From an uncultured cyanobacterium (GTDB lineage Bacteria > Cyanobacteriota > Cyanobacteriia > PCC-6307 > Cyanobiaceae), in NCBI GenBank assembly GCA_963765575.1, contig CAVXWZ010000001.1, forward strand, positions 160,001 through 224,000: DNA of 64,000 nucleotides, written 5' to 3'. The position numbers were made by a program, and so were the translations under genes. Within the stretch, counting starts at the first letter, position 1, and each line of letters starts with the position of its first letter. The notes under the pieces were generated by a model. The model was not told the origin of the DNA. It did not search any database and worked only from the letters and a program-made list of their open reading frames with translations. Positions 1 through 64,000 of this stretch are shown here, in pieces.

Positions 1-1005
1 AGCGTGGTCGTGAGCCGGGCGGATGCTTCCGAGCGGAACCTGAGGGCCGAGCGCATCCTGATCGCCGTGGGCGGCCGTCCCCACCGCCCCGCCATCCCCG
101 GGGCTGACCTGGGCTGGGTGAGCGATGACATGTTCCTGCTCGAGAGCCTGCCCGAGGCCGTGGTGGTGGTGGGCGCCGGTTTCATCGCCTGTGAATTCGC
201 CTGCATCCTCAAGGGCCTGGGGGTGCGCGTGATCCAGCTGGTGCGCGGCGATCACCTGCTGCGGGGCTTCGATCGGGAGGCCAGCCTGGCGGTTCAGGAG
301 GCCATGCAGGCGGCGGGCATCGAGATCCGCTTCGCCCATTCCCCCGCCGCCATCACCGGCCAGTGCGCCCCCGGGGAATACACCGTCACCACCCAGAGCG
401 GTGAGCAGCTCCCCTGCGGTGGCGTGCTCCTGGCCACGGGCCGGCGGCCGTTTCTGAAGGGGCTGAACCTGGAGGCCGCCGGGGTGGCGGTGGAGGGGCA
501 CCGCATCCCCGTGGATGCCGACCAGTGCACGAACGTGCCCAGCATCTTTGCCGTGGGCGATGTCACCGACCGGGTGAACCTCACGCCCGTGGCGGTGGAT
601 GAGGGCCGGGCCTTCGCTGACAGCGTCTACGGCGGCCGGCCCCGCCAGGTGAACCATGACCTGGTGGCCAGTGCCGTGTTCAGTCAGCCGGAGCTGGCCG
701 GGGTGGGGCTCAGCGAGGAGCAGGCGATCGAGCGCCATGGCGCCGCGGCGATCCGCGTGCACCGGGCCCGCTTCCGGCCGATGAGCCAGGCCCTGCCGGC
801 CCGTGGCCCGCGGGTGCTGCTCAAGCTGGTGGTGGAGACCGCCAACGACCGGGTGCTGGGCTGCCACATGGTGGGCGAACACGCCGCCGAGATCATTCAG
901 ATGGCCGCCATCGCCATCGGCATGGGGGCCACCAAGGCCGACTTCGATCGCACCATGGCCCTGCACCCCTCGGTGGCCGAGGAATACGTGACCATGCCCA
1001 ACTGA
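1..1005 (+). CDS. gor: Glutathione-disulfide reductase (5' end outside window)
   Basis: GxGxIACEFA NADPH motif, ATGRRP, FAVGDV, C-terminal HPSVAEE. Confidence 0.93.
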   Translation, partial: SVVVSRADASERNLRAERILIAVGGRPHRPAIPGADLGWVSDDMFLLESLPEAVVVVGAGFIACEFACILKGLGVRVIQLVRGDHLLRGFDREASLAVQEAMQAAGIEIRFAHSPAAITGQCAPGEYTVTTQSGEQLPCGGVLLATGRRPFLKGLNLEAAGVAVEGHRIPVDADQCTNVPSIFAVGDVTDRVNLTPVAVDEGRAFADSVYGGRPRQVNHDLVASAVFSQPELAGVGLSEEQAIERHGAAAIRVHRARFRPMSQALPARGPRVLLKLVVETANDRVLGCHMVGEHAAEIIQMAAIAIGMGATKADFDRTMALHPSVAEEYVTMPN

Positions 1006-1023
1006 GCCGCGACCTTGCCCCGC

Positions 1024-1494
1024 TCAGGCACCCTGGTGGCCGGCATCAAATCCCCACTGGGCGCGGATCGTGGCGTTGCTCACGTCCCAGGCATGCTCGC
1101 CACTGAGCACGCTGTGCTGCTCGCCCCCCGGCTGCTCGCCCCGCTCCCGGAACTCGGCCGCCAGCTCGTCGCGGTAGGCGCGCGCCTCGGCGAGCAACAG
1201 CTCGGTGTGTTGCCGGCCGCCGGTGACCCTGAGCATCTCGGGGGTGCTGCTGCAGAGGTCCAGGTCCTCCAGGTGCCGCTGCAGCCAGGTCCACTCGTAG
1301 CGCAGCATCGCCGGCGTGCAGGCCCGCAGCCGCTGGCGGTAGTCGCGGCGGTGCTTCTCCACCTCGGCGCTGCCGGCGGGGGTGACCGCCGGGGCGGCGC
1401 CGTTGCCAGCGTCAGCTGCGTCAGCGGTGTTGGCTGCAGCGGCGGCGGCGTGGCGCTGGCTGAGTTTCTGCATGATGTCGCGCAGGTGGCTCAT
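1024..1494 (-). CDS. Hypothetical helical protein with Ala-rich linker
   Basis: Natural-looking ORF with host codon usage, divergent from pdxH; start at ATG 1494 chosen. Confidence 0.7.
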
Positions 1495-1592
1495 GGCGGC
1501 AGCGTCCGGATCGCAGGGCTCAGCCGGCATTCTTGCCCGAACCCCGGCTGCCGCCAGAGTGGGGGGCGTTGGTTGACTGCGGCTCCCTCACC

Positions 1593-2264
1593 ATGACGGC
1601 CCCGGGTGCTGTGGATGTGGCGGCCCTGCGCCGCGAGTACAGCCGGGCCGGCCTGCTGCGGCCCGACCTCCAGGCCGATCCGCTGGCCCAGTTCCGCCTC
1701 TGGTTCGAGCAGGCCACCGCGGCCCAGCTGCTGGAGCCCAATGCCATGGTGCTCGGCACCGTTGATGGGCAGCGGCCCAGCAGCCGCACCGTGTTGCTGA
1801 AGGCCTACGACCGGCGCGGTTTCGTGTTTTTCACCAACTACGGCAGCCGCAAGGCCCGGGAGATCGCCGCCCAGCCCCAGGTGAGCCTGCTGTTCCCCTG
1901 GTATGGCCTGGAGCGGCAGGTGGCGATTCAGGGGCCGGCGGCGCGCATCAGCAGCGCCGAATCCCTGGCCTATTTCAGCTCCAGGCCCTTCGGCAGCCGG
2001 GTGGGGGCGTGGGTGTCGCAGCAGAGCTCGGTGATCAGCTCCCGCAGCATCCTGGAGCTGAAGTGGGAGGAGATCAAGCGCCGTTTCGCCAGCGGTGAGG
2101 TGCCCCTGCCGGAGGCCTGGGGCGGCTTCCGGGTGGTGCCGGAGGAGGTGGAGTTCTGGCAGGGACGGGAGAATCGCCTGCACGACCGCTTCCGCTACCG
2201 CCGCCGGGCCCAGGGGCCTGCTGAAGAGGCTGGGGAGTGGTTGATCGAACGCCTCTCCCCGTGA
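1593..2264 (+). CDS. pdxH: Pyridoxamine 5'-phosphate oxidase
   Basis: [38 protein letters not shown], WxIERLSP. Confidence 0.96.
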
Positions 2265-2631
2265 CCCCAAGACTGTGCAGCTGATCCGCCCTCAGCCACG
2301 CAGGCAAGCAGGCGGATTGGATTGTCGCCGTGTCCTAGGCATGGTGTCCGAGCTTGGCATCAGCATCCACTTGTCACAACGCATGCAGACAACAAGGTTG
2401 AGATTTCGAGCGATTATGGATCTGGGCCGTTATTCCAGCACCATTTGTCTGCGACGCTGGAAAGCAGGCAAGTCGATCCACTCGATGATCGCAAACTCAT
2501 TATTTATGAAAGAAAAACCCCATGCTGACCCTGGATGAGCGGAGCACGGGGTGAATGATTGGGAGTGGAAAAGCAAACACGTGGCTGCTCTTCCACAGCT
2601 TGATCCGAAGGATTAGGGCTCTAAATGAAGA

Positions 2632-4122
2632 TCAGAATTCAAAGGTGGTTTTGATCAGGCCCCCATAGGTGTCGTCGACACCCGTGTTCTGGACATAGAA
2701 GAAAGCAGGGGTCACGCTGATGTTGTCGGTGACCTGCCACTTGTACCAGAGCTCATAGGCGAGGTTTTCGTCACCGTCGCTGCCGTCCACCCAGAGGCTG
2801 GCGCTGCAGTTGACGTTGGCACAGTTGCCGCCGTCACGCTGACCGACGCTGCCCAGGGCCATGCCCAGGGCGTTGCCCTGCATGAACATGTCAGCCCACT
2901 GCAGGCCCACCATCCAGCTCCAGGCCTCGTCATCACCGGAGCGATCGTAATCGGTCCAGCCAAAGCCGGCGCTGATTGAGGGCGCCCAGCCTGCCTCAAT
3001 AGGCGCCCAGTAGCCGCTCACTCCAATGTTCTGGTTGGAAGCATTGGGGAAGAAACTGCTGAGTCCTGGGCGCACTTCGGATTCTCCGAGGTTGTTGAAG
3101 TCGGAGTAGGTGTAGGCGATGGCACCACCCCAGTTCTCACCGGCGTAACCGCCCTGGACGGTGATGGTGTAGTCCTCACCGGCGCCGATGCTGGAGTTCT
3201 GGGAGGCATCCAGATCGGCCACATACAGTGCACTGACGGCCCAGCCTTCGTTCTCCCACCAGATGCCGACGCCAGCTCCCTGAGTCAAATTGTAGGTGGA
3301 CTGGCCACCGGCATAGGTGAAGATGTCCAGGATGGTGTCAGCCGGGTAAGCGCTGGGCCAGATGGCCAGCATGTCGTTCTGCTCGACGTTGGCGCCCACC
3401 GTGGCGGTGAAGTTCTCACCAATGGGGAACTGGTAAAAGAGTTTGCTGAGCTCCACCGAGTTGCCGGTACCTGCTTCGGCCTCCAACACAGTGTTGCCGT
3501 TGCCAAACACCGAATCATCAAAGTTGCCGGCTTCCAACTCGGTATACAGCAGGTCTTTGCCGGTGAAGCTGGTGGCGAGGCCCAGGGCCAGCTTGTAGTT
3601 GACGGTCACATCGCCACCGAAGCCGGTGTTGCCGGCGCCGCCGATGGTCATCACGGCTTCGCCGCTGAGCACGGTGGTGGTGGAAAACTGACTGGCCTCC
3701 AGCTCACCGACCTTGGCCTCGAGGCCGTCGACGCGGCCCTTGAGGATGGCGAGTTCCCTCTCGAACTCGGCCATCAGGCGCTTGAGCTCGTCGGTCACTT
3801 CGGTGACGCGGTCGAGACAGGCGTTCAGGAGGGCGGCGGCCTCGAAACGGGTCATGGCCCGCTGGCCCTTGAAGGTGCCGTCGGGATAGCCGGCGACGCA
3901 GCCGTAACGCTCGATCAGGCCCGTGAGCGCCTGGTAGGCCCAGTCCGTCGGGACGACGTCGGGGAACTGGGAGATGCTGGTGACTTGGTCGCTGCTGGCG
4001 TACTGGTGGATGCCGTCGAGATTCAACTCAGCTGCCTGCAGCGGGGCAGGCGTGACGGCGGGCAGGCCAGCCAGCAGGCCGAGGACTGCTGGCGCCAGCA
4101 GGCGTTGGTGCATGCGTTGCAT
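2632..4122 (-). CDS. Cyanobacterial SLH-domain outer-membrane porin (Som/OprB-like)
   Basis: Signal peptide, SLH DVxPTDWAYQAL..ERYGCVAGYPDG, coiled coil, FSTTT, beta-barrel ending KTTFEF. Confidence 0.95.
   Translation of the reverse strand: MQRMHQRLLAPAVLGLLAGLPAVTPAPLQAAELNLDGIHQYASSDQVTSISQFPDVVPTDWAYQALTGLIERYGCVAGYPDGTFKGQRAMTRFEAAALLNACLDRVTEVTDELKRLMAEFERELAILKGRVDGLEAKVGELEASQFSTTTVLSGEAVMTIGGAGNTGFGGDVTVNYKLALGLATSFTGKDLLYTELEAGNFDDSVFGNGNTVLEAEAGTGNSVELSKLFYQFPIGENFTATVGANVEQNDMLAIWPSAYPADTILDIFTYAGGQSTYNLTQGAGVGIWWENEGWAVSALYVADLDASQNSSIGAGEDYTITVQGGYAGENWGGAIAYTYSDFNNLGESEVRPGLSSFFPNASNQNIGVSGYWAPIEAGWAPSISAGFGWTDYDRSGDDEAWSWMVGLQWADMFMQGNALGMALGSVGQRDGGNCANVNCSASLWVDGSDGDENLAYELWYKWQVTDNISVTPAFFYVQNTGVDDTYGGLIKTTFEF
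3668..4005. repeat. Dispersed direct repeat copy 1 (porin SLH/coiled-coil coding region)
   Basis: Near-identical to 28874-29211; 3710-3919 identical to 28916-29125. Confidence 0.95.
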
Positions 4123-4169
4123 GGGTTGAGCCCCCCAAGGGGCCGGAGAGCGGAAGGGAGAAAGGGAAC

Positions 4170-4188
4170 GATAACGATTCTCAATTGC
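4170..4188. promoter_or_regulatory. Putative Fur box upstream of porin
   Basis: GATAACGATTCTCAATTGC, 13/19 match to GATAATGATAATCATTATC, AT-rich patch ~50 bp upstream of porin start. Confidence 0.6.
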
Positions 4189-4300
4189 TGATTCAAGCTG
4201 CCAAGCCCCACCGTCGATGGTCCGTGGACACCATCACAGGGGTGGGTGGCAAGGACTGCTGAGGCGTCCTGTCGAGCTGGAGGGACGTCTGCTGCTGCCC

Positions 4301-4942
4301 TCAGGGCACGAGCATGGTCCAGGCGAAGGCGGCACCGATGCCGATCCAGATGCCCGCCAGCAGGCGCCGGCCGTTGTCCTTCAAGCTGGCAAGAATTGGA
4401 CTGGAGGCGGCGGTAACGAGCAGCAGCAGGGCCCCCTGGCTGATCAGCAGGCCGAGAAAGTAGGTGGCCAGCGGAGTGGGTTCGGCTCCCACAACCGTGC
4501 CGCCGAGCAGGTAGCCATGCAGGGCGATCGCCGGCAGCAGCAGTGCCGCAGGCAGCTTGTTCAGTGCCACCAGGCCGGCGACCACAAGGCTCAGGGAAAC
4601 CAGCGCCTCGGCAAACGGAGTCACCGATGCGGCCAGGGGCACCACCAGGGCGACAGCGCTGCCCAGCAGCCCCGTGGCAAGCAGGGGGAGCACCCAGGCG
4701 AGGGGGCGGCGCAGCCCCACGAAGCCGATGGCGAGCAGGAACAGCAGATGGTCGGGGCCCAGCAGGGGATGGCCGATACCGCTCACGAAGCCCATCCAGG
4801 GGCTCATCGCGGTGCCCTCGGCCATGCCGAAGGGGTGGTGGGCCAGGGCGGCGGCGGGGTGCAGGGCGCTGAGCGTGAGCAGTCCAGCCGCCAGAGCAAG
4901 CGAACCTGCGGCGGGCGCCGCAGGGAAAAGCCGTTGATTCAA
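4301..4942 (-). CDS. hupE: HupE/UreJ family Ni/Co transporter, probably cobalt
   Basis: ALAH-H after signal peptide, SGIGHPLLGPDHLLFLL, ALHGY; cobalamin riboswitch upstream; TTG start. Confidence 0.9.
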   Translation of the reverse strand: MNQRLFPAAPAAGSLALAAGLLTLSALHPAAALAHHPFGMAEGTAMSPWMGFVSGIGHPLLGPDHLLFLLAIGFVGLRRPLAWVLPLLATGLLGSAVALVVPLAASVTPFAEALVSLSLVVAGLVALNKLPAALLLPAIALHGYLLGGTVVGAEPTPLATYFLGLLISQGALLLLVTAASSPILASLKDNGRRLLAGIWIGIGAAFAWTMLVP

Positions 4943-4965
4943 GGGTCGATCCTCGTCGAGTGAAG

Positions 4966-5080
4966 GCGCTGGCGGGCGTTCTGACTTCCCCTCTCGGGGT
5001 TCACAGCTGCGGGACAGCGCCGGACTTGCACCGGACTTTCCCCCTTTCCTTCAGCAGCTGATCACTGCTGAAACCAGGCA
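4966..5080 (-). ncRNA. Cobalamin riboswitch
   Basis: Minus strand GGT..AAAGGGGGAAAGTCCGGTGCAAGTCCGGCGCTGTCCCGCAGCTGT..GGAAGTCAGAACGCCCGCC matches the B12-element core, directly 5' of hupE. Confidence 0.93.
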
Positions 5081-5183
5081 TCGATCAGCTAAGGCCAGGC
5101 AGGCGGAAGGCGGGGCGGCGGCCCCTGGTTCGACACAAGCTGTGATCGGCCCGCTCGGGCCCATGCCCCAGTCCGCTGATGCC

Positions 5184-6230
5184 TCAGGCGCGCGGAGCCA
5201 GCGGCAGCGGCGAATCACGCCGCCGCAACAGCGGGCCGCCGCTGGGCTGCAGCGCCGCGGGCAAGGAGGCGGCACGAACCACCTGCAGACCGTTGAGCTC
5301 CAGGGTGGTGTCCACCAGTTCGGAGCGTCCCTCGAACAGGTCCAGCACGGTGAGGGTCTGCACCGGTGGGCTGGAGTCGTTGAGCCGCTGCCTGGGCCCG
5401 CTGCCCATCGCCCCGAGGCTGAGCAGGTTGAGGCTGCCGCTGCGGCTGGGGAAGTAGGCGTGATGGTGTCCGCTCACGTAGAGCTGGCTTCCCGTCTCAG
5501 CCAGCAGCTGTTGCAACTGCTGCGGCTGGTTGAGCACCTCGCCAGGCCGATCCCGGCCGAGCCCCACGGCATAGGCCGGCAGATGGCCGATCACCAGCCG
5601 CAGGCGGGCCCGTTGGGCCTCCGGGGAGCTCAGTTGGGCGCGGGCCCAGGCCCAGTCGGCGGCCGGCACGCTGGCGGAGGAGGCATCGAGCACCACGGCG
5701 AAGAGCGGCCCCTGGCGGATGCTGTAGCGGAAGGGGAAGCGGCTGGCGTCCGCAAAGTTCAGGCCCAGGCTCCCCTGGCGGGCCGTCCAGAAGCGGGCGG
5801 CTCGGTCGCGGTCGAGGGCGAAGGTGAAGCCGTTCGGCCCGCGGCTGCTGGAGGCGTCGTGGTTGCCCATCGCCGGGGCGAAGCCAGCGCCGCCCCGCTG
5901 CAGCGGCTCCAGCACCTGCTTGGCGAAACCGGCCCACATGGCATCGAGTTGGGCGCTGCTGAGGCCGAGCTTCTGGCCCGCCACCATGTCGCCGGCGCAG
6001 AGCACCAGATCGGGTTGCAGGGTGGCCAGCAGCTCCACGCCCCGTTGCACCTGGGGGATGTAGGTGGTGGAGCCGTAGCTGGAATTGAGGTCGCTGATCA
6101 GGGCCAGGCGCAGGTCGCCCCGGGGGGGCAACTGGGCCGCCCTGGAGCTGCGCCACCAACCGGCGGCGATCAGGCCCGCCGTGCCGGCGCCCGCCAGTTC
6201 CAGAAAGCGGCGGCGGTGAAGCAAGGGCAT
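5184..6230 (-). CDS. Tat-exported calcineurin-like metallophosphoesterase
   Basis: HRRRFL twin-arginine signal; ISDLN, AGDMV, MGNHD, IGH, SGHHHAY motifs. Confidence 0.88.
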   Translation of the reverse strand: MPLLHRRRFLELAGAGTAGLIAAGWWRSSRAAQLPPRGDLRLALISDLNSSYGSTTYIPQVQRGVELLATLQPDLVLCAGDMVAGQKLGLSSAQLDAMWAGFAKQVLEPLQRGGAGFAPAMGNHDASSSRGPNGFTFALDRDRAARFWTARQGSLGLNFADASRFPFRYSIRQGPLFAVVLDASSASVPAADWAWARAQLSSPEAQRARLRLVIGHLPAYAVGLGRDRPGEVLNQPQQLQQLLAETGSQLYVSGHHHAYFPSRSGSLNLLSLGAMGSGPRQRLNDSSPPVQTLTVLDLFEGRSELVDTTLELNGLQVVRAASLPAALQPSGGPLLRRRDSPLPLAPRA

Positions 6231-6241
6231 CGGCTGGAGGA

Positions 6242-6583
6242 TCAGACCGCCTGCAGTTGGCGCAGCTGGGATTCGAGGCGCTGCTTCAGCCGTGACTGCA
6301 CCAGGGCGCAGAGATCATGGACCAGTTCGTCGTCGGCGCTGTAGATCAACCGCACCCCATCGCGCTTGCAGCTCACCAGGCCGGCCCGCTGCAGCTGGCC
6401 CAGCTGGCGGCTGATGTGGGACTGGGAAAAGCCCGTGGCCTCAATCAGCGAGGCCACGTCCATGGGGCCCTGCTTGAGGTGGCAGAGCAGTTGCAGCCGG
6501 GCTGGCTCGCTGAGCAGGCGGAAGAACTGGCTGAGTTCATCCAGCAGCTCGGGGCTGGGTGTGATGTCGCCGAAAGCGCCCAT
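6242..6583 (-). CDS. ArsR/SmtB family transcriptional regulator
   Basis: FRLLSEPARLQLLCHL..SQSHISRQL..LQRAGLV..RDG winged helix. Confidence 0.92.
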   Translation of the reverse strand: MGAFGDITPSPELLDELSQFFRLLSEPARLQLLCHLKQGPMDVASLIEATGFSQSHISRQLGQLQRAGLVSCKRDGVRLIYSADDELVHDLCALVQSRLKQRLESQLRQLQAV

Positions 6584-6662
6584 GGGGGAGCGGAATCTTG
6601 ACTATGACGATCCACGCATTATGCCCCATGAGAGCAGGCTGGCGGTGCGGTGGCCCAGGGGG

Positions 6663-6824
6663 TCAGAGCACCGTGAGGGCGATGCCCAGGCCCACCACCA
6701 TCGCCGCGATCACGGCCGTAGCCCAGAGGGCGTGGGCGCGGGCGTCGGCGGGGGTCTCGCCGATCACAGCCGCCACTTCATCGGCATAGAGGTTGTCGTG
6801 GTTTTCCTGATCGTGGGTTTTCAT
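6663..6824 (-). CDS. Small 53-aa membrane protein (not in ORF track)
   Basis: MKTHDQENHDNLYADEVAAVIGETPADARAHALWATAVIAAMVVGLGIALTVL; AGGAG RBS upstream; C-terminal TM helix; GC3-rich codons. Confidence 0.7.
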   Translation of the reverse strand: MKTHDQENHDNLYADEVAAVIGETPADARAHALWATAVIAAMVVGLGIALTVL

Positions 6825-6919
6825 GGCGGCGCTCCTGGCCTGGTGGGGGCTGATCGCAACCTAGGCAGCTCCTTTGAGGCTGCCCAGGTTGTCGCCATCA
6901 GGCTTCATGCCGGCGGGCT

Positions 6920-7339
6920 TCAGTTGCCGCGGTTGCCCTTGCCCCTGCGGCCCGAGCCAGGTCCGCCCATCGGCGCCTCGATGCCGTTGCGGGTGTAGAT
7001 GGCGCGCATGGCATCGCGGTGCTCCTGGCGCTGGGCCTGGTTTTGCTTGCGCTCCTGCTGCATGCAGCGGCGCAGGGCGGCGGTGTCGCCAGCGCCACTG
7101 ACGCAGCGCTCTCCCTTCTGGAGGGTCTGGATGCGATTGCGCTGGTGGCGCACCAGCAGGGCCTTGCGCTCCGGAAAGATCTTGGCTTCCTGGGCGGGCG
7201 TGAGGCGCTGGGGGGCCGAGTCCTGGGCCAGGCCGGGCAGGGCGCTGCCCAGGCTCAGCAGGGCGATGCCCAGGGCGCCAGCCAGGCAGCTGGTGCGCTG
7301 GAAGCGGGCTGTAGCGGTCAACGGGGTTGGCATTGTCAT
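6920..7339 (-). CDS. Secreted helical protein, Spy/CpxP-like character
   Basis: Signal peptide, LTPAQ motif, Q/R/E-rich helices with a Cys pair; downstream of a two-component pair. Confidence 0.65.
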   Translation of the reverse strand: MTMPTPLTATARFQRTSCLAGALGIALLSLGSALPGLAQDSAPQRLTPAQEAKIFPERKALLVRHQRNRIQTLQKGERCVSGAGDTAALRRCMQQERKQNQAQRQEHRDAMRAIYTRNGIEAPMGGPGSGRRGKGNRGN

Positions 7340-7449
7340 GGCAGGGAAGCGCTTGTCGGCGCTGGATGGAACGGTGGTCGAGATGGGCGCATCTCAGTGC
7401 CTATCGTCTCGGGCGGATCTGACCCAGGTGCGTCCGCAGGCGGCCGAGT

Positions 7450-7465
7450 TGTGACCAGATGTTTC
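7450..7465 (-). promoter_or_regulatory. Possible OmpR-family binding site
   Basis: Minus strand GAAACA-TCTG-GTCACA, 10-bp period, upstream of the 6920-7339 gene. Confidence 0.3.
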
Positions 7466-7482
7466 CCGGGGCTCCCCTGGGC

Positions 7483-8766
7483 TCAGGTCTCGGCCAGCCA
7501 GTGGCCCCGCAGCAGCACCGCAAAGCCCTGACCATCGCGGCGGCTGTGCAGGCTGCCGCGATGGGCCCGGGCCACCCGTTCCACAATCGCCAGCCCCAGG
7601 CCGCAGTGCCCGCTGCCGCCGCGGGCTGGGTCCAGCCGCCGGAAAGGCTGCAGGGCCTGGCTCCAGAGCTGGGCGTCGAGCCCCGTGCCGCCGTCGGCCA
7701 CCTCAATCTCAAAGCCGTCGCCAGCCCATGGCCGCAGGCTCAGGCGGAAAGGTGGCTGGCCATGGCTGCGGGCGTTGTCGAGCAGGTTGGCCACCGCCCG
7801 GGCCAGCCCGGTGGGCCGCACCCGCCCGACCAGGGGTTGCAGCTGCAGGTCCAGGGGCTGCAGATCGCTCTGGCCGGCCACCTCGGCCAGCAGAGCGTCG
7901 AGGTTCACCTCCAGCGGCTCCTCCTCGCCCTGGCCGCGGGCAAAGGCCATGAACTGGCCGGTGATGCGTTCCAGGGCGTCCAGGTCGCCCAGAGCCTTGG
8001 CGGCATCGCCACTGCCCATCGGCGTGGCTGCGGCCAGGTGCAAGCGCAGCCGCAGCCGGGTGAGGGGACTGCTGAGGTCATGGCCGATGCCGGCCAGCAT
8101 CGTTTCCCGTTCCTGCCGGGCCTGCTCCAGCTGGCTGAGCATGGCGTTGAAACGGGCCGTGAGCTGGCGCACCGAGGGGGCGCCGCGGGGCGGCACCGGC
8201 TGGGGATCGCCCCCCGAGCCCAGTTGCTGCAGCGATTGTTCCAGCAGCCGCAGGGGCCGCCGTACCTCCAGGGCCAGCACCAGGGTGCTGACCCCCAGCC
8301 CCGCCGCCACCAGCGACAGGCTGAGGGAGAGGGGATCGGGCGGCCAGGGGCGCTGCCGTGGCAGTGGTGCCGACAGCCAGACCGGCTCCAGGGCCGAGGC
8401 CAGCTCCACCCAGAGCAGATTGGCGGCCGGCACCACCTCCCGGCAGTAGCCCAGCTGCTCGCACAGCTCGGCTTCCAGGGCGGCGGCCTCGCGCCGCCCC
8501 CGCAGCGAGGCCGGCGGCGGCGTGCTCGCCAGTTCCAGGCCGCTGAGCTCGGCCACCGCATCCATCGGCAGCCGTTCCAGGGCCAGCTCCCCCAGGCGCA
8601 GGCTGAAGGCCACCTCCGAGCCGAGCTGGGCCATGCGGGCCCGCTCAATGCGGCGGGCGAGCAGCGATTGGATCAACAGCAGGCTCAGCAGCCACAAGCT
8701 CACCCCGCAGCCGCCGTAGGCCAGCAGCTTGAGCCAGCGGCGGCGCTCAGCGACGGGCCTGGCCAT
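7483..8766 (-). CDS. EnvZ-like sensor histidine kinase (HAMP-HisKA-HATPase)
   Basis: Two TM segments, AGIGHDLSSPLTRL H-box, NLLDNA, DGGTG, GLGLAIV; start overlaps the regulator 3' end. Confidence 0.93.
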   Translation of the reverse strand: MARPVAERRRWLKLLAYGGCGVSLWLLSLLLIQSLLARRIERARMAQLGSEVAFSLRLGELALERLPMDAVAELSGLELASTPPPASLRGRREAAALEAELCEQLGYCREVVPAANLLWVELASALEPVWLSAPLPRQRPWPPDPLSLSLSLVAAGLGVSTLVLALEVRRPLRLLEQSLQQLGSGGDPQPVPPRGAPSVRQLTARFNAMLSQLEQARQERETMLAGIGHDLSSPLTRLRLRLHLAAATPMGSGDAAKALGDLDALERITGQFMAFARGQGEEEPLEVNLDALLAEVAGQSDLQPLDLQLQPLVGRVRPTGLARAVANLLDNARSHGQPPFRLSLRPWAGDGFEIEVADGGTGLDAQLWSQALQPFRRLDPARGGSGHCGLGLAIVERVARAHRGSLHSRRDGQGFAVLLRGHWLAET

Positions 8767-9469
8767 CGGGCACGAACACGTAGCCGTAGCCCCACACCGT
8801 CTGGATGTGGCGGGGTTGGCTGGGGTTGTCCTCCACCAGCCGCCGCAGCCGCGACACCTGCACATCCATGCTGCGGCTCTCGGTTTCGCTGCTGGGGCCG
8901 CGGCAGAGCTCGATCAGCCGCTCCCGGGAGAGGGGGCGATGGGGGTGCTGGGCGAAGGCCAGCAGCAGGCTGAATTCGCCGCTGGTGATGGTCACCGGCT
9001 CGCCGCTGCGCGCCAGGCTGCGGCTGCTGGGATCGAGGCACCAGGCCCCGAATTCGATCACGGCCTGCTCGGCCACCGGGGCGCCGGCCGGCAGGCTGCC
9101 CCGGCGGCGCAGCACCGCCTCGATGCGGGCCGTGAGTTCGCGGGGCAGGAAGGGTTTGGCCAGGTAGTCGTCGGCGCCCTGCTCCAGGCCGATGATCCGA
9201 TCCACGGCATCGCCGCGGCCGGTGAGCATCAGCACCGGCAGGTCATCGCCGCCATCGCGCAGGCGCCGCAGGGCCGTGAGGCCGTCGTCGCCCGGCAGCA
9301 TCAGGTCGAGCACCACCAGGTCGGGCCGCTGGCTCTGCAGGCGGGCCACCAGCTGGCGGGCATCCACCAGACAGCGCACCTCATAGCCCTGCTCACCCAG
9401 GTAGGTGGCCAGCATCTGGCGGAGTTCAGAGTCGTCATCGACGACCCAGATGCGGTGCGGACGCGCCAT
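8747..9469 (-). CDS. OmpR family response regulator
   Basis: VVDDD, DLMLPG, GADDYLAKPF, RSMDVQVSRLR, IQTVWGYGY. Confidence 0.95.
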   Translation of the reverse strand: MARPHRIWVVDDDSELRQMLATYLGEQGYEVRCLVDARQLVARLQSQRPDLVVLDLMLPGDDGLTALRRLRDGGDDLPVLMLTGRGDAVDRIIGLEQGADDYLAKPFLPRELTARIEAVLRRRGSLPAGAPVAEQAVIEFGAWCLDPSSRSLARSGEPVTITSGEFSLLLAFAQHPHRPLSRERLIELCRGPSSETESRSMDVQVSRLRRLVEDNPSQPRHIQTVWGYGYVFVPDGQARR

Positions 9470-9497
9470 GGGCTGGCTGGATCAGGGTGGCGCTGGC

Positions 9498-10487
9498 TCA
9501 GCCCGGCAGTGGCACCGGGGCCAAGCCACTCTCGTCGAAGACGCCTTCGAACAGCACCGAGCTCAGGTAGCGCTCACCGGAATCGGGCAGCACCACCACG
9601 ATCGTCTTGCCGGCATAGGCCGGTTCCGCCGCCAGCCGCAGGGCGACGGTGGCGGCGGCGCCGCAGGAGATGCCGGCCAGGATGCCCTCCTCTTTCATCA
9701 GGCGGCGGGCCATGGCCACCGCCTCGTCGTCGCCCACGGTCTCCACGCGATCCACCAGGTCGAGATCGAGGTTGGCCGGCACAAAGCCGGCACCGATGCC
9801 CTGGATCTTGTGGGGCCCGGGCTGGAGCTCCTGGCCGGCGCGGGTCTGGCTGATCACGGGGCTGTTGGTCGGCTCCACCGCCACCGACTCCAGGGGTTTG
9901 CCAAGGGTCTGCTTGATGTAGCGGCTGACGCCGGTGATCGTGCCGCCGGTGCCCACCCCGGCGACCAGCACGTCGATGGCCCCGTCGGTGTCGTCCCAGA
10001 TCTCCGGGCCGGTGGTGTCGTGGTGGATCTGGGGATTGGCGGGATTGGCGAACTGCTGCAGCAGCACGTAGCGATCCGGATCGGAGGTGGCCAGCTCCCG
10101 GGCGGTGCCGATGGCGCCGGGCATGCCCAGGCGTCCTTCGGTGAGCACCAGCCGGGCGCCGTAGGCGGTGAGCAGCTTGCGCCGCTCGATGCTCATCGTT
10201 TCCGGCATGGTGAGGGTGAGCGGGATGCCCCGCGACGCCGCCACGAAGGCCAGGGCGATGCCCGTGTTGCCGCTGGTGGGTTCGATCAGCTCCTTGCCCG
10301 GCCCCAGCAGTCCGTCCTGTTCGGCCCGCCAGATCATCGCCGCGCCGATCCGGCACTTCACCGAATAGGCGGGGTTGCGACCCTCGATCTTGGCCAGCAC
10401 GTGGGCGCCGCAGCCCCGGGTCACCCGCTGCAGCCGCACCATGGGCGTGCGGCCGATGCTGAGGCTGTTGTCGGCGTAGATGGTCAT
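9498..10487 (-). CDS. cysK: Cysteine synthase A
   Basis: NPAYSVKCR (PLP Lys), [31 protein letters not shown]. Confidence 0.97.
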
Positions 10488-10573
10488 CGTGGCGCGCCGG
10501 TCAGGGGAACAGCCTAGGCAGCCGTCCCCAGGCCGATCCGGGCGGCTGGCAACCGCGGCGCCGGCTGTGGCCG

Positions 10574-10837
10574 TCAGGAGTGGGCCGGCTCCCACTCGAT
10601 CTTCACCACGTCCACGGGTCCGCGGCCGGTGTGGTTGAGCTCATTGGCTGCCCGCAGGGCGGCCTCATGGGTGTGGAAGAGGAAGGCCTGGTCGGGGCTG
10701 CTGACGTCGCTGAGGTGCTCATCGCTGCCCTGCAGGGCCAGGTAGGCGGCGTTGTCGAGCCGCTGGATGGCATAACGCTCCGCCTGGGTGCACTCCAGCG
10801 GATGGGAGGGATCGATCTGCGGTGCCCAGAAGTGCAT
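10574..10837 (-). CDS. Small hypothetical protein
   Basis: [31 protein letters not shown]; natural-looking ORF upstream of cysK; start uncertain. Confidence 0.65.
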
Positions 10838-11174
10838 GGCGTGAAAGGGTTCTGATGACCAACTACCACGTTCAAAACTGTAGTCGGCGGCTGCCTGCAG
10901 GGCGTCAGCAGCGTCAGCTTCACGCCTCTTCATCAGAAGCGAAACTTTCAATGAAACCCTGGTGCGAGCGCTGCGATCGGCCCCTAGGTTCAGTTGGCGT
11001 CAGCCACCAGCCCAGCCCAACACCCGCCAGCCACCCGCCAGCTGTCCGCCAAGCCACGTCCGCCAAGCCACGGGCGCTGCGACCACAGGCCTCGGGCCTT
11101 CAGCCCAGCGGCGATCTATCAGCTCAGCGGCGTTGTGTCCATGACGCCCCCTTGCCCTTTCCCCACCCCTTCCC

Positions 11175-12095
11175 ATGGCCCTGCTCAAAGCTCCCGTTCT
11201 CGGCATCCAGCGTTATGCCAACGATCGCGACAAGGAAAACTGGGCCCATGCCTCCAATGAGGACCGCAACACCATCATCCGGGCCGTCTACCAGCAGGTG
11301 CTGGGTCAACAGTATCTGATGAAGAGTGAGCGGCTCGAAGGGCTGGAGTCGCTTTTCCGCAACGGTGATCTCTGCGTGCGGGAACTGGTGCGCCTGGTGG
11401 CCAAGAGTGGTCTCTATAAAGAGAGATTCTTCGAAAACTGCAATCCCTACCGCTTCATCGAGCTCAACTTCAAACATCTCCTCGGTCGGGCGCCCCAGAA
11501 CAAGGCCGAGATGCTTCACCACTTCACAATCCTTCAGGAGCAGGGGGTTGATGCCGAGATCGATTCCTACCTCGACAGTGACGAGTATCAGGAGCGCTTC
11601 GGCCAGGATGTGGTGCCCTACATCCACGGCTGGGACTACTCCAAGGGCCATGAGGGACGCCAGTTCTCCTGGCTGATGCAGCTGGCCCGCGGCGCTGCCG
11701 CCTCGGTGAAGGGCGATGCCCTGGGTGTGCAGTCGCGCCTCAACAAGGTGGTGCACAACAACCGGGCGATCGCCGTGAATCCGCCCAGCTCCGGGCCGGC
11801 CTTCTTCCGCTCCGCGATCGGCACCGGCGTCTACGACGGTGAGCTGGGCACCAGCGTGGCCGTGTTCAACAGCGACCGCCGCGACCTGGTGGGGGGCCTG
11901 CCCGTGATGGCCGGCACCCGCAGCAGCGACGGCCCCAGTGGTCGCCTGGTGACCATTCTGGTCACCGGCGTGGCCGACAACGCCTACTCCCGCAGCGCCG
12001 AAACCGTGATCCGGGTGCCCTTCACACGCATGAATGAAGCCCTGCAGCGGGTGGGCCGGCTGGGCGGCCGGGTGGTGGAGGTGCGGGTGAGTTGA
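11175..12095 (+). CDS. Phycobilisome rod linker polypeptide, probably phycoerythrin-associated
   Basis: IRAVYQQVLG, RFIELNFKHLLGRAP, DSDEYQERFG..VPY linker domain; C-terminal CpcD-like VPFTRMNEALQRVGRLGGRVV. Confidence 0.9.
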   Translation: MALLKAPVLGIQRYANDRDKENWAHASNEDRNTIIRAVYQQVLGQQYLMKSERLEGLESLFRNGDLCVRELVRLVAKSGLYKERFFENCNPYRFIELNFKHLLGRAPQNKAEMLHHFTILQEQGVDAEIDSYLDSDEYQERFGQDVVPYIHGWDYSKGHEGRQFSWLMQLARGAAASVKGDALGVQSRLNKVVHNNRAIAVNPPSSGPAFFRSAIGTGVYDGELGTSVAVFNSDRRDLVGGLPVMAGTRSSDGPSGRLVTILVTGVADNAYSRSAETVIRVPFTRMNEALQRVGRLGGRVVEVRVS

Positions 12096-12135
12096 GTCCC
12101 ACACTGGAGGGAGATCCCCTTAGGAGGGGGCTGCC

Positions 12136-12348
12136 ATGTTTCTGAAAATCCGCGACGACAACGACAGCAGGCTGGTGGAGGTGCTTGATCTCAAGCAGCT
12201 GTTCGATCCCTTCGCCAGCCAGGTGCAGGCCAGGATGCACGCTGGCGAGGAAATGGGGGATCCTCAGGCCTTCACCAAGGCCAACCTCTTCTTCCCCTCC
12301 GGCGAGGATCTGCCGCGCTGCTGGCTCGATCCCCACTACGCCGGCTGA
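12136..12348 (+). CDS. Conserved small cyanobacterial protein
   Basis: LVEVLDL..LFDPF..HAGEE.GDP..F.K..L.FPSGE.LPRCWLDPHY; AGGAGG RBS. Confidence 0.8.
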   Translation: MFLKIRDDNDSRLVEVLDLKQLFDPFASQVQARMHAGEEMGDPQAFTKANLFFPSGEDLPRCWLDPHYAG

Positions 12349-12364
12349 CCCCGGCGGCTGATCG

Positions 12365-13459
12365 CTACAGCCCGAGGCCCTCGCTGGGCAACATCAGATC
12401 CATCAGCGCTCCACCGTCGAGGTGGTTGCTGGCCTGGATGCGCCCGCCGTGGGTCACGGCGATCTGCTGCACGATCGAGAGGCCCAGGCCGCTGCCGGTG
12501 CGCTGGCTGCGGGCCCGGGCCGGATCGCCGCGGTAAAAGCGCTCGAACATGTGCTGGAGATCGTCGCGGCTGAGGCCGGGGCCGTGGTCGCGCACGCTCA
12601 GCTGGCACCAGCCCCCGCGGCTGGAGAGCGCCACCTCCACTGCAGCGCCATCGGGGCTGTAGCGCAGGGCGTTGTCGATCAGGTTGAGCAGGGCCCGATG
12701 CAGTCGCGAGGCATCACCCTGCACGCTGAGTGCCTCGGGGTGCATGAGCTGCAGATGCACACCGCGCTGCTCGGCCAGGGGGCGCAGGTTGGCCCACACC
12801 TGCTCCACGAGCTGGGGCAGCGGCACGGGGGCCAGCTTCAGGCCCCGGCCGGGGAGGGTGTTCTCCAGCCGTGACAGTTCCAGCAGATCATTCACCAGCT
12901 CCTGCAGGCGCAGCAGTTCCCGCTGCAGCCGCTCCACCAGCCGGGCGTTGCGGTCGGTGACCTGGGCCGCCAGGCTGTCGCCCACCAGCAGCAGGGCTGT
13001 GAGCGGGGTCTTGAGTTCGTGGGCCACGTCGCTGACCCAGCGCTCCTGCTGTTCCAGCTGGGCCTCCAGGGAGCGGCGGCTCTGCAGCTGCACGCCGATC
13101 CAGCCGCCGGTGGCGGGCACCACCAGCACGTCGAAGTCCTGGTGGTTGAACTGCCACTCCAGCCGCTGGGGCCGATCCTGGCGCCGGGCCATGGCCACGC
13201 TGCTGAGCAGGTTGGGATCGGGGCAGACCTCCGCCAGCGGCCGGCCGTCCAGGTGTCGGCCCGCCTTCACCCGCAGAATCCGCTCGGCCCTGGGGTTGAG
13301 ATGGCGCACGCGTTCGCCCCCCTCCAGCAGCACCCAGCCCACCGGCGAGGAATCCATCCAGCTGAGCAGTTGGGCCGCGCTGGGAGCGGCACCCTCGCTG
13401 GTCTGGCCCCGGCGCCAGAAGGCCAGGCGGCGCGCCGGGGGTTGGGGCCGCTCAGCCAA
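12365..13459 (-). CDS. phoR: Phosphate-regulon sensor kinase (PhoR/SphS)
   Basis: PAS-like region, SDVAHELKTPLT, NLIDNALRYSP, ERFYRGD, GSGLGL; overlaps phoB. Confidence 0.88.
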   Translation of the reverse strand: MAERPQPPARRLAFWRRGQTSEGAAPSAAQLLSWMDSSPVGWVLLEGGERVRHLNPRAERILRVKAGRHLDGRPLAEVCPDPNLLSSVAMARRQDRPQRLEWQFNHQDFDVLVVPATGGWIGVQLQSRRSLEAQLEQQERWVSDVAHELKTPLTALLLVGDSLAAQVTDRNARLVERLQRELLRLQELVNDLLELSRLENTLPGRGLKLAPVPLPQLVEQVWANLRPLAEQRGVHLQLMHPEALSVQGDASRLHRALLNLIDNALRYSPDGAAVEVALSSRGGWCQLSVRDHGPGLSRDDLQHMFERFYRGDPARARSQRTGSGLGLSIVQQIAVTHGGRIQASNHLDGGALMDLMLPSEGLGL

Positions 13460-14144
13460 AGCGATAGCCGAACCCGCGCACGGTGATCAGATGCTGCGGC
13501 GCCGAGGGGGCGAGTTCGAGTTTCTCGCGCAGCCAGCGGATGTGCACGTCCACGGTCTTGCTGTCGCCGAAGTAGTCCACGCCCCACACCTGCTCGAGCA
13601 ACTTGTCGCGGCTCCAGACCCGGCGCGGATGCTGCATGAACAGCTCCAGCAGCCGGTATTCCTTGGGCGAGAGGTTCACCTCGATGCCGTCGCGGGTGAC
13701 CCGGCACTCGTCCTGGAAGAGCCGCAGGTTGGCGTGCTCCAGCACCTTGTCGGTGGCGGTGGGGTTGGTGGTGCGTCGCAACAGTGCCCGGCAGCGGGCC
13801 ACCAGCTCGCGCATGCCGAAGGGCTTGATCAGATAGTCGTCGGCTCCGACCTCCAGCCCCAGCACCCGATCGGTCTCGCTGTCGCGGGCGCTCACCACCA
13901 GGATCGGTGTGTGGTCCTCGGCCGCCCGCAGCTGCCGGCAGAGGTCGAGGCCGCCCAGCCCCGGCAGCATCAGGTCCAGCACCACCAGGGCATAGCCCTG
14001 GCCATCAGGGGCGCGCTGAATCGACTGCAGGGCGTCGCGCCCGTTGCCGCAGGCGCTGACGGTGAACCCCTCCAAGGCCAGGGCGTCGCTGATGGTCTCG
14101 CGGATTGTGTCGTCGTCCTCGACGACCAGCAGCCTGGCTTCCAT
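13452..14144 (-). CDS. phoB: Phosphate-regulon response regulator (PhoB/SphR)
   Basis: RRVWSR..LLEQVWG.D.FGDSKTVDVHIRWLREKLE, TVRGFGYRFG; Pho context. Confidence 0.92.
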   Translation of the reverse strand: MEARLLVVEDDDTIRETISDALALEGFTVSACGNGRDALQSIQRAPDGQGYALVVLDLMLPGLGGLDLCRQLRAAEDHTPILVVSARDSETDRVLGLEVGADDYLIKPFGMRELVARCRALLRRTTNPTATDKVLEHANLRLFQDECRVTRDGIEVNLSPKEYRLLELFMQHPRRVWSRDKLLEQVWGVDYFGDSKTVDVHIRWLREKLELAPSAPQHLITVRGFGYRFG

Positions 14145-14260
14145 GGGTCCATTCTGGCGCCTCAGCGATTCGCCCCAGACGAGCAGTTCAGCCAAGGCGG
14201 TACCCCCTGCCGCGCCCGGCTGATCAGACATCGATCGGCCGCCGGGGGGCTGCCGCTGGT

Positions 14261-14899
14261 TCACCGGCGCTGAAGCGGTTGATGGGCGATCACCAGCCGG
14301 CGCTGGGCATCGATGTGCAGCCAGCCCTCATCGCGCAGGCCGCCCAGCACCCGGGTGACGGTGACGCGGGTGGTGCTCAGGGCGCTGGCCAGTTCCTGGT
14401 GGGTGAGCTTCACATTGAGCCGCAGGCCCTGCTCACAGGGCTGGCCGTAATCGTTGGCGAGCAGCTCCAGAAAGCCGCGCACCCGCTCCTCGATGCGGCG
14501 CAGGCCCAGCAGCGACAGCATCGCCTCGCTCTGCCGGTAGCGGGCCGCCATGCCCTGCAGCAGGGCGATGGCCAGATCCGGGGAGCTGGCCAGCTCTTCG
14601 CAGCTCAGGCAGAGCAGATCGCTGGCGTTGACGGTGCGGGCCTCGTAGGCCTGGACGTTGCTGAGGGGCTCACCGAAGGGCTCGTTGGGCCCCGCCAGTC
14701 CGAGCAGCAGTTCATCGCCCTGCAGCGAGATGGCACTGAGTTTCACCATCCCCCGGATCACCATCCAGACGCTGCGCTTGAGCAGGGGCACGCTGCTGCC
14801 GGCACTGAGATGGACCAGGCTGCGCTTCTCGAAGCTGGTCTCGAGCAGATCGCGGAAGTTGTCCCGGTAGGAGGCCTCGAGGGACGGTGTGAACACCAT
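14261..14899 (-). CDS. ptrA: Crp-family regulator PtrA (phosphate stress)
   Basis: Crp/Fnr fold, LTHQELASALSTTRVTVTR HTH; next to phoBR with upstream Pho box. Confidence 0.82.
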   Translation of the reverse strand: MVFTPSLEASYRDNFRDLLETSFEKRSLVHLSAGSSVPLLKRSVWMVIRGMVKLSAISLQGDELLLGLAGPNEPFGEPLSNVQAYEARTVNASDLLCLSCEELASSPDLAIALLQGMAARYRQSEAMLSLLGLRRIEERVRGFLELLANDYGQPCEQGLRLNVKLTHQELASALSTTRVTVTRVLGGLRDEGWLHIDAQRRLVIAHQPLQRR

Positions 14900-14971
14900 G
14901 GCGATCCGGGTCCCGGTTGGTGCCTCCAAGCTATGGAGAGTGCACCGGCGCCAGGCAAAGGGCTGGTAGCG

Positions 14972-14993
14972 AGCTGTTTAAGAGTTGGTTAGG
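14972..14993 (-). promoter_or_regulatory. Pho box upstream of ptrA
   Basis: Minus strand CCTAACC-AACT-CTTAAAC, 11-bp period, resembling cyanobacterial PyTTAAPyPy repeats. Confidence 0.65.
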
Positions 14994-15217
14994 CCCCGGC
15001 GGCGGTCGGTCCCGGCGGCGCTCGGTCCCCGCATAGCTGATCCCCGCGCAGCTCATCCGTACAGTGCCGTTCAGCGGCTCCAGGGAGGGTTGGTGAACCT
15101 CAACCGCCCCAGCCTGACCTCACCCTGGATCTGATCCCTGCTGCGCTGAGCGGCCGCCCCCGGGCTGGGTGAACGCTGCCCGGGGCCCCGCACCACACCC
15201 CTGATCTCCCCCGCACC

Positions 15218-16909
15218 ATGGTCAGCACCCCATCCCGGTTATCCCCGGCAGCGCCGGCCACCGGGATTTTCAACTACATCGGCCGCCACAACATCCGTGG
15301 CGACTTCTTCGGTGGTCTCACCGCCGCCGTGATCGCCCTGCCCATGGCTTTGGCCTTCGGCGTGGCCTCGGGGGCGGGGGCGGCGGCCGGGCTCTGGTCG
15401 GCGGCCATCATCGGCCTGATCACGGCCCTGTTCGGGGGCACCCCCTCCCTGATCTCGGAGCCCACCGGTCCGATGACGGTGGTGTTCACGGCCGTGCTGG
15501 CCACCCTCACCGGCCGCTTCGACGATCCCGCCCAGGCCCTGGCGATCGCTTTCACGGTGGTGATGCTTTCGGGCGTGTTCCAGATCTTGTACGGCCTGTT
15601 TCGCCTCGGCCGCTACATCACCCAGATGCCCTACACGGTGATCTCGGGCTTCATGAGCGGCATCGGCACGATCCTGATCATTCTTCAGATCGGCCCCCTG
15701 CTGGGGCAGCCCGCCCCCCCCGGCAGCGTGCTGGGCACCCTGCGGGCCGTGCCGCAGCTGCTGCAGGGCATCCAGCCGCTGGAATCGCTGCTGGCCCTGA
15801 TCACCCTGGCCGTGCTGTGGTTCACCCCCAGGGTGGTGCGGCGCCTGGTGCCGGTGCCGCTGTTCGCCCTGATCGTCGGCACGATTGTGTCGCTGCTCGC
15901 CTTCCCGGGGGTGGAGTTGCGGCGCATCGGTGAGATCCCCAGTGGCCTGCCCCAGTTCACCCTGCCCGCCCTGACCCCCGATGTGCTGCAGCTGGTGCTG
16001 ATCAATGCGGCCCTGCTGGGGATGCTGGGCTCAATCGACTGCCTGCTCACCTGCCTGGTCTCCGACAGCCTCACCCGCACCGAGCACCGCTCCAACAAGG
16101 AACTGGTGGGTCAGGGGCTGGCCAACATCACCGCTGGCCTGTTCGGTGCCCTGCCCGGATCCGGGGCCACCACGGCCACGGTGGTGAACATCCAGGCCGG
16201 TGGTCGCACGGGCCTCTCGGGCATCCTGCGGGCGGTGTTCCTGATGCTGGTGATCCTGGGGGGTTCAAGCCTGGCCTCCCGCATCCCGCTGGCGGTGCTG
16301 GCGGCGATCGTGTTCAAGGTGGGCATCGACATCGTCGACTGGAGCTTCCTGGCCCGGGTGCCCCAGCTCTCCAGGAAGGGCGCCTTCATCACCTACACGG
16401 TGATTGCGCTCACGGTGCTGGTGGATCTGATGGTGGCTGTGGGCGTGGGCATTTTCATCGCCAACATCATCACGATCGACAAGATGAGCACCATGCAGGC
16501 CAAGGCCGTCAAAACGGTGAGCACCGTGGATGACGCCATGGACCTCAGCGACCATGAGCGCGAACTGCTCGGCCAGGCCAAAGGGCGGGTGCTGCTGTTC
16601 CAGCTCAACGGGGCCATGATCTTTGGTGTGGCCAAGGCCATCAACCGCGAGCACAATGCCATCGGCGACTGCGATGCCGTGATCTTCGACCTCTCCGAGG
16701 TGTTCCATCTGGGCATCAGCGCCGCCCTGGCGATCGAGAATGCCGTTGAGGAAGCGATCGAGGCGGGTCGCAATGTGTATGTGGTGGGAGCCCAGGGCAC
16801 CACCCGCAAGCGCCTGGAGGAATTCAGGTTGTTCGAGAAGCTGCCGGAGGATCACACCGATCTCACCCGCCACCAGGCCCTCACCCACGCGGTCGGCGCC
16901 CTGATCTGA
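15218..16909 (+). CDS. SulP/SLC26 anion transporter with STAS domain (BicA-like)
   Basis: GDFFGGLTAAVIALPMALAFGVASG, SEPTGPM, KELVGQG, C-terminal STAS. Confidence 0.92.
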   Translation: MVSTPSRLSPAAPATGIFNYIGRHNIRGDFFGGLTAAVIALPMALAFGVASGAGAAAGLWSAAIIGLITALFGGTPSLISEPTGPMTVVFTAVLATLTGRFDDPAQALAIAFTVVMLSGVFQILYGLFRLGRYITQMPYTVISGFMSGIGTILIILQIGPLLGQPAPPGSVLGTLRAVPQLLQGIQPLESLLALITLAVLWFTPRVVRRLVPVPLFALIVGTIVSLLAFPGVELRRIGEIPSGLPQFTLPALTPDVLQLVLINAALLGMLGSIDCLLTCLVSDSLTRTEHRSNKELVGQGLANITAGLFGALPGSGATTATVVNIQAGGRTGLSGILRAVFLMLVILGGSSLASRIPLAVLAAIVFKVGIDIVDWSFLARVPQLSRKGAFITYTVIALTVLVDLMVAVGVGIFIANIITIDKMSTMQAKAVKTVSTVDDAMDLSDHERELLGQAKGRVLLFQLNGAMIFGVAKAINREHNAIGDCDAVIFDLSEVFHLGISAALAIENAVEEAIEAGRNVYVVGAQGTTRKRLEEFRLFEKLPEDHTDLTRHQALTHAVGALI

Positions 16910-16914
16910 GTGCC

Positions 16915-18147
16915 ATGCCCTGGTTCGGACTGGCCGAACTGCTGATCCTGGCCTTGCTGGCCGATGGACTGTTCCGCCGCCTGGGGGTGCCCGGCCTGAT
17001 CGGCATGCTGCTGGTGGGGGTGCTGCTGGGGCGTTCGGGCCTGGGCCTGCTCGATCCCAGGCTGTTGGCCCTGAGCGGTGATCTGCGCCAGATGGCCCTG
17101 GTGGTGATCCTGCTGCGGGTGGGCTTCGGCCTCAACCTGCGCACCCTCAGGCAGGTGGGCGGCCGGGTGCTGCTGCTGGCCTGGATCCCGGCCACCTGCG
17201 AAGCACTGGTGCTCACCCTGGTGGCCCAGCCGCTGCTGGGGCTGAACCTGCTGGAGGCGGCCCTGCTGGGCACGGTGATCGCGGCCGTGTCGCCGGCGGT
17301 GGTGGTGCCGCTGATGCTGCGGCTGATTGAGGAGAAGCGCGGCACGGCCAGGGCCATTCCCCAGATGGTGATGGCCGCCGCCTCCCTCGACGACATCCTG
17401 GTGATCGTGGCCAACGGCGTGCTGCTGGGGCTGCTGGTTCAGCAGGGAGCGGGGCTGACGGCCCAGGTGATTCGCCTGCCGCTGGGTCTGGCCCTGGGGG
17501 CGGCGGCGGGGGCGGCTCTGGGCTGGGTGCTGATCCGCTGGATTGCCCGCTTCCGGCCCCAAGCCAACCGCCAGGTGCTGCTGATCCTGGCCCTGTCGCT
17601 GCTGCTGCTGCGCCTGCAGGAGCGCATCAACGGCCTGGTGCCCTTCACCGGCCTGGTGGCGGCGATCGCCCTGGGGGTGGTGATCCTGGAGCTGCGCCCC
17701 GACCTGGCCCATCCGATCGCCGCCAAGCTGGCCTCGATCTGGGTGTTCGCCGAGTTGGTGCTGTTCACCCTGGTGGGGGCCCAGCTGAACCTCTCGGTGG
17801 CCTGGCGCAGCGGCCTGGCCGGTCTGGCGGTGCTGGCCATCGGTCTGGTGGCGCGCTCGATCGGCACCCTGCTCTGCCTGGCCCGCAGTGAGTTCAGCCC
17901 CGGCGAGCGCCTGTTTGTGGTGGTGGCCTACATCCCCAAGGCCACCGTGCAGGCGGCCATCGGCGCCGTGCCGCTGATGACGATGCAGGCCGCAGGGCTG
18001 CCCACCGGCCCGGGCGAAATCATCCTGGCGGTGGCCGTGCTGAGCATCGTGGTCACCGCGCCGCTGGGGGCCTGGCTGAGTGCCGCGATCGCCGATCGGG
18101 TGCTGCGGCCCGAGGCGCCGGAAGGTGCGGTCAGCTCTGGGTGCTGA
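16915..18147 (+). CDS. Cation:proton antiporter (CPA, NHA2/NapA-like)
   Basis: AAVSPAVVVP, ASLDD, YIPKATVQAAIG; multiple TM helices. Confidence 0.88.
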   Translation: MPWFGLAELLILALLADGLFRRLGVPGLIGMLLVGVLLGRSGLGLLDPRLLALSGDLRQMALVVILLRVGFGLNLRTLRQVGGRVLLLAWIPATCEALVLTLVAQPLLGLNLLEAALLGTVIAAVSPAVVVPLMLRLIEEKRGTARAIPQMVMAAASLDDILVIVANGVLLGLLVQQGAGLTAQVIRLPLGLALGAAAGAALGWVLIRWIARFRPQANRQVLLILALSLLLLRLQERINGLVPFTGLVAAIALGVVILELRPDLAHPIAAKLASIWVFAELVLFTLVGAQLNLSVAWRSGLAGLAVLAIGLVARSIGTLLCLARSEFSPGERLFVVVAYIPKATVQAAIGAVPLMTMQAAGLPTGPGEIILAVAVLSIVVTAPLGAWLSAAIADRVLRPEAPEGAVSSGC

Positions 18148-18469
18148 CGAACTCATGAAACTGCTGAGCCGCCGACTGAAACAGTGAATCCGTCGTGTTC
18201 AGCAGATTGGTCCAGGTCGACTCACCTGCCTCCCGCAGTTTCTCGAGTTCCGCCATGGCGGCATCCCGGGCGCTGACCAGCTGATCCAGCTGTTTTTCAA
18301 GCTGCAGGACGGACTCCTTTTGCGCGTCCGCTTTGGCCTGCTGGATCTGGGCCTTGCGCCTGTCAATCTCGGCGTTCCACTCCCTCAGCTGTGCGTCGCG
18401 CTTGTCAAGTTCCGCCTGGCGCTTCTGTTTATCAAGCATTTTATCAAGCATGGTGAGGTTATCAATCAT
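18131..18469 (-). CDS. Coiled-coil hypothetical protein
   Basis: AQLREWNAEID..AKADA..LEKLREAGESTW; start uncertain. Confidence 0.75.
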   Translation of the reverse strand: MIDNLTMLDKMLDKQKRQAELDKRDAQLREWNAEIDRRKAQIQQAKADAQKESVLQLEKQLDQLVSARDAAMAELEKLREAGESTWTNLLNTTDSLFQSAAQQFHEFVSTQS

Positions 18470-18696
18470 GGTGAGGCATCTTGTCTCTACCTTCAGCCCT
18501 AGCCGCTGTGCCAGCGAACGTCAACCTGGCGGAGCCCAAGGTTCAGCATTGCTAATTGCTCCCCAGCGTCTCGGCTCCGCCGGCTGGCTCTGGCGGAGCC
18601 GCTGAACTCCAGGCTCCAGGGCCGGGCTCTCCCGCTCTGTTTTGAGCTCTGTCTGAAGGCGTGGTAAGAGTTGATCCAGGACAGAACCCGAGACCC

Positions 18697-18942
18697 ATGA
18701 GTGAACCAGTGATTGCCGCCCGAACGCCAATACGTGTGGAGCTGGAGGCTAACAAAACCTATTTCTATTGCACTTGCGGGCGCTCAGATTCGCAGCCTTT
18801 CTGTGACGACTCTCACCTTGGAACAGATTTGACGCCCAAGGAATTCAGCGTACAGGCTGACCGCAAAGCGCTACTCTGTCGTTGCAAGCACACGAAAGAT
18901 GCCCCTTTTTGCGATGGCTCTCATGCATTGCTTGAGGATTAA
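18697..18942 (+). CDS. CDGSH iron-sulfur domain protein (tandem domains, MiNT-like)
   Basis: CTCGRS..QPFCDDSH and CRCKHT..APFCDGSH. Confidence 0.93.
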   Translation: MSEPVIAARTPIRVELEANKTYFYCTCGRSDSQPFCDDSHLGTDLTPKEFSVQADRKALLCRCKHTKDAPFCDGSHALLED

Positions 18943-19112
18943 AGACGCCACCAAGTGATCCTGCGGATTAGTCTTTCAGCTGTTCCAGGTCGCCGCGCAT
19001 CTTATTTTTTGCCCTGAAGTGAGTAGGCATTTCCTGTCTTCGAGGCGCCGTTTGTTCGGCCAAGGCAGGCTTCACCTGCTGCAGGAATTTGTATTTACAG
19101 AAAGATTGCGCC

Positions 19113-20486
19113 ATGTTTATTGAAAAGATTAAGTCCGAAGGTCTGGCTCATCTTTCTTATCTCGTCGGTGACGGCAGCGAGGCTGTGGTGATTGACCCGC
19201 GTCGTGACTGCACGGTTTACGTCCAGCTTGCCGCCCAGAAGGGGGTGCGGATCATCCACATCTTTGAGACGCACCGCAACGAGGATTATGTGATCGGTTC
19301 ATGTGATCTTGCTCGCCTTACTGGTGCCACCATCCATCATGGTGCGGCCATGGAGTTCGCCTATGGCCAGCCAGTGGCCGAGGGCGACTCGTTTGAGATT
19401 GGTGATATCGGCCTGGCTGTGCTGGAGACACCAGGGCACACCATGGAAAGCATTTCGCTTGTGCTAACTGACCGTAATTACGGTGATACACCTGTGGCCG
19501 TCTTCACAGGCGACGCCCTGTTTGTTGGTGACGTGGGACGAACGGATTTCTTCCCCGAGCGTTCCCGTGCAGTGGCTGGCATGCTTTTCGATAGTATCTT
19601 CGGAAAGCTTCTACCCTTGGGAGACCAAACGATTCTGTACCCAGCGCACGGGGCAGGTTCTGTGTGTGGCGACAGCATGGCCTCCCGTGAGTTTTCGACT
19701 TTGGGTCATGAGCGCAGACATAATCCAGCTCTCCAGATGAGCCACCGTGAGACATTCATCGACTACAAAGTTAATGAGCACCACGATCAGCCACCCTACT
19801 TCCGCAGGATGGAGGCCTACAACAAGAATGGTGCGCCACCTTTGCATGCACTCCCTTCGCCGCCGCCGATCTCACCGGATCTGGTGGAACGGGCCCTGAA
19901 CACTGGGTCGGCTGTCGTTGTTGATCTGCGCAGTCCGGAAGCCTTCGCTGGAGCCTCCATACCGGGCAGCCTGGCCATTCCTCTGGACATGCTGTCAGCC
20001 TATGCCGGTTATTTTTTGGATTATGAGCACGACATCATTCTGATTCCGCAAGACAAGGAACAGATTCCGGTCGCAGTTCGTCACCTGGTACGTATGGGGT
20101 ACGAGCGAATCACCGGGTATCTCAAGGGAGGGCTGTATGCATGGGAAGTCAGCGGTCGAAACTACGAGCGAATCGAAGCCGTACACGCGCAGGCACTGAG
20201 TGAGCGCCTTCAGGCCGGCAGCGACTTCACCCTTCTGGATGTCCGCAAGATCAGCGAGTTCAGGCAGGGCCATGTGGAGGGTGCGACGCACATCTTTCTG
20301 GGTGATCTGCAGCAGCGTCTCGGCGACATCGACAAGGACAGGCCCGTGGTCACGTTCTGTGGCAGCGGCCGGCGAGCCATCATCGCTGCCTCGATCCTGA
20401 AGCGCCATGGCTTTCAGCACATTGAGAATGCTTTCGGGTCGATGCAGGCCTGCCAAAGCATTGGCTGCCCGATTCAGAAGGGCTGA
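19113..20486 (+). CDS. MBL-fold persulfide dioxygenase-like protein fused to two rhodanese domains
   Basis: ETHRNED, TPGHT, FTGDALFVGDVGRTD, PAHGAGSVCG, C-terminal rhodanese FCGSGRRA. Confidence 0.88.
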   Translation: MFIEKIKSEGLAHLSYLVGDGSEAVVIDPRRDCTVYVQLAAQKGVRIIHIFETHRNEDYVIGSCDLARLTGATIHHGAAMEFAYGQPVAEGDSFEIGDIGLAVLETPGHTMESISLVLTDRNYGDTPVAVFTGDALFVGDVGRTDFFPERSRAVAGMLFDSIFGKLLPLGDQTILYPAHGAGSVCGDSMASREFSTLGHERRHNPALQMSHRETFIDYKVNEHHDQPPYFRRMEAYNKNGAPPLHALPSPPPISPDLVERALNTGSAVVVDLRSPEAFAGASIPGSLAIPLDMLSAYAGYFLDYEHDIILIPQDKEQIPVAVRHLVRMGYERITGYLKGGLYAWEVSGRNYERIEAVHAQALSERLQAGSDFTLLDVRKISEFRQGHVEGATHIFLGDLQQRLGDIDKDRPVVTFCGSGRRAIIAASILKRHGFQHIENAFGSMQACQSIGCPIQKG

Positions 20487-20759
20487 ATGCTGAATTCCGA
20501 TAAATCCTGAGTTGATGGGTGCAACCGCATGTCTGCCTGTCCTGTCATCGTTGTCATGGTCCAGGCCGCCTGTGCCATTGGCTGCGCCAAACCCCACAAG
20601 GAGCAAGCCGGCGCCGATCTTCGCCAGCCATGCCCCAGTGGCTTGGCGATATGAGCCCCAGGCGCCAGCTCCGGCACATTGGGCTTCGCCCATCCCGAGG
20701 ACGCAATTAACTGCACCACGCCCCAACTGCCGGGCGTGGTGCTGTAGTGGCGATCATTT

Positions 20760-21104
20760 TCATCGGCGGGATGCAATCGCAGAAAAGCCCTTTCTGCGAT
20801 AAACACCAACGCCACGCCAAGCGCTGGCCCCAGTCTTGAGACTGCGTCCATAGGCCTTCTTGAGGAACATGGCTATCCCTCCTGCAGAGGTATAATGCTG
20901 GAGCATCTTCACATGGCTGTAGGCGCTGAACCCGGCAACGATCGCCGCACCGATAAAGGCCAGGGTAAACCATGGTCCAGCGAGTTCAGCGACCTGTGCG
21001 GTCAGGGCAAAGATTCCTGCGCCGACCATCACGCCGGTACCCATTGACACGGCCCCCCAGAGGCTCAGCGAGCCACTGTTTCCTGGCTGTCTGTCGTGGT
21101 TCAT
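20760..21104 (-). pseudogene. Truncated APC-family amino-acid permease
   Basis: SLSLWGAVSMGTGVMVGAGIFAL..SAGGIAMFLKKAYG matches the APC N-terminus; homology lost after ~95 codons. Confidence 0.8.
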
Positions 21105-21549
21105 CTGCTGCCAAGTTTTTGTGTCAGTCTCCCTGACATTCTGCGTCTGTGTGGCTGCGAGCTCGGGGCCACTGTTCCGGAAGCCTGGTCCGGCTCCAGC
21201 TCGACGGGGACTGGCCATCGTCTTTGGGGACATCACGATGGTTTGGCAAGCCATCCTGCCTCAGCCCTAGGGATTCAGAGTCGTTGGCATGGCCAACTGG
21301 GATAAACCTGAGCAATGGAAGAATTGGCGGCTTACCTCGATCAAGCTCCATTCCGGCGCCTCGACCAATCGATATCACCCTCAACGACCACAAAACTGGC
21401 GGTGACTGTGGCTCTTGGGTGTTTTGTGAAAGCTTTGGAGCTCTCCACGACCCGCCACTATCCTGATGCATTCGGCTTTCCCCATGGCCGCGGTCTGCAC
21501 CGTTGGTAGACCCGGCAGAGACAGGATCCAGAGCATGGCAAACCGCCGC

Positions 21550-22575
21550 CTATCCTGCAACCTTCCTGTAGGGGAAAAGCCATCGGTTGCGGTTGGCGAT
21601 CGCCACCAGGGCGAGCATCACCGGCACTTCCACCAGCACCCCCACTACGGTGGCCAGGGCGGCGCCGGAGCGCACGCCGAACAGGCTGATGGCCACCGCC
21701 ACCGCCAGCTCGAAGAAATTGGAGGCGCCGATCAGGGCGCCTGGGGCGGCCACGTCGTGCTGCTGGTGGCAGGCGCGCATGCCCAGGGCGGTCAGCAGGA
21801 AGATCAGCAGCGTCTGCAGGATCAGCGGGATCGCCACCATCACGATCAGGGCGGGGTTCTCGGCGATGCGGCTGGCCTGGAAGCCGAACAGCAGCAGCAC
21901 CGTGCCCAGCAGGCCGACGATCGCCCAGGGCTTGAGCAGCCGCTCCAGATGCTCGATGGCGCGCTCGCTGGCCAGGCTGCGGCGGGTGAGCCAGCCGGCC
22001 GCCAGGGGGATCACCACGAACAGGCCCACCGAGAGTTGCAGGGTGTCCCAGGGCACCACCACCTGGCTCACCCCCAGCAGCAGGGCAGCGATCGGCGCGA
22101 AGGCCACCACCATGATCAGGTCGTTCACCGCCACCTGCACCAGGGTGTAAGTGGCATTGCCGCGGCAGAGCTGGCTCCACACGAACACCATCGCCGTGCA
22201 GGGGGCCACCCCCAGCAGGATCATGCCGGCGATCAGTTCATCGCCCAGCTCCGGCGGGATCCAGGCCGCGAAGATGCCGCGGACGAACCACCAGGCCAGC
22301 AGGGCCATGGTGAAGGGCTTCACCAGCCAGTTCATCCCCACCGTCACCAGCAGCGGCTGGGGGTTGCGGCCGATGCGGCGCACGACGCCGAAGTCCACCG
22401 CCAGCATCATCGGGTAGATCATCAGCCAGATCAGCACCGCGATCACCAGGTTGATCTGGGCGATCTGGATGCCCCCCAGCAGCGTGAACAGGCCAGGGAA
22501 GATCTGGCCCAGCACCATGCCGGCGGCGATGGCCAGGGCCACCCAGAGACTCAGCCAGCGTTCAAAAATTCCCAT
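21550..22575 (-). CDS. acr3: Acr3 arsenite efflux transporter
   Basis: [52 protein letters not shown]. Confidence 0.96.
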
Positions 22576-22576
22576 C

Positions 22577-22936
22577 TCAATCGCAGCAGGGTGTGGCCGG
22601 AGCGGTGCACTGGCGGGCAAGGGCCGCCAGCCAGCCCTGCAGCGCCTGCAGGGCCTCCGGGCGCAGGCGGTAGTACACCCAGCGGCCGCTGTGACGGTCG
22701 CTCAGGAGCCCGGCATCCCGCAGCACCTTGAGGTGGAACGACAGCCGCGACTGGGCCAGGCCCAGCTCGGTGGTGAGATCACACACGCAGCGCTCGCCGC
22801 TTGCCAGGGCTTCCAGCACCTGCAGCCGACAGGGATCGGCCAGGGCCTTGAGCAGCGCCCGCGCCTGCTCGCTGTCCAGATGGGTGCCCGGATGCGTGCC
22901 CAGAGCCCTGGCGGGGGAATCTCTTAACCCGTTCAT
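22577..22936 (-). CDS. arsR: Arsenite-responsive repressor
   Basis: [28 protein letters not shown]-terminal CC; directly upstream of acr3; start uncertain. Confidence 0.92.
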
Positions 22937-22942
22937 AAAATC

Positions 22943-22960
22943 CATCAAGCACCATTGATG
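22943..22960. promoter_or_regulatory. ArsR operator palindrome
   Basis: CATCAA-GCACCA-TTGATG between divergent arsR-acr3 and gap3-arsJ; matches ATCAA-N6-TTGAT. Confidence 0.8.
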
Positions 22961-22988
22961 TGAGAGTACTGCCGGTCGCTCTGGCGCT

Positions 22989-24014
22989 GTGCGCATCGGC
23001 ATCAACGGCTTCGGCCGCATCGGCCGCCTGGTGTTCCGGGCCCTCTGGGGCCGCCCCGGCATCGAGGTGGTTCACGTCAACGACTGCGCCGGCGATGCCG
23101 CCACCGCCGCCCACCTGCTGGAGTTCGACTCGGTGCACGGCCGCTGGGGCCACCCGGTGACGGCCCAGGCCGCCGGTTTCACCGTGGAGGGCAGCGCGGT
23201 GGGCTATTCCCAGGTCAGCCACCCCGCTGCCGTTCCCTGGGCCGCTGCCGGCGTGCGGCTGGTGCTGGAGTGCAGCGGCAAGGTGAAGACAGCCGAGGCC
23301 CTCGCCGCCTACTTCTGCGCGGACGACATCGTCAAGGTGATCGTGGCCTGTCCGGTGAAGGGAGCGCTGGACGGTGTGGAGATCCCCAACATCGTGTTCG
23401 GCATCAACCACGCCAGCTACCAGCCGGATCGCCACCGCCTGCTCACCGCCGCCTCCTGCACCACCAACTGCCTGGCGCCGGTGGTGAAGGTGGTGCATGA
23501 GAGCTTCGGCATCCGCCACGGCTCGATCACCACCCTGCATGATGTCACCAACACCCAGGTGGTGATCGACAGCTTCAAGAGCGATCTGCGCCGCGCCCGC
23601 TCCTGCCTGCAGAACCTGATCCCCACCAGCACCGGTTCGGCCCGGGCGATCGGCCTGATCTTTCCCGACCTGCAGGGCCGCCTCAACGGCCACGCCATCC
23701 GCGTGCCCCTGCTCAATGCCTCGATCACTGACGCGGTGTTCGAGCTGGAGCGCAGCGTCACGGTGGAGGAGGTGAACGGCGCCTTTGAGATCGCTGCCAA
23801 CGGCCCCCTGCAGGGGATCCTCGGCTACGAAACCCGGCCGCTGGTGTCGAGCGATTTCCTCAACGACAGCCGCAGCTCGATCGTGGATGCCCTCTCCACC
23901 CTGGTGACGGGCGGCACCCAGCTCAAGGTGTACGCCTGGTACGACAACGAGTGGGGCTACAGCTGCCGCATGGCCGATCTGGCCTGCCACGTGATTGCCC
24001 AGGAGGCTTGCTGA
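22989..24014 (+). CDS. gap3: ArsJ-associated glyceraldehyde-3-phosphate dehydrogenase
   Basis: GINGFGRIGR, ASCTTNCLAP, WYDNEWGY; stop overlaps arsJ start. Confidence 0.93.
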   Translation: MRIGINGFGRIGRLVFRALWGRPGIEVVHVNDCAGDAATAAHLLEFDSVHGRWGHPVTAQAAGFTVEGSAVGYSQVSHPAAVPWAAAGVRLVLECSGKVKTAEALAAYFCADDIVKVIVACPVKGALDGVEIPNIVFGINHASYQPDRHRLLTAASCTTNCLAPVVKVVHESFGIRHGSITTLHDVTNTQVVIDSFKSDLRRARSCLQNLIPTSTGSARAIGLIFPDLQGRLNGHAIRVPLLNASITDAVFELERSVTVEEVNGAFEIAANGPLQGILGYETRPLVSSDFLNDSRSSIVDALSTLVTGGTQLKVYAWYDNEWGYSCRMADLACHVIAQEAC

Positions 24015-25264
24015 TGCGCACGCTCTCGCCGGTTCAGCAGTACAGCATCATCACGGCCAACAACTGGGCTTTCACCATCACCGATGGAGCCCTGCGGATG
24101 TTGGTGGTGTTCCACTTTCTGCAGCTGGGGTTCACCACACTTGAGGTGGCTTTCCTGTTCATTTTCTATGAGTTTTTCGGGGTTCTCACCAACCTCTACG
24201 GCGGCTGGCTGGGAGCCCGCTTCGGCCTCAAACTCACGCTCTGGATCGGCACGGTGCTGCAGATCGTGGCCCTGTTGCTGCTGGTGCCGGTGGCGGATAC
24301 CTGGCCCAGACTGCTCTCGGTGGTGTGGGTGATGCTGGCCCAGGCCCTCAGCGGCATCGCCAAGGATCTCGAGAAGATGAGCGCCAAGAGCGCCATTCGC
24401 GTGGTGGTTCCTGAAACCCCCGACGATCACAGCCGCGGCGAGGGGCAGTTGTTTCGCTGGGTGGCCATCCTCACCGGCGCCAAGAACGCCCTCAAGGGCC
24501 TGGGCTTTTTTGTGGGCGGTGTTCTGCTCACCACCGTGGGCTTCAATGCGGGCGTGGTGGTGCTGGCTGGCTGGCTGGCGGTGGCCTTTCTGGTCACCCT
24601 GCTGCTGCCACGGGACATCGGCAAGATGAAGAGCAAACCGGCCTTCAGCTCCCTGCTGTCCAAGAGTGAGGGCATCAATGTGCTGTCGCTGGCCCGCTTC
24701 TTCCTGTTTGGAGCCCGCGATGTGTGGTTCGTGGTGGCCCTGCCGGTGTTTCTGCAGGCGAGCCTGGGCTGGGACTTCTGGAAGGTGGGGGGCTTCATGG
24801 GCCTGTGGGTGATCGGCTACGGGATCATCCAGGGTTCCGCCCCCAGCCTGCGCCGGGCCTGGGGCAGCGATCGCCCCCCCGGTCCGCCGGCCGTGCAGTT
24901 CTGGGCGGCCGTGCTCACGGCGATTCCGGCGCTGATCGCCATCACCCTGTGGCGTGAGGTGGGCAACCCCGGCATCGCCGTGGTGGTGGGGCTGATGGTG
25001 TTCGGGGTGGTGTTTGCCATGAATTCCTCGATTCACAGCTACATGATTCTTGCCTACACCGAAGCCGACGATGTGAGCCTGAATGTGGGCTTCTATTACA
25101 TGGCCAATGCCGCCGGCCGTCTCTTGGGCACCCTGCTGTCCGGGGCCCTGTTCCTGGTGGGCGGGCTGCAGGCCTGTCTGTGGGCCTCCTGTCTTCTGGT
25201 GATCCTGGCCTTCCTCGCCGGCAGGCGGCTGCCCACGCCACCGCGGCAGCTGCAGCCTGCTTAG
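24014..25264 (+). CDS. arsJ: Organoarsenical efflux MFS transporter
   Basis: WAFTITDGALRMLV, SGIAKDL.KMSAKS, FGARDVWFVVALP, NVGFYYMANA. Confidence 0.95.
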   Translation: MRTLSPVQQYSIITANNWAFTITDGALRMLVVFHFLQLGFTTLEVAFLFIFYEFFGVLTNLYGGWLGARFGLKLTLWIGTVLQIVALLLLVPVADTWPRLLSVVWVMLAQALSGIAKDLEKMSAKSAIRVVVPETPDDHSRGEGQLFRWVAILTGAKNALKGLGFFVGGVLLTTVGFNAGVVVLAGWLAVAFLVTLLLPRDIGKMKSKPAFSSLLSKSEGINVLSLARFFLFGARDVWFVVALPVFLQASLGWDFWKVGGFMGLWVIGYGIIQGSAPSLRRAWGSDRPPGPPAVQFWAAVLTAIPALIAITLWREVGNPGIAVVVGLMVFGVVFAMNSSIHSYMILAYTEADDVSLNVGFYYMANAAGRLLGTLLSGALFLVGGLQACLWASCLLVILAFLAGRRLPTPPRQLQPA

Positions 25265-26328
25265 CGGTAACCCTCCTTGCGGGTGTCCTCGAAGCTGCGG
25301 CGCAGGGCTTCGCCGATGGTGAGACCCACCGGCAGATCACCACCGAAGGAGGTGCCGAGGATGTGGCGGTAGAGCTTGGTTTCCACCAGCCGGTAGGTGT
25401 CGGCGGGGAGGGGGATGTAGCCGGCTTCCTCCACGAAGCGCAGGCCGTTGCCCACCGTGAAGCCCACGAAGCTGCGGATGGTGTCATCGCTGCGCATCTG
25501 CTGATCGTTCACATAGATGAACAGCGGCCGCGACAGGGGCTTGTAGGTGCCGTCCTGGGCCGTATCCACCGAAGGTGCCACGGGGATGCCATCGGGGCCG
25601 GCGATGGCCAGGGCGTTGAGGCGATCGCGGTTGGCCTGGTAGTAGGCGAAGCCGAAATAGCCCATGGCGTTGGGGTCAGTGGCGACGCAGTCCACGATCA
25701 CCGTGTCGTCCTCGCTGGTCTTGACGTCGCTGCGGGAATTGGCACTGTCGCCGTTGATGGCCTCGTTGAAATAATCGAAGGTACCGGAGTCGGCGCCCGG
25801 GCTGCAGAGCCGCAGGGGGCGGTCCGGCCAGGTGCCGTTGATCTGATTCCAGCTGTTCACCTGGCCTTCGGCCTGCTGCGACCAGGTGCGTGCCAGTGCC
25901 GTGGTGGTGATGGCGGTGGCCCAGTCGTTGCTGCCGTTCACCACCACCGTGAGCGCATCGAAGGCCAGCGGCAGTTCAATGAAGGTGATGCCGCGCTCGG
26001 CGCAGGCCTTGAGTTCGGAGCTGTTGATCGGCCGGGAGGCATTGGCGATGGCGATGCTGCCCTGGCAGAACTCGCGCAGGCCGCCACTGGTGCCGACTTC
26101 AGAGAGTTTGATGGTGATGTCGCGGCCGCGGTTGGTGGTGGCAAAGGCCTCAGCGGCCTTCTCGATCACGGGGAAGACCGTGCTGGAGCCGCTGATGGCG
26201 AGGGTGGAGCCCCCACCAGTGGCATCCCTGTTGTCTGAGACGCGACCACCGCAACTGCTCACCAGGGCCAGGGAGGCCGTGAGCAGGAGGGCGGAAAACG
26301 GGCGGGCCATGGGGGCGAGAACATGCAT
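25261..26328 (-). CDS. PstS-family phosphate-binding lipoprotein (SphX-type)
   Basis: Lipobox VSSC, GSSTVFP, GTSGG..FC, NASRPI, DSGTFDYF, YKPLSRPLFIY. Confidence 0.92.
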   Translation of the reverse strand: MHVLAPMARPFSALLLTASLALVSSCGGRVSDNRDATGGGSTLAISGSSTVFPVIEKAAEAFATTNRGRDITIKLSEVGTSGGLREFCQGSIAIANASRPINSSELKACAERGITFIELPLAFDALTVVVNGSNDWATAITTTALARTWSQQAEGQVNSWNQINGTWPDRPLRLCSPGADSGTFDYFNEAINGDSANSRSDVKTSEDDTVIVDCVATDPNAMGYFGFAYYQANRDRLNALAIAGPDGIPVAPSVDTAQDGTYKPLSRPLFIYVNDQQMRSDDTIRSFVGFTVGNGLRFVEEAGYIPLPADTYRLVETKLYRHILGTSFGGDLPVGLTIGEALRRSFEDTRKEGYR

Positions 26329-26347
26329 GGTCAGCCTGATGGATTCA

Positions 26348-26376
26348 GATTTTGGGATGGTTAAGAACAGCTCAGG
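26348..26376 (-). promoter_or_regulatory. Pho box
   Basis: Minus strand CCTGAGC-TGTT-CTTAACC-ATCC-CAAAATC, 11-bp period. Confidence 0.6.
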
Positions 26377-26429
26377 ATGTTGGCTCTGTAAGCGTTCGTG
26401 ATCCTTCCATGGGCCACCCCATCGGCATG

Positions 26430-26456
26430 AAAAAAGGGGGCTGTCACCAGCCCCCC
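26430..26456 (-). terminator. Intrinsic terminator of pstS
   Basis: GGGGGCTG-GTGA-CAGCCCCC followed by T6 on minus strand. Confidence 0.85.
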
Positions 26457-26478
26457 ACTTGCTGCCTGGATCAGCAGA

Positions 26479-27534
26479 TCATTCCTTGATCTTGTCGATT
26501 TCTGCGAGAGCACGCTTGAGCACATCACCCTTGAGCGGCACGTAGCCAAGCTCAGCAGCGGTGGCCTGAGGGCCCTCTTGGAGGGACCACTTGAGGAACG
26601 TGCGCACGGCCTCGGCCTTCTCGGGGCCGTAGCCGTTTTCGTAGGCGAGGATCCAGGTGAAGGCCGCGATCGGGAAGCTGTCGGCGCCGGCCGGATTGCA
26701 GTCGGTGCCGCCCAGACGCTCATCGAGCACGATGCCGTTGAGCGCAGCCGCGCCGCTCTCACCGGTGGCGGTGATGAAGTTGCCGTCCTTGTTCTGCACG
26801 GCGGCGCCCTTGATGTCGCCGCGCACGAAGGCCTGGTTGATGTAGCCGATGGAGCCCGGGGTGTTGCCGATCAGGCCGGCAACGCCCTCGTTGCCCTTGC
26901 CACCCACGCCCACCGGCCACTCCACGGCCTTGCCACTGCCCACCGTGTCTTCCCACTCCTTGGAGAAGCAGCTCAGCGAGCTGGTGAACACGGCGGTGGT
27001 GCCGGAGCCGTCGCTGCGGTGGGCCACGGTGATCGGAGCCTCAGGGCAGCCGAGGTCCTTCCAGTCGGTGATCTTGCCCAGGAAGATGTCCGCCAGCTGG
27101 GCCTGGGTGAGCTTCAGGTCAGGGCAGTCGGCGTTGTTGTAGGCCGGCACCACCGTGCCGCCCAGCATTGGGATCTGCAGGGCACCGCGCTCACCGGCGG
27201 TTTCCTTGCTGAATTCTTCCTCGTCCAGCTGTTCGTCGGTGGCGCCGAAGTCAACCGAACCAGCCAGGAACTGGCGCACGCCGGCACCGGAACCAACCGA
27301 CTGGTAGTTGACCTGGTTGCCGGTTTCCGTGGCGTAGTCGCCCGCCCAGCGCTGGTAGGCCGCCGCCGGGAAGGAGGCCCCGGCGCCGTTGATCGTGGGC
27401 AGGGACACGCTGCCGCCGCCCCCACAGCCCGTGGCGAGCATGGAGAGCGACACCAGGCCTCCGGTGATGGCCAGGGAGGAGCGGCGGCCGGGCAGGCGCT
27501 GCTTCGGCTTGGCGGAGGAGCGAATCGGTTGCAT
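26479..27534 (-). CDS. pstS: Phosphate ABC transporter substrate-binding protein
   Basis: Lipobox ATGC, GAGASFP, YQSVGSGAG, RSDGSGTT, GKGNEGV. Confidence 0.96.
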   Translation of the reverse strand: MQPIRSSAKPKQRLPGRRSSLAITGGLVSLSMLATGCGGGGSVSLPTINGAGASFPAAAYQRWAGDYATETGNQVNYQSVGSGAGVRQFLAGSVDFGATDEQLDEEEFSKETAGERGALQIPMLGGTVVPAYNNADCPDLKLTQAQLADIFLGKITDWKDLGCPEAPITVAHRSDGSGTTAVFTSSLSCFSKEWEDTVGSGKAVEWPVGVGGKGNEGVAGLIGNTPGSIGYINQAFVRGDIKGAAVQNKDGNFITATGESGAAALNGIVLDERLGGTDCNPAGADSFPIAAFTWILAYENGYGPEKAEAVRTFLKWSLQEGPQATAAELGYVPLKGDVLKRALAEIDKIKE

Positions 27535-27586
27535 GAACTGGCTGTTGGGACCCAGGACCACATCTAACGGAGCACGGGGGCGATGG

Positions 27587-27615
27587 GCTTAAGGGGTGTT
27601 TATGGCGAGGTTAAA
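27587..27615 (-). promoter_or_regulatory. Triple Pho box upstream of pstS
   Basis: Minus strand TTTAACC-TCGC-CATAAAC-ACCC-CTTAAGC, 11-bp period. Confidence 0.85.
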
Positions 27616-27732
27616 TGCTCATGGATGGAAGCAATCGAGGCCAACGGCAACTCCATCTCACCTGGGTGGCTGCCCTGTGTGTTGACCATGTGCTGACCAT
27701 CTTCACGGATAACCCACGCTGTAGACCCCGCA

Positions 27733-27757
27733 TAAAAAAGCCCCCCGTGAGGGGGGC
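27733..27757 (-). terminator. Intrinsic terminator downstream of porin
   Basis: GCCCCCC-TCAC-GGGGGGC followed by T6. Confidence 0.88.
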
Positions 27758-27838
27758 GGCTGATCCCCGCGGGAATCAGCAGGATGGGTGTGTGAGGACA
27801 GGTCTGAGGGTGAACCGCGGCAGGGCCACGGCCCGCGA
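27733..27838 (-). ncRNA. Candidate Yfr1-like sRNA in porin 3' UTR
   Basis: GUCCUCACAC (Yfr1 motif is ACUCCUCACAC) lies between predicted hairpins and before the terminator. Confidence 0.45.
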
Positions 27839-29310
27839 TCAGAATTTGAACGTGGTCTGGATCACGCCGCCCCAGGCATCGTTGCCGCTGTTGGAGGCCA
27901 CTTGGTCGCCGTAGAACAGCGCCGGGGTGATGCTGATGTTGTCGGTGACCTGGAAGCTGGTACCAGAGCTCATAGAGCATCGAGTCGTTGCGGCTGCCGG
28001 TGAAGGGAGGCTGGCCCAGGGCGAAGCCGGCATCGCTGCCGTTGAGGAACGCGTCATCCCACTGCAGACCCACCATCCAGGACTGGGAATCGCTGATCCC
28101 CTCGTCCTGCCAGTTGTAGCCGTAGCCGGCACTGATCGACGGAATCCAGCCCGCGTCTATCGGCGCCCAGTAGGCCGCGAAGCCAAGGCTGCTGGCGCTG
28201 CCGCCAGCTGGGCACGGTGGAGCTGAAGTTGGGACCCGCAGGCGGCTGTTCTCGGAGCCGTAGCGGTAGGCCACGGCGGCACCCCAGTTGCGACCCTTGA
28301 CGCCCAGCTGGCTGAGCCAGTTGATGCCGCTCTCCTCGGTGAAGGCACCGACGCTGGAGTCGGCGAAGCCATTGTTGGCGACGTAGTTGGTGTCAAAGGT
28401 GATGGCGGGGTTGCCCTTCTCCACCTGCTGCTTCCAGCTGACGCCGACACCGGCGCCGGTGGCTTTGTTGTAGGTGCCGGAGGCACCGGCGAGGCGGAAG
28501 AAGTCGAGGATGCTCGAGTTGTAGGCCTGGGGCGTGAAGCTCAGCATCTCGGTGTTGCGCACCAGGGCGCCCACCGTGAACCGGAAGCTGTCGCCCACCG
28601 GGAAGCGGTAGAAGAGGCGATCCACCTCAACGCTGTTGTCGGTACCTTCGGCCTTGTCCAGCTTGAAGATCTGGGAGCTGCTGCCGAAGGGCAGGGATTC
28701 GAAGTTGCCGGCGCGCAAACGGGTGCGCAGCAGATCCTTGCCGGTGAAGCTGGTGTCGAAGGTCAGCCGCAGGTCGTAGTTGAAGGTGGTTTCGTTCGGA
28801 TCGCCTGTCAGATCCACCGATGGGGCTCTCGAAGTCGGGGGAGCCACCCAGGATGAAGCTGGCCTCACCCTTCAGCACGGTGGTGGTGGAAAACTGGCTG
28901 GCCTCCAGCTCACCCACCTTGGCCTCGAGGCCGTCGACGCGGCCCTTGAGGATGGCGAGTTCCCTCTCGAACTCGGCCATCAGGCGCTTGAGCTCGTCGG
29001 TCACTTCGGTGACGCGGTCGAGACAGGCGTTCAGGAGGGCGGCGGCCTCGAAACGGGTCATGGCCCGCTGGCCCTTGAAGGTGCCGTCGGGATAGCCGGC
29101 GACGCAGCCGTAACGCTCGATCAGGTTGGAGAGCGCCTGGTAGGCCCAGTCCGTGGGGAAGACGTCGGGGAACTGGGAGATGCTGGTGACTTGGTCGCTG
29201 CTGGCGTACTGATTGACGCCATCCAGGTTGACCTCAGCGGCGGTGGCGGCCACGGGGGCCAGCAGTCCGAGTGCCGCAGGGGCAACCAGCAGTTGCTGGA
29301 AGAGTTTCAT
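27839..29310 (-). pseudogene. SLH-domain Som-type porin with several frameshifts (pseudogene or assembly error)
   Basis: MKLFQQLL start, SLH domain, barrel and terminal IQTTFKF lie in three frames; shifts near 28815 and 27960. Confidence 0.85.
28874..29211. repeat. Dispersed direct repeat copy 2 (porin SLH/coiled-coil coding region)
   Basis: Near-identical to 3668-4005. Confidence 0.95.
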
Positions 29311-29313
29311 CGG

Positions 29314-29323
29314 GTCCTCACAC
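29314..29323 (-). promoter_or_regulatory. Yfr1-type sRNA target site overlapping the porin RBS
   Basis: mRNA GUGUGAGGAC ends 3 nt before AUG; complementary to the Yfr1 seed UCCUCACAC. Confidence 0.7.
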
Positions 29324-29626
29324 CGATAGGTCAAAATGCCCAACGGGCACGGCGCGCAACGTAACCGCTGCACCTTGAAAAAGGGAGTGGGCAGGCCACG
29401 GCGCGCTGTAGCGCAGAACACATCCCCTTCGATCCTCAGGCCAGTCGGCCGCCAGGGTGGTCAATCCAGCCCGGATTCGGCCCGGCCCGGATTCGCCCAG
29501 CCTGGATCGGCCTTGCCCCGCGGCCAGCATCGCCAGTTCCCGCCACTGCCGTCAGCACTGCAGGCGCTGCTGTTCCAGCAACCAGTCGAGCTGGGGCACG
29601 GTGCGCTCGATGCCATCGCTGCACTC

Positions 29627-30727
29627 TCAGCGCCGGGCCGTCCAGTCCTGGAACCAGCCGCGCCGTTGCAGCAGCCACACCTGCAGGGCCGCCACCAGCG
29701 CCATCAGCAGCAGGGCATAGGCATAGCCATAGCGCCAGTGCAGCTCCGGCATGTGCTCGAAATTCATGCCGTAGATGCCACCGATCACGGTGAGCGGGGC
29801 GAAGATGCTCGTGAGGATGGTGAGGATTTTCATCACCTGGTTCATGCGGTTGCTCACGCTCACGGCATAGGCCTGGGAGATCCCGTCGCACTGGTGACGC
29901 AGCAGCTCGCAGCTCTCGAACAGCAGCTCCACCTGCTCGGCCATGTCGTTGAAGCCGGCGAGGGCCTCCGGGCCCAGCAACTGCTGAAACTGGCGCAGCA
30001 GTTTGCGGATCTGATGGCGCAGGGGCCAGATCTGATGACGGATCCGGCGCACGTTGCTGCGGTGCTGGAAGGCCAGGTTGAGCAGCCTGGGTTTGGGGTT
30101 CCTCAGGGCCGCCTCCTCGAGATCTTCGAGGGCGTTGGCGACCTGCTCAACGATGGGGAAGAGGCCATCGAGCACGTCGTCGATCAGGTAGTGCAGGATG
30201 TCGTCGAGATCCCGCTGGTCCACCGCGCCGGCATTGGAGCGCAGCCAGCCGGTGACCTCGGCAAAGGAGTTGCCCTGGCTGGATTCCTCGCAGCTCACCA
30301 GCAAATTGGGGAGCAGCAGCAGACCCACCTGGGAGCTGATCAGGTGGGCCGGGTTGCGCGCGCTGCTCAGCCGATGCAGCACCACCAGCAGGGCGCCGTC
30401 GAGGCTGTCCACCCGCGGCCGCTGGGGCACCTCCAGCAGGGGCGGCAGCAGCAGGGGCGGAACCCCCAGCTCCTCAAGCGTCGCGGCGATCTGGTCGGGC
30501 TGGGAGAGGCCCACCACCCGCAGCCAGATCGGCAGGCCGAGGCCCTTCAGCCGTTGCACGTCCCGGGCGCTGTCCACTGTGCGCAGCTCCGCCCCCTCGG
30601 GGCCGAACACCAGGGCGCTGAGGTGGCTGGGCAGCCGGCCGCCGTGCACATAGAGCTCGCTGGGCAGGTTGGCCGGCCGCTCCTCCAGGCGACGGGAGGT
30701 CAGGGCACCAGGGGTTGGACGCAGCAC
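29627..30727 (-). CDS. corA: CorA family Mg2+/Co2+ transporter
   Basis: MNQVMKILT, GIYGMNF..MPEL..YGY signature. Confidence 0.93.
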   Translation of the reverse strand: MLRPTPGALTSRRLEERPANLPSELYVHGGRLPSHLSALVFGPEGAELRTVDSARDVQRLKGLGLPIWLRVVGLSQPDQIAATLEELGVPPLLLPPLLEVPQRPRVDSLDGALLVVLHRLSSARNPAHLISSQVGLLLLPNLLVSCEESSQGNSFAEVTGWLRSNAGAVDQRDLDDILHYLIDDVLDGLFPIVEQVANALEDLEEAALRNPKPRLLNLAFQHRSNVRRIRHQIWPLRHQIRKLLRQFQQLLGPEALAGFNDMAEQVELLFESCELLRHQCDGISQAYAVSVSNRMNQVMKILTILTSIFAPLTVIGGIYGMNFEHMPELHWRYGYAYALLLMALVAALQVWLLQRRGWFQDWTARR

Positions 30728-30970
30728 GGGGGCTCAGGGACGATCCAGCGGTCGGGCACCTTGGTGCCGCCCAGGATGGAGGCCTGCAACAGCAGACACA
30801 CCATCACGTCGGACATCATGCTCGCAGAGATCATGACGCTTGGATCCACGGCTGAATCCTGGGTCGCGCGCCATCGCCTCTGCGTGCTGCCGGTCACATC
30901 CGGCTCCGCAACCTCGCACTCGAGGCCATGACCAGCCAAGTGACATGGCTAATTTGAGGGTCAGTGACCT

Positions 30971-31267
30971 GTGCGCAAGGACCTTGAGTTCCTCCTCTTC
31001 AAGGCCGCACTCCGGCGATCGCCATCCCGACGATCGCACTCACGAGGAGTGCGCTCGCCCTTGGAGAGTCATTCCTCCTACCGCTCCGATGACTGGTCGC
31101 CCCAGCGGGTGATGTTTCACCAGAACCTGGAGACCTTCGCCGATCGGGTGGGGCTGCTGGTGGGGCTGCAGAGCAACGGCAAGCTCACCCAGGAGGACGC
31201 CTACGAGGAGATCCGGCGCATGTGGAAGCAGCTCAAGGAGAGCAAAGGGTCGCTGCTGGCCGACTGA
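30971..31267 (+). CDS. Conserved small cyanobacterial protein
   Basis: SP..VMFHQNLETFADRV..LQSNGKL..EDAYEEI..WKQLKESK; start uncertain. Confidence 0.8.
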   Translation: MRKDLEFLLFKAALRRSPSRRSHSRGVRSPLESHSSYRSDDWSPQRVMFHQNLETFADRVGLLVGLQSNGKLTQEDAYEEIRRMWKQLKESKGSLLAD

Positions 31268-31284
31268 GGCCCCCGAAGCGCGAT

Positions 31285-32871
31285 TCACGCCTGCTGGCCC
31301 AGGTGGCTGCCGATTCGTTGCAGGTGCTGGCTGACCCGCCGCAGCCAGCGCATCGCCTGCAGGCGTTCGGTGCCGCCATCGACGTCCAGGTTTCCGGCCG
31401 CCACCTGCGCCAGCACCTCAGCGCGGAAGGGATCCACCCGCCCCTCGACCTCAAGGGCGCAGCGTGTGGCCGTGCTGGCTGCTTGCTGCCACTGCCGCTC
31501 CACGGCCAGGGGAAGCATGCGAGCCACCGCCCCCTGCAGGGCCCGGCGCTCGGCGGCCAGCCCGGCGCAGCTCACCACCGTGCGCAGCCGTTCCGGCTCT
31601 TCCTGGCAGCGTTCATGCAGGCGCTGCAGGTGATCCAGGCCATGCAGCAGGTGCACCAGGTGCTCCCCCAGGGGTTGGCTGAGGCCCCCGAGGTGAATCT
31701 GGTCGAGATAGAGCTCCAGCCGATCGAGGTCGGCCTGCAGCACCTCCAGTTGCTGCCGCTGCCGGCGGCTGGATTCAGCGGCAAGGGCCTGGCGCAGCAG
31801 CTTGAGCAGGGTCACGAAGGTCTCGTTGATCGCCTGCTCCGCCTGGCTGATGGCCGCCGCGGCGTCCTGCGGTGGCGTGTCGCTGAGGGCATCCACCGAG
31901 CGATCGCCTTCGGCGGGCAGCAGGCGCCGGATGAGGGCGGCGAAGGGCAGGGTGAAGGGCAGCACCAGCAGCACACCGGTGAGGTTGAAGCCGGTGTGGA
32001 AGACGGTGAGGGCAAACTCCGCATCGTTGCGGATCAGGCCCGGCCACCACTGCTCCAGGGCGCGCAGGTAGAGGGGCAGCAGGAAGAAGGCCAGGCCGGC
32101 GGTGAACAGGTTGAACACCACATGGCTGGCGGCGGTGCGGCGGGCGCTGAGGCTGGCTCCCAGGGCCGCCAGGATCGCGGTGATGGTGGTGCCCACATCC
32201 ATGCCGATCACCAGGGCCAGCCCCTGGGGCAGGGCGATGGCGCCGGCTCCCAGGGCCGCCAGGGTGGTGGCCACGCCCGCCCCCGACGACTGGGTGATCA
32301 CCGTGGTGAGCAGGCCGAGCAGCAGCAGCTGCAGGCGGCCGAGGAGGGTGCCGGCATCGAAGCGTGCCGGATCGAGCAGCAGGCCCTGGCCGGCCAGGGC
32401 CTGCTGCAGGGCGGCGATGCCGGTGAACAACATGGCGAAGCCGGCCAGGGCCATGCCCAGCTGCGCCTGGCGTCCGCGGCCCAGCACACGCAGGCCGGCG
32501 CCCAGCAGCAGCAGGGGCAGCATCAGCTGGCTGAGGTTGAGCTTGATGCCGAGCAGGGCCACCAGCCAGCCCAGGCCGGTGCTGCCGATGTTGGCCCCGA
32601 AGATGATGCCCAGGGAGGCCTGGAAGCTGAGCAGGCCGGCACTCACGAATCCCACCGTGGCCACGGTGGTGGCCGAGGACGACTGCAGCAGCGCCGTCGC
32701 CATGGCGCCGCTGCAGGCCCCGCTCCAGGGGGAGCGGGTGAAGCGCAGCAGGCCCTGGCGCAGCCTGCCGCCGGCGAGCTTGCGCAGCCCCTCGGTGAGC
32801 AGCGACATGCCGAGCAGAAACAGGCCCAGGCCCCCGGCGGCGTTGAGCAGGGCACCACCGGCTGAGATCAT
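31285..32871 (-). CDS. Na+/phosphate cotransporter family protein
   Basis: GGLGLFLLGM, LQSSSATT, GANIGST and second repeat TQSSGA, GMDVGTT. Confidence 0.92.
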   Translation of the reverse strand: MISAGGALLNAAGGLGLFLLGMSLLTEGLRKLAGGRLRQGLLRFTRSPWSGACSGAMATALLQSSSATTVATVGFVSAGLLSFQASLGIIFGANIGSTGLGWLVALLGIKLNLSQLMLPLLLLGAGLRVLGRGRQAQLGMALAGFAMLFTGIAALQQALAGQGLLLDPARFDAGTLLGRLQLLLLGLLTTVITQSSGAGVATTLAALGAGAIALPQGLALVIGMDVGTTITAILAALGASLSARRTAASHVVFNLFTAGLAFFLLPLYLRALEQWWPGLIRNDAEFALTVFHTGFNLTGVLLVLPFTLPFAALIRRLLPAEGDRSVDALSDTPPQDAAAAISQAEQAINETFVTLLKLLRQALAAESSRRQRQQLEVLQADLDRLELYLDQIHLGGLSQPLGEHLVHLLHGLDHLQRLHERCQEEPERLRTVVSCAGLAAERRALQGAVARMLPLAVERQWQQAASTATRCALEVEGRVDPFRAEVLAQVAAGNLDVDGGTERLQAMRWLRRVSQHLQRIGSHLGQQA

Positions 32872-32907
32872 CGCGTGCGCTGCTGCGGACTCCCCAAGCC
32901 TGGCTGC

Positions 32908-33447
32908 TCAGCCGTGGGCGGCCAGGGCAGGCAGCCGCGCCGAGGCTTGGCGGTCGTCCGGCAGCCGCTCGGTGCCGGCGATGGCGGCGGGGGTTTCGCG
33001 GCGGAAGCTGGTGAGGCGCTGACGGCCGGCGCCGAGTTCGGCGGCGAGCACGGCGCAGGCGCGCTCGGGCATGGTGTGATCGCCGCAGGTGAACACATCC
33101 ACGGCTGCATAGCCCGACTCGGGCCAGGTGTGGATGGAGATGTGGGATTCGGCCAGCAGGGCCAGCCCGGTGACGCCCTGGGGCTGGAAACGGTGGCTGA
33201 TGAGATTGAGCAGGGTGGCACCGGCCTGGCTGGCGGCGGCGGTGATGGTGTCCCTGAGGAAAGCCTGGTCATCGAGCCGACCTGGATCGCAGTCGTAGAG
33301 CTCGAGGATGCAGTGTTTGCCCACCGTGTTGGCGCCGGCTGGGAGGTCGCAGGCGGCTGGCGGAGGGTCGTTGTCGGTGATGTCGGTATCGGTGCTGGGA
33401 GCCCATCCAGGGTTGGGGTGCAGCGATGGCAGGGAGTGGTTCTTCAA
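32908..33447 (-). CDS. speD: Pyruvoyl-dependent S-adenosylmethionine decarboxylase proenzyme (SpeD family)
   Basis: [38 protein letters not shown]; start uncertain; some homologues act on other amino acids. Confidence 0.88.
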
Positions 33448-33584
33448 AGGCTCAGAGGCACAGCCTTTCAACTTACGGCCTGCCATCGCAAACCGAGTGC
33501 GATCTGCATCCCACCATCCGCTGGCAAGAACGGCCTCGGCGGCGTTTGATTGTGCGGGTCGACCCTTGCTCCACCCCTGGCGCC

Positions 33585-34694
33585 ATGGCCACCCCGTTCC
33601 CATCGGCTGCTGCCGGGTCCGTGCTGGTGCTCAACGCCGGCAGTTCCAGCATCAAGGCCTCCCTGCGGCAGCCCGGGGGTGGGCGCCTCTGGCAGGAGCA
33701 GCGGGCCTGGGACAGCAGCGCCGGTGTCCAGGCCCACGCCACCCTGCTGGAACAGTGGCTGGCGCCGGTGATCACGGCGGCCGATCCTGCCCCTGCCCTG
33801 GTGGCCCACCGCATCGTTCACGGTGGCGCCACCTTCACGCGCCCCACCCGCCTGAGTACGGACGTGGTGGAGCAGCTGCGGGCCCTGGTGCCGCTGGCGC
33901 CGCTGCACAACGGTCCGGCCCTGCAGGCGATCGCCTGGCTGCAGGACTGGCTGCAGGCCTGCCCGACGGCGGACCTGGCGGCGATTCCCCAGTGGGCCTG
34001 CTTCGACACCGGCTTCCATGCCAGCCTGCCCTCCGCGGCCTTCACCTACGCCATTCCCGCCGACTGGCGCGAGCAGGGGCTGCGCCGTTACGGCTTCCAC
34101 GGTCTCAACCACCAGCACGTGGGCGAGACCGTGGCTGCTCTCCACCCCAGGGCCCGGCGGCTGATCAGCTGCCACCTGGGGGCCGGCTGCTCCCTCTGCG
34201 CCATCACCATCGCCTCCGAGGGCGCGGTCCGCAGCATCGACACCACCATGGGCTTCACACCGCTGGAGGGACTGGTGATGGCCAGCCGCAGCGGCAGTGT
34301 CGATCCCGGGCTGCTGCTGCACCTGCTGCGCCAGGGCATCAGCGCCGAGGATCTCGACCACAGCCTCAACCATGCCAGCGGCCTCAAGGGGCTGTCGGAG
34401 CTGAGCGGTGACATGCGCGAGCTGCGGGCCGCCGCTGGCCGTGGCCATGGCGGTGCCGTGCTGGCCATCGGCGTGTTCCGGCAGCGGCTGCTGCAGGGCA
34501 TCGGGGCCATGGCCGCCAGCCTCGGCGGTGTCGACGTCATCGCCCTGACCGGCGGCATCGGCGAACACGACGAGGTGCTGCTGGAGGAGCTGGGGGAGCG
34601 GCTCGATTGGCTGCGCCCGGTGCTCCTCACCCGGGTGCCGGCCGACGAAGAGGGGCTGATGGCCCGCCAGTGTCGGGCGGCCATGGCGGCTTGA
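33585..34694 (+). CDS. ackA: Acetate/propionate kinase
   Basis: [53 protein letters not shown]. Confidence 0.94.
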
Positions 34695-34745
34695 TGTTCC
34701 CTTAACTCTGCCCGGTCAGGCTGAGTGGGCTCGTTTCAGGGTTTT

Positions 34746-35141
34746 ATGGCGGCTCCCACGGCTGATCAGCAGCTTCTGCACAGCATGCAGATGCTGACGC
34801 ACAACGGGTCCATCCTCGAACTGGAGCCCGGGGCGATGGTCTTTGAGGCCGGCGAACAGGGCGACTGTCTCTACGGGGTGTTGGAGGGATGTGTGCGGCT
34901 CACCTGGGGCGATGGCTCCGAAGCCGAAATCCTCGGGCCGGGCCGCTGCTTCGGCCAGGGCGCCCTGGTTCAGCCCGACCACCGGCGCTACGGCACCGCC
35001 ATGGCCAGCGAACCCACAAAGCTGGTGGTGATGCAGAGGCAGGGGATGCTGTTCGCTCTCGAACAGCTGCCGATGTTCGGCCTGCAGCTGCTGGAGTCCA
35101 CCGAGCGGCGGCTGCAGCACCTCAGATCGCTGGCGGCCTGA
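34746..35141 (+). CDS. Stand-alone cyclic-nucleotide-binding domain protein
   Basis: VFEAGEQGDCLY..EG.V, GRCFGQGAL..RYGTA. Confidence 0.85.
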   Translation: MAAPTADQQLLHSMQMLTHNGSILELEPGAMVFEAGEQGDCLYGVLEGCVRLTWGDGSEAEILGPGRCFGQGALVQPDHRRYGTAMASEPTKLVVMQRQGMLFALEQLPMFGLQLLESTERRLQHLRSLAA

Positions 35142-35169
35142 CGATCACCATCCCCTTGCGTCCCTTCCG

Positions 35170-35574
35170 ATGAACCAGCCCGAGGCCTTTGCCGCCATCA
35201 CCATCGCCGCCGTGGCCAGTGATGGCTCATTCGTGAGCGAAGAGGCCAGCCTGATCCGGGAGCAGCTGCTGCGGCGATCGCCCTACCGCTCGATGGAACC
35301 GCTGGACTTCGGCACGCTGTTCTCCGGGCTGCTGCATCGCCTGCGGGAGGTGGGTTCCCGGGCTCTGGTGCAGGAAGCTGCACCACTGCTGCAGCCCCCC
35401 CAGCGGGAAACCGCCTTTGCCCTGGCCGCCGAGCTGGTCCACTGCGACAGGCACGTGAGCGAGGCGGAACTGGCCTTCCTGGAGGACCTGGCTCAGCGCC
35501 TCGAACTGCCGGTGGAGCGCCGCCGTCAGATCCTCGAAGTGCTGGCGCTGCTCAACGCCGACTGCCTCAGCTGA
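35170..35574 (+). CDS. TerB-like protein
   Basis: AVASDG..SEE and LVHCD..VSEAE..FL..LA..L. Confidence 0.82.
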   Translation: MNQPEAFAAITIAAVASDGSFVSEEASLIREQLLRRSPYRSMEPLDFGTLFSGLLHRLREVGSRALVQEAAPLLQPPQRETAFALAAELVHCDRHVSEAELAFLEDLAQRLELPVERRRQILEVLALLNADCLS

Positions 35575-36784
35575 CCCCGCCGGGGATGAAGCGCCGTTCG
35601 TGCTGGGCGCCGGTGAGCATGCGGTTCCAGTAGAGCGCCGGCAGAATCTTGCGCTTCACGAACCACATGCTCCAGCGCTCCTTGGTGGGGTCGAGGGGGA
35701 AGGAGGGGGTGGCTTCGGCCTTGTAGTTGAACTCGGCCATGATCGCCTTGCCGTAGCCGGTGATCAGCGGGCAGCAGCTGTAGCCGTCGTAGGCCGCCGC
35801 CAGGGGCTGGTCGTCGAGCAGGGCCAGCAGGTTGGCCACCAGCACCGGTGCCTGGCCGCGCACGGCGGCAGCCGTCTTGGAGTTGGGCATGCCGCTCACA
35901 TCCCCAAGCGAGAACACGTTGGCGAAGCGCACATGCTGCAGGGAAAACTTGTCCACATCCACAAAACCCGCCCCGTTGGCCAGGCTGCTGCTCGCCACCA
36001 CCTCGGGGGCGGCCATCGGCGGGGTGACGTGCAGGAGGTTGTAGGGGATCACCTGCTCGCGGCTGCTCTCCCCCTCGCTCACCTGGAACACGGCCTCGCG
36101 GCTGTCGGGCCGCACGGCGGTGAGCACGTGGTTGTAACGGGCGTCGATGCCCTTGCGCTGCACCACCTCCCGCAGCGGCGCGGCGTAGACGGGAATGCCG
36201 AAGATGCCGGGGGTGGCGGTGGCGTAGATCACCTCGGCCTGCAGGCGTTTCGCCTTGAACACGTCGTCGGCGAGGTAGGCGATCTTCTGCGGGGCGCCGG
36301 GGCACTTGATCGGCATCGGCGCGCAGGTGAACACGGCGTTGCCACCCTCGAAGGCCTGGATCGCCTCCCAGGTGTAGGCGGCATGGTCCTTGCTGTAGTT
36401 GCTGCACACCCCGCCTTTGCCGAGGGCCTCGCTCAGCCCCTCGATCTTGTCCCAGCAGAGCTTGAGGCCGGCGGCCACGATCAGCACCTCGTAGCTGAGC
36501 TCCTCACCGCTGCTGGTGAGCACCCGGTTGTGCTCGGCATCGACGTGGGCGGCGCCGTCCTGGATCCAGTGCACGCCGGAGGGGATCAGGTCGGATTCGG
36601 CGCGACGGGTTTCCTCGAGGCTGAACACGCCACCGCCCACGAGCGTCCAACCGGGCTGGTAGTAGTGATCCCCGGAGGGCTCCAGGATCGCCACATCGAG
36701 GCTGTTGCGGGCCCGTTTGAGCTGGGCCGCCACGGTGATGCCGGCGGCACCGCCGCCGACGATCAGGATCTGGTGGTGAGCCAT
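35567..36784 (-). CDS. sqr: Sulfide:quinone oxidoreductase (type II-like)
   Basis: GGGAAG, YYQPGWTLVGGG, IKCPGAPQKI, SKTAAAV, YDGYSCCPL, AEFNY. Confidence 0.88.
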   Translation of the reverse strand: MAHHQILIVGGGAAGITVAAQLKRARNSLDVAILEPSGDHYYQPGWTLVGGGVFSLEETRRAESDLIPSGVHWIQDGAAHVDAEHNRVLTSSGEELSYEVLIVAAGLKLCWDKIEGLSEALGKGGVCSNYSKDHAAYTWEAIQAFEGGNAVFTCAPMPIKCPGAPQKIAYLADDVFKAKRLQAEVIYATATPGIFGIPVYAAPLREVVQRKGIDARYNHVLTAVRPDSREAVFQVSEGESSREQVIPYNLLHVTPPMAAPEVVASSSLANGAGFVDVDKFSLQHVRFANVFSLGDVSGMPNSKTAAAVRGQAPVLVANLLALLDDQPLAAAYDGYSCCPLITGYGKAIMAEFNYKAEATPSFPLDPTKERWSMWFVKRKILPALYWNRMLTGAQHERRFIPGGVS

Positions 36785-36888
36785 GGAGGCAGGACAGCCG
36801 GAGGTGCCCCTCCATTTCATCAGCCGCCGTCGCCGATTTCAGGGCCGTAGGCGATGGCGTGTTCGGATTGTTGGAATCCGGGGGGCCT

Positions 36889-37116
36889 TCAGGCGGCCGG
36901 TTGCTCGATTTCGCGCTTCAGCAGCACGTAGAGGTAATCGGGCGACTTGTAGCGCGTGGGCAGACATTTCTGCAGCAGACTCAGCCGCTCCCAGCAGACC
37001 GTGCGCTGAATCGCCTCAAAACTGCGGCCGTCGCGGATCAGCAGACGGAGGGCTTTGCAGTAGGTGGGGTAGCTCGCCTCCAGTTCCCCGATCGTGAGCT
37101 TGGCAGCAGCACCCAT
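36889..37116 (-). CDS. DUF3136-like picocyanobacterial protein
   Basis: LTIGELEA.YP.YCKALR.L..IQRTVCW..L..LP..YKSP. Confidence 0.85.
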   Translation of the reverse strand: MGAAAKLTIGELEASYPTYCKALRLLIRDGRSFEAIQRTVCWERLSLLQKCLPTRYKSPDYLYVLLKREIEQPAA

Positions 37117-37293
37117 GGGCTTATCAGCAGCTTGTCATCCCAAACAATAGGAAGGCAGCATCGGGCCTCCCGTGTCGCTGGCCACCTGGGACCAGCCGCC
37201 GACACGAATCCTTACGCGCTTGGCCCAGGCCCGGCTCCGCCTCTGCCAGGCTGGCTCAGGTGCGGGAGCGGGATCCATGGCCCTCCAGTGGCG

Positions 37294-38376
37294 ATGACGG
37301 CCCCAGAACGTCCCCGGCAGCTGAAGCTGCGGCAGCCCGACGACTGGCACGCCCATCTGCGCGACGGGGCGATGCTGCAGGCCGTGGCCCCGGCCACGGC
37401 GGCCCAGTTTGCCCGGGCGATCGTGATGCCCAACCTGAAGCCGGCGATCACCAGCGTGGCGGCCGCCCGCGCCTACCGCCGGCGCATCCTTGAGGCCCTG
37501 CCCGACGGCTGCCCCTTCCAGCCGTTGATGACCGCCTACCTCACCGACACCATCGCGCCGGCCGAGGTGGAACGGGGCTTCGTCGAGGGTGCCTGGGTGG
37601 CCTGCAAGCTCTACCCCGCCGGCGCCACCACCAATTCGGCGGCGGGCGTCACCGCCATCGATGCGCTGACGCCGGTGCTGGCGGTGATGGAGCGCAGCGG
37701 CATGCCGCTGCTGATCCACGGCGAAGTGGTGGATCCGGAAGTGGACATCTTCGATCGGGAGGCGGTGTTCATCGAGCGCGTGCTGGCGCCGCTGCTGAAC
37801 CGCCACCCCGGCCTGAAGGTGGTGCTGGAGCACATCACCACCGCCGACGCGGTGGACTTCGTGCGCAGCGGACCAGCCACCCTGGCGGCCACCATCACCC
37901 CCCACCACCTGCACATCAACCGCAACGCCATGTTCAGCGGCGGTCTGCGGCCCGACTTCTATTGCCTGCCGGTGGCCAAACGCGAACTGCACCGCCTGGC
38001 CCTGCGCGCCGCCGCCACCTCCGGCAATCCCCGCTTCTTCCTCGGCACCGACACCGCCCCCCATGGCCGCGGCGCCAAGGAGTCGGCCTGCGGCTGTGCC
38101 GGCATCTTCAATGCTCCTTTCGCGATCGAGAGCTACGCGGCGGTGTTCGAGCAGGAGCAGGCCCTCGACCGCCTCGAGGGCTTCGCCAGTGAACATGGCC
38201 CCCGCTTCTACGGTCTGCCCCTCAATCCCGGTGCCATCACCCTGGTGCGCGAGCCGGTGACCGTGCCCGGGCGGCTGCACCTCAATGACGCCGCCGGCAC
38301 CGCCGTGGATCTGGTGCCCTTCCACGCCGGCGAAACCCTGCCCTGGCGGCTGGCATCGCCAGCTCCGGCCGAGTGA
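37294..38376 (+). CDS. pyrC: Dihydroorotase (homodimeric type)
   Basis: PDDWHAHLRDG, KLYPAGATTNS, HGE, EHITT, FLGTDTAPH. Confidence 0.96.
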   Translation: MTAPERPRQLKLRQPDDWHAHLRDGAMLQAVAPATAAQFARAIVMPNLKPAITSVAAARAYRRRILEALPDGCPFQPLMTAYLTDTIAPAEVERGFVEGAWVACKLYPAGATTNSAAGVTAIDALTPVLAVMERSGMPLLIHGEVVDPEVDIFDREAVFIERVLAPLLNRHPGLKVVLEHITTADAVDFVRSGPATLAATITPHHLHINRNAMFSGGLRPDFYCLPVAKRELHRLALRAAATSGNPRFFLGTDTAPHGRGAKESACGCAGIFNAPFAIESYAAVFEQEQALDRLEGFASEHGPRFYGLPLNPGAITLVREPVTVPGRLHLNDAAGTAVDLVPFHAGETLPWRLASPAPAE

Positions 38377-38448
38377 TTACGAGGTATGTCGGGGGCTGCC
38401 GTGGCTGCGGCAACCTGCTTTAGCAACAACGTCAGGCTGCCCCCGGCG

Positions 38449-39954
38449 ATGGGCTTCTTCATTCAGCTCACCGAGGCCTTGGCCGACCGCCAGTCATTGC
38501 TGGTGACCGGACTCGACCCCAACCCCGAGATGCTGCAGAGCTGGGCCGCCCGCCGCGGCATGGCCAACCGCTCCTTCCTGAGCCAGGCGCGGCACTGGAT
38601 CAAGGCGGTGATCGAGGCCACCGCGCCCCATGTCTGCGCCTACAAGCCCAGCCTCGGCTTCTACCAGGCCCTGGGCCCGGTGGGGCTGGAGCTGCTGCTG
38701 GAGGTGCGCGAGCTGGTGCCGCCCGAGCTGCCGCTGATCGTGGACACCAAGCACGGCGACCTCAACTCCTCCTCTGCCCTCGCCCACTACCTGTTCCGGG
38801 AGCTGGCCGCCGATGCGGTCACCCTCTCCCCCCTGCCCGGCCAGGACATCGCCGCCCCCTTCCTGCTCTATCCCGGCAAGGCGGTGGTGATGACCTGCCA
38901 CAGCTCCAACCAGACGGCGCGCATCATCCAGCACTTCCCCAATGAGGAGGATCCGCTGTTTCTGCGCATCGTGCGCGAAACCCTGCTCTGGGGCACCCAG
39001 GACCAGCTGCTGCTGGAGGTGGGCACCAGCGACCCGGCGATCCTGGCCCGCGTGCGCCAGGTGGCCCCCGAGCGCTTCATCATCCTGCGCAGCCTCTGGG
39101 GAGAGGAGGAGAAGCTCGAATCGATGCTCCAGGCCGGCCTCACCAGCGCCGGTGACGGGCTGCTGCTGCCCCTGCCCCAGAACCTGCTGGTGGAGGACGA
39201 CATGGCCGAGCGCGCCGCGGCGCTCAAGGACCAGATCAACGGCATCCGCGACCGCTGGCTGGAGCGCCAGCAGGGCGGCGGCAGCTGTGATCTCTGGTTG
39301 GCCGGCACCCCGGCTGCCGTGCCCGGGGGGCTGGGGGCGCCGGTACCCGAGCCCATGGATCAGCTGATCCTCGATCTCTTCGACATCGGCTGCCTGCTGT
39401 TCGGCGAGTACGTGCAGGCCTCCGGGGCGGTGTTCAACTACTACGTGGATCTGCGCCAGATCATCTCCGATCCCAACCTCTTCCACCGGGTGCTGCATGC
39501 CTATGCGGGCTGCATGGGGGAGCTGATCTTCGATCGCATCGCCGGCATTCCCTACGGCTCCCTGCCCACCGCCACCGGCCTCTCGCTGCTGCTGCACAAG
39601 CCGCTGATCTATCCCCGCAAGGAGGTGAAGGCCCACGGCGCCCGCCGGCTGATCGAGGGCGACTTCGAGGAGGGCGATCTGGCGGTGGTGGTGGACGACA
39701 TCCTGATCACCGGCGGCAGCGTGCTGGAGGGCATCGCCAAGCTGGAGAGTTCCGGCCTGGTGGTGCACGACGTGGTGGTGTTCCTCGACCACGGCGGTGA
39801 CCACGACCGCCACGCCCGTGAGCGCCTGGCGGCGGCGGGCTACCGCTGCCATGCCGTGCTCGAGATCGAGCGCATCACCCGGGTGCTGCATCGCGCCGGA
39901 CGGCTCAGCGATGCCCAGGCCGCCACGCTGCGGCCCGGCCTGCCGCTCGGCTAG
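38449..39954 (+). CDS. pyrFE: Bifunctional OMP decarboxylase / orotate phosphoribosyltransferase
   Basis: GLDP, YKPSLGFY, DTKHGD; C-terminal YYVDLR, RKEVKAHG, VVDDILITGGS. Confidence 0.93.
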   Translation: MGFFIQLTEALADRQSLLVTGLDPNPEMLQSWAARRGMANRSFLSQARHWIKAVIEATAPHVCAYKPSLGFYQALGPVGLELLLEVRELVPPELPLIVDTKHGDLNSSSALAHYLFRELAADAVTLSPLPGQDIAAPFLLYPGKAVVMTCHSSNQTARIIQHFPNEEDPLFLRIVRETLLWGTQDQLLLEVGTSDPAILARVRQVAPERFIILRSLWGEEEKLESMLQAGLTSAGDGLLLPLPQNLLVEDDMAERAAALKDQINGIRDRWLERQQGGGSCDLWLAGTPAAVPGGLGAPVPEPMDQLILDLFDIGCLLFGEYVQASGAVFNYYVDLRQIISDPNLFHRVLHAYAGCMGELIFDRIAGIPYGSLPTATGLSLLLHKPLIYPRKEVKAHGARRLIEGDFEEGDLAVVVDDILITGGSVLEGIAKLESSGLVVHDVVVFLDHGGDHDRHARERLAAAGYRCHAVLEIERITRVLHRAGRLSDAQAATLRPGLPLG

Positions 39955-39979
39955 AAACCCAGCATTCGCCGGCCACTGC

Positions 39980-42900
39980 GTGGAGCCCAGTTCGCGGGGG
40001 TCGATTTCCGACCCGTTCCTGCGCCGGCCGGTACTCACCGTGGTGGTGGCCCTGCTGGTGCTGCTGGCCGGTCTGGTGAGTCTGCCCGGGCTGCAGATCG
40101 AAAACCTGCCGGCGATCGCCCCGGGGCGCGTGTCGGTGAGTGCCAGCTATCCCGGTGCCAGCCCCGAGGTGGTGGAACAGGGGGTCACCTCCCTGCTGGA
40201 GAAGCAGCTCAACGGCCTCGACGGGCTCGACCAGATCCGCTCCACCAGCTCCGCCGGCAGCAGCAGCATCACCCTCAGCTTCGAGGGCGGTGATCCGGAG
40301 ATCAATCAGATCAACACCCAGAACGAGGCCGCCGTGGTGCAGCCACGGCTGCCGGGGCCGGTGTCGCGCTTCGGCGTGCGCGTGCGCCGCAGCTCCGACG
40401 ACCTGCTGATGGTGCTGAGCTTCAGCGCCGACCGCGACAGCTACGACGACATCTTTCTGAGCGGCTGGGTGGAACAGGTGGTGATCGACCGCCTCCAGCG
40501 CGTCTCCGGGGTGGGCGAAGCGCGCCTGTTCGGCGGCAGCCCCCTGGCCTTCCGGCTCTGGCTCGATCCTCGCCGCCTCGACCAGCTCGATCTCACCCTC
40601 GCCGACGTGCGCGACGCCCTGGAGGCCCAGAACGTGCTGGCGGCCCTGGGCCAGGTGGGCGAGGCCCCGGCCCCCGCCGACCAGATGCTGGCGCTGCCAC
40701 TGCGCATGGAGGGGCGGCTGCGCTCGGTCGCCGAGTTTGAGGGGCTACTGCTGGCCCGCGGGCCCGGCGGTGGTTTGGTGCGGCTCAAGGACGTGGGCCG
40801 CGTGACCCTGGGCAGCGAGGACTACGGCTCGATCGCCACCAACCTCGACGGCCGCACTGCCGTGGCGATGGGCATCTTCCAGCGCGATGGCAGCAACGCC
40901 CTGGAGGTGAGCCGCGGCATCAGCGAGGCCCTCGACGAGCTCGGCCCTCGCATTCCCCCGGGGGTGGACCTGCAGGTGATCATCGATGAGGCCGAGACGG
41001 TGCGCCAGAGCATCGATCGCACCCTGGCGGGGCTGCGCGATGCGGTGCTGCTGGTGTTCTTCGCCCTGCTGCTGGGGCTGGGCAACAGCCGCCTGGCCCT
41101 GATCTCCGCCCTGGCGGTGCCGGTGGCGCTGGTGGGTGCGCTCACCGTGCTGCGCCTCAGCGGCAGCTCGATCAACACCCTCACCCTGTTCGGCATGGTG
41201 CTGGCCACCGGCCTGGTGGTGGACGACGCCATCGTTGTCAGCGAGGACATCGGTCGCCGTCTGGAGCGGGGCCAGCCGCCCCTGGTGGCGGCGCGGGAGG
41301 CGATGGCGGAACTGGGTGGTGCCGTGATCGCCACCTCCCTGGTGCTGGTGGCGGTGTTCCTGCCCGTGCTCACCCTGCAGGGCAGCACCGGACGGCTCTA
41401 CGCGCCGATCGGCCTGACGATCGGCGCCACGATCCTCTTCTCCACCTTCAATGCGCTCACCTTCACGCCGGTGGCCGCCAGCCGGCTGCTGAGCAACGAA
41501 CAGCGGGAGCCCCGCTGGTTGCTGCGCCTGATCGATCCACCCCGCCGCGCCCTGGAGGCCCTCGAGGGGCCCTACGACCGCTGGCTCACCAGGGCGCTGG
41601 CCTGGCGCCGCCGGGTGGTGGCGGTGCTGCTGGTGGGTCTGCTGCTCACGGGCTGGGCCTACCAGCAGCGCCCCAAGGCCTTCATCCCCCAGGAGGACGG
41701 CAGCCAGCTGCGCGGGGTGGTGGTGCTGCCCGACGGCATGGCCCTGGCGCGCACCCAGGCGGTGATGGACCAGGTGCGGGAGCTGGTGCAGCAGGAGCCG
41801 GCGATCGTGACCGGCAACTTCTATGCCGGCCGCTCCTTCGGCGACAGCAGTCCCAGCAAGGGCATCTTCTTCCTGCGCTTGCAGCCGATCGGTGATCGGC
41901 CCGAGGGCGATCAGAGCCCGGCGGCCATCGCCGGCCGGCTGAACGCCCAGCTGGCCGGCGCCATCGATGACGCCCAGGTGGTGGTGATCGAGGCGCCCAC
42001 GGTGCGCGGCTTCGGCAGCGAGGGGGGCATCGAGTTTGATCTGCTCGACACCAGTGGCGGCCAGCTCAGCCTCAGTGAGTTCCAGCAGGCCGTGCAGGCC
42101 TTCATCGGCGCCGCCCAGGAGACCGGCGCCTTCGAGCGGGTGGGGACCCGCTTCAGCGCCGATGCCCCGCTGCTGCAGCTGGAGCCCGATCGGCTGCAGC
42201 TGGCGTCGCTCGGGGTGGAGCTCGATGAGGTGGTGGATGTGCTGGGGGCCAGCTTCGGCAGCGAGTATGTGAACGACAGCTTCGAAGGCGACCGCATCCG
42301 CCGCGTGATCGTGCAGCTCGAGGGGGCCGATCGTCGCGACACGGCGGATGTGCTGGCCCTGCGGGTGCGCAACCGTGACGGCCGCCTGATTCCCCTCTCC
42401 CAGCTGGTGCGGGTGCGCGAGGGTACCGGCCCCACCGTGATCAACCGCACCCGTCTGGTGCGCTCGATTGCGGTGCGGGCCCAGCCCCTGGCCGGCGTCA
42501 GCACCGGCCAGGCGATGGAGCGGCTGCAGCAGGTGCGCCGCGAGCTCGGCAGCCAGCTCACTGACCTGGAATGGACCGGTCTGGCGCGGGAGGAGGCCCG
42601 CTCCGGGGGCGCCAACGAGCGGGTGTTCCTGCTGGCGGTGGTGGTGATGGTGCTGGTGCTGGCCGCCCTCTACGAGAACTTCATCGATCCCATGATCATC
42701 CTGATCACCGTGCCGCTGGGGCTGCTGGGGGGGATCGCCGGGCTGGCGCTGCGCGATCTGCCGCTCGACGTCTATGGCCGCATGGGCCTGCTGGTGCTGG
42801 TGAGCCTGGCCGCCAAGAACGGCATCCTGATCGTGGAATTCGCCAACCAGCGCCTGGCCGCCGGCATGCCCCTGGAGCCGGCGATCCATGGCGCCGCCGT

Positions 42901-43120
42901 GGCCCGCCTGCGGCCGATCCTGCTCACGGCGATCTCGTCGCTGGCCGGCTTCCTGCCGCTGGTGTTCGCCAGCGGTGTGGGCGCGGTGAGCCGGCGCAGC
43001 ATCGGCACCGTGGTGTTCTCCGGCCTGTTGATGGCCACGGTGCTGAGCCTGTTCGTGGTGCCGGTGGTGTACCGGATCGTCAAGGGCTGGGAGCTGCGCT
43101 GGAAGGGCCGGCGCGGGTAG
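39980..43120 (+). CDS. RND efflux pump, AcrB/HAE1 family
   Basis: FLRRPV, SYPGASPE, GLVVDDAIVV.E, AKNGILIVEFA, RLRPILLT; GTG start uncertain. Confidence 0.94.
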   Translation: MEPSSRGSISDPFLRRPVLTVVVALLVLLAGLVSLPGLQIENLPAIAPGRVSVSASYPGASPEVVEQGVTSLLEKQLNGLDGLDQIRSTSSAGSSSITLSFEGGDPEINQINTQNEAAVVQPRLPGPVSRFGVRVRRSSDDLLMVLSFSADRDSYDDIFLSGWVEQVVIDRLQRVSGVGEARLFGGSPLAFRLWLDPRRLDQLDLTLADVRDALEAQNVLAALGQVGEAPAPADQMLALPLRMEGRLRSVAEFEGLLLARGPGGGLVRLKDVGRVTLGSEDYGSIATNLDGRTAVAMGIFQRDGSNALEVSRGISEALDELGPRIPPGVDLQVIIDEAETVRQSIDRTLAGLRDAVLLVFFALLLGLGNSRLALISALAVPVALVGALTVLRLSGSSINTLTLFGMVLATGLVVDDAIVVSEDIGRRLERGQPPLVAAREAMAELGGAVIATSLVLVAVFLPVLTLQGSTGRLYAPIGLTIGATILFSTFNALTFTPVAASRLLSNEQREPRWLLRLIDPPRRALEALEGPYDRWLTRALAWRRRVVAVLLVGLLLTGWAYQQRPKAFIPQEDGSQLRGVVVLPDGMALARTQAVMDQVRELVQQEPAIVTGNFYAGRSFGDSSPSKGIFFLRLQPIGDRPEGDQSPAAIAGRLNAQLAGAIDDAQVVVIEAPTVRGFGSEGGIEFDLLDTSGGQLSLSEFQQAVQAFIGAAQETGAFERVGTRFSADAPLLQLEPDRLQLASLGVELDEVVDVLGASFGSEYVNDSFEGDRIRRVIVQLEGADRRDTADVLALRVRNRDGRLIPLSQLVRVREGTGPTVINRTRLVRSIAVRAQPLAGVSTGQAMERLQQVRRELGSQLTDLEWTGLAREEARSGGANERVFLLAVVVMVLVLAALYENFIDPMIILITVPLGLLGGIAGLALRDLPLDVYGRMGLLVLVSLAAKNGILIVEFANQRLAAGMPLEPAIHGAAVARLRPILLTAISSLAGFLPLVFASGVGAVSRRSIGTVVFSGLLMATVLSLFVVPVVYRIVKGWELRWKGRRG

Positions 43121-43136
43121 GCCCTGCGCATCCGGC

Positions 43137-43370
43137 TCACTCCCAGCGGAGCTCGCCTGTGGTGATCTTTGCCACCACCAGCTCCTGGTAAACGCTCAGC
43201 TCCTGCGGGGTGATCTTTCCATCCGCCCAGGCCTGGGCCTTGAAGAGCTCCACCTCACCCCGGCTCAGCACGCCGTCGGCAATGGCCCGCTCCAGGGTGG
43301 CTCTGAGTTTGGCTAGGTCGTTCAGCTCTTCTTGGGTGGGTGGCTGGGTATTCGGGTGGTTGATGTCCAT
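43137..43370 (-). CDS. Small conserved-looking protein with duplicated ADG motif
   Basis: RAIADGVLSRGE and WADGKITPQE. Confidence 0.7.
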   Translation of the reverse strand: MDINHPNTQPPTQEELNDLAKLRATLERAIADGVLSRGEVELFKAQAWADGKITPQELSVYQELVVAKITTGELRWE

Positions 43371-43371
43371 T

Positions 43372-43407
43372 TTGAATCGGTTTAATCCGTTGAATTGGTT
43401 GAATCGG
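43372..43407. repeat. 4 x 9-bp imperfect tandem repeat
   Basis: TTGAATCGG TTTAATCCG TTGAATTGG TTGAATCGG. Confidence 0.8.
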
Positions 43408-43755
43408 CTCTCAGGGCCAATCGAGGTGTTTTGAACCATCGCCATTGTGCCGGGTGGCTCTATCTGTGCATCCAATTGTGCTCATTCTCTGCATCGCTTT
43501 GACGTCCGGGGCCAACTGATCGGACCTGCCCGCAACCGATGGCAGCGTTCCGCCCCGTGCGAGGGGATAGTGGGTTCCTCAGCCTTCCTGATTTCTGTTG
43601 GCATCGTCAATCGAGACGTCGGAGTTGGGGAGAATGGTCTTGCGTGTTGCCGATCAGCACAGTTACAACCGCGCGTGCAGATGCGCGTTTGCGAGTTGCA
43701 GCGGATCAGACGATCAGTCCCCAACTGCCACAACCATCAGCAGGTTGAAGGGTGT

Positions 43756-44721
43756 TCAGCCTGAGCCAAAGGCCACCTCGCACGCGGCATTGAGCAGCTG
43801 CGCTTCGGCTTGGCTCTGGGGAACCCGGCCGTCCAGGGTGCCCTGCCGGCAGTCGGCCGTCATCTCCACCACACCCGATCCGGTGTCCACGGCAAAGGTG
43901 ACTGCATCGTTGTTCACCGGCTCCACACTTGTGTAGTAGAGCTCGTAGCTGGTGTCCGGCACCTCGATGTACGTCACCTGATTGCTGATGGCGTCGTCCA
44001 CGGCGTCCGTGATGATCGCCGCCGAGGCCACGGCAGCAATGCCCACCCCGGGTCGCCACCACGGCCAGCTGCTGACGCCTCCGTACCACCCGTAATTCCA
44101 CGGGCGGGCATAGCCCCAGCCCGGCCGGGCCCAGCCCGACCAGGTGTTGTCCCAGCGGTTGTCGACACGGTCGCCGCGTACGTCCGTGCGGTCCGACACG
44201 CGGTCGCTGCGTTGGTCCTGGCGGTTCGTGCCGCGGTCGGTGCGGTTGTCCTGGCGGATGTCGGTGCGGTCGGTGCGCTCACCCTGGCGGCCGCTGCGCT
44301 GGTCGGTGCGTTGGCCCTGCCGGTTCCCGGCCTGGTCCTGGCGGCCCTGCTGGCGGGTCGTGGCGTTCTGGCTGCGCTGCGTTTGGCGTGTGCCGCTGGC
44401 GGCGGGCTTGCTGCCGTTGCTGAAGCCACCGGCTGGTTTGCTGCTGCCCCGGTAGGCACTGCCGCCGTTGCTGTAGCTGGCGAAACCGGTGCGGCCGCTG
44501 CCACTGGACCTGGAACCGCTGCTGCGGCCGTAGCTGCGGCCACCGCCGCTGCGGCCACCGCCGCTGCGGCCACCGCCGCCGCGGCCACGGGCAACCAGGG
44601 CTGGCTCCGGAGCCGCCGCTGGTTCGGCGGCTGGACTTCCTGAGGCCAGCAGGGGCAGGGGGGGCAGGGCCAGGGAAAGGCTGAGGGCAGCGAGGGTGCC
44701 CAGCCGGATTGGACGGTTCAT
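43756..44721 (-). CDS. Secreted low-complexity Gly/Arg/Ser-rich protein
   Basis: Signal peptide, (GGGRS)3 from a 15-bp repeat at 44533-44577, R-x-D/Q repeats, W/Y-rich segment, C-terminal domain with two Cys. Confidence 0.82.
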   Translation of the reverse strand: MNRPIRLGTLAALSLSLALPPLPLLASGSPAAEPAAAPEPALVARGRGGGGRSGGGRSGGGRSYGRSSGSRSSGSGRTGFASYSNGGSAYRGSSKPAGGFSNGSKPAASGTRQTQRSQNATTRQQGRQDQAGNRQGQRTDQRSGRQGERTDRTDIRQDNRTDRGTNRQDQRSDRVSDRTDVRGDRVDNRWDNTWSGWARPGWGYARPWNYGWYGGVSSWPWWRPGVGIAAVASAAIITDAVDDAISNQVTYIEVPDTSYELYYTSVEPVNNDAVTFAVDTGSGVVEMTADCRQGTLDGRVPQSQAEAQLLNAACEVAFGSG

Positions 44722-45218
44722 TGGTCCAGCGCCTCCTTCAGCCGGGTGCAGCCGTCGTCGAAGCAGGCGATCTCGGTGCGGCCGTTGCTGCCGAAGCTCA
44801 GGGCCATCCGGTCACGGCCCGCCAGGGCCGGCCCCCCTTCCTCCCGCACGCTGTTGAGGTAGTTGGGGTTGATCACGCAGAAGGCGCGGTTGTTGAAGCA
44901 GAGCTCGTTGGTGGAGAAGCGGATGGAGGCATTGCGCACCGGCCCCCAGGTGTCGGTGGTGGGGTTTAGGGCCTCGATCCGCACATAGGGCTCATCGAAC
45001 ACCCGGTACACGAGGGTGCGGTTACCCACCCGGTGCCGGTATTCGGTCGCCTCGCCCACATCCACGGCCTCCACGACGCAGGGCACGGGTGCCATGCGCT
45101 GGATGCTGCAGGTGGTGTTGAGGGAGTAGAGGGGCTGGGCGCCGGCCGCCCTGGGCAGGGCCACGGCGCCGAGCGAGACGGCGGAGCCGAGCAGCGCCAG
45201 CAAGCGGAGCGGAGTCAT
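44718..45218 (-). CDS. Secreted six-Cys hypothetical protein
   Basis: Signal peptide, three apparent Cys pairs; ATGA overlap with the downstream gene. Confidence 0.8.
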   Translation of the reverse strand: MTPLRLLALLGSAVSLGAVALPRAAGAQPLYSLNTTCSIQRMAPVPCVVEAVDVGEATEYRHRVGNRTLVYRVFDEPYVRIEALNPTTDTWGPVRNASIRFSTNELCFNNRAFCVINPNYLNSVREEGGPALAGRDRMALSFGSNGRTEIACFDDGCTRLKEALDQ

Positions 45219-45362
45219 GGCGTTGAGAAGAGACAACCTGGCGAAGCGTCATAGAGCCGCAGCTTCACTCTGTGCACCAACTGTGCACCGGCGCCGGTCC
45301 GCTCGCTGGACGGTCATCTTTCCTCACAGCCAGCCGTAGCGGCGGGCCTGGGCCCGCCGGCG

Positions 45363-46094
45363 TCAGTCGCCTCCCTTGCTGCCACCGCTCTCGTCGTCAT
45401 GGCTGTCACCCACCCTGAACCGCCCGATCAGCAGCCCCAGCACGATGGCCAGGTAGCTGTTGCCGGCAACCGCCAGGGCAATGCTCACCATCTGCGCCGC
45501 CGGCGTGACCGGCAGAATGTCGCCATAGCCGGTGGTGGTGAGGGAGACGAAGGCGAAGTAGTTCAGCTTCACGAAATCGAGCTTCCACACCGGCTCCAGA
45601 CCGTCGGGCCCGGCCGGGGTCAGGTCGACGCCTGTGAAACTGCCGGGTGCCACGGTTTCCACGGCCGCGCTCAGAAAGCCGCCGGAGAGGCCCAGCATCA
45701 GGTAGCCGGCCAGGGCGCCGCTCAGCACGGCCTGATCCACCCTGCGCTCCTCACCCAGCTGGCGGATCAGGCGCTGGGCGCTCCAGAGGCTGAACAGGGC
45801 CCAGAGCACCACCACCGGCACACCGGTGCCGCGCAGCTCCAACGGGGTGAGCAGCCAGAGCCCGCCGACGGCCAGGGTGGCGATGCCCGTGGCCCGGTAG
45901 AGCCGCCGGTGGACGGTGCCCCTGCGGCTCCGGTCGCCGCCTCCCCCCAGGGCCCTCAGCATCATCCCCCCCAGGGCCAGATAGCCGGGGGAGGCCAGCA
46001 GGTTCCAGGGATCGGGCAGGGTGAAGATGCCGAGCAGCGTCACGCAGCCGCCCAGCAGCAGTCGGTAGTGGTGCTGCCGCGAGCGGCTGGCCAT
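45363..46094 (-). CDS. Potassium channel family protein (ion_trans_2)
   Basis: YFAFVSLTTTGYGDILP pore motif, N-terminal TM helices. Confidence 0.88.
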   Translation of the reverse strand: MASRSRQHHYRLLLGGCVTLLGIFTLPDPWNLLASPGYLALGGMMLRALGGGGDRSRRGTVHRRLYRATGIATLAVGGLWLLTPLELRGTGVPVVVLWALFSLWSAQRLIRQLGEERRVDQAVLSGALAGYLMLGLSGGFLSAAVETVAPGSFTGVDLTPAGPDGLEPVWKLDFVKLNYFAFVSLTTTGYGDILPVTPAAQMVSIALAVAGNSYLAIVLGLLIGRFRVGDSHDDESGGSKGGD

Positions 46095-46099
46095 CGCCC

Positions 46100-46850
46100 T
46101 CAGGTCTCCAGCTGGCAGTTGACGCTGAACTCGAACGGCACAGCCGCCGCCGGCAGCGCGAGCAGATGGCTGACGCTGGCCGCAAGATCGTCGGGCTGGG
46201 TCATGGCCTCATGGGGCATGGCCGTGACGGCGGCGGCCATGGCGGTGTTCACCCAGCTGGGGCAGATGGCCGTCACGCGGATGCCGTCGTCCCAGCCCTC
46301 GTTGCGCATCGCCTGGCAGAGGGCCAGCAGGGCGAATTTGCTCACGGCGTAGGCGGCCAGCCGCCCCTTCACCCGCTTGCCGCTCATCGACACCAGCGTC
46401 AGCACCCGTCCGTCGCCACTGGCCGTCAGCTGGGGCCAGGCGGCCCGGCTCAGCCGCCAGGGGCCCATCAGGTTCACCTCCAGCACCCGGGCGATCTCCG
46501 CCTCCTCGCCGTCGGCGTACTGCAGGCCCACCCGCGAGAACACCCCGGCGCAGTGCACCACGGCATCGACGCCGCCCCAGCGCTCGCTGGTGGCCTGCAC
46601 CCAGGCTGCGCGGGCCCCGGGGATCGGTGTCGCCGGCGCTGGCCTCGTAGGGCTGGATCAGCAGCCGCTCCGCTGACTGGCTGGTGAGCCCCGTGGCGCC
46701 TGGCCCTGCGACCAGGGCGGCCGGGTCCCGCACCCCCGCGCTCACCCTGTGGCCATCGGCCAGCAGGCGCTCGGTGATGGCGCGGCCGATGCCGCGGCTG
46801 GCGCCGCTCACCATCACTGTGCGGGGGGCAGCGCCCATGGTGTCGCTCAT
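46100..46850 (-). pseudogene. SDR oxidoreductase with one frameshift (real or sequencing error)
   Basis: SGASRGIG N-terminus and HCAG/VNL/YAVSK C-terminus in different frames; shift within C/G runs at ~46612-46622. Confidence 0.85.
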
Positions 46851-47641
46851 GGCTGCGGGCATGGCGGCGGTGGGCTGGGGGTGTCGGCGCTGTGCCGATC
46901 TGGAGGCCTGACGATCTCGGATGGCCGGTAGCGATGCAGGGCATGGATCGGCCGCTCCAGGGTGGCATCCACGCCGCTGAAGCTCACCACCAGCTCGCCG
47001 TCCACCCAGGCCGGATCCAGGCGCTCGGCCCGCAGGGGGCTGCCGCCCTCGAGGGGATGGAGCAGACAGAGGTCGTCCAGCAGTGGCAGGCCGTCGGCGC
47101 TGAGCAGGGGCAGCGGCTGCAGCCGCCCGGCCTCCCGCGAGCACTGCCAGAAGGCCCGCACCCGCACATCGAAGATGGTGTTGTGGCGGCTGTTGTGCAG
47201 CCGGAGCACCAGGCAGTCGCGGCCATCCACGGATTCGATCACGGCCCGCGGCGCGAAGGCCACGCTGTGGGGCGTGCGGGCGAAACGGGAGAAGGCCAGG
47301 CCGGCGATCAGGGCCACCAGGATCAGGCCGCTGAGGGCCTCGATGGTGGTCACCACGTGCACCCAGAGGCTCTCGGGGTGGAGCGAGCCGTAGCCGATCG
47401 TGGCCATCGTCTCCACCGACAGGAAGAAGGCCTGCAGGGCCAGGGGGAGCGCCTCGCTGAGGCCGCCGATGCCGCCTGGATCCAGCAGGTAGAGGCCGGC
47501 GAAGAGCAGATGGATGAGCAGATACACGGCCGTGACCAGCGCCAGGAAGCGCCCCCAGCTGAGCTCGATCAGGAGCAGGTAGGGCTGCCGCCAGGTGGTG
47601 CCCCGCGGCGGCGGGGCCGGTGTGGAGGGCTGCGCACTCAT
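46847..47641 (-). CDS. Inward-rectifier K+ channel (KirBac-like)
   Basis: PYLLLIELSW slide helix, FFLSVETMATIGYG, AFSRFAR, cytoplasmic beta domain. Confidence 0.9.
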   Translation of the reverse strand: MSAQPSTPAPPPRGTTWRQPYLLLIELSWGRFLALVTAVYLLIHLLFAGLYLLDPGGIGGLSEALPLALQAFFLSVETMATIGYGSLHPESLWVHVVTTIEALSGLILVALIAGLAFSRFARTPHSVAFAPRAVIESVDGRDCLVLRLHNSRHNTIFDVRVRAFWQCSREAGRLQPLPLLSADGLPLLDDLCLLHPLEGGSPLRAERLDPAWVDGELVVSFSGVDATLERPIHALHRYRPSEIVRPPDRHSADTPSPPPPCPQP

Positions 47642-49296
47642 GGCTCGCCCGCACCCCGCCAGCGCTGGCGCACCGCCGCGGCCGTGGCGGCCACCGCGCT
47701 CGCCGGGGTCACGGCGATGGCCCGTTCGCGCTCGGCGGCATTGAGGGGCTCATCCCAGCCGCGCTGCAGCCCCAGCACCGTGAGATCGGCATCGGAGGGG
47801 TCGCGGCCGCTGCCCTGGCGCCGCTCGATGCGCTGGCGCAGCAGCTCCCGGGGGGCGCTGAACTCCAGGATCAGCAGCGGCACCCCGGCCGCCGCGGCCA
47901 CCGCCGCCATGGCGGCGCGATCGCGGTGGCGCAGGAAGCAGGCATCGACGATCACCGTGAAGCCCGCCCCCAGCACCTCCCGGGCCAGGGCCGGCAGCCG
48001 CAGGCCGAACAGCTCCCGGCTGATCGCCGGGTCGTAGGGGTCGCCCTGGCGATCAGCAACGGCGGGGATGCCCCAGAGGCCGAACAGCCGTTTGCGTTCC
48101 ACGTCGGAGCGCAGGCGAATCGCCCCCAGGGCAGCGGCCAAGGGGCCGCTGTGGTGCGACTTGCCGCTGCCCGAGAGCCCATGGCAGATCAGCAGGGCCC
48201 GCGGCGCCGGCGCGATGCTGGCCTCCGCCAGGGCCAGGTAGGCCGCCACCGGGCCAGCGGCGCTGCCATCGCCGCTGAGGGCGGCCACCTTGGCGCGCAC
48301 CAGCGCCCTGTAGCTCACATACCAGGGCCACAGGGCCAGTCCGGCGTAGTCGCCGCTGCACTCCAGCCAATGGTTGAGCAGCCGCATGCCCAGGGCCGGA
48401 TGGCCGCGCTGCTGCAGGTCCATCACCAGGAAGGCCATGTCGCTGAGGACATCGATCCAGCGCAGTGCGGGGTTGAATTCGAGGCAGTCGAACACCTCGA
48501 TCCGGCCCCCGCGCAGCAGCATGTTGCCGAGGTGCAGATCGCCGTGGCACTCCCGCACCCGACCCTGCTCCAGCCGCTGACGGAGCAGCGGTTCGAGCCG
48601 CGCAAAGGCGGCGGTGTTCCAGGTGTGCAGTCGCTCCAGCCGCCGCTGCAGGGACGCGGCGGCCCGCTCCCGCAGGCAGTCGACGTTCGCCTCCACCGGC
48701 TGGCGCACCGCCGCCGCCGTGCCCCAGGGCCCGTGGGCCGGGGCGACGGCGGCGGCGGCGTGGAAGCGGGCCAGGGTTTGCGCCAGCGCCTCGATCTGCT
48801 CGGCGCCCAGCTCGGAGCGGTCGAGGGCGGCCGGCAGCAGGGCCCGCTGGGGAAACTGGCGCATGCACACCGCCACCTCCACCAGCTGTGCTTCGGCACC
48901 GCTGCCTGGCTCAAGGATCTGCGCGTCGCTGAGCTCCTCCGGCAGCGTCCGCAGCCGCAGCCCCTCGCCCGTGCCCACCACCGCCGCCAGGCCCAGATAG
49001 AGATCCTGCACCAGGCGCCGGTTGAGGCGCAGTTCCTCACGGCAGTCGCGCAGCCGCAGCTCCAGGGAGGAGAAATCGACAAACCCCAGATCCACGGGCT
49101 TGCGGATCTTGTAGGCGATCGGGCCCGTGAGCAGCACCCAGGAGATGTGGGTCTCCAACACCTCCACCGTGTCCACGGGGTGGTTGTAGGCCTGGGGACG
49201 CCGCAGGGCATCGATCAGCGCGCAGGCCTCGCTCAACCGCTCACCGCTGATCGCCTGGGGGAATCCAAGCAGATCTGCAACGATTCGGCGCTGCAC
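47638..49296 (-). CDS. Phosphotransferase-like domain fused to a P-loop (AAA_33/gluconokinase-like) kinase
   Basis: ETHISWV, AYKI.KPV.LGFVDF, CHGDLHLGN, FDCLEFN, GLSGSGKS, RSDVERK; start uncertain. Confidence 0.9.
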   Translation of the reverse strand: MQRRIVADLLGFPQAISGERLSEACALIDALRRPQAYNHPVDTVEVLETHISWVLLTGPIAYKIRKPVDLGFVDFSSLELRLRDCREELRLNRRLVQDLYLGLAAVVGTGEGLRLRTLPEELSDAQILEPGSGAEAQLVEVAVCMRQFPQRALLPAALDRSELGAEQIEALAQTLARFHAAAAVAPAHGPWGTAAAVRQPVEANVDCLRERAAASLQRRLERLHTWNTAAFARLEPLLRQRLEQGRVRECHGDLHLGNMLLRGGRIEVFDCLEFNPALRWIDVLSDMAFLVMDLQQRGHPALGMRLLNHWLECSGDYAGLALWPWYVSYRALVRAKVAALSGDGSAAGPVAAYLALAEASIAPAPRALLICHGLSGSGKSHHSGPLAAALGAIRLRSDVERKRLFGLWGIPAVADRQGDPYDPAISRELFGLRLPALAREVLGAGFTVIVDACFLRHRDRAAMAAVAAAAGVPLLILEFSAPRELLRQRIERRQGSGRDPSDADLTVLGLQRGWDEPLNAAERERAIAVTPASAVAATAAAVRQRWRGAGEP

Positions 49297-49340
49297 GGTG
49301 CCGACCTGGCTATGTAGAAGCAGTAATCCTTGCTACTGGC

Positions 49341-49895
49341 ATGGGGCGTGTCGTTCGCTGGGGGCTGGGCCTCCTGCTGGTTGGGGTGCTGTTGATCGCC
49401 GGCCTGGTGCTGCTGCCCATCGGCGAGTGGTTGCCGGGCGGCACCGTGGGCGATGTGCCCACCTCCCAGGTGGTCAATGGCACCGCCTTCAACCGCCTGT
49501 TTCCGCCGGCCGAGACCGGCGAGCAGCTGGTGTTCACCCAGGAGAAGCGGGGCTTCAGCCAGGCCCGGCTGAAGCAGGGCGACGCCACCCTGGCCCTGCT
49601 GGCCATCGCCGACACCGTCACCGCGCCGGAGGCCCGAGACAAGTTCAGCGCCAGCGCCGAGCGCATCCAGGGTTGGCCGCTGGTGGAGCAGGGACCCCAG
49701 GCCAGCGCCCTGCTGGTGGCCGAGCGCTTCCAGGTGAAGGTGATCGGCCAGGGGGCCGGGCTGGATGTGGGCCAGCGCCATGAGCTCCTGGGTGCCTTCG
49801 ATCTGCAGGGCCTGGCGGCCCTGCAGGCCCCGGCCCTGCCCCAGCGTCAGGCCCGCGCCGGCCGTGCCCTGCAGTCCGCCGCGGGGGCCGCATGA
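49341..49895 (+). CDS. Membrane-anchored hypothetical protein
   Basis: N-terminal TM, FNRLFP, TQEKRGFSQARL, RFQVKV; ATGA overlap with next gene. Confidence 0.8.
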   Translation: MGRVVRWGLGLLLVGVLLIAGLVLLPIGEWLPGGTVGDVPTSQVVNGTAFNRLFPPAETGEQLVFTQEKRGFSQARLKQGDATLALLAIADTVTAPEARDKFSASAERIQGWPLVEQGPQASALLVAERFQVKVIGQGAGLDVGQRHELLGAFDLQGLAALQAPALPQRQARAGRALQSAAGAA

Positions 49896-50779
49896 GCGCC
49901 ACCGTTCTGGAGCGACTGGAGCGCCTGCCCCGGCGCAACCTCACCGTGCTGGCCCTCAAGGGCATCGGCACCCTGGTGCCGGGGAACTGGCAGAACGTCA
50001 CCTCCGCCGACGCCCTGATCAGCGAGGTGATGGGCAGCGACGACCGCAATCTGATCGCCCAGGTGCGGGCCCGGGCCGATGTGCTCAGCCGTGCCCGCCA
50101 TGAGGGCTACGGGCGGGCGCTGAGCCTCTACGACGCCGTGGACCGCTCCCAGCGCGCCGGCGGCGGCCTGCGGCTGCTGGCCAATATCGGCGGGGGCCTG
50201 CCGCTGCTGCGGCGGGTGGCCGACCTGACGCCGTCCACCGACACCCTGCAGGCGGCGGATCTGGGCCTCAAGGTGACCGCCGAGCTGCTGGCCTTCACCC
50301 AGGTGAACGGCCTGCCGGGGGACAGCTTCACCGACTTCGCCGCCGCCCTGGCGGAGTACGGCAGTGAGGCCCGGGTGCGGATGGCGGCGCTGGTGTGCTT
50401 CGACGCCCTGCTGCCCCTGGGCGACCGGGGGCTGGAGCGGCTCGATGGGCTGCTTGGGCAGGTGGGCCAGGGCGACCTGCGCCAGCTGCCCGGCTACGCC
50501 GGCATGGCGGCGCTGATTCCGGGCCGGGGGGATGAGGCCCACCTCAACTTCATCCGCCGCGGGGTGGACACCTGGCTGGGCTGGGCCGGCGGCTTCGTGG
50601 GCGGCCTCGGGCTCACCGGCCAGAAGGCCGTGCAGGCCCTGGAGACCACCCTCGGCCCCTGGCAGGGGCGTTTCGAGCAGCTGGCCACCTTCCTCGACGT
50701 CTTCACCGACACCTACCGCCACACCGGCACCCAGGCCGTGGCGCGCCGGTTGGTGGAGCGGGCGGTGGCTGAGATCTGA
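49892..50779 (+). CDS. Conserved hypothetical protein
   Basis: VPGNWQN, NGLPGDS, RMAALVCFD, YRHTGTQAVARRLVERAVAEI. Confidence 0.85.
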   Translation: MSATVLERLERLPRRNLTVLALKGIGTLVPGNWQNVTSADALISEVMGSDDRNLIAQVRARADVLSRARHEGYGRALSLYDAVDRSQRAGGGLRLLANIGGGLPLLRRVADLTPSTDTLQAADLGLKVTAELLAFTQVNGLPGDSFTDFAAALAEYGSEARVRMAALVCFDALLPLGDRGLERLDGLLGQVGQGDLRQLPGYAGMAALIPGRGDEAHLNFIRRGVDTWLGWAGGFVGGLGLTGQKAVQALETTLGPWQGRFEQLATFLDVFTDTYRHTGTQAVARRLVERAVAEI

Positions 50780-50787
50780 GCCCGCCG

Positions 50788-52148
<1,361 letters not shown>

Positions 52149-52243
52149 TCACGCAATCCGAAACATGGACGTTTCCTGACAGCCCTGCCGCAGGGACGCT
52201 GCCGGCGCCTTGTCTGGGCTCGGTCACCCCCCTGTGCTGCACG

Positions 52244-52729
52244 ATGCCCATGCTCCGCCCTGCCGTCTCCGCCACCACCCTGGCGGCGGCGCTCTGCGCT
52301 CTGCTCACCCCCGGCCAGGTCTGGGCCGCCTCCTGCACGCCTCTGCAGGCCGTCGGTGGTGGCACCGCCGTGAGCAAGACCATCCAGCTCGATGGTCCGC
52401 TGGTCTTCCCCTTCGGCCGCACCAACTTCAACACCGATTTCGCGGTGACCGAGCGCCACGGGACGTATCGCATCCTGTTCGAGTCCACCTCCGACAAGCC
52501 CGGTCCCTATCCGATCGAGGCCTATCTCAAGTTCAGCGACGGCACCAACCTGCAGGTGGTGGACGAGACGCTCAACGCCACCCCTGGCCAGAAGAAAGAG
52601 TTCGGACCCTTCAGCCCACCGGCAGGGAAGCTGGTGACGCAAGTGAATGTGAAGGTGGGTTCCGGCCTCAACGCCAACGCCACCGGGTTCAGCTACACGA
52701 TCTCCGTGAAGGGTTGCGATGAGCCCTGA
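52244..52729 (+). CDS. Secreted beta-rich hypothetical protein
   Basis: Signal peptide VWA-ASC, TNFNTDF.V, AYLKFSDG, terminal Cys pair. Confidence 0.8.
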   Translation: MPMLRPAVSATTLAAALCALLTPGQVWAASCTPLQAVGGGTAVSKTIQLDGPLVFPFGRTNFNTDFAVTERHGTYRILFESTSDKPGPYPIEAYLKFSDGTNLQVVDETLNATPGQKKEFGPFSPPAGKLVTQVNVKVGSGLNANATGFSYTISVKGCDEP

Positions 52730-54403
52730 TCAGCCGCTGAGCTGGGCCTTGGCGTCGTAGAGCGTTTCGGCGTCGATGCTGGCCAGGCCGCGGTCCCGTG
52801 CGAAGGCCTCCGTATTGCGCCGCACCTTGCTGCGCACGAAGAAGGGAATCTTGTGCAGCTCGGCCTCGCCGTCCGCTGTCCAGCTCAGCTCCCCGGCCGC
52901 CCCGGCCACCCCCGCCTTCACGGTTGCGGTCTCCGGCGTCGTCGCTGTCAGGGTCTGCGCCGCAGTGGTCTGCGCCGCAGTGGTCGCTGCCGCAGTGGTC
53001 GCTGCCGGCCCGGGGGCGCCCTCACCCAGGTGGCTGCGGTGGCCCTCCACGAATTCGAAGTCGTGGCGGAACATGCCGATCAGGTGCTCCTCCAGCCCCA
53101 TCATCAGCGGGTGCACCCAGGTGTCGAAGATCACGTTCGCCCCCTCCCAGCCCATCTGGGGGCTGTAGCGGGCCGGCACGTCCTGCACGTGCAGCGGTGC
53201 ACTGATCACCGCGCAGGGGAGGCCCAGGCGCTTGGCGCTGTGGCGCTCCATCTGGGTGCCCAGCACCAGCTCCGGCGCTGCGGCCGCCATGGCCTCCTCC
53301 ACCGCCAGGTAGTCGTCGCTGATCAGGGCCTCGAGCCCCAGCTCCGCCGCCGCGGCGCGCACCTCGCGGGCCTGCTCGCGGCTGTAGGTGCCCAGGCCCA
53401 CCACCACAAAGCCCAGCTCGCGGCTGGCGATGCGGGCGGCGGCCACCGCATGGCTGGCATCGCCGAAGATGAACACCCGCTTGCCGGTGAGGTAGGTGGA
53501 GTCCACGGAACGCGAATACCAGGGCAGACGTGAGCGCTGCTCCGCCGCGCACTCCCCATTGGGGCCCGGCACCAGTTCGGCGGGCAGCTCCAGGGTCAGG
53601 ATCCCGTGCAGCTCGCGCAGGAAGGCGGCGGTGGCGCCGATGCCGATCGGCACCGTGGACACCACCGGCGTGCCGAAGCTGCGCTCCAGCCAACTGCACA
53701 CCGGCCCCGCCACCTCCGGCACCAGGCAGAGATTGGCGTCGGCTGCCGGCAGCCGCTGCAGATCGGCCGGCCGGGCCCCCAAAGGCGCCACCACGGCCAC
53801 ATCGATGCCGTGCTGGTCGAGCAGAGCGGTGATCTCGCGCACATCGTCGCGACCGCGGAAGCCGAGCAGGGAGGGCCCCAGCAGATTCACCCGCGGCCGG
53901 CGGCCCTCGGCGCGCCAACGGCCGGGATCGGGCTTCGGCGTGCCGGGCGGTGGCAGCTGCCCTTTGAGCAGCCCGCGCACCAGTTGGTAGAGGGTTTCGG
54001 CCGCCCCCCAATTTTCCTTTTTGGAGTAGGCGGGCAGATCGAGGCTCACCACCGGCACGCCGCCCAGGTCCATGCCGTTGGCCAGGGCGCCGGGCTGGTC
54101 CTGGATCAGCTCGGCGGTGCAGCTCTCGCCCACCAGCAGGGCTTCGGGAGCGAAGCGCTCCACCGCCTCGGCGATCGTGCGCTTCACCAGCTCGGCGGTG
54201 TCACCGCCCAGGTCGCGGGCCTGGAAGGTGGTGTAGGTGACGGGCGGCCGGCGGTCGCGCCGCTCGATCATCGTGAACAGCAGGTCGGCGTAGGTGTCGC
54301 CCTGGGGGGCATGCAGCACGTAGTGCACCCCTTCCATGGAGGCGGCGATGCGCAGGGCGCCCACATGGGGCGGGCCTTCGTAGGTCCAGAGGGTGAGATC
54401 CAT
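52730..54403 (-). CDS. chlB: Light-independent protochlorophyllide reductase subunit B
   Basis: [36 protein letters not shown]-terminal KIPFFVR PCP_red domain. Confidence 0.98.
52952..53007. repeat. 15-bp tandem repeat in the chlB linker
   Basis: GGTCTGCGCCGCAGT x2, GGTCGCTGCCGCAGT plus a partial copy; encodes (A/Q)TTAA. Confidence 0.85.
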
Positions 54404-54444
54404 CGGGGCTGGAGAGGGGGCGGTGAGGAGGTGGCCGGGGTGAA

Positions 54445-55830
<1,386 letters not shown>

Positions 55831-57885
55831 TCAGGCACGGTCGGGGTCGTCCAGCCGCAGGTCGAGCGAGCACAGCCCCGGCTCCAGCGACCGCCAGGCT
55901 GGCCCCAGCGGCGTCTGGATCGGGGTGGGCGTCTGGGGCTGCCAGCGGGCGTCGGCGCTGTGGAACCGCCACTGGGCCAGCGGCAACCAGCCCGCCGCCG
56001 CCGCCGCCGGCTCAGGGCCGAGCAGCTGCAGCACCAGGGGCAGATGGGGCTCCAGGCCCGGATGCAGGCACGGGTAGAGCCGGTGGTGCCGGTAGCGCAC
56101 CGCCAGGGGGCCAGCGGCGAGGGGCAGGGGGCGGCCGTTGAGCAGCAGCCGGCAGCGCCCGCGCAGGGCCGCGCTGCTGCGCACCTCCAGGCGCTGCAGT
56201 GAGGCATCCACGAAGCGGCTGGTGAAGCCCCCCTCCCGCGGCGTGTCGCAGATCAGGGGCCAGGGTTCCAGGGCCGGCAGCAGGCTCAGCTGCTCCTGGG
56301 GATCCTCCCCCTGCCACTCCAGCAGGGGCGGAAAGCGCCAGCGCCAGATCGCCTGGAACGGTTGGGCCGCAAGCGGCAGCCCGGCGGCGCTGAGATCGGC
56401 CAGCACCAGCTCCAGGTCGTCCCAGAGGGGGCCGGGCAGCAGCAGGCGGTCGTGCAGCTCCGCCCCCCAGGGACGCAGCTGCGCCGGCCGTCGCTCGGGA
56501 TCGAGCAGCATCGCCGCCAGCGATGACCAGAGCAGGGCGATGGCCGCGGTCCACTGGGGATCGGGCAGGGTTTCCAGCGCCCGGAACTCGATCAGCCCCA
56601 GACAGCCGGCCGGGATGCCCGGATTCCAGAACTTGTCGAGGCTGATCTCGCAGCGGTGGTTGTTGCCGGCGCGATCGGCGTGCAGGTGGCGCAAGGTCTC
56701 GCCGATCAACTGGCGCTGATCGCCAGCCCCGAGCCGCTCCAGGAAGCGGTAGGCGAGCTCCAGGTCGAAGAGGCTGCCGAGGGCCTCATCGGGCCGCGGC
56801 GCCTGGGAGGCCGGCCCCACGCCGGCGCCGCAGAACAGGTAACTGAGGCTGGGATGGTGCTGGAAGTAGCGCAGCACCCCCACCAGCCAGGCCGGCCGGC
56901 TGAAGAAGGGGTGGCGCTCCAGGCTGGGACCGCCCCAGAGCAGGTGGTTGCCGCCGCCGGTGCCCTGCTGGGCACCATCGGCGCCGGCCTTCCAGCTGCG
57001 CAGCCCCACCTCCGCCGCCGCCCCATCCAGCAGCCCGATCCAGTGCTGGTATTCGCTCCAGCCGGCGCAGACCGGCAGGTTGATCTCCAGCACCCCCGGA
57101 TCGGCGACCAGCCCCAGCACCTGCCAACCTTCGGCGGCATCCACCGGCAACAGCCCGCTGAATTCCGGCGCCGCCAGATCGCGGCCCCGGGCCTGGTCGC
57201 TGATGGCTTGCAGCACCAGCTCGGTGGGCCGGCGCTCCAGGGGCGGCAGGAAGATCCCCCAGCCGCTGGCGTCGATTTCCAGCGCCAGCAGCTGGCAGGG
57301 GACGCCGGCGGGGAAGTGCTCCAGGGGCAGGCGCAGCCCGGCGGGACCCGGGGCCAGCGTCAGCTGGCGCTCCTCGGCAGCCAGGGCCCAGGGGCTGCTG
57401 CTCCACTGCTCCCCATCCCAGGTGAGCGGTACGGCCCACACCAGCCGTTGCGGATCGAGGGGGTCCTGCAGGCGGGTGGCGTGCAGGGGCACCCCCAGGG
57501 TTTGCCCAAGCCCCTGCAGCCAGGCGTCGGCCGCGGCTGCCGCCAGGGGCTGCCCCTGGCCGGGGGGCAGGGGCCAGGGGGCGATCGGCTGGCCGCCCTC
57601 ACCGGTGACCAGGCGCAGGGCCCAGCGGGGGTTGACCTCCCCCTCATAGCGCTTGCCGCTGCAGTAGATCAGCGTGCTGCCGGGCCAGGTGCGTCGCTGG
57701 ATCGCCGCGGCCATGGCGCGGGCGATGGGCAGCTTGGTGGGGCCATCGGCGGCCACGCTCCACTCCGCACCCTGCGGCTCAATCGGCACATAGGTGGGTT
57801 CACCCCCCAGGGTGAGTTCGATGCCCTCCTGCCGAAGCCGCGACTCAGCCCTGGCGGCGGCCGCCTCCATGGAGTTTTGCTTCAT
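55831..57885 (-). CDS. DUF2126 putative amidoligase, without the N-terminal transglutaminase domain
   Basis: LTLGGEPT, DPGVLEINL, GTGGGNH, HPSLSYLF, GPASQAPR.DE, LGLIEFRA. Confidence 0.85.
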   Translation of the reverse strand: MKQNSMEAAAARAESRLRQEGIELTLGGEPTYVPIEPQGAEWSVAADGPTKLPIARAMAAAIQRRTWPGSTLIYCSGKRYEGEVNPRWALRLVTGEGGQPIAPWPLPPGQGQPLAAAAADAWLQGLGQTLGVPLHATRLQDPLDPQRLVWAVPLTWDGEQWSSSPWALAAEERQLTLAPGPAGLRLPLEHFPAGVPCQLLALEIDASGWGIFLPPLERRPTELVLQAISDQARGRDLAAPEFSGLLPVDAAEGWQVLGLVADPGVLEINLPVCAGWSEYQHWIGLLDGAAAEVGLRSWKAGADGAQQGTGGGNHLLWGGPSLERHPFFSRPAWLVGVLRYFQHHPSLSYLFCGAGVGPASQAPRPDEALGSLFDLELAYRFLERLGAGDQRQLIGETLRHLHADRAGNNHRCEISLDKFWNPGIPAGCLGLIEFRALETLPDPQWTAAIALLWSSLAAMLLDPERRPAQLRPWGAELHDRLLLPGPLWDDLELVLADLSAAGLPLAAQPFQAIWRWRFPPLLEWQGEDPQEQLSLLPALEPWPLICDTPREGGFTSRFVDASLQRLEVRSSAALRGRCRLLLNGRPLPLAAGPLAVRYRHHRLYPCLHPGLEPHLPLVLQLLGPEPAAAAAGWLPLAQWRFHSADARWQPQTPTPIQTPLGPAWRSLEPGLCSLDLRLDDPDRA

Positions 57886-58006
57886 CCGGGCTGGCTGACC
57901 CCTTGGTGTGGGCCTTCGCGTGCGGACCCATGCTGCCTGTCAATGGTTGGTTTAATACCGCAACGGTCCGGAGCATCGGATCTCGATCGCCTGGCCCCCT
58001 CGCTGG

Positions 58007-59125
58007 ATGCTGCCCCCAACCTGGCGCCGGCGCCGTCCCCCCTCCACCCGTGTGACCCGTCCCTGGCGGGCTCCCCTGGCCCTGGCCGTGGTGGTCAACC
58101 TGGCGGCGCTGGGCTATCGCCTCACCGAGGGCTGGGACTGGGGGGATTGCTACTGGATGGTGGCGATCACCTTGAGCACCATCGGTTACGGCGAGGTGTA
58201 TCCGCTCTCGACCGCCGGCCGGTTGGTCACCGCCCTGCTGATTCTGGGGGGCCTGGTGGTGGTTCAGATCAGCATTCAGGGGGTGCTGGGTCTGAGCGAA
58301 TCGGGCTATTTCAGGCGCCTGCGGGAGCGCCGTTTCCTTCGCTGGTTGAACACCATGCAAGACCACGTGATTCTCTGCGGCTATGGCCGCATCGGCCGGG
58401 AGATCGCCCAGCAGGTGGCCCGCGAGGGGGTGGAACTGCTGGTGGTGGAGACCGATCCCCAGCAGCGCGAGGCCGCCGAACAGGAGGGACTGCCCGTGCT
58501 CTCGGCCGATGCCACCCTCGATGAAACCCTGGTGGAGGCGGGCATCCACCGCTGTCGCTCGCTGGTGGTGGCGCTGTCGAGCAACGCCGCCAATCTGTAT
58601 GTGGTGCTCAGCGCCCGGGGCCTGGCTCCGCGCTGCCGGCTGGTGGCCCGTTCCGACAGTGACGAGGCGGAGCGGAAGCTGCGGCTGGCGGGGGCCGATG
58701 AGGTGGTGAGCCCGTATGTCAGCGGTGGCCGCATGATGGCGGCCACGGCCCTGCGGCCCCTGGCCGTCACCTTCATGGACCTGCTCTCGGGCAGTGACTG
58801 TGAGGTGGAGGAATTCCGCCTCAGCCCCGATCCTGCCGACCTGGGCCGGCTCATGGGCATGACCCTGGGGGATCTGGAGCTGGGTCGCCGCACCGGTGCC
58901 CTGGTACTGGCGGTACGCCAGCCCCAGCGCGAGGCGGAGGCTGGCCGCCAGTACCGGGGTACCACCTACCGGTTGCCGGATCAGGATCTGGTGGCCAACC
59001 CCGGCCGCGAGCAGACGCTCGAACCGGGGCAGCTGCTGGTGGTGATGGGCAGCAAAGCGCAGCTGGAGCTGGTCAGCGACCTGCTGGGGCCGGCGCTCAA
59101 GAGCGTCGACCACATGTCGAATTAG
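58007..59125 (+). CDS. Potassium channel with TrkA-N/TrkA-C (RCK) domains
   Basis: ITLSTIGYGEV, LCGYGRIG, AGADEVVSP. Confidence 0.93.
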   Translation: MLPPTWRRRRPPSTRVTRPWRAPLALAVVVNLAALGYRLTEGWDWGDCYWMVAITLSTIGYGEVYPLSTAGRLVTALLILGGLVVVQISIQGVLGLSESGYFRRLRERRFLRWLNTMQDHVILCGYGRIGREIAQQVAREGVELLVVETDPQQREAAEQEGLPVLSADATLDETLVEAGIHRCRSLVVALSSNAANLYVVLSARGLAPRCRLVARSDSDEAERKLRLAGADEVVSPYVSGGRMMAATALRPLAVTFMDLLSGSDCEVEEFRLSPDPADLGRLMGMTLGDLELGRRTGALVLAVRQPQREAEAGRQYRGTTYRLPDQDLVANPGREQTLEPGQLLVVMGSKAQLELVSDLLGPALKSVDHMSN

Positions 59126-59154
59126 GGCCTCCCGTCAGGGCCGGCGGCCGCAGC

Positions 59155-59706
59155 TCAGGAGTCGGCTTCCTCGAGGATCTGGCGCTTGAGTTCGATCTGG
59201 TAGCCGTCGGTCATGGCGTCGAGGGCCTCCGCCTCCTGGTCGTCCACCTGCAGCGCCTCGGCCAGCACCAGGTCGGGCACCTGGGTGGCGCCCACGGCGG
59301 TGAGCGCCATGCCCAGCGAGGCGCTGTCGCGGTGCCAGATCGAGGCGGCCTCGGCCAGTTTCGTGAGCGTGTCATCGCCCACCCCCTCTCCACTGCGCTG
59401 GGCGATGGCCGCCGCCAGCCGCCGGTCGTCGAAGACGGCTGCGGCCGCCAGGTGGGCGGCATGCAGGGCGCCCAGGCTGTAGAGCGCTTCGGAGCGCAGG
59501 GTCACCAGGCTCTTGCCCAGGGCCCGCTCGCGCACCTCCTGCCACGGCACCGACGGGGTGGCCTCATTGCCGGCGGCCGGTCCGCCATCGAGTTCCCCCA
59601 GGGCCGGCAGCTTGCGGCTGCCCACCGCGAGCTCGCCCCTGGCCTGGGGGTCGAGCCGATCCCCCACCCGCCGCAGCCAGCGCCCGATGCCCCTGCGTAG
59701 TGCCAT
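59155..59706 (-). CDS. Hypothetical helical protein
   Basis: Natural-looking ORF just downstream of HD-GYP; start uncertain. Confidence 0.7.
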   Translation of the reverse strand: MALRRGIGRWLRRVGDRLDPQARGELAVGSRKLPALGELDGGPAAGNEATPSVPWQEVRERALGKSLVTLRSEALYSLGALHAAHLAAAAVFDDRRLAAAIAQRSGEGVGDDTLTKLAEAASIWHRDSASLGMALTAVGATQVPDLVLAEALQVDDQEAEALDAMTDGYQIELKRQILEEADS

Positions 59707-59743
59707 CTCTGCCGCGTTGCTACTGCCCCCACTGTGGCCCCGA

Positions 59744-60868
59744 TCAGGCCTCGCTGTCGCTGAAGCGAGCGCGGATGGCCGCCACCTCGCTGCGCCGCCG
59801 TCCGAGGGCCGCCACGCAAGCGCCGTCCAGCTTGCCGAGGGCCACCAGACGCTCCAGCTCACCGAGGGCGGCCTCCAGGCTCCAGGGCCGCTTGTAGGGC
59901 CGCTGGCTGGTGAGGGCGTCGAGCACGTCGGCCACGGCGATGATGCGCGCCTCCAGGCTGATCTCGCTGTTCTTCAGTCCGCGGGGATAGCCCGAGCCGT
60001 CGAGGCATTCGTGGTGGTCGGCCACCACATTGCGCATCATCGCCGCCTCCTGCCGCTGCTCCAGATCGAAGTCGCCGATCAGCTTCTCCAGCACCTCCAC
60101 ACCCATGCGCACGTGGCTCTCCATCTGCCGGCGCTCCTCGTCGTCCAGCTGGCCGGGCTTGAGCAGCACGTCGTCGGGGATGCCGATCTTGCCGATGTCG
60201 TGGAGCGGCGCGAAGAGCTGGAGGTGTTCCACGAAGTCATCGCTGAGGCCGTGGCTGGTCTGCAGCTCCTCGCCGATCAGGCGCGCGTAGTGGGCCATGC
60301 GTTCAAGGTGACCGCCGGTCTCGAAGTCGCGCAGGTTGGCGAACTCCCGGGCCACCTGGGCCGAGGAGACGATCGAGCGCACCAGGTTGCGCTCCTGGCT
60401 GAGGGTGAGGTTGATCAGCGTGGCGAACAGCTGCAGGCTGCTCTGCACCGTGGCCGTGAAGGCCGCCGGCGCCATGGAGTCGAAGAACAGGAAACCGATC
60501 AGGCCGCCCCCGTGCAGCAGCGGCACGGTGAAGGAGGAGCGGTAGCCCTGCTCCAGCAGCCAGCGGGAATGGGGGCTGTCGCCCGTGACCGCGTCCGGGA
60601 TGTCATCAATCACCCGGCTGTCGCCGCTGTGGGCCAGGCGGCTCAGCGAGGGGCTCTCGGCCAGGGGCCAGGCGTAGGCCGTGATCGGCGTGCCGCAGCG
60701 GCTGCTGTTCACGAAGGTGTGCAGCAGGTCGTCGCGCTGGTCGTAGAGGGCGCAGGCGATCCGGTCCACCGCCGGCACCACCGCCAGCAACTGGCCATGG
60801 AGCTCCCGCAGCCGGGCCGCGAGGCTGCCGGTGCTGGCGTCAGTGTGGTGTGGTTGAAGCGGGACCAT
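59744..60868 (-). CDS. GAF + HD-GYP phosphodiesterase
   Basis: GAF region, ETGGH, LHDIGKIG, HHECLDGSGYP, VADVLDALTS.RPYK. Confidence 0.92.
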   Translation of the reverse strand: MVPLQPHHTDASTGSLAARLRELHGQLLAVVPAVDRIACALYDQRDDLLHTFVNSSRCGTPITAYAWPLAESPSLSRLAHSGDSRVIDDIPDAVTGDSPHSRWLLEQGYRSSFTVPLLHGGGLIGFLFFDSMAPAAFTATVQSSLQLFATLINLTLSQERNLVRSIVSSAQVAREFANLRDFETGGHLERMAHYARLIGEELQTSHGLSDDFVEHLQLFAPLHDIGKIGIPDDVLLKPGQLDDEERRQMESHVRMGVEVLEKLIGDFDLEQRQEAAMMRNVVADHHECLDGSGYPRGLKNSEISLEARIIAVADVLDALTSQRPYKRPWSLEAALGELERLVALGKLDGACVAALGRRRSEVAAIRARFSDSEA

Positions 60869-60937
60869 TCCCTTGGCTGGTGGCCGCAGACCCCTCCATG
60901 ATCGGATCCCGCCGGTCGCCCCGCTCGGATCTCGCCG

Positions 60938-62086
60938 TCAGCCCGGGCCGCCCAGCTGAATCGGCAGACCGTGGCGGAGGCTGATCAGCTTGGAGGTGAT
61001 CACGGCCTGGCCGGGCGCCACGCCACTCAGCACTGGATAGCGGTTGTTCTGCAGCGGGCCCAGCTGCACCGGCACCTGGAGGGCGAAGCGGCTGTCGGGC
61101 GGCAGGCCGCGCAGGGCTTCGAGATCCACCTGGCCGGGGCTGCGCTCCAGGTCGGCCAGGCTGCCGGGCACGAACACGAACGCCTGGCCAGACTGCTGGG
61201 TGACGGCTTGAAAGGGCACCGAGAGTTGACTCCGCTCCTCCAGCAGCAGCCTGGTGAGGCTGCGTTGACCGCTCAACAGGCGGCCGCCGGGGTTGTCGAA
61301 TTCGGCCTTGGCCAGCAGGAACTGGCTGGCGCCGTCGATCAGCGGATCCACCGAGCCCAGGCGGCCGCGGGCCAGCACCGCCTCGCTCTGCGGATCGAGC
61401 AGCACCACGGCCTGGCCGGGGCGCACGCGCGCGGCGTAGATGGCCGGCACCTCCAGGCGGGCCTGGAGGCGGTCGTTGCGCACGATGCTCGTGAACGGTT
61501 CATTGGCCTCGACCACATCCCCCACCTTCACCTGCAGGTCGGCCACCAGGCCGGTGATCGGGGCGCGCACGGTGCGGAAGGCCAGGTCGGCCTCGCTGGC
61601 CTGCAGTTGCTCGCGGGAGGCCACGGCCCTGAGGCGAAACTGATCGCGCTGCTCGGCGCTCACGGCACCCTGCTCGGCGAGGAAGCTGTAGCGCTCGGCG
61701 TTGATCTGATCGGTGCGGGCCTGGGCGCGAAGGCGGGCCACATCGGCGCCGGCCTGCACCTGGTCGAGCACGAGCACCATCTCGCCGGCGCGCACCGCCT
61801 TGCCCTGGCTCACGCGCAGCTCCCGCACGCGACCGTCGACCTGGGAGGACAGCTGCACCTCCTCGACCGCCTCCAGGGTGCTGATCGTGTCGACGCTGCT
61901 GCTGAAGGGGCTGGCGGAGACGGTTTCGGTGTTGACACTCAGCGGCGGCGCGGCCGGCCTGCCACCGCCCTGCGGGCGGCAGCCGATCAGCATCGGCAGG
62001 GTGATCAGGGCCGCAGCGGCCAGGCCGAGCCGCCGCCGCAGGCGCAAGCGGCGTGATCGCCCAACCGTCATCCCCTCAGCTGCCAT
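60938..62086 (-). CDS. RND periplasmic adaptor (membrane fusion) lipoprotein
   Basis: Lipobox LIGC, lipoyl halves, VRAPITG.V..VGD.V. Confidence 0.92.
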   Translation of the reverse strand: MAAEGMTVGRSRRLRLRRRLGLAAAALITLPMLIGCRPQGGGRPAAPPLSVNTETVSASPFSSSVDTISTLEAVEEVQLSSQVDGRVRELRVSQGKAVRAGEMVLVLDQVQAGADVARLRAQARTDQINAERYSFLAEQGAVSAEQRDQFRLRAVASREQLQASEADLAFRTVRAPITGLVADLQVKVGDVVEANEPFTSIVRNDRLQARLEVPAIYAARVRPGQAVVLLDPQSEAVLARGRLGSVDPLIDGASQFLLAKAEFDNPGGRLLSGQRSLTRLLLEERSQLSVPFQAVTQQSGQAFVFVPGSLADLERSPGQVDLEALRGLPPDSRFALQVPVQLGPLQNNRYPVLSGVAPGQAVITSKLISLRHGLPIQLGGPG

Positions 62087-62211
62087 GGAGGTTGGAGCTC
62101 AGGTCGCAGCGTAGGTGCCGCACTCCTCAGGGTGCTGGCGTGCCCCCACCACGATCCCCGTGATGGACCCGGCCCCCATGGGGCACGGTTCAAGCCGGTG
62201 TGACGCGACGC

Positions 62212-64000
62212 CTAGCTGCGTCGGGAGATGCGCCGGTAGCGCCGCAGCAGTGTGGGCTGCTGGCCGAACAGCTGGTAGGCCAGCAGCTTCACCTGATCCT
62301 CCACGAGGAACCACAGCAGCGAATAGCCCCACACCACGAGCGCCCAGCCCCAGCCGATGGGCTCCATGAACACTCCGTAGACCGCCAGGAGGGTGGCGAC
62401 CAGCTGGGTCCCGATCACGGCGAACAGCAGCGGCCGGGCCGGCCGGACCGACCAGAACGGGCCCACCGTGCGGGCGACGAAGACCGTGAGATGGCCGGCG
62501 ACCGAGAGCTTGAGGTAGAGCAGGGTCTGGATGAATTGCCGCGGCTGTGGAACCACCACCTCCGCCAGATAGAGGAGCCCGAAGGTGGCGACCACGCCCG
62601 TCAGCCCCACAATGGTGGCCACCCCCAGCACCAGGGGCATCTTCCAGCGCACGGGCCGAGGCTGCCAGCGGCTGCGGTCATAGGCGATCGAGAGGATGGC
62701 GCCGTCGTTGAGAAGGGCCAGCAGCAGGATCATCAACTCCGAGAGGGGATAGAAGTCGAAGACGAGGATCGAGACCGTCATGAACACCAGCACCCGGATC
62801 GTCTCAGCGATGCGGTAGATCGCGTAATGGGTCATGCGCTGGAAGATGCGGCGGCTCTCCCGGATCGCTTCGACAACCACGCTGAGACCTGGCGTGAGCA
62901 GCACGATGTCGGCGGCGCTGCGGGCGGCGTCAGTGGCCCCGGACACGGCGATGCCCGCATCGGCGCGCTTCAGTGCCGGTGCGTCGTTGACCCCGTCACC
63001 GGTCATGCCGACAAGGTGACCGCCGCGCTGCAGCAGCTCCACGATTCGGTACTTGTGCTCGGGAAACACCTCGGCGAAGCCGCTGGCCCGCTCGATCCGC
63101 TGGATGGGATCACCGGGCGGGACAGAGGGGCTGTCCCCGATCGCCTCGGCAGCCAGGATGGATGGGCCCAGGCCGAGCTGGCCCGCCATCTCCCGGGCGA
63201 TCGCCACCTGATCGCCGGTGATCAGCTTGGTGCTGATCCCCAGCTTCTCCAGCTCCTGAAGGGTTGCCAGGCTGTCCTCGCGGGGTGGATCAAATAGCGG
63301 CAGCACGCCGAGGAAGCGCCAGGTCGCTTCCGCATCGGCTTCGGCGACCGCCAGGGAGCGGAACCCGCGGGCGGCGAAGGCCTGAACGGCGCGGCCCACC
63401 TCCTCCTGAACATCGACTGCATTGGCAGACATCGCCAGCAGCACCTGGGGGGCTCCCTTGCTCACCTGGAAGCGGCGGCCCGCCCCATCCACCACCGAGG
63501 CCTCCGTTCGCTTGCGAACCGGATCAAAGGGGTGGAACTGTTCGATGCGCAGGCCGTCCTGGGCTCGGGCCTGGGACGCCTTCAGCACCGCCGCGTCGAT
63601 CGGATCGCGATCCTCGGCCCGGGAGGCCAGGGCTGCGCAGCTGATCAGATGCTCCTCGGTGCATCCGGGCACGCAGAAGGGGGTGCCGAGGGTGAGGCGG
63701 TTCTGGGTGAGTGTGCCGGTCTTGTCGGAGCAGAGGATGTCGATTCCGGCCAGCTCCTCGATGGCGGCGAGCCGCGTCACCACCGCGCGCCGGCGGGCCA
63801 GCCGTTCGGCCCCCACGGCCAGGGTCACGGAGAGCACGGTGGGCATGGCCACAGGGATTGAGGCGACGCAGAGCACCAGGGCAAAGCGCAGCGTCTGCAC
63901 CATGCCGTCACCCCGGAACAGGGCCACCAGCAGGATCACGCTGATCAGCAGCAGGGCCAGCACGATCAGGTAGTCACCGATCTTGAGCACGGCCTGCTGG
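62212..64000 (-). CDS. P-type proton-efflux ATPase (P3A), 5' end outside window
   Basis: SIPVAMP, CSDKTGTLT, DPID, KGAPQV, DPPR, MTGDGVNDAPALK, ALLND. Confidence 0.92.
   Translation of the reverse strand, partial: QQAVLKIGDYLIVLALLLISVILLVALFRGDGMVQTLRFALVLCVASIPVAMPTVLSVTLAVGAERLARRRAVVTRLAAIEELAGIDILCSDKTGTLTQNRLTLGTPFCVPGCTEEHLISCAALASRAEDRDPIDAAVLKASQARAQDGLRIEQFHPFDPVRKRTEASVVDGAGRRFQVSKGAPQVLLAMSANAVDVQEEVGRAVQAFAARGFRSLAVAEADAEATWRFLGVLPLFDPPREDSLATLQELEKLGISTKLITGDQVAIAREMAGQLGLGPSILAAEAIGDSPSVPPGDPIQRIERASGFAEVFPEHKYRIVELLQRGGHLVGMTGDGVNDAPALKRADAGIAVSGATDAARSAADIVLLTPGLSVVVEAIRESRRIFQRMTHYAIYRIAETIRVLVFMTVSILVFDFYPLSELMILLLALLNDGAILSIAYDRSRWQPRPVRWKMPLVLGVATIVGLTGVVATFGLLYLAEVVVPQPRQFIQTLLYLKLSVAGHLTVFVARTVGPFWSVRPARPLLFAVIGTQLVATLLAVYGVFMEPIGWGWALVVWGYSLLWFLVEDQVKLLAYQLFGQQPTLLRRYRRISRRS

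What the first reader, a model, noticed from the sequence alone, without database searches (positions are those of the whole stretch)
27733..29323. Porin gene whose 3' UTR carries a Yfr1-like seed exactly complementary to its own RBS region
Seen: the porin leader reads GUGUGAGGAC-CCG-AUG (29314-29323). About 40 nt after the stop, the same strand reads GUCCUCACAC (27790-27799), a perfect 10-nt complement. That motif lies between a GC hairpin (~27816-27837) and a second hairpin (27759-27780), followed by a terminator. Established: the cyanobacterial sRNA Yfr1 has an unpaired ACUCCUCACAC between stem-loops and targets the RBS of Som porin mRNAs. Inference: the transcript may release a 3'-UTR-derived sRNA, or fold 3' end onto 5' end, to repress itself and paralogous porins. 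Such an RNA could stay functional even if the coding region is a pseudogene. The other porin (2632-4122) has neither motif.
Basis: partly seen in the sequence, partly recalled or inferred. Interest (0 to 1): 0.78.

Follow-up and report, generated by a model that had tools for sequence, protein, structure and literature searches.

The report
Yfr1-type seed in porin mRNA tail
The untranslated tail of a cyanobacterial outer-membrane porin message carries an exposed copy of the short sequence that the small RNA Yfr1 uses to block porin translation, and this recurs in many related genomes, so porin messages probably help to limit porin synthesis, though no RNA evidence exists yet.

Summary
GUCCUCACAC (27799-27790) lies 39 nt after the stop of a Som-type porin gene, unpaired between two hairpins ahead of a terminator, and complements the leader (29323-29314). 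It is not chance. The core CCUCACAC follows 47 of 93 picocyanobacterial porins whose leader has GUGUGAGG (shuffles about 1) and 1 of 23 without; it follows a porin-type stop in 99 of 401 family genomes (control 0). A second porin of this genome carries it in a hairpin loop, the commonest form, with variable, covarying stems. It is additional to canonical Yfr1 and Yfr2, present in 21 of 21 genus genomes, and matches neither Rfam model. Best reading (about 50%): the mRNA tail, cut out or intact, is an extra Yfr1-type seed acting in trans on porin leaders, giving feedback. Rivals: Yfr2 docking site, 5'-3' folding, protein site. No RNA data were available. The frameshifts are probably assembly errors. 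Not found in the literature searched; earlier notes of this scan report the same idea elsewhere.

The parts
29314..29323 (-). Leader box GUGUGAGGAC over the ribosome-binding region, 3 nt before the ATG; Yfr1-type target site
   Evidence: GUGUGAGG in 93 of 116 picocyanobacterial porin leaders examined; the validated MED4 target PMM1121 has GTGTGAGG in its cloned 5' UTR
27839..29310 (-). Som-type outer-membrane porin gene (signal peptide, SLH domain, OprB-type barrel, C-terminal Phe); frame breaks near 28810 and 27958 and a compensating pair near 28234-28205 in this assembly
   Evidence: 83.5% nucleotide identity to the intact 495-aa gene in L002
27812..27834 (-). Hairpin 1 of the 3' UTR (10-bp inner stem; an outer helix from 27842 to 27804 is also predicted)
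   Evidence: predicted
27790..27799 (-). Yfr1-type seed GUCCUCACAC (conserved core CCUCACAC, 27797-27790) in an unpaired linker 27803-27781
   Evidence: conservation
27759..27780 (-). Hairpin 2 of the 3' UTR (9 bp)
   Evidence: predicted
27733..27757 (-). Intrinsic terminator (7-bp GC stem, U-tract)

Best explanation
The 3' end of the porin mRNA is an additional source of the Yfr1 seed. Step 1 (shown in other strains): Yfr1 represses som porin translation by pairing CCUCACAC with the GUGUGAGG leader box. Step 2 (shown here by sequence comparison): porin tails keep the same 8-9 nt exposed, in a linker (this gene) or a 12-16 nt hairpin loop (most relatives), just upstream of a strong terminator. 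Step 3 (inferred): the tail, either as a stable fragment of about 70-110 nt left by endonuclease processing or as the ribosome-free end of the intact mRNA, pairs in trans with the leader box of any porin mRNA of the cell, its own gene's and paralogues', and blocks initiation. Step 4 (inferred): because seed supply rises with porin transcription, this gives negative feedback and cross-limitation among porins on top of the nearly constitutive Yfr1, and Yfr2 can titrate it.
For: CCUCACAC is the commonest 8-mer in the 150 nt after the stop of 93 leader-positive porins (47 of 93; dinucleotide shuffles mean 1.1, max 4 of 200; 0 copies in 148.7 kb of the same coding strands; 0 of 93 in reverse orientation), against 1 of 23 leader-negative porins and 5 of 2161 crudely called G000 genes, one of them Yfr1 itself. 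Family-wide: 99 of 401 genomes, 18 of 42 genera, reversed control 0. Unpaired probability 0.90 against 0.40 for the rest of the tail in 47 cases; in a loop closed by at least 5 bp in 40 of 67 against 6.1 expected, with 23 different stems; stem covariation 61 double changes against 21.6, 0 of 500 shuffles. The conserved footprint (U)CCUCACAC equals the conserved leader box, not the longer Yfr2 complement: ACUCCUCACAC in only 2 of 67. Predicted net binding of this tail to its own leader -10.3, to the C2 paralogue -9.3, to a third porin -7.5 kcal/mol; Yfr1 to the same leaders -9.2, -8.3, -6.7. One-mismatch variants that keep pairing by G-U are 4-fold over shuffles (15 against 3.75), others 1.5-fold (22 against 14.6). 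Precedent: Yfr1 represses two som leaders 3.0- and 2.7-fold (PMC2796815); Yfr10 carries the motif in a hairpin loop and pulls down the same porin mRNAs (PMC6778093); OppZ and CarZ (PMC7398697) and ApcZ (PMC8136909).
Against: No expression, processing or binding data. The tail binds Yfr2 as well as it binds a leader (-10.4; the C2 paralogue's tail -17.7 kcal/mol), so energies do not pick the partner. The leader-tail association is not significant once kinship is allowed for (7 independent pairs: 2 same way, 0 opposite, 5 no difference; p 0.5). Half of the leader-positive porins (46 of 93) lack the exact core; among the 18 genes with this gene's leader type only 6 have it exactly and 13 within one mismatch. 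Yfr1 is already abundant, so the gain from an extra seed is unclear. The covariation count comes from an alignment fitted to the structure, a slide of +1 scores nearly as well (0.387 against 0.436), and the unfitted alignment gave no consensus fold. No sigma-70-type promoter was found in 27500-29700.
Confidence: 0.5

Rival explanations
1. The motif is a docking site for Yfr2 (5' end GUGUGAGGAG). The abundant porin tail sponges Yfr2, which frees Yfr1, or Yfr2 binding changes the stability of the porin mRNA. Sponging would also give negative feedback, but indirectly.
For: One Yfr2 in 21 of 21 genus genomes, with GTGTGAGGAGTG in all 19 that the script printed. The base two before the core is C or U in 59 of 67 tails, which pairs with the G of Yfr2 but mostly not with porin leaders. 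The seed stays unchanged in 4 of 4 genes whose leader box has mutated, as expected for an invariant outside partner. Yfr2 traps Yfr1 and Yfr10 (PMC6778093; PMC6974561). Tail-Yfr2 energies -10.4 and -17.7 kcal/mol.
Against: Unpaired tail positions are 76% pyrimidine anyway, so 88% at that column is a slight excess; the next column shows no preference for A/G (34 of 67). Yfr1-Yfr2 pairing is far stronger (-22.5), so this tail would compete poorly. It does not explain why the site is concentrated behind genes that are themselves Yfr1 targets.
Confidence: 0.22
2. Cis closed loop: the tail folds back on the leader of the same molecule, shutting off or marking untranslated full-length porin mRNA.
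For: In the minimum-energy fold of the whole 1639-nt naked mRNA all 10 pairs form; the core pairs in 12 of 20 mRNAs tested, with a gain of 0.2-6.0 kcal/mol. The motif is enriched on genes that carry the leader box.
Against: No covariation with the own leader and uncompensated leader variants. Not formed in 8 of 20 folds, all of the hairpin-loop type, where it would need a pseudoknot that the program does not model. Folds of 1.6-kb naked RNA ignore ribosomes and are unreliable (general knowledge).
Confidence: 0.13
3. The motif is a binding site for an RNA-binding protein that also binds Yfr1, and controls porin mRNA stability or localisation; its complementarity to the leader follows from sharing the Yfr1 motif.
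For: An invariant sequence shown in a loop on freely varying stems is typical of protein sites (general knowledge). Nostoc PatR binds Yfr1 most strongly and prefers 3' UTRs (PMC11797042, passages).
Against: G-U-compatible variants are enriched more than others (small counts). No protein specific for CCUCACAC was found in the papers seen. PatR homologues were not searched for here.
Confidence: 0.1
4. No RNA function: chance, C/A-rich composition, or a DNA-level inverted repeat flanking the gene.
For: Tails are pyrimidine-rich; the presence of the motif changes state at least 24 times on a tree of 116 labelled porins.
Against: 47 of 93 against about 1 after shuffling; permutations of the same letters reach at most 15, and the top ones overlap the motif; strand-specific; placed in RNA hairpin loops with covarying stems.
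Confidence: 0.05

Closest known systems
Yfr1 (Rfam RF01116; PMC2190773, PMC2796815)
   Same: Same core CCUCACAC, unpaired between stem-loops in this gene's tail; same predicted target box on som porin leaders and similar binding energy.
   Different: Lacks the full ACUCCUCACAC; no Rfam match; sits in a porin 3' UTR rather than as a stand-alone gene; the genome has its own Yfr1 at G000:C11:602300-602358.
Yfr10 / Yfr12 / Yfr18 and 'Yfr10-like' sRNAs (RF02362; PMC2518516, PMC6778093)
   Same: Extra carriers of the Yfr1 motif with poorly conserved sequence and position; motif in a loop on top of a stem, as in most porin tails and in the C2 paralogue.
   Different: No RF02362 match in G000. The two published Northern probes for Yfr10-like RNAs match stand-alone loci with no porin gene within 1.5 kb. 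Those are expressed sRNAs; expression of a porin-tail RNA is not shown.
Autoregulatory 3' UTR sRNAs OppZ and CarZ of Vibrio cholerae (PMC7398697, abstract)
   Same: A 3' UTR that can pair with the translation start region of its own transcript: negative feedback.
   Different: Those are shown to be cut out by RNase E and have their own seeds; here processing is unshown and the seed is shared with a separate conserved sRNA and its antagonist.
ApcZ of Synechocystis (PMC8136909, passages) and OueS of V. cholerae ompU (PMC13376802, abstract)
   Same: ApcZ: a 3'-end-derived sRNA in cyanobacteria, proposed to act both free and as part of the mRNA. OueS: an sRNA from the 3' part of a porin gene.
   Different: Both regulate other genes, not their own leader; ApcZ has an internal promoter; neither is described as using the Yfr1 motif in the text seen.

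Membership tests
Yfr1 (RF01116) | Undecanucleotide ACUCCUCACAC | tested here: not met
   Window has CUGUCCUCACAC; the full 11-mer is in 2 of 67 motif-bearing tails
Yfr1 (RF01116) | Motif unpaired between two stem-loops | tested here: met
   Predicted fold, (23-nt linker; Yfr1 has 16-20 nt per PMC2190773)
Yfr1 (RF01116) | Score above the Rfam gathering threshold | tested here: not met
   No hit in the window or at E up to 10 at this place; the true Yfr1 scores 61.1 bits elsewhere
Yfr1 (RF01116) | Stand-alone gene, usually between guaB and trxA | tested here: not met
   The element lies 39 nt after a porin stop, upstream of a phosphate-binding-protein gene
Yfr10-like sRNAs (RF02362) | Yfr1 motif outside the Yfr1 locus, structure and synteny not conserved | tested here: met
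   Core motif present in addition to Yfr1
Yfr10-like sRNAs (RF02362) | Motif in a loop on top of a stem | tested here: not met
   Linker in this gene; met in the C2 paralogue and in 34 of 47 relatives
Yfr10-like sRNAs (RF02362) | Match to the Rfam model | tested here: not met
   0 matches in G000 at E up to 1; the model is narrow: a locus matching a published Yfr10-like probe also stays under the cut-off
Yfr10-like sRNAs (RF02362) | Accumulates as a discrete small RNA | not testable with these tools
   No RNA run listed for this stretch
Autoregulatory 3' UTR-derived sRNAs (OppZ/CarZ type) | Conserved accessible seed in the 3' UTR complementary to the own transcript's initiation region, ending in an intrinsic terminator | tested here: met
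Autoregulatory 3' UTR-derived sRNAs (OppZ/CarZ type) | Release by RNase E processing or from an internal promoter | tested here: inconclusive
   No sigma-70-like promoter by consensus scan; processing not testable
Autoregulatory 3' UTR-derived sRNAs (OppZ/CarZ type) | Seed-dependent repression of the own mRNA | not testable with these tools
   Needs reporter or mutant experiments
Yfr2 / Cyano-1 (RF01701) on the opposite strand | 5' GUGUGAGGAG plus the GGAAAC-type stem-loop; Rfam match | tested here: not met
   No hit here; the genome's Yfr2 is at G000:C11:90259-90329

The most novel reading that the evidence does not exclude
Picocyanobacterial porin mRNAs are themselves members of the Yfr1/Yfr2 titration network: intact porin messages present a Yfr1-mimic loop at their 3' end that pairs directly with the leaders of other porin messages (mRNA-mRNA regulation with no small RNA released), so the total porin transcript pool sets its own translation rate and Yfr2 can switch this off.
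Probability: 0.25. Interest if true: 0.8.

Novelty: new variant of a known kind. Interest (0 to 1): 0.6.

Why it matters
Yfr1 is nearly universal in cyanobacteria and barely changes in level, so how its output is tuned is an open question; Yfr2 trapping is the one known answer (PMC6778093, PMC6974561). A seed pool carried by the target mRNAs themselves would add a load-dependent feedback on the major outer-membrane porins, which govern nutrient uptake and envelope integrity. It would extend 3' UTR autoregulation, shown in Vibrio, to cyanobacteria, with the twist that the seed is borrowed from an existing sRNA. It is cheap to test with the existing E. coli GFP assay, and it warns that Yfr1 knock-outs in Cyanobium-like strains may be buffered.

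Tried and rejected
Rfam scans: no family at this place. Antisense Yfr2: rejected (see membership). Own-leader covariation: not found. Identity with published Yfr10-like RNAs: the two Northern probes match non-porin loci; Figure S7 of PMC6778093 is a picture and could not be read, so the positions of Syr5, Yfr104 and two Nostoc RNAs were not checked. Expression: no RNA holder listed for the stretch; this is no evidence either way. Internal promoter: none by consensus scan, which covers only sigma-70-type sites. The gap-free alignment of 28 hairpin-type tails gave no consensus structure because loop sizes differ. The hairpin-type covariance model does not match the window's linker-type tail. The phylogenetic test of leader-tail association lacked power; G000's two frameshifted proteins are misplaced in that tree. 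A partition-function fold of whole mRNAs timed out and was replaced by minimum-energy folds. The -11.6 kcal/mol value for the C2 tail on the iron-type porin leader involves sequence outside the seed and was ignored. An A/U-rich patch at the end of the coding sequence could be an RNase E site but is dictated by the conserved C-terminal codons, so it was not counted.

Full report
1. Observation. The window is G000:C1:160001-224000, in a 2.7-Mb, about 69% GC picocyanobacterial genome. On the minus strand the leader reads GUGUGAGGAC-CCG-AUG (29323-29308), the gene ends with ...TTFKF-stop at 27841-27839, and GUCCUCACAC lies at 27799-27790. The tail folds into hairpin, unpaired linker with the motif, hairpin, terminator (z = -4.37; terminator). 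The protein has an SLH domain and an OprB-type region, so it is a Som-type porin. Contigs from three metagenome runs of two studies carry the tail with one difference each.

2. The genome. G000 has four such porins. Two have the GUGUGAGGA leader and both have UCCUCACAC in the tail: this one, and G000:C2:421362, where it lies in a hairpin loop. A third has UUGUGAGGA and no tail motif; the fourth (window 2632-4122) has neither. UCCUCACAC occurs 12 times in the genome on both strands; four of these are the two leaders and two tails. Canonical Yfr1 (RF01116, 61.1 bits) and Yfr2 (RF01701) lie elsewhere and each is present in 21 of 21 genus genomes searched. So the tail motif is an addition, not a replacement. 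As background, 5 of 2161 crudely called genes have CCUCACAC within 150 nt after the stop, one being Yfr1 (that caller missed the frameshifted porins).

3. Conservation. A script found 151 distinct porin 3' ends; 12 from other families were set aside, 3 had under 120 nt downstream and 20 lacked a usable leader or length, leaving 116; loci whose C-terminus the script did not recognise (such as L045) dropped out. Of 93 with GUGUGAGG in the leader, 47 have CCUCACAC within 150 nt after the stop; it is the commonest 8-mer there, ahead of terminator words; shuffles give 1.1 on average, at most 4; it never occurs in the 148.7 kb of coding strand or in reverse orientation. Of 23 without the leader box 1 has it; of 12 from other families 1. 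Start codons were assigned automatically, so a few leader-negative calls may be wrong. A motif-anchored pattern (porin-type stop, 10-40 nt, CCTCACAC) matches 99 of 401 family genomes in 18 of 42 genera, reversed control 0; it is frequent in g1 (16 of 27), g21 (15 of 33), g24 (12 of 26), g45 (16 of 21) and rare in g29 (1 of 68) and g41 (1 of 36) (the 40-nt limit misses the window's own copy). Against: relatives are not independent; the trait changes at least 24 times on the tree of 116 labelled proteins and the leader-tail link is not significant in 7 independent pairs. Among 18 genes with this gene's leader type, 6 have the exact core and 13 a version within one mismatch, so the immediate group is looser than the hairpin group.

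4. Structure. In 47 cases the motif is in a hairpin loop 34 times, in a linker 7 times, partly paired 6 times; mean unpaired probability 0.90 against 0.40. With 20 more tails picked by the motif, 40 of 67 have it in a loop closed by at least 5 bp, against 6.1 with shuffled flanks, on 23 different stems, loops mostly 12-16 nt. A model-fitted alignment of 47 matches shows 61 double changes against 21.6, with the caveats that it is fitted, that a +1 slide scores nearly as well, and that the unfitted alignment gave no consensus. An invariant loop on a variable stem points to an RNA-level function. The two layouts mirror the published ones: Yfr1 has the motif between stems, Yfr10 in a loop (PMC6778093).

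5. Which partner? The seed is therefore held by a shared partner: the leader box common to porins and other Yfr1 targets, or the 5' end of Yfr2. Energies with accessibility: this tail to own leader -10.3, to the C2 leader -9.3, to the third porin -7.5, to Yfr2 -10.4; Yfr1 to the leaders -9.2, -8.3, -6.7 and to Yfr2 -22.5 kcal/mol (my own ungapped-duplex estimate). The tails lack the longer Yfr2 complement that Yfr1 keeps (ACUCCUCACAC in 2 of 67), which favours leaders modestly; a pyrimidine at the position facing the Yfr2 G (59 of 67, background 76%) favours Yfr2 slightly. Cis pairing forms in 12 of 20 whole-mRNA folds with small gains. I put about 50% on a trans-acting seed against porin leaders (released fragment or intact tail), 22% on a Yfr2 site, 13% on cis folding, 10% on a protein site, 5% on no function. 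The first two give the same sign: more porin mRNA, less porin translation.

6. Pseudogene? Against the intact L002 gene the window copy has frame breaks near 28810 and 27958 and a compensating pair near 28234; the C2 paralogue has several more, while 9 flanking regions tested read intact. Contigs of relatives differ at just these places: a base left out at 27958, one put in at 28234, four left out at 28801-28813 in a piece with only 5 other differences. Consensus errors in hypervariable, partly duplicated porin genes are the likelier cause (my estimate about 65%); a strain-specific loss is not excluded. The regulatory reading does not depend on this.

7. Literature. Seen: PMC6778093 (parts 1-4 of 7 and two supplement searches), PMC2796815 (part 2 of 3), PMC2190773 (part 1 of 4), passages of PMC2518516, PMC4734099, PMC6974561, PMC11797042, PMC5069720, PMC8136909, abstracts and outlines of PMC7398697 and PMC13376802. 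Seven searches brought up no paper that describes the Yfr1 motif in porin 3' UTRs; the library lacks most subscription papers, and Figure S7 of PMC6778093 (synteny of Yfr10-like RNAs) is an unread picture that could bear on novelty. The published probes for two Yfr10-like RNAs match stand-alone loci without porins. Five earlier AI notes of this scan describe the same arrangement in other genomes; I reached it before seeing them, and they are not independent support.

8. Verdict. A real, conserved RNA element; works like Yfr1/Yfr10 and like OppZ/CarZ-type feedback, but is not a member of the Yfr1 or Yfr10 Rfam families by the tests above. New variant of a known kind. The function is inferred throughout and directly testable. 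Interest 0.6.

Noticed in passing
G000:C2:419859-421371 (locus L031): Second porin with the same leader box and tail seed, here in a hairpin loop; also frameshifted in the assembly.
   Followed up: yes
window 27585-27620, minus strand: Three TTAA/ATAA-type repeats at 11-nt spacing between the porin terminator and a phosphate-binding-protein gene (26479-27561); resembles a cyanobacterial Pho box (consensus recalled, not tested). A second binding-protein gene follows at 25261-26328.
   Followed up: no
G000:C2:101944, C2:386867, C11:350321: All three rRNA operons carry GTGTGAGG about 580 nt upstream of the 16S 5' end, in the rRNA direction; could be a further Yfr1-type site or chance.
   Followed up: partly
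porin leaders, e.g. L007, L013, L031, L036: A conserved short palindrome GCGCATTGCGCC lies just upstream of the GUGUGAGG box in one large porin group (57 of 136 rows).
   Followed up: no
porin tails, e.g. L008, L014, L093, L134, L157: A second, degenerate seed (CACUUCUCACA) often follows the hairpin; its C-to-U change keeps pairing with the leader box by G-U.
   Followed up: partly
L123, L248, L250, L251: Marine porin leaders with GUGUGAGA instead of GUGUGAGG, tails unchanged: a natural test set for partner specificity.
   Followed up: yes
window 2632-4122 and 4954-5092: The motif-free porin has an upstream AT-rich box resembling a Fur site (recalled, not tested); a cobalamin riboswitch (RF00174) precedes the neighbouring gene at 4301-4942.
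   Followed up: no
G000:C4:91605 and C11:719172: Two further intergenic CUCCUCACAC copies with no Rfam match; candidates for Yfr10-like RNAs or Yfr1 target leaders.
   Followed up: partly
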